Below, piece by piece: positions 1 through 17,155 of a stretch of DNA of 17,155 bases. A program made the translations under genes and the position numbers. Location: the NCBI GenBank assembly GCA_027031765.1, contig JALVPN010000055.1, positions 1 through 17,155 of the forward strand. The letters are read 5' to 3'. Position 1 is the stretch's first letter. Every line of letters begins with the position of its first letter. The notes beneath the pieces are model-generated. The model did not search any database. It had not been told where the DNA came from and was given only the letters and a program-made list of their open reading frames with translations. The stretch is from Promethearchaeota archaeon (GTDB lineage Archaea > Asgardarchaeota > Thorarchaeia > Thorarchaeales > Thorarchaeaceae).

Positions 1-1
1 C

Positions 2-670
2 ATAGGTTGCTACTCTCTAGGGGTGTTCTATGGACGGGCGATGACCACAATGCAGGCCATGGGCTCTGGTATCGGTACGGCCTGCGGTCTTGGTCAGCTG
101 CACAGGCTCGGCAAGAGAGTCCATGTTGTAGCAGTGGCCGGCGACTCCACGTTCTTCCACGCCTGTATCCCGGCGCTGGTCAATGCGAGGCACCACAATG
201 CAGACATCACGTTCCTAGTACTTGACAACAAGACCACTGCGATGACGGGTTTCCAGCCACACCCGGGTGTCCATGAGGCCGGCAACAGGACTGTCGTGAG
301 CATTGAGGCCCTTGCCCGTGCGGTCGGCCCCGACCTTCTCAGGAGAGTCGATGGCCGCTACATCCCCCGTCTTGTGGGGGAGATCCACTCCGCAGTCATG
401 GCGAGGGGACTGAAGGTGCTCGTCGTGGACAGCATGTGCCGACTGTATGAGGCACGGCAGGGTGCAAGTGCTTCAGACCTCCCGCCAATACGGGTGGACC
501 CTGCGCGCTGTCGCGGTGCGGTGTGCATGGTCTGTGTCCGTGACTTCAACTGCCCTGCTCTGGGCTGGGACAGCACGGCTGGCACAGCGTATGTCCAGGA
601 TGACGCGTGCGTCCGGTGCCGGGCATGCATCGATGTATGTCCACACAACGCAATAGGGATGGTGGAATGA
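2..670 (+). CDS. iorA: Indolepyruvate:ferredoxin oxidoreductase alpha subunit, C-terminal part (5'-truncated by the window edge)
   Basis: The frame is open from nt 2 (IGCYSLG, matching the IorA GDIGCYxLG motif). It has the TPP-binding motif GDSTFFH...LDNKTTAMTGFQPHP, a C-terminal ferredoxin domain (C-x4-C-x2-C-x5-CP and CVRCRACIDVCP), and is followed directly by an iorB-like gene. Confidence 0.92.
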   Translation: MGCYSLGVFYGRAMTTMQAMGSGIGTACGLGQLHRLGKRVHVVAVAGDSTFFHACIPALVNARHHNADITFLVLDNKTTAMTGFQPHPGVHEAGNRTVVSIEALARAVGPDLLRRVDGRYIPRLVGEIHSAVMARGLKVLVVDSMCRLYEARQGASASDLPPIRVDPARCRGAVCMVCVRDFNCPALGWDSTAGTAYVQDDACVRCRACIDVCPHNAIGMVE

Positions 671-671
671 G

Positions 672-1274
672 GTGCGTCCCGTGTTCGACATTATCGTTGC
701 AGGGGTGGGGGGACAGGGGAGCCTTGTATGCGGCCGCGTCCTTGCGCGGGCCGCCCTGCTTGAGGGCCTGCGGCCAGTGACCGGTGATACATTTGGTGCC
801 TCCAGACGTGGTGGCAGTGTACTCACACATGTCCGCCTTGGTCATGGTAGTGACCCACCCCCGCTCGTCCCGCGGGGACACCTCGACCTTCTCTTGGGCC
901 TTGAGCCCCTCGAAGCACTCCGTGCCGCCCAGTGTTATGCCGGGTCTGACACGGTCGCCCTTGTCAGCACCCTCCCGGTGCACACGACTGAAACCCTCTC
1001 TGGTACTCGACCCTATCCCCCTATCGACAGCCTCCTTGAGTCCCTGCGTTCGCTGTGCAGTGCAGTCAGTGCAGTTGACCCGTCTGACGTACTTCGGGCC
1101 ACCGGCTCTGGACATGTCGTCAATGTCTACATGTTGGGTGCGATGTGCGGCGCTCTGGACCTGCCAGTTTCCACAGGGGCCGTACGGACAGCAGTCAACC
1201 TTGTCGTAGGAATGGGTCCCGCCAACCGTCTTGCATTTGAGCGTGGGATGGAGGCCACAGGTGGGGGCCACTAG
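672..1274 (+). CDS. iorB: Indolepyruvate:ferredoxin oxidoreductase beta subunit (POR gamma-like family)
   Basis: N-terminal IIVAGVGGQG, then RRGGSVLTHVRLG, DLLLGLEPLEALR and VNVYMLGA. GTG start 1 nt after the iorA stop. Confidence 0.9.
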   Translation: MRPVFDIIVAGVGGQGSLVCGRVLARAALLEGLRPVTGDTFGASRRGGSVLTHVRLGHGSDPPPLVPRGHLDLLLGLEPLEALRAAQCYAGSDTVALVSTLPVHTTETLSGTRPYPPIDSLLESLRSLCSAVSAVDPSDVLRATGSGHVVNVYMLGAMCGALDLPVSTGAVRTAVNLVVGMGPANRLAFERGMEATGGGH

Positions 1275-3691
1275 AGGTTGCCCTGTCTTGCCTCCCGGTA
1301 CATGAGTTCAGAGAGCACCGTGAACATGTCCGCGACTCCTTCGCCGGTCTTTGCGCTGCTCTCCATATAGAGGAACCCGTTTGCTTCGGCCCATGCCTTT
1401 GCTTCGTCCGAACTCACGGTCCTGTCAGGCAGGTCAATCTTGTTTCCCACCACCAACATGGGTACCCGGGAACCAATCGACTCGTCGGCCTCAGCCACCC
1501 ACTTCTCAAGTTCAGTGAATGACCTGCGCCGGGTAACATCGAACACGAGTATCACGCCCGCGGTACCGGAATAGTACATCCTGCGGACCGCCTCGAACCT
1601 GGGCTGTCCGGCAACGTCCCAGACCTGCAGCTTGACGCCGACAGCATACTCCGAGTCCGGTGGCGAGATGTGCGTGAGCTTCACTGCAAACTGACTGCCG
1701 ACTGTCAGCTTGTAGTCGCGTTCGAAGACGCCGGTAACGTATCGGTTCACCAGTGTCGTCTTGCCGACCGCACCCTCTCCCAACACCATGCACTTGAACA
1801 GATACGTGTACGCCTCGGGCGAGACCCCCGGCCTCAGCGGCTTTGGTGGCCGGCTCCTGATCTCGGTGACGAGTGCACTTTCCACTGCCTGGACTTGTGG
1901 TGCAGCTGCGGTTGGCTGTGCCCCCTCCACCACCTGACCGAAGGCAGCCGCCACATCTGTCCCCGCCGCCGTCGTGGTGTCAGGTCCTTCTACTGCCACC
2001 GCAGGCGGTGGTGTGTCTGTTGCCACGGTCTCGCCGAAGAGCCGCTCAAGCAGTTCCTCGGCCTCCTTTACTACTGATAGGGGTTCGTGTGCACCTGACC
2101 CGTCAGTAGCACTGGAGCTCTCAGTTGTTGCGGTCGTCACAGTCGCCTCGGGGACGGTGGCCTCTGTTCCTCCGGTTGTTGCGGTGGCCTCTGCTGGTCC
2201 GGGAACGCTGGCGTCTGTTGTCGCTGTGCTCTCAGTGCTGCGTGGCTTGATTGGTGCGAACAGTGGTGCGGATGTGAGGTCGATTGCTGGCGACTCGTCG
2301 AAGAACGTGACCGGTGCCTCCCGGGCCGGTGCTGCTATGGCCTGTCCCTGATGGACGAGGACGGCTGTTTCGGGGGTCGTGACCTGTCTTAGGTTACCGT
2401 TCTCCTCCTTCCACATCAGCATGATGGGTCGGACCACAACCGTCCCCTCTTGGAGTGGTGTGAGCCGGACTTCTACCGACTTCTGCTCATAGGGCCCCAG
2501 GTCGAAGCTCAACTGCTCTGGGGTGACTGTCATGTGTTCCTTCGGGAACCAGTATATCTTGCCGGTGATACCGTTGATATGCCCGTCGGTCACATTTGCC
2601 ACAGTTATTCTCCCGACGAGGTCGGTGCCCATCTGCGCCTGTTGGCTGACCTCGAACTTGGGTATGACCTCGTAGAGCCCCTCTATGACTTTCAGCGGCC
2701 CGTTCGAAACACCGACGAGCACCTCTTTCCTGTCGTCACCACCGGCGTCGCCGACGCTGATGGAGAGTATCTTGGTACCCACATCGACGACCGCCAGTTC
2801 TTGGAGTTCGCCCATGAACACATTGTAGAAGCGTATCTTGTGGTCTGACGTTGCCACCACTATCTCGTCCATATGGTCCGCGTTGATCTCGGCCATGCGG
2901 ATTGACAGCGCATTGACGCCCTCAAGTCTGGTGAACAGGTCGAGCCTGCTCTCCTCGTTCCGGTATATCCTTATGGAGCCGTCATGTGTGACAACACCCA
3001 GCTCCATCTTCCTGTCACCAAGAGTGTCGCCGGCAGCCACCGAGATGATGGGGCTCTGTAACTCTATGATGTCCACCTGTTCAAGTGAGTGGCCCTTGAC
3101 CTTGAACACACGGAGAGTGTTGTCACGGTTGCCTGTAACAATCTCGTCTATCTCGTCGCCTATGACGTCGCACGTGCCGATTGCGATAGGCATGTCCTCC
3201 ATCTGGTAGCGGATCATCTCGACGAGGCTGTTGTCTGCCCCCATCCTGAGTATACGCAGCGTCGAGTCACTGCCTCCCACCACTATCTCGTTCTTCCCGT
3301 CACCTGTGACATCGGTCACAACAACGGTCGTGACGAACCTGTCCACGGGGCACTCCGCCAACAGTTCGAGGTGTCCACTGTCGGCATACCTGTAGACCTG
3401 CACAGTGCCTGCCTCCCCGGGGCGCTCGACCGTGCCCAGACTGCGTCCGAGGACAATCTCCGTGTCCCCATCATTGTTCGCATCGCCAATCTTGAGTGAG
3501 AGGATGCTACCATCCATGGTCAGCTGGGCCAGCATGCGCACCTCGGGGCCGTTGGCATCGTACACTCTGAGCATACCATCACGGCCTCCCGTACAGAGCT
3601 CGCTAAGCCCGTTCCTCGTTACGTCTCCAACAGCGATGGCACTTGTACTGAGGTCGTCTGAGACCTCGAACAGAATCCTCGGCGAGTGCAA
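1271..3691 (-). CDS. Multidomain protein: FG-GAP-like 7-repeat beta-propeller (aa ~1-338), Ig-like beta-sandwich (aa ~341-447), low-complexity linker (aa ~448-627), Rab-like small GTPase (aa ~628-806)
   Basis: Seven repeats of the form hhhGD-x3-DG-x2-E-hhhG-x2-D-x2-hRhY. GTPase motifs G1 GEGAVGKT, G2 Thr (LTVG), G3 WDVAGQ, G4 NKID and G5 SAK. TTG start with SD-like GGAAGGT 8 nt upstream and an in-frame TAA two codons upstream, which fixes the start. Confidence 0.93.
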   Translation of the reverse strand: MHSPRILFEVSDDLSTSAIAVGDVTRNGLSELCTGGRDGMLRVYDANGPEVRMLAQLTMDGSILSLKIGDANNDGDTEIVLGRSLGTVERPGEAGTVQVYRYADSGHLELLAECPVDRFVTTVVVTDVTGDGKNEIVVGGSDSTLRILRMGADNSLVEMIRYQMEDMPIAIGTCDVIGDEIDEIVTGNRDNTLRVFKVKGHSLEQVDIIELQSPIISVAAGDTLGDRKMELGVVTHDGSIRIYRNEESRLDLFTRLEGVNALSIRMAEINADHMDEIVVATSDHKIRFYNVFMGELQELAVVDVGTKILSISVGDAGGDDRKEVLVGVSNGPLKVIEGLYEVIPKFEVSQQAQMGTDLVGRITVANVTDGHINGITGKIYWFPKEHMTVTPEQLSFDLGPYEQKSVEVRLTPLQEGTVVVRPIMLMWKEENGNLRQVTTPETAVLVHQGQAIAAPAREAPVTFFDESPAIDLTSAPLFAPIKPRSTESTATTDASVPGPAEATATTGGTEATVPEATVTTATTESSSATDGSGAHEPLSVVKEAEELLERLFGETVATDTPPPAVAVEGPDTTTAAGTDVAAAFGQVVEGAQPTAAAPQVQAVESALVTEIRSRPPKPLRPGVSPEAYTYLFKCMVLGEGAVGKTTLVNRYVTGVFERDYKLTVGSQFAVKLTHISPPDSEYAVGVKLQVWDVAGQPRFEAVRRMYYSGTAGVILVFDVTRRRSFTELEKWVAEADESIGSRVPMLVVGNKIDLPDRTVSSDEAKAWAEANGFLYMESSAKTGEGVADMFTVLSELMYREARQGNL

Positions 3692-4001
3692 CGCTTACTA
3701 CCTTCCGGGTGCCTTGACTGGACATCCACGGCGCCGGCGGTCCTCTTGGGCCCATGGAGTGTGTTGTCCAGAATGTCGAGCACAGGGAGTCCTTTTTTAC
3801 TTTATGCGAGCCGGTACCGGGGACTCCCCAAGCGGGGTCAGTACGGTCTGTGTCCGTAGTGGGGCCCGGTGTTCCACGACCGGTGCCCGTGTTGTCTTCT
3901 AGGAGGTCATTGCTGCATTCATGTCCGACCCGCCCACAGGCGCTCAATCTGCGGGTCAGCTGGTTGCATGAGGGTGGACGGGACGGGGATGCACCCTACA
4001 C

Positions 4002-4008
4002 TATTTAA
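4002..4008 (+). promoter_or_regulatory. Putative archaeal TATA box for the ABC ATPase gene
   Basis: TATTTAA in a GC-rich background, ~35 nt upstream of the GTG at 4044, with SD-like GGTGGT at 4032-4037. Confidence 0.55.
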
Positions 4009-4043
4009 CTGGCACAGTCCAGTCCCGGCATGGTGGTCAGAGC

Positions 4044-4823
4044 GTGGCAAAGCTCTCGGTACACAACATCGTCAAGTCGTATCCGGGTGAGGGTACTACC
4101 ACGGTCCGCGTCCTGGACGGTGTCAGCCTGGAGATTGAAGAGGGCGAGTTCGTGTCGCTTGTGGGCCCCTCCGGCGCCGGGAAGACCACACTGCTGAAGA
4201 TAATCGCTGGCCTCCTGCCGCCAGACTCCGGTGAGGTGCTGATTGACGGGGAAGTGGTGGGCCTAGGGCACAGCAGGGTGGGCTACATCTTTCAGCAGGA
4301 GTCCCTGTTCCCGTGGCTCACGGTGCGTGGCAACATCGCCTTCGGCCTTGAGATACGCGGGGTGCCACGTGACGGGGTTCAACGGCGGACAGACGAGATG
4401 ATTGCTCTCATCGGGATGCGTGGTCTCGAAGACCACTACCCCCACGAGATTTCTGGGGGACAGGCACGGAAGACCGAGATGGCGCGTAGCCTGGTCACCC
4501 GACCCGACATCCTGGTGGCGGATGAGGCCCTCTCCAACCTCGATGCCCAGACGCGCAACTACCTGCAGGACGAGATACTGCGCATCTGGAAGGACACGGG
4601 GGCCACAGTACTGTTTGTCACACACAATGTGGATGAGGCCGTCTACACTTCTGACCGTATCATGGTGCTGAGCAACATCCCGGCGCGTATAATTGCAGAG
4701 TTCGGGGTGGACATCCCACGGCCCAGGACGCGCACCTCTCCAGAGTGTCTGGAGTACCGGAGCAAGATCCTCGACATCTTGAGGGTCGAGCAGGAGAAGG
4801 CCATGCAGAGGATTGGGGCCTGA
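4044..4823 (+). CDS. ABC transporter ATP-binding protein, NitT/TauT (SsuB/TauB-like) family
   Basis: Walker A GPSGAGKTT, Q-loop IFQQESLFPWLTV, signature ISGGQ, Walker B ILVADE, H-loop VTHNVDEA, and the family-typical C-terminal DIPRPR. Confidence 0.93.
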   Translation: MAKLSVHNIVKSYPGEGTTTVRVLDGVSLEIEEGEFVSLVGPSGAGKTTLLKIIAGLLPPDSGEVLIDGEVVGLGHSRVGYIFQQESLFPWLTVRGNIAFGLEIRGVPRDGVQRRTDEMIALIGMRGLEDHYPHEISGGQARKTEMARSLVTRPDILVADEALSNLDAQTRNYLQDEILRIWKDTGATVLFVTHNVDEAVYTSDRIMVLSNIPARIIAEFGVDIPRPRTRTSPECLEYRSKILDILRVEQEKAMQRIGA

Positions 4824-4850
4824 CCGCCCTCGTCACATGTCCCACACTGC

Positions 4851-5690
4851 TCACACTGCGACCTCCTGCCGCCACCTCAGCAGCCGCTTCTCGCACCTTG
4901 TGAAGACTGCATTCATGAAGAAGCCAATCAGGCCAATGACGAGCATGCCCGAGATCACGCCGCCTGTCCGTCCCGCCTGTTGCATTATCAGGACAAGGTA
5001 TCCTAGGCCGAGGCCGCTGCCCACCATCTCCGCCGCGACCAGACACATCCACCCAATCCCGAAGCCGACACGCAGGCCTGCAAAGATCTCTGGTGCAGCC
5101 GATGGGATGACCACCCGCCTGAGGATCTGGAGCTCATTCGCACCGAAGGTCTTTGCCACGTCTATGTGCACAGGCTCGGTACGTCTGACACCGGCTGTCG
5201 TGTTGATGAGCAGCGGGAAGAATGCCCCGACCCATATGATGAACACCTGTGAATAGAGCAGTACGGGGCTGAACATGAGGATTGCAAGTGGAATCCATGC
5301 TATGGGGGGTATGGGGCGCATCGCTTCGACGACTGGCGTCGCAATAGAGTCTAGCACTCGATAGCGGCCCACTGCAATCCCAAGAGGGACTGCTGTCACT
5401 ATCGCCACTGTGAAGCCCAGCACCACACGGTACATGCTCAGCAACGTGTGTTCAATGAGGGTGTGCCCCTCGCTGTCACCCACAACTACGAGCCTGATGA
5501 AAGAGTCTGCAACGTCGACCAGGGTCAGGTCACCATCACTCGACACATAGACTATGACCGTCCACAGGACGAGCAGGAGGGCAAGGGCTGTCAGCCCCTT
5601 GAACACTGAGGGCCAGGGTATATGGCGTTGTGCCTGCCAGTCCTCATCCGTCTTGGCCACTGTCCTCTGTCCTTCAGTTCCGTCACTCAT
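4851..5690 (-). CDS. ABC transporter permease, NitT/TauT (SsuC/TauC-like) family
   Basis: Multiple TM segments; motifs HTLLSMYRV, RPIPPIAWIPL, an EAA-like loop (AKTFGANELQILRRVVIPSAAPEIFAGLR) and VAAEM..GLG. ATG at 5690 is preferred because the extension to 5825 reads as non-coding. Confidence 0.92.
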   Translation of the reverse strand: MSDGTEGQRTVAKTDEDWQAQRHIPWPSVFKGLTALALLLVLWTVIVYVSSDGDLTLVDVADSFIRLVVVGDSEGHTLIEHTLLSMYRVVLGFTVAIVTAVPLGIAVGRYRVLDSIATPVVEAMRPIPPIAWIPLAILMFSPVLLYSQVFIIWVGAFFPLLINTTAGVRRTEPVHIDVAKTFGANELQILRRVVIPSAAPEIFAGLRVGFGIGWMCLVAAEMVGSGLGLGYLVLIMQQAGRTGGVISGMLVIGLIGFFMNAVFTRCEKRLLRWRQEVAV

Positions 5691-5838
5691 GTCCGTCCGC
5701 TGCTGCACATGTCCTGCTTTTCTTTCTGTCGCTGCATGCGGGGGCGGATGTGGTCCGGGGTGTGTGGTCGTCCGAGGACGGGGCCTGTATTCGGCGGCCA
5801 GCCGGGCGGGGGTGCGGGAGGACACCCCCGGGGGCCGA

Positions 5839-6864
5839 CTAGCTGTCGCCGGTCACAAAAGAGGTGTTGATGAAGCCGTCGAGGAACGAGTCGACCTCGT
5901 CAGCAGTAAGACTGACCTGTCCCTCATGTATAAGGAAGCGCAGGTACACCTTGAGGGCCGTGCGGTTGAGGTTGTAGTCAAAGATGATCCGGTTGAACGC
6001 GGTGGTCACGGGAGTGGGGTCCATTTCGAGCCAGTCCACCGCGATCTGTGTGGCCTTTGTGGGGTTGTCGACAATCCACTGCTCAGCACGCTTGTGTACC
6101 TCTATGACCTTCCTGACGATGTCCGGGTGTTCGCTGAGGAACGTGTTGCTGGCAGCAACGACACAGCAGGGGTGCCGTGGCCAGATCTCCCCGGAGAGCA
6201 TGAGTGGCACCGCCTTTCCGTCGTACTCGGCTCTGGCACAGAACGGCTCCCATGCAATGAACGCTGGCGCGTCAGCAGTGAGCGAGTCCTCCATGTAGCT
6301 GACGGATGTGGTCTGGGGGGTGATGTCGTCCATGCTCATCCCTGACTGGTTGAGTGCGAGCCTCAGGAGGAATGCCTGTACTGTAGGTGGCCCCGGATAG
6401 TACACGACCTTCCCTGCAAGGTCTGCGATGCTCGTCACGTGTCCGCTGTCATACTCGGTCTTCGAGACCATGATTGCGGAGCCCTCTAGGTTCACCGCAG
6501 CGAGCAGGGTCACCATCGTGTTCTGGTTGATACGTTTGATGAGTGCTGGTGCAGCCCCCAAGTATCCCATGTCTATCTGTCCAGCCTTGAAGCCGTCCAT
6601 CTCGTAGCCACCGTTCTGGTACTGCGTCATCTGGACCTGCAGTCCTTCCTCTTCGAACCAGCCCTTTTCCACTGCGACCCGGAGGGCAAGCTGGTGGAGG
6701 TCCTGCGAGAGGTAGCCTATCCGCACGACCTGGGGCTGTCCGGTTGTCGTGGTCGTGGTCGAGTTGGTCGGGTTCAACCAGCCGCTGTACCAGACCGTCA
6801 TCAGTGCCGCAGACGCAACGATGGCGACCACAATGACCGCTATGGCCGCGTTCTTCGACTCCAT
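5839..6864 (-). CDS. ABC transporter substrate-binding protein, NitT/TauT (SsuA/NrtA/NMT1-like), with N-terminal membrane anchor
   Basis: N-terminal hydrophobic helix, Thr-rich linker, VRIGYL...A.EKGWFEEEGL, G.IDMGYLGAAP, AFIAWEPF and W..HPCCVV. SD-like GTGAGGA upstream of the ATG. Confidence 0.92.
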   Translation of the reverse strand: MESKNAAIAVIVVAIVASAALMTVWYSGWLNPTNSTTTTTTGQPQVVRIGYLSQDLHQLALRVAVEKGWFEEEGLQVQMTQYQNGGYEMDGFKAGQIDMGYLGAAPALIKRINQNTMVTLLAAVNLEGSAIMVSKTEYDSGHVTSIADLAGKVVYYPGPPTVQAFLLRLALNQSGMSMDDITPQTTSVSYMEDSLTADAPAFIAWEPFCARAEYDGKAVPLMLSGEIWPRHPCCVVAASNTFLSEHPDIVRKVIEVHKRAEQWIVDNPTKATQIAVDWLEMDPTPVTTAFNRIIFDYNLNRTALKVYLRFLIHEGQVSLTADEVDSFLDGFINTSFVTGDS

Positions 6865-6976
6865 TTGCTAGTCCTCACAGGTCGGTCGTCGTTCACGTCT
6901 TTAGATATTTGCGATAGGGCCGCAGACCATACGCATCAGTCAAGTTGATTAGCCACGGAGTCGCTCAACCGCAGAC

Positions 6977-7351
6977 ATGACCCTCCGTGACAGGATTCCT
7001 GAACAGCTACGAATTGGTGACGCGTTGATCTCCATTGTCATGGAAGAGGAGGTCTCCGTCTTTCCCACCAGCGACTACATCCTTGTTGAGGGCTCGCCGA
7101 AGGTCGGCAAGATCAATGTGCCGAAGATTGCATCCACACTACGAAACCTCGTAAAGAATGACCGGAGGATGGTCGCCCTCCGTGGGTACGGGTTCCGGGG
7201 GATTGGTCTTGCTGTACGCATTGCTCACGAGCTCAAGAAGCGCGAGAGCCGCTTCGTCTATCAGATGACCTTCGACACGTTCGATGCGTTGGAGCCGGAG
7301 GAGGACAAAGTGTTGACGAGCATCCAGATTGTCGTGATGCCACCCGAGTGA
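6977..7351 (+). CDS. Alba-fold nucleic-acid-binding protein (divergent), with N-terminal extension
   Basis: The inferred beta-alpha-beta-alpha-beta-beta pattern (YILV / VPKIASTLRNLV / MVALRGYG / GIGLAVRIAHELKK / VYQMTFDT / TSIQIVVM) parallels the Alba pattern IVIKARGRAISKAV...VSTIEI. Confidence 0.65.
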   Translation: MTLRDRIPEQLRIGDALISIVMEEEVSVFPTSDYILVEGSPKVGKINVPKIASTLRNLVKNDRRMVALRGYGFRGIGLAVRIAHELKKRESRFVYQMTFDTFDALEPEEDKVLTSIQIVVMPPE

Positions 7352-7727
7352 GCCTGTGTCGCCACTGCTGTCGTGTTTCGCTCCACATGTTCCATGCACA
7401 TGCACTGTACTGGCCCTGACCTGCGTCACCATCAGTCATGTGCTGTCATGCAATGGAGTCCGGGTGCTGGTGCTCCGGGACACTGTGTCTGGTAACGTCA
7501 GGGGCCTAGGTGTCAGTGGTCGAGCTCTCGGGGCCTGTCCGCAGAGTCGGCCCTGCGCCCTGGTCCAGTGTTGTTTCACGACCGGCCCCGCAACGTGCCC
7601 GGCGCGAGAGGTGTTGTGCCGTTGTGCGCAGTGCGTCGGTGCCACCACTCCACTTGCGCCGAAGCCCTACTTTAACTCGGTCTCCGCCCCTCCTTACAGT
7701 ACTGGACGAGCCAGGAGGCGTTGCATC

Positions 7728-8969
7728 TTGTACAGTGCCGGTACGAATGTGAGTGTCCCGCTCGTGTTTCTCTCCCTGTGCCTCCTGCTTGCACCGGTCG
7801 CGCACCCATACGGGCCACTCCGTGTCTGCGCCCTGCCAGGGCCACAGGTCGGGAGGGTGGACATGCTGGAGGGCCCCATGGACTCGGTCCCCATTGTGCT
7901 GGACGGTGATGAGGGCCTGCGTGCAAGTGGTCTGCCTGGTTCGGGCACTGCCAGTGACCCCTTCGTGATTGCAGGCCTCAGAGTCGAGTCGCCGACCTAC
8001 TGCCTCCGCGTGTCCGATACGACTGAGCACGTGGTCGTCCGTCGGTGCCTTTTCAGGTCATACGGAATGAACGGCTCGGTGGCAGTGTTGCTCCTGAACG
8101 TCACGAACGTGGTGGTCGAGGAGTGTACCGTGATTGGTGGTATGAGCGGTCTGGTCCTTGCCGGTGCGTCCGGGTGTACTGTCCGTGGATGTCGTATGGT
8201 AGACGCCCAGTCCGGCATCTGGGCTACTGGCTCATCTGACTGTGTCTTCTCCGGGAATGCGGTCTACCATAATGATGTGGGCGTGCTGGTCAACACTTCA
8301 TCGCTCTGCCGTCTGACACACAACCGTGTATACGGTAACAGAGTGTCCGGGGTTGCCCTCGGGCCCGGTACCACAGCGATCTCTGTATATGACAACATGA
8401 TTGGCTGGAATGGTCGGGGTCGCGGGCCAACACCAACATCATGGGACGCCACAGATGACGGCGTGTCAAACGTATGGGACGACGGTGTTTCCCGTGGCAA
8501 CAACTGGACTGTGGCGGCTGGTGCGGTGGTCCCCATCCGTGGCTCGGCGGGCTCGGCTGACCGGTTCCCGTCACTCCTCCGTGACCGTGACGCACCGCGT
8601 CTGTCCAGTGCTCCAGATCTCCTGTTTGTTGAGGGGAGCGGCTACCACTCGATAGCGTGGGCCGTCGATGACCCGTTCGTCCTCACATACAGACTGGGAC
8701 GTGATGGCGCGGCAGTCGAGAGTGGTACTCTCGTCAGTCCCAGTGTGAACGTGACTGTGAGCGACCTCCCCAGAGGCCGCCACTACTTCTCACTCACCGT
8801 GGTGGACGCGGCTGGGAACGCTGCCACGGGACACATCACTGTCACCGTCCTCGAAGACATCTTTGCCCGCATCGTGTCACCATACGTGCTGCTCGCATCG
8901 TTACTGAGCGTGGTCTGTGTTGTGTGTGTCCTCGTCGTTGTGCACCGTTTCCGCCCCGGCCCCACGTGA
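7728..8969 (+). CDS. Membrane-anchored cell-surface protein: signal-like N-terminus, right-handed parallel beta-helix (NosD/pectin-lyase-like), Ig-like domain, C-terminal TM anchor
   Basis: PIVLDGD..GSGT..DPFVI cap, ~22-aa beta-helix repeats (GhhL...S.ChhRGC/GNAV), GNNW...DRFP, an Ig-like module (AP.L...W...D..Y...G.H.F.L.V.DAAGN) and a hydrophobic C-terminal helix followed by RFR. The TTG start at 7728 (GGAGG 9 nt upstream, TTTAA at 7671-7675) is uncertain. The ORF extension back to 7356 is judged non-coding. Confidence 0.8.
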   Translation: MYSAGTNVSVPLVFLSLCLLLAPVAHPYGPLRVCALPGPQVGRVDMLEGPMDSVPIVLDGDEGLRASGLPGSGTASDPFVIAGLRVESPTYCLRVSDTTEHVVVRRCLFRSYGMNGSVAVLLLNVTNVVVEECTVIGGMSGLVLAGASGCTVRGCRMVDAQSGIWATGSSDCVFSGNAVYHNDVGVLVNTSSLCRLTHNRVYGNRVSGVALGPGTTAISVYDNMIGWNGRGRGPTPTSWDATDDGVSNVWDDGVSRGNNWTVAAGAVVPIRGSAGSADRFPSLLRDRDAPRLSSAPDLLFVEGSGYHSIAWAVDDPFVLTYRLGRDGAAVESGTLVSPSVNVTVSDLPRGRHYFSLTVVDAAGNAATGHITVTVLEDIFARIVSPYVLLASLLSVVCVVCVLVVVHRFRPGPT

Positions 8970-9125
8970 TGCCCCTGTCGTGACACTGCTGCCTGCATGT
9001 GGGTGTTGGACTGTGCACAACCATGCCAGTAAGTTCATTAAGATGCTCCGGCTGAGGCCGCGGGAGAGCTCGGGACGGAGCGAGTGCGAGAGCCCGTCCT
9101 GAGTATATCCGTGCTGAAGGATGAG

Positions 9126-9707
9126 ATGACGATGGCTCTTGATTTCGCTAAGGGAATCACGGAGTTCCGCTGGCACGGTCGCGGTGGTCAGGGTGTGGTC
9201 ACCAGCAACCAGATGCTGGGCAAGGCCGCCCTCGCGGAGGGCAACTACATCCAGGCCTTCCCCGAGTTCGGGCCAGAGCGGACCGGCGCCCCCGTAAGGG
9301 CGTTCCTCCGGATAAGCAAGAGGCCCATTCAAGTGTATGCGCAGGTCTACAACCCCGACATTGTGGTCTGCATTGACCCGACACTCCTTGAAGTCTTGGA
9401 CCCGACAGAGGGGCTCAAGGAGGACGGCCTCCTCGTGTTGAACACAACCATGTCGCCCGAAGAGGTGCGGGACAAGTACGACTTCAGGGGCGGCAAGGTC
9501 GTCACAGTGGACGCCACGACCATTGCACTTGAGATACTTGGCCGGCCGTTCTATAACATGCCCACCATGGCAGCGGCCGTGAAGCACTCGGGTGTCGTGA
9601 GGCTCGAGTCTGCAATCCAGGCCGTACTTGAGCGCTACCCGGGCAAGATTGGCGAGCTCAACAAGGCGGCCATGGAACGAGCAGCAGAGGAGGCGAGAGT
9701 GGGATGA
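9126..9707 (+). CDS. porG: Pyruvate/2-ketoisovalerate:ferredoxin oxidoreductase gamma subunit
   Basis: EFRWHGRGGQGVVT, FPEFGPERTGAPV and PDIVVCIDPTL. Start is ATG 9126 or 9132. TATA-like CATTAAGA at 9036-9043. Confidence 0.93.
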   Translation: MTMALDFAKGITEFRWHGRGGQGVVTSNQMLGKAALAEGNYIQAFPEFGPERTGAPVRAFLRISKRPIQVYAQVYNPDIVVCIDPTLLEVLDPTEGLKEDGLLVLNTTMSPEEVRDKYDFRGGKVVTVDATTIALEILGRPFYNMPTMAAAVKHSGVVRLESAIQAVLERYPGKIGELNKAAMERAAEEARVG

Positions 9708-10000
9708 GCAAGAGGTTTGACGAGATCCCAATGGCGGGCATCATCATAGAGCCCGGCAATGCAATGGAGTACAAGACTGGCGGTTGGCGTGCCATGCGCC
9801 CTGTCCACACGGACGAGACCTGCCTCTGGATAAAGAACGGCACATGTGGCCTGTGCTGGATATACTGTCCTGACAATGCCGTCCGGCTCATTGAAGAGAA
9901 TGGCAAGTACCGCTACGAGTACGACTACGACTACTGCAAGGGCTGTGGCATCTGTGCCAACCAGTGTCCAACCGGCAGCATCAAGATGGAGAGTGAGTAG
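9704..10000 (+). CDS. porD: Pyruvate/2-ketoisovalerate:ferredoxin oxidoreductase delta subunit (2x[4Fe-4S] ferredoxin-like)
   Basis: KTGGWRAMRPV, C-x7-CGLCWIYCPD and DYDYCKGCGICANQCP. ATGA overlap with the porG stop. Confidence 0.93.
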   Translation: MSKRFDEIPMAGIIIEPGNAMEYKTGGWRAMRPVHTDETCLWIKNGTCGLCWIYCPDNAVRLIEENGKYRYEYDYDYCKGCGICANQCPTGSIKMESE

Positions 10001-10004
10001 ACAG

Positions 10005-11210
10005 ATGACCGTTGTAGAAAGAGTCCCCACTGACAAGGTTGTAGTGGAGGGCATGACGGGTGACGCAGCCATTGCTCATGCCCTCAAGCAGTGCGACATC
10101 GACGTCCTGGCTGCCTACCCTATCACGCCACAGACGATTATCGTTGAGGACTTTCAGAAGTTCGTGGCCAATGGTGAGGTGAAGACCCGGGTCATCCCGG
10201 TGGAGTCCGAGCACAGTGCGATGTCCGCCTGTGTCGGCGCCTCAGCTGTGGGTGCACGTGTTGCCACCGCAACGGCATCGGCAGGCCTTGCGCTGATGTG
10301 GGAGATCCTCTACTGCGCTGCATCCATGCGCATGCCCATCGTCCTTGCAGTTGCCAACCGGGCCCTGTCGGCACCCATCAACATACACAACGACTGGTCC
10401 GACTCCTACGGCGCCCGCGACAGTGGCTTCATCCAGATCTACTGCCAGAGCTGTCAGGAGGCCTATGACACTGTCATAATGGCGTTCAAGATTGCAGAGG
10501 ACCACGACGTGCTGCTCCCTGTGATGGTGTGCATTGACGGGTTCATCCTGAGCCACAACGTAGAGCGTGTGGAGATGCTGCCGACGGAGGCTGTGCAACA
10601 GTTCCTGGGTGTCCGCAAACCAGCAATCGCCCTCGACCCGGACAACCCGGTGACCATGGGCCCCCTCGCCCTCACCGACTACTACTTTGAGTTCAAGGAG
10701 CAGCAGGACCGTGCGATGGCAAGGGTACCTGAGGTGTTCGAGCGGGTGGAGTCCGAGTTCGAGAAGATGACCGGCCGGCGGTACGGCAGGTTCGAGACAT
10801 ACAGGGTCGAGGACGCCGACATCATCATCTTCACACACAGCACCCCCGGCGGGACTGCAAAGGCAGTCGTAGATGCGCTCCGCGAGAGAGGTGAGAAGGT
10901 GGGTGTTGTCAGGTTGAGGATGTTCCGACCGTTCCCTGCAGAGGCACTGAGAGAGGTGTTACGCAATGCAAAGGCTGTGGCGGTCTTCGAGAAGTGCAGG
11001 TCGTTCGGGGCGCCATCGAACCCGCTAGCCCTCGAAGTGCGCACTGCACTCTACGACCTTGATGAGCGCCCACTGGTCACCGACTTTGTGATTGGCCTCG
11101 GTGGCAGGGACGTGCCCCCGTCCACTATAGTGGAGGGGGTTGAGAAGACAAAGGAGTACCTGAAGGCTGGCAGGGCTCCACTGTACGAGACACTGGGGGT
11201 GCGGAAGTAA
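10005..11210 (+). CDS. porA: Pyruvate/2-ketoisovalerate:ferredoxin oxidoreductase alpha subunit
   Basis: AAYPITPQT, ESEHSAMSAC.GAS, TATASAGLALMWE, NRALSAPINIHND and RMFRPFP. The real ATG is at 10005; the ORF extension to 9846 overlaps porD out of frame. Confidence 0.95.
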   Translation: MTVVERVPTDKVVVEGMTGDAAIAHALKQCDIDVLAAYPITPQTIIVEDFQKFVANGEVKTRVIPVESEHSAMSACVGASAVGARVATATASAGLALMWEILYCAASMRMPIVLAVANRALSAPINIHNDWSDSYGARDSGFIQIYCQSCQEAYDTVIMAFKIAEDHDVLLPVMVCIDGFILSHNVERVEMLPTEAVQQFLGVRKPAIALDPDNPVTMGPLALTDYYFEFKEQQDRAMARVPEVFERVESEFEKMTGRRYGRFETYRVEDADIIIFTHSTPGGTAKAVVDALRERGEKVGVVRLRMFRPFPAEALREVLRNAKAVAVFEKCRSFGAPSNPLALEVRTALYDLDERPLVTDFVIGLGGRDVPPSTIVEGVEKTKEYLKAGRAPLYETLGVRK

Positions 11211-12151
11211 TGGCCGTCCGTCTGAAAGACATGTTGAAGCGTGAACCAATCCTGAGTTCAGGCCACAGGATGTGCGCCGGTTGTGCGGCGCCCACTGTGG
11301 TCAAGTTGATGGGGATGGCCCTCCGGGGCCCGACCATAGTCTGTGAGGCTACAGGGTGCCTCGAGGTCGCAACAACAATCTATCCGTTCACCGCGTGGAA
11401 GATCCCGTGGATCCATGTGGCCTTTGAGAATGCCGCTGCAGTGGCGTCGGGTGTTGTGGAGGCCATCAATGCGATGCGTGACAAGGGCCGCTACAAGGAC
11501 GAGCAGGTGGACGTGATTGCCATCGGTGGTGATGGCGGGACATTCGACATCGGTTTTGGGGCGCTGAGCGGAGCCCTTGAGCGCGGCCACAAGTTCGTCT
11601 ACATGGTGTACGACAACGGCGCATACCAGAACACGGGCATCCAGCGCTCAGGTGGCACCTTCCCGGGCCAAGAAACAACGACCTCGTGGGCGGGCAAGGT
11701 CGAGCCGGGCAAGCGCCAGCGGAAGAAACCGCTCGCCGAGATTGTGGCTGCTCATAAGATACCGTATGTTGCCACAGTCGACCCGTACCACTACCGTGAC
11801 TTCATCACGAAGTTCAGGAAGGCGCTGGAGGCTGACGGGCCGGCGTTCATCCACGCATTCTCGCCATGTCCCCGTGGCTGGCGCTCTGACACATCAAAGA
11901 GCATCGAGCTTGCCAAACTGGCCGTGGAAACGGGCCTACACCCGCTCTACGAGGTGATTGACGGGAAGGAGTGGATCATGTCGGGCCCAAGCAAGCGGCT
12001 CAAAGAGCTCAGACCTGTCGACGAGTACTTCAAGACCCAGGGCCAGTTCAAGCACCTCTTCAAGCCCGAGTGGGCAGAGTTCCGTGCCTGGATCCAGGAG
12101 GAAGTGCTCAAGGACTGGGAGGAGCTCAAGCGCAAGTGTGGTGTCAGCTAG
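11210..12151 (+). CDS. porB: Pyruvate/2-ketoisovalerate:ferredoxin oxidoreductase beta subunit (TPP-binding)
   Basis: GHRMCAGC, TGCLEV, GGDGGTFDIG...YDNGAYQNTGIQRS and SPCPRGW. TAATG overlap with the porA stop. Confidence 0.95.
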   Translation: MAVRLKDMLKREPILSSGHRMCAGCAAPTVVKLMGMALRGPTIVCEATGCLEVATTIYPFTAWKIPWIHVAFENAAAVASGVVEAINAMRDKGRYKDEQVDVIAIGGDGGTFDIGFGALSGALERGHKFVYMVYDNGAYQNTGIQRSGGTFPGQETTTSWAGKVEPGKRQRKKPLAEIVAAHKIPYVATVDPYHYRDFITKFRKALEADGPAFIHAFSPCPRGWRSDTSKSIELAKLAVETGLHPLYEVIDGKEWIMSGPSKRLKELRPVDEYFKTQGQFKHLFKPEWAEFRAWIQEEVLKDWEELKRKCGVS

Positions 12152-12163
12152 GTCTTCCCTGCT

Positions 12164-12205
12164 GACCTGGGGCTCCTTTGCCCCAGGTCCCTGCTATTTT
12201 TTTTT
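12164..12205 (+). terminator. Hairpin plus oligo-T terminator candidate of the por operon
   Basis: Perfect 10-bp stem GACCTGGGGC (12164-12173) / GCCCCAGGTC (12180-12189) with a 6-nt loop, then T9 at 12197-12205. It begins 13 nt after the porB stop. Confidence 0.7.
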
Positions 12206-12466
12206 GTCCTGCCAGTGTTTGAGCCCTGTCCCCACAGTACGGGCACGTACGTGTGTCCGGTATGTCATGTGTCCACAGCTCCCTTCCTCTGTGTGGATGT
12301 GTCCTGGGGCTGTTCTCACCACAAGGGGTCTGCCCCTCGTCATGGGTCTGCGACCACACGGCCACTGCCTGTTATTGGTGGCCATCAGCGGATTATGGGC
12401 TCCTATACTGTGGGATGGGCCTGTTGTCGGAGGGCTCATATGGGGTCGTATCTCCTGTCTTTGTTG

Positions 12467-13276
12467 ATGTCAAGACCACGCGTGTTCGATATCGGACGCC
12501 CCCTGATCATGGCCCACAGGGGTGACCCAGGTGCGGGCCCCGAGAACTCCATCCCGGCGATGAGGGGTGCAGTCGAGGTCGGTGTGGACGTACTCGAGAC
12601 CGACCTGCGCCTCACCCGGGACGGACATGTTGTCCTGTTCCACGATGAGGGCCTCGCGCGGATGACGGGTCACAGGGGTTCAGTTGAAGAGTGTACCCTT
12701 GACGAGCTGTTCGCGCTCGAGCTCCGCGCCGGGGCTGGCCCCAACAGCGCTGCCTCCACATATGATACTCCCAGTGTCCACATCCCGACGCTTGAGGAGG
12801 CATTCCGAGAGTTCGCGGGTGCACGTTTCAACCTTGACATGAAGAGCAAGGACTCACGTCTTCCCGCTGCCCTCGCAGCCCTGATTGAGCAGTACGACCG
12901 GTCAGAGTCAGTGATTGTCGGTTCGTTCCACGAACGTCAGGTCACCCGGTTCCGGCGGCTGGCCCCGGATGTGCACACTGCGGCCCACCCCGGTGAGGTC
13001 ACCCGCTTTCTCTTCGCTCTCAAGATGCATGCGGAGCGGCTGTTTGCCCGTCGTCCGTGTTGTGCTGCCTTTCAGGTGCCCGTCAAGTACGGCCTCATCC
13101 GTGTTGTTGACAGACGGTTTGTCACAGCTGCACACGAGCGCGGTATTGCAGTGCATGTCTGGCCGGTCATTGACCGGCCGACAATGGAGCACCTTGTCGA
13201 CTTGGGTGTCGATGGTGTCTTCACTGACCGGCCATCCCTGTTGAGAGATGTGCTGGTGGCCCGCGGTCTCATTTGA
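12467..13276 (+). CDS. Glycerophosphodiester phosphodiesterase (GDPD family)
   Basis: IMAHRG, PENS, LETDLRLTRDG.VVLFHD, FNLDMK and GVDGVFTDRP. Alternative in-frame ATG at 12440 with GGAGGG upstream. Confidence 0.92.
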   Translation: MSRPRVFDIGRPLIMAHRGDPGAGPENSIPAMRGAVEVGVDVLETDLRLTRDGHVVLFHDEGLARMTGHRGSVEECTLDELFALELRAGAGPNSAASTYDTPSVHIPTLEEAFREFAGARFNLDMKSKDSRLPAALAALIEQYDRSESVIVGSFHERQVTRFRRLAPDVHTAAHPGEVTRFLFALKMHAERLFARRPCCAAFQVPVKYGLIRVVDRRFVTAAHERGIAVHVWPVIDRPTMEHLVDLGVDGVFTDRPSLLRDVLVARGLI

Positions 13277-13335
13277 CCTCACAAGCGTCCCTGACGGCCT
13301 GCAGACGCCCTGTGTGTCAACGCAGCCGAACAACC

Positions 13336-13341
13336 TTAATA
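13336..13341 (+). promoter_or_regulatory. Putative TATA box upstream of the small Cys-rich ORF
   Basis: TTAATA island in the GC-rich spacer after GDPD. Its position argues against the GTG at 13343 being the start. Confidence 0.45.
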
Positions 13342-13423
13342 TGTGCCAACGAGTGAAGTTCTCCTAGAGTTCCGTGGACTACCGCATGACGGGACTTCAG
13401 AACAGAGCTGGAGAATGGTTTTC

Positions 13424-13558
13424 ATGACATGTCCAGACTACAATGCAGCTGAGAACAAGTGTGGTGTTGATGGCTTCAAGTTCTATGAGGGGATGGAAAA
13501 GCCCTGTGATACACCTGGGATTACAAGGGAAAAATGCCCACGCTTCGCAATGAAGTAG
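13424..13558 (+). CDS. Small (44 aa) four-cysteine protein of unknown function, possibly metal-binding
   Basis: MTCPDY-NAAENK-C-x14-C-x9-CPRF. GGAGA at 13410-13414, alternative ATG at 13415, protein-like composition and its own TATA candidate. Confidence 0.65.
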   Translation: MTCPDYNAAENKCGVDGFKFYEGMEKPCDTPGITREKCPRFAMK

Positions 13559-13619
13559 GACACGACGACACATCTTGCCTCTACCACACGTTGCCCCACG
13601 TATAACACACCTCTGAGCC

Positions 13620-13654
13620 GACTGAGTGGCGCGCATGGTGCGCGTCATTCAGTC
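13620..13654 (+). other. Long RNA hairpin (16-bp stem with two G-U pairs, 3-nt loop)
   Basis: GACTGAGTGGCGCGCA / TGG / TGCGCGTCATTCAGTC. Pairing is complete only on the + strand, because the G-U pairs become A-C mismatches on the minus strand. Confidence 0.55.
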
Positions 13655-13773
13655 CCTCGTCATCCCATGCTATCGTGACGGCCTACTACAACAGACCCCA
13701 CTACCCGGCCCGGAGCAACAGTTATCAGGCCGCCGGTGTCGTCCGGTCAGGCCAAACAGTAGGTGATTGATAC

Positions 13774-14040
13774 ATGGTCAAGGCCTACATCCTGATCAAG
13801 ACTGAAAGTGGCAAGGAGGACGAGGTACTGAAGACGCTCCTCCGGATGTCGGTCACGGAGGAGGCCCATGCGGTCTTTGGTCCCTTTGACATTATCGCGG
13901 AAGTGCGGGCCCGTGACATGGACAGCATAGTTGAGATAGTGCTGTCCAAGATCCGACGGATTTCTGGTATCACCGATACCCAGTCACTGATTGCTGTAGA
14001 TGCTGAGATCGACATGAGCTCCTCGGGTCTCGCGTCATAG
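13774..14040 (+). CDS. Stand-alone Lrp/AsnC ligand-binding (RAM) domain protein without an HTH
   Basis: KAYILIKTESGKEDEV...EAHAVFGPFDIIAEV...IRRISGITDTQSLI. SD AGGTGA at 13761-13766. Confidence 0.9.
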   Translation: MVKAYILIKTESGKEDEVLKTLLRMSVTEEAHAVFGPFDIIAEVRARDMDSIVEIVLSKIRRISGITDTQSLIAVDAEIDMSSSGLAS

Positions 14041-14136
14041 AGGTGTGCTCCCACCCCCAGTCAGTCCGCAAGTGCCATCACCCGCCGTGTCTACCTCCAT
14101 GCTGTGTCTACTCCCATGTCTGTCCGTCTGAAGATG

Positions 14137-14144
14137 TATTAAAA
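14137..14144 (+). promoter_or_regulatory. Putative TATA box of the gelsolin-domain gene
   Basis: TATTAAAA in GC-rich context, with SD AAGGAGGT at 14178-14185 downstream. Confidence 0.55.
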
Positions 14145-14192
14145 GGGACTGTGACAACCCCATTGTTGACCAATGATAAGGAGGTCATCGGG

Positions 14193-14996
14193 ATTTCCCC
14201 CGTAAAGACGCTGTCACGACAACCGTTCATGCTCATGTTGCAGGATGACTCTGGTGAGTTGACCCCAGTCCGACTGGACCCGGCCCTTGTGCGTAGTGAC
14301 ACTGCAATCATCGTTCTTGACGAGTATAGCGACACCTGTTGGGTCTGGGTTGGTAGGGACGTGAACATGCCGACCAGGATGCACGCCCTCCGTATGGGGC
14401 ACGCCCTACAGCGGTCAGGCTTCAAGGTCGGTGTCACCACGATTGGCATGGCATCCTCACGCCTCGTTGAGATTCTGGAGAAGGATGCCAGTGACCCAGA
14501 AGTTGCAGCCAACATCGAGGCCTTCAAGAGTGCCCTCCAGGGTAGGTGGAAGTTTGAGGACGATGTCCTCGCGTACGACGAGTCAAGAGTACCTGGTGAG
14601 GCGCCAGTCCCAACCACACCCACTGTTGCCCCATCGTACGAGGCGCCCGCACCGGCACCGAGTGCCACCACGCCCGCAGCGGCTGAGCCCGTGACCTATG
14701 AGGAGCCTGCCCCAAGGCCCGTCCCACAGGTGACACCGCCCGCAGAGGTCCAGGGCGGCGCCATGATGAAGACGGCGTATCTCCTCTACTCGATAGCCAT
14801 GAACACCGACCTAGTGTACACTGAGCGGTTCGAGCGCAATGGCAGGACCGGTCTCAAAGTGGAGGTCCCCGGTATCATGGTCATCGAGGCCACCATCGAC
14901 GGCGACAACCTGCGGATCACCCCGCCACACTTTGGTGACGGTGAGGAGGCCGCTAGGATCAGGGCGGAGTACGAGCGTCTGACGCGAGGACTGTGA
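14193..14996 (+). CDS. Gelsolin/villin-like domain protein with Pro/Ala/Thr-rich linker and C-terminal alpha/beta domain of unknown function (start uncertain)
   Basis: LVRSDTAIIVLDEYSDTCWVWVGRDVNMPTRMHALRMGHAL fits the gelsolin-repeat core L.S.D.FILD...IxVWxG...S...E+..A...A. Start candidates: GTG 14151, TTG 14163/14166, ATT 14193 (best SD spacing) and ATG 14229. Confidence 0.75.
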   Translation: MSPVKTLSRQPFMLMLQDDSGELTPVRLDPALVRSDTAIIVLDEYSDTCWVWVGRDVNMPTRMHALRMGHALQRSGFKVGVTTIGMASSRLVEILEKDASDPEVAANIEAFKSALQGRWKFEDDVLAYDESRVPGEAPVPTTPTVAPSYEAPAPAPSATTPAAAEPVTYEEPAPRPVPQVTPPAEVQGGAMMKTAYLLYSIAMNTDLVYTERFERNGRTGLKVEVPGIMVIEATIDGDNLRITPPHFGDGEEAARIRAEYERLTRGL

Positions 14997-15132
14997 GCAG
15001 TCCAACTGCCCAGTCCGCAACAAGCATACTGCCACCCCCTACGGGGCTGCAGGTGCCCCCGTGACTGAGGTCTTGGGCCCGTCACGCCCGTGCCGCAGTC
15101 GTCCTGTCCATGTCTGCCACTGTCGGCATTCC

Positions 15133-15927
15133 CTACTGGTGGATAGCCTTGGCATCGTACTGACCCACAGGGTCGTCGTGAGTTGGTAGGTACCTGTACC
15201 AGTACTCGTACTCGGGTACAAAGCCCAGTCTGTGGTAGAGTGCCCGTGCCGGGCTATTGTTCACTTCTACTTGGAGATACGCACCCTGAGCGCCATGCCG
15301 TCTCGCCCACTGTGCAATCCCATGGCTGAGCGCCGTGGCCAGTCCACGCCTCCTGAACTCCTTCCGGGTCACCACCCCAAATATACCGGCCCATCCGTCC
15401 TGCACAACACCGATGCCCACTGAAGCCACCTCGCCGTCGCACCTGACACTTGCAAAGACATGTGGTGTCGGGATGCGTGCCATGATCTCGCGTCGTACGC
15501 GCAGGGAGAACTCGTCGTAGCCGCCACCGAGCCGGTACGCTTCGACCCACTGGTCAAGTGGTGTGTCGTCAGTACTAACAGGGAACTCGGGCTCCTGTGC
15601 AAGTCTGTCCATCGGGGCCGTTTCAACGGCCACCCGGAGCCCGATGTGGAACCCATGTTGCTCAAGGACGGTGTCAAGGCCCTGCGGACGGCTGGCATGT
15701 GTCATCTGGAACCTAGGTGCGAGTCGGCGTGATGTGTAGAACTCTATCACATGCTGGACTGCGTCGTCCACGTCTATCCCGGGGTCGTCACATGGGAGGA
15801 CACTGTTGGCCCTCCGTGTCACGCCATCAGTTGCACGTAGGAGCCAGCCACCGAGGCGTTCCACCTCTCCTGCCGGCCACGACCTCGCGGCAATCCTCTC
15901 AAGCATGGTCGTCCTGTCAGCACCCAT
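15133..15927 (-). CDS. GNAT-family N-acetyltransferase (N-terminal GNAT-like region plus C-terminal catalytic GNAT)
   Basis: SWPA...LGGWLLRA..G.TRRANSV N-terminal motif, acetyl-CoA motif A VVTRKEFRRRGLATAL, and LQVEVNNSPARALYHRLGF. ATG 15927 has GAAGGGGG upstream. Confidence 0.9.
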   Translation of the reverse strand: MGADRTTMLERIAARSWPAGEVERLGGWLLRATDGVTRRANSVLPCDDPGIDVDDAVQHVIEFYTSRRLAPRFQMTHASRPQGLDTVLEQHGFHIGLRVAVETAPMDRLAQEPEFPVSTDDTPLDQWVEAYRLGGGYDEFSLRVRREIMARIPTPHVFASVRCDGEVASVGIGVVQDGWAGIFGVVTRKEFRRRGLATALSHGIAQWARRHGAQGAYLQVEVNNSPARALYHRLGFVPEYEYWYRYLPTHDDPVGQYDAKAIHQ

Positions 15928-16052
15928 GTCTGCCCCCTTCACACAGGCCCCTACTCAAAAAGCTTCTGAAGGCAAAACAAGCACATATTTCAGGCCGCCA
16001 CATGACTTGCAGGTGTGTACCTGTATCAGTCACAGATGCGGGGTGATAAGGT

Positions 16053-16772
16053 CTGGACGGTACTCCTGACGACCTGGTCCGTGACTATGCACCAGTGCTC
16101 CATTTCCATCCTGACGAGGGGGCCTTCTGTTGCTACCCGTCCGATGCAGAGGCCGTGTACGCGCAGTATGCTGCTGACTGGTCACAGTTCGGTGAAGAGT
16201 TGGAGCCAAAGGAGCTAGACCCGGGTGCACCCTGTTACTACGAGTACTGGGCTGATGAGGACGTGGTGCAGCTGAGGTACTGGTTCTGGTACAAGTACAA
16301 CCGCTTTCCCGGCTCGCGCTTCGGCATCGGCAACCACATTGGCGACTGGGAACATGTGGAAGTACGAGTCTACCCTGACCTTGGGGTCGTCTGGCTCGTG
16401 TCGAACCACCTGTCTGCACGTGTCACCGCTAGGCCACCGCACCTGCGCCTGGGGGCCTTCGAGACGGAGCCGCTCACTGCCGATGGTGACCATGTGCACG
16501 TGTGGGTCGCCCTCGGTTCTCATGCCAACTACCCGTCCCCAGACAGTCGGCCCTACTGTTTTGCGCGCGTGTTCTGTGACAGGATTGCCGATGGTGGTGC
16601 GGTCTGGGACACATCTGAGAACCTGCGCCCGCTGGCCGAGACCAACTTTGCCTCGTTCACTGGTCGCTGGGGCAATGACAAGTCACCACGGAGTCCGACG
16701 AACCCCTACAACAACCGCTGGCGGAATGCACCACGACTGCGCCCGACCATCGCCATCAACGGTGCACCCTAG
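16053..16772 (+). CDS. Vps62-family protein (inferred CTG start at 16053; first canonical start is GTG 16095)
   Basis: YAPVLHFHPDE, QLRYWFWYKYN, GNHIGDWEHVEV, VALGSHANYP and FTGRWG match the Vps62 motif series recalled from eukaryotic members. Confidence 0.78.
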   Translation: MDGTPDDLVRDYAPVLHFHPDEGAFCCYPSDAEAVYAQYAADWSQFGEELEPKELDPGAPCYYEYWADEDVVQLRYWFWYKYNRFPGSRFGIGNHIGDWEHVEVRVYPDLGVVWLVSNHLSARVTARPPHLRLGAFETEPLTADGDHVHVWVALGSHANYPSPDSRPYCFARVFCDRIADGGAVWDTSENLRPLAETNFASFTGRWGNDKSPRSPTNPYNNRWRNAPRLRPTIAINGAP

Positions 16773-16783
16773 GGCGAGACGTC

Positions 16784-17155
16784 TCACTGGCTGGTCCTGC
16801 GTACTGCGGTGTAGCCCTTCTTCATTACGGTGTCCACTGCCTCGTCGAGCTGGTACGGGTAGTCACGGTTGTAGTGTGTCCCCCGGCTCTCCTTCCGCAT
16901 GCGTGCCATCTTGACAATCAGCTCTGCCACCCTTGCAATGTTCCTTAGCTCCACGAGGTCAGGTGTCAAGTGGAAGTCCCAGTAGTATGTGTTTATCTCA
17001 CGCAGCAGGAACTCAAGCCTGTTGCGTGCCCTCAGCAGCCGCTTGTTCGAACGCACAATCCCCACGTAGTTGAACATCAGGCGTCTGACCTCGTCCCACA
17101 GGTGCGACACAACGACGAGTTCGTCCGGGTCTGTGGCATACCCCGGGTCCCATGG
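16784..17155 (-). CDS. nadB: L-aspartate oxidase, C-terminal part (5'-truncated by the window edge)
   Basis: Frame open to the window end: PWDPGYATDPDELVVVSHLWDEVRRLMFNYVGIVRS...ELRNIARVAELIV...RKESRGTHYNRDYP, the NadB C-terminal helical domain. Confidence 0.9.
   Translation of the reverse strand, partial: PWDPGYATDPDELVVVSHLWDEVRRLMFNYVGIVRSNKRLLRARNRLEFLLREINTYYWDFHLTPDLVELRNIARVAELIVKMARMRKESRGTHYNRDYPYQLDEAVDTVMKKGYTAVRRTSQ

Follow-up and report, generated by a model that had tools for sequence, protein, structure and literature searches.

Ras-superfamily G domains share a chain with protein-interaction domains in Roco proteins (LRRK2: Roc-COR ... WD40) and in the 'large Rabs' (Rab44/45, CRACR2A), the latter having their Rab domain at the C-terminus, behind a long N-terminal extension. 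In the BBSome, the subunit BBS1 consists of a propeller plus a GAE domain and binds ARL6-GTP. In prokaryotes, FG-GAP/VCBS proteins are probably for the most part secreted or surface-located, to go by partner domains such as dockerin and Poly_export. For the archaeal GTPase Thor-Rab (PDB 7EZB/7EZD/7EZE), GTPase activity has been measured (Tran et al. 2024, PMC10933270); the same study mentions fusions to longin, roadblock and unknown domains and no propeller.

The window, that is, the whole stretch of 17,155 nucleotides that was analysed, contains an 806-codon gene (1271..3691, minus strand, TTG start, stop codon 1271-1273) encoding an 806 aa protein in which a β-propeller, an Ig-like β-sandwich, an acidic linker and a Rab-like GTPase domain follow one another. 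The initial annotation had described one uninterrupted ORF with four regions; it did not give the strand, which is minus. The single ORF and its four regions were recovered here, the latter by Pfam, an AF2 model, linker composition and G motifs. Alignment places the start site of the orthologues at the same position (M/L-x-SP[KR]ILFE), and the TTG is preceded, at a distance of ~11 nt, by a Shine-Dalgarno-like GGAAGG box. The intergenic region (3692..4043) is common to this gene and a divergently transcribed ABC ATPase gene. It contains an A/T-rich box, cataaagtaaaaaagg, at about 3790-3806, which could be a promoter, and an 84-aa ORF at 3754-4008 that shows no conservation. The neighboring genes have a conserved order and are metabolic, encoding an ABC transporter and 2-oxoacid:ferredoxin oxidoreductases, with no GAP, GEF, roadblock or longin genes among them. 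Neither a hydrophobic N-terminus or signal peptide nor a TM-like segment was detected in the protein (maximum Kyte-Doolittle 19-residue mean 1.19), the hydropathy scan thus agreeing with the initial annotation; together with the fused GTPase this indicates a cytoplasmic location.

In Thorarchaeia (Asgard archaea), this genuine gene belongs to the single-copy core and is strongly conserved. Over 120 full-length homologues, 757-826 aa long and 59-65% identical, have the same Pfam set, which places the architecture far beyond chance, and the fusion is present in a single copy in 72 of the 76 genomes of the window's family. One genome of the sister family was searched and yielded a 44%-identical N-terminal match ended by a contig edge, while no fusion gene was found in about 220 genomes from 28 other Asgard families. 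All parts of the architecture are also retained in a divergent form with 40% identity (P0124), so that the fusion is probably older than the divergence from the sister family. With the N-terminal 460 residues as query, HMMER was run exhaustively against 1.84 billion representatives and returned no split, N-terminus-only form. The search across Asgard genomes suggested initially, for the same or a split architecture, has thus located the fusion in Thorarchaeia only, which suggests a lineage-specific invention. With 25 matches to the Ras family, and with no fewer than three further multidomain small GTPases, the genome analysed makes a habit of GTPase-domain fusions.

Two readings are highly implausible: a chimeric ORF created when the assembly joined two sequences within the low-complexity linker, and an N-terminal part that is in truth an FG-GAP protein secreted to the cell surface. 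Logan contigs of the one public run holding the sequence do break inside the linker, and FG-GAP plus Ig modules, combined with dockerin, DUF11 and TIG partners, typically occur in secreted proteins of bacteria. However, read depth in that run is similar on the two flanks of the linker (9.6 vs 8.7), and the uninterrupted architecture, free of internal stop codons, recurs in more than 70 genomes including two single-contig assemblies (G236, G242). This conservation contradicts an artefact and speaks against the initial concern about a junction in the linker. The lack of a signal peptide or TM segment and the need of the G domain for cytoplasmic GTP likewise speak against a secreted protein.

The C-terminal part of the protein (residues 630-800; 1292..1804, minus strand) is a Rab-like small GTPase domain with complete G1-G5 motifs and a catalytic Gln696. 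Pfam PF00071 Ras matches residues 633-796 with 154.6 bits (cutoff 21.6, E 2e-45), TIGR00231 scores 85.8 bits and Pfam Arf 54 bits (E 2e-14); with the Ras model above its cutoff and G1-G5 present, the domain belongs to the Ras superfamily. The motifs are GEGAVGKT (638-645), switch-I T663, WDVAGQ (691-696), NKID (750-753) and SSAK (778-781). G1-G5, Gln696 and Thr663 are invariant in 22-25 orthologues and the domain is the best conserved part of the protein (72-81% identity among orthologues), so from its residues the switch looks competent. Thor-Rab 7EZB is the closest solved structure (E 8e-47), followed by Rab14, Rab2 and Rab11, which, with Ras scoring far above Arf, bears out the initial assignment as a Rab-like GTPase. 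Identity between the G domain and Thor-Rab amounts to about 50%, and the two share G1-G5 as well as the RabF-like motifs KLQ[VI]WD, YY-x-G and LVFDVT; read off alignments, the RabF stretches are KLQVWD (RabF2), RF..VRRMYYSG (RabF3/4-like) and ILVFDVT (RabF5-like), with VGSQF instead of IGVDF in the RabF1 region. Also preserved is the hydrophobic triad of Rabs (F668, W691, Y706/Y707). The fusion differs from Thor-Rab by 630 additional N-terminal residues that comprise propeller, Ig domain and acidic linker, by an insert of 4 residues in the β2-β3 hairpin, and by the absence of arginine at the Arg37 position, which is Leu662 here and Thr in orthologues.

The protein ends YREARQGNL and, like Thor-Rab, has no C-terminal cysteine for geranylgeranylation, making it Rab-like rather than a bona fide Rab. 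The short C-terminal tail (residues 801-806, RQGNL; 1274..1291, minus strand) is devoid of Cys and lacks the lysine-rich stretch (e.g. EEKKSKM) found in most orthologues, whose tails are also free of Cys except for one internal Cys in one orthologue. Since the window's copy has no such lysine-rich tail, membrane binding mediated by the tail cannot be general. In phylogenetic analysis, the G domains of the fusions group together in a single clade (SH-aLRT 95), sister (82) to a clade of ~182-aa standalone Rab-like proteins that includes this genome's own paralogue (G000:C128:8398).

Upstream of the G domain lies an acidic, disordered linker of low complexity, rich in T/A/P (residues 453-629; 1805..2335, minus strand), whose DNA contains no tandem repeat. 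Linker length ranges from 114 to 170 aa, the copy in the window (170 aa) being the longest among the 22 orthologues compared; net charge is -15 here and -11 to -24 in 22 orthologues. The linker contains three short conserved motifs, referred to as M1 to M3, all likewise encoded on the minus strand. M1 (PLFAPIKP, residues 476-483; 2243..2266) corresponds to an orthologue consensus of about [SP]-[PL]-F-x-P-V-x-G-T-G-F, to which alignment of this copy is uncertain. The conserved M2 (residues 538-554; 2030..2080; consensus LKAAEELLDQLFG) has invariant A544, E545, L547, L548, L551 and F552 and is probably helical, as its residue pattern suggests. The basic, proline-rich M3 (residues 603-622; 1826..1885; consensus ES-x-LV-x-EIR-x-R-x-PKPPRPG) directly precedes the G domain.

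The position of M3 and its invariance would suit a protein that regulates itself, in which the G domain is controlled in cis by the propeller and Ig domains or by the linker motifs, whose role would be that of an intramolecular GEF, GAP or autoinhibitor; the result would be a self-contained timer and not a switch with an effector platform. β-Propellers are known as small-GTPase GEFs (RCC1 for Ran, Sec12 for Sar1), the propeller contains many invariant Arg and Lys residues, and GAP and GEF genes are absent nearby. Further, with no arginine finger of its own, the G domain must have help in hydrolysis. We nevertheless consider such regulation in cis unlikely: RCC1 and Sec12 belong to propeller types other than FG-GAP and are missing from the top structural matches, a fixed catalytic contact needs no flexible tether of 114-170 residues, and the analyses run indicate no contact between the N-terminal module and the G domain.

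The N-terminal domain (residues 1-340; 2672..3691, minus strand) is a seven-bladed FG-GAP-type β-propeller according to Pfam and AF2. Each blade carries a loop of the type D-x-[ND]-x-D-G-x-x-E-[ILV], for example DANNDGDTE at 70-78, and Pfam FG-GAP_3 (67 bits, cutoff 26.9, six stretches) and FG-GAP (37 bits, cutoff 22.1) both match. The AF2 model of residues 1-455 (pLDDT 91.4, pTM 0.87; propeller mostly above 90) contains no helix of four or more residues, and its propeller is all-β with seven four-stranded blades, after which a β-sandwich spans 342-452. The initial annotation took the protein for a Rosetta-stone fusion that links a scaffold of the BBSome or KICSTOR kind to its GTPase. In its strict form, this reading makes propeller and sandwich a specific homologue of BBS1/2/7/9 or ITFG2/KPTN, and the fusion a record of an ancestral functional link between such a scaffold and its small GTPase. 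If this were true, the protein would represent a proto-coat or adaptor from which eukaryotic machinery descends.

Among solved structures, the likeness to these scaffolds stands. Foldseek against the PDB ranks BBS2 (E 3e-19), BBS9, BBS7, ITFG2 and BBS1 highest, above integrins and WD40 propellers, with E values of 3e-19 to 1e-12 for the BBS matches, among them PDB 4V0M, which shows BBS1 with ARL6. BBS2 (Z 35.9) and ITFG2 (Z 35.0, 324 residues aligned) are also the top matches in VIA-align, but the unrelated WD40 propellers of Ciao1 and COPI reach Z 32-34, a margin of just 2-3. By sequence, too, no PDB entry matches better than ITFG2 (E 1e-6 to 2e-6; profile E 4e-8; 30-36 bits), the alignment running from N-terminus to N-terminus over three blades. 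A 2026 preprint moreover describes a BBS7/ITFG2-labelled structural cluster of Asgard archaea and eukaryotes only, which has a counterpart in an existing ESP catalogue. It may be, then, that the propeller has already been catalogued, though the preprint does not discuss it. Should that cluster be this fusion family, it would count against a purely generic prokaryotic propeller.

That this likeness is specific was not supported, as ordinary prokaryotic FG-GAP proteins have it too. In sequence, non-family prokaryote-type FG-GAP proteins score 95-158 bits, against 30 bits for ITFG2 and 15 bits for BBS2 and BBS7; nearest of all come giant FG-GAP repeat proteins of prokaryotic type (E 1e-41 to 1e-25, 26-33% identity), one of which has relatives in Bacteroidota, Planctomycetota, Acidobacteriota and Asgard archaea. 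BBS2_Mid and Beta-prop_BBS7 exceed their cutoffs here, but across just 1-2 blades of each profile, and generic FG-GAP proteins do as well or better: P0147 obtains 68, 49 and 48.5 bits with BBS2_Mid, Beta-prop_BBS7 and Itfg2, respectively, compared with 55, 51 and 26 here. Pfam PF15907 Itfg2 remains under its cutoff of 27 in the window's copy (26.3 bits) and reaches 54.6 bits in the divergent orthologue P0124, yet this model is not specific because the generic FG-GAP proteins P0140 and P0147 also score 63.4 and 48.5 bits. The grouping with FG-GAP proteins by which the initial annotation was to be judged therefore went against it, the nearest relatives being prokaryotic FG-GAP proteins. We infer that BBSome and KICSTOR propellers resemble that of the fusion as members of the FG-GAP propeller class, a likeness that does not show common ancestry.

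A similar picture emerges for the Ig-like β-sandwich (residues 341-452; 2336..2671, minus strand; AF2 pLDDT 88), which by its fold is probably of the CARDB/DUF11/TRAP-β/macroglobulin class. No Pfam model reaches its cutoff on the sandwich, the sole match being Transglut_C with 20.2 bits (cutoff 26.6). DUF11, CARDB, TRAP_beta and BatD clusters of the ESM Atlas superpose with TM 0.80-0.82 and rmsd 1.7-2.9 Å, and the CARDB structure 3IDU is matched by Foldseek with E 2.4e-4. In VIA-align, the BBS1 GAE (Z 11.2, rmsd 2.6 Å, 103 residues) comes within about 1 Z of the top macroglobulin/transglutaminase sandwiches (Z 12.2), and the α-adaptin ear gives Z 9.1; the BBS9 GAE gives a Foldseek E of 6.8e-4 and TM 0.59. 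The claim of a GAE or appendage domain was thus right in that a β-sandwich follows the propeller, but a GAE ear fits it less well or only equally and DUF11, CARDB and TRAP-β domains are nearest. Propeller and sandwich can be superposed jointly on bacterial FG-GAP plus Ig clusters of the ESM Atlas (TM 0.66-0.73, 335-389 residues, 2.7-4.2 Å), whereas two-domain superposition on BBS subunits is poor, with rmsd above 20 Å compared with 3-4 Å on the bacterial proteins. The N-terminal propeller and sandwich module is best placed in the prokaryotic class.

The overall comparison leads in the same direction. The BBSome subunits BBS1/2/7/9 (PDB 6VBU, 6VOA, 4V0M) also begin with a seven-bladed FG-GAP-class propeller followed by a β-sandwich, and a small GTPase likewise works with the scaffold. 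Unlike BBS2/7/9, the fusion has no coiled-coil, platform or α-helical C-terminal domains; its GTPase is covalently attached and Rab-like, not Arf/Arl- or Rag-like, whereas ARL6 is separate and Arf-like. ITFG2 of KICSTOR (PDB 9O5A, 9V6E, others) is a cytoplasmic FG-GAP propeller too, but without Ig domain, linker or GTPase, and its weak sequence likeness goes no further than the repeat class. In protocoatomer an α-solenoid follows the propeller, in place of sandwich, disordered linker and G domain. Prokaryotic FG-GAP/VCBS proteins with C-terminal Ig-like domains (ASH/HYDIN-like, DUF11, TIG, CARDB) are nearest in sequence and in two-domain structure; none of those listed has a GTPase, in contrast to the cytoplasmic fusion ending in a Rab-like switch. 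Roco proteins and large Rabs resemble the fusion in principle, in that a G domain is also chained to protein-interaction domains, but COR, kinase, LRR, EF-hand and coiled-coil domains are all absent from the fusion, which carries an FG-GAP propeller at its N-terminus, and no homology beyond the G domain is implied. With prokaryotic kin of the propeller, a sandwich nearest to DUF11, CARDB and TRAP-β domains, missing scaffold parts including the α-solenoid, a Rab-like GTPase and a gene found only in Thorarchaeia, the precursor of GTPase-gated coats proposed initially is quite unlikely.

We hypothesize instead, with a probability of roughly 60%, that the protein is a lineage-specific cytoplasmic GTP-switched scaffold of thorarchaeal fusion origin, in which a Rab-like G domain is leashed to an FG-GAP propeller and Ig module. 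Tree and distribution suggest an origin by duplication and fusion: a duplicate of the ~182-aa standalone Rab-like paralogue would have been joined to a prokaryote-type FG-GAP plus Ig module within the thorarchaeal lineage. The G domain, which lacks the intrinsic arginine of MglA and Thor-Rab, would alternate between its GTP and GDP states, assisted in trans by GAP and GEF proteins, and the propeller and Ig module would act as a protein-binding platform. The tether may keep switch and platform at high local concentration, so that the nucleotide state would gate binding by the platform or the linker motifs, or the location of the complex. The lysine-rich tail of most orthologues could lend weak membrane affinity. 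Counting against this scaffold reading are the metabolic neighborhood without nearby GAP, GEF, roadblock or longin genes, the rank of BBSome subunits and ITFG2 as best Foldseek matches among solved structures, and the tail-less copy in the window, with which tail-based membrane binding is not general. The initial annotation did not recognize the architecture as described, and no paper describing a propeller-Ig-linker-Rab-like fusion was found here either.

The gene at 1271-3691 (- strand) encodes a protein, here called the propeller-GTPase, that combines a β-propeller, an Ig-like sandwich, a linker and a Rab-like G domain in a conserved architecture that is widespread in its family and retains an intact catalytic kit. 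It is a single open reading frame of 806 codons in a window of 17,155 bases (G+C about 60%), preceded by a GGAAGG box and starting with TTG; the same start residue is found in aligned orthologues. In Pfam analysis, the N-terminal part matched FG-GAP_3 six times and residues 633-796 matched Ras (E 2e-45), with further, partial-profile matches to BBS2_Mid (54.8 bits), Beta-prop_BBS7 (51 bits), PHTB1_N and Itfg2. In the AlphaFold2 model of residues 1-455, based on an alignment of 26 sequences (pLDDT 91.4, pTM 0.87), a seven-bladed propeller occupies residues 1-340 and precedes a β-sandwich. Low complexity and an acidic composition (net charge -15) characterize residues 453-629. No transmembrane segment was found across the protein, where all 19-residue Kyte-Doolittle means are at or below 1.19, and no signal peptide at its N-terminus, which lacks hydrophobicity; judged from the sequence, the protein is cytoplasmic. 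The initial annotation was therefore correct in describing a single reading frame with four regions and neither signal peptide nor transmembrane segment.

A word-indexed search returned over 120 homologues of full length (757-826 amino acids) with 59-65% identity and an identical Pfam set, usually named 'GTP-binding protein [Candidatus Thorarchaeota]' in databases. The phylum was surveyed with the N-terminal 455 residues as query in 301 genomes, counting as matches hits with E <= 1e-20. The query was matched in 72 of the 76 genomes of the same family, almost always in one copy, and in the one sister-family genome searched (44% identity, truncated by a contig end), and went unmatched in about 220 genomes from 28 other Asgard families. 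Outside Thorarchaeia, this sample held only two propeller-only matches, both in one further Asgard family: stand-alone propellers of about 365 amino acids with 30% identity (G066:C3:60195-61067 and G095:C57:6017-6883, E 1e-21 each). An exhaustive HMMER search of 1.84 billion representatives yielded only three clusters of full-length type at the 50% identity level and some fragments; a stand-alone N-terminal form was not among them, nor was the Ig domain matched anywhere beyond the propeller-GTPase family. One of the three clusters, P0124, has 40% identity and an identical architecture. Single-contig assemblies account for two of the genomes with a match. As the fusion is conserved across genomes, including single-contig ones, and in P0124, it is not an assembly chimera; it is old within Thorarchaeia and was never seen split. 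The Asgard-wide search for fused and split versions proposed in the initial annotation recovered the fused form, in this sample only in Thorarchaeia, and no split one.

Among public runs, the sequence was found in only one DNA run, a hydrothermal-vent metagenome that is probably the source sample, and no RNA run is listed as containing it. Logan contigs of the DNA run span 1000-2089, 2124-2567 and 2539-4100 with zero differences from the window. They break inside the linker at an insert rich in T and A, leaving 34 bases (2090-2123) uncovered and the junction of this copy unbridged. Given this lack of direct bridging, the junction question is settled by conservation: other genomes carry the uninterrupted fusion, and the chimeric assembly within the linker that had been considered possible was not borne out.

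The G domain is the most conserved region of the propeller-GTPase, with 72-81% identity. Aligned orthologues show no variation in the G1-G5 motifs, in the catalytic Gln696 or in Thr663 of switch I. Its closest solved structure is the Asgard Rab-like GTPase Thor-Rab (PDB ID: 7EZB; E 8e-47, about 50% identity), followed by Rab14, Rab2, Rab11 and Ypt1. According to Tran et al. (2024, PMC10933270), Thor-Rab hydrolyzes GTP at a rate resembling that of Rab11B, and an intrinsic finger may be provided by its Arg37. The position aligned to Arg37 is occupied by Leu662 in the window copy and by Thr in orthologues, and because of this replacement the fused G domain probably needs a GAP. A C-terminal cysteine is absent from the propeller-GTPase. 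The window copy ends in ARQGNL (1274-1291, - strand) and has no Lys-rich tail, as is also the case for the orthologue P0121; such a tail (e.g. EEKKSKM or EAKKKGM) is present in about 20 of 22 aligned orthologues. In a tree of G domains, from which one partial row was left out and of which only the inner part is trustworthy due to long outgroup branches, the fusion sequences form one clade (SH-aLRT 95). This clade is sister (82) to a clade of standalone Rab-like proteins of about 182 amino acids that includes a paralogue from the same genome (G000:C128:8398), while the 7EZB-type paralogue of this genome (G000:C77:26780) falls just outside. A search for longer proteins with this G domain returned the propeller-GTPase family alone.

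The same genome (2.95 Mb) contains 25 matches to the Ras-family model. Among them is the 7EZB-type paralogue (C77:26780-27265), which shares its contig with another Ras-family gene at a distance of 3 kb. Contig C61 (L043:73-2049) encodes a 658-residue protein with a C-terminal Ras domain at 477-649, the first 476 residues of which have no Pfam match or usable Atlas match. Two further multidomain small GTPases have an Arf-like G domain. One, on contig C90 (L046:997-2868), is 623 residues long, with the G domain at 166-298; the other, on contig C207 (L049:2-1570), is cut by the contig end and has at least 522 residues. Neither has a Pfam match beyond the G domain.

In each of the 22 orthologues compared, the linker is acidic overall; its length ranges over 114-170 residues. 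The window copy has the longest one (170 residues versus 114-142; 1805-2335, - strand), the extra length corresponding to the T- and A-rich insert; no tandem repeat was found in the linker DNA. Three motifs are conserved within the linker: M1 (residues 476-483, PLFAPIKP in the window copy, with a consensus of about [SP]-[PL]-F-x-P-V-x-G-T-G-F), M2 (residues 538-554, LKAAEELLDQLFG, probably helical) and M3 (residues 603-622, ES-x-LV-x-EIR-x-R-x-PKPPRPG), which directly precedes the G domain. Since the rest of the linker is free-running, the conservation of M1-M3 points to a putative role in docking.

The initial annotation proposed a Rosetta-stone fusion linking a BBSome- or KICSTOR-like scaffold to its GTPase. 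In an extended form of this reading, an Asgard archaeon already paired a cytoplasmic FG-GAP propeller and an ear-like sandwich with a switch of the Ras superfamily, and the linker motifs would dock in cis in a nucleotide-dependent manner. The elements F-x-P...G-T-G-F, LLDQLFG and PKPPRPG would then be short linear motifs binding the protein's own propeller or ear, a docking logic that would be shared with the appendage-peptide and ARL6-BBS1 interactions of eukaryotic coats and adaptors. If true, the protein would serve as a prokaryotic model for GTPase-gated adaptor assembly, or would be related to it. The top ranks of a Foldseek search against the PDB are indeed BBS2 (3e-19), BBS9, BBS7, ITFG2 and BBS1, VIA-align gave Z-scores of 35.9 for BBS2 and 35.0 for ITFG2, and the best PDB sequence match is ITFG2 (E 2e-6, profile 4e-8), above BBS7 and BBS2. 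However, the margin in Z is small, as the unrelated WD40 propellers of Ciao1, COPI alpha and COPI beta' reach Z 32-34. Four generic FG-GAP controls also exceed the BBS2_Mid, Beta-prop_BBS7 and Itfg2 cutoffs, often outscoring the propeller-GTPase, and FG-GAP repeat proteins, scoring 95-158 bits, are the nearest non-family sequences, compared with 30 bits for ITFG2 and 15 bits for BBS2 and BBS7. Bacterial FG-GAP+Ig clusters of the ESM Atlas, in which the partners are ASH/HYDIN-like, DUF11 or TIG domains, superpose on both domains (TM 0.66-0.73 over 335-389 residues, 2.7-4.2 Å), whereas two-domain alignment to BBS proteins by Foldseek gives an rmsd above 20 Å.

The Ig-like sandwich, modelled by itself with a pLDDT of 88, is nearest to TRAP-beta, macroglobulin, transglutaminase-C and CARDB domains in structure searches, with TM 0.80-0.82 to DUF11/CARDB/TRAP_beta clusters. 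The GAE domain of BBS1 (Z 11.2) is tied with these domains, and lower scores were obtained for the alpha-adaptin ear (Z 9.1) and for the GAE of BBS9 (E 6.8e-4); on the modelled structure, a GAE-like fold would be a conceivable, though not the best, description of the sandwich. The propeller-GTPase has neither an alpha-solenoid nor the coiled-coil, platform and helical regions of BBS2/7/9. Of the proposed scaffold link, the resemblance of the propeller to BBS2/9/7/1 and ITFG2 among PDB structures thus stands, but prokaryotic FG-GAP and FG-GAP+Ig proteins are closer, and we regard the Rosetta-stone reading as improbable. BBSome or KICSTOR labels given to Asgard propellers by Pfam, KEGG or Foldseek should be taken to indicate the FG-GAP fold class, not ancestry. 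In a genome search, relatives of P0129, the third-best non-family match and an FG-GAP protein, were thinly distributed across numerous bacterial phyla and also occurred in some Asgard archaea, with 21-40% identity in their best segment, mostly below 31%; with such a distribution, no propeller donor can be named.

The gene order around the propeller-GTPase is kept in every genus sampled, running from POR genes through a β-helix protein, a 124-residue protein and three ABC transporter genes to the propeller-GTPase facing iorB and iorA. At 2-670 (+), the window contains the last part of a TPP- and 4Fe-4S-binding subunit, and at 672-1274 (+) a POR-gamma-type subunit, both belonging to a 2-oxoacid:ferredoxin oxidoreductase. 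The pair is convergent with the propeller-GTPase, with a 4-base overlap of the 3' ends, an arrangement shared by most genera sampled (14 of 15 own-family loci compared). Sizes of about 625 and 200 residues at orthologous loci suggest that the two are IorA/IorB, like indolepyruvate:ferredoxin oxidoreductase. The ABC transporter is divergent from the propeller-GTPase in every own-family genome compared and missing there in the sister family; its ATPase is encoded at 4044-4823 (+), its permease at 4851-5825 (-) and its NMT1/THI5-like binding protein at 5839-6864 (-). The Thorarchaeota-specific 124-residue protein (6977-7351, +), which has no Pfam match, is conserved next to these genes in both families and directly divergent to the propeller-GTPase in the sister family; a language-model search pointed only weakly to a SpoVS-like protein (score 0.88). 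A right-handed β-helix (NosD-like) protein of 537 residues (7356-8969, +) and the gamma, alpha and beta subunits of pyruvate:ferredoxin oxidoreductase (9084-12151, +) follow in conserved order. The neighbours are metabolic and include no known GTPase regulator, and we treat none of them as a partner. A role in a defence system was rejected, PADLOC giving no match.

We hypothesize that the G domain is a switch dependent on GAP and GEF, that the propeller and Ig-like sandwich provide an interaction platform, and that the two are coupled through the tether with its motifs. Complex prediction of the N-terminal module against the G domain with GTP and Mg gave a score of 0.00 (mark 0.32), which counts neither for nor against an intramolecular contact. 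Roco proteins and large Rabs carry a small GTPase domain on one chain with their own scaffold, and the propeller-GTPase would work in a similar way. It differs from the eukaryotic Rab family in lacking the defining prenylation site, and from BBS2/7/9 and protocoatomer proteins in lacking defining features of these. Asgard GTPases fused to longin or roadblock domains have been described (Tran et al. 2024, PMC10933270). In the literature searched on Asgard BBSome, ITFG2 and FG-GAP proteins and on propellers with small GTPases, supplementary tables of ESP catalogues aside, no description of the present fusion was found; a 2026 preprint reports an Asgard and eukaryote structural cluster 'BBS7/ITFG2' matching an ESP catalogue, without detail.

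In the propeller-GTPase, the switch and its likely partner module are parts of one polypeptide; the gene occurs as a single copy in nearly every thorarchaeal genome, and a close paralogue of its G domain has already been crystallized and shown to hydrolyze GTP. Asgard small GTPases are central to arguments on the origin of eukaryotic membrane trafficking and, to our knowledge, almost none has a known partner. Due to the three properties named, this family offers a practical entry point to what an archaeal Rab-like switch controls.
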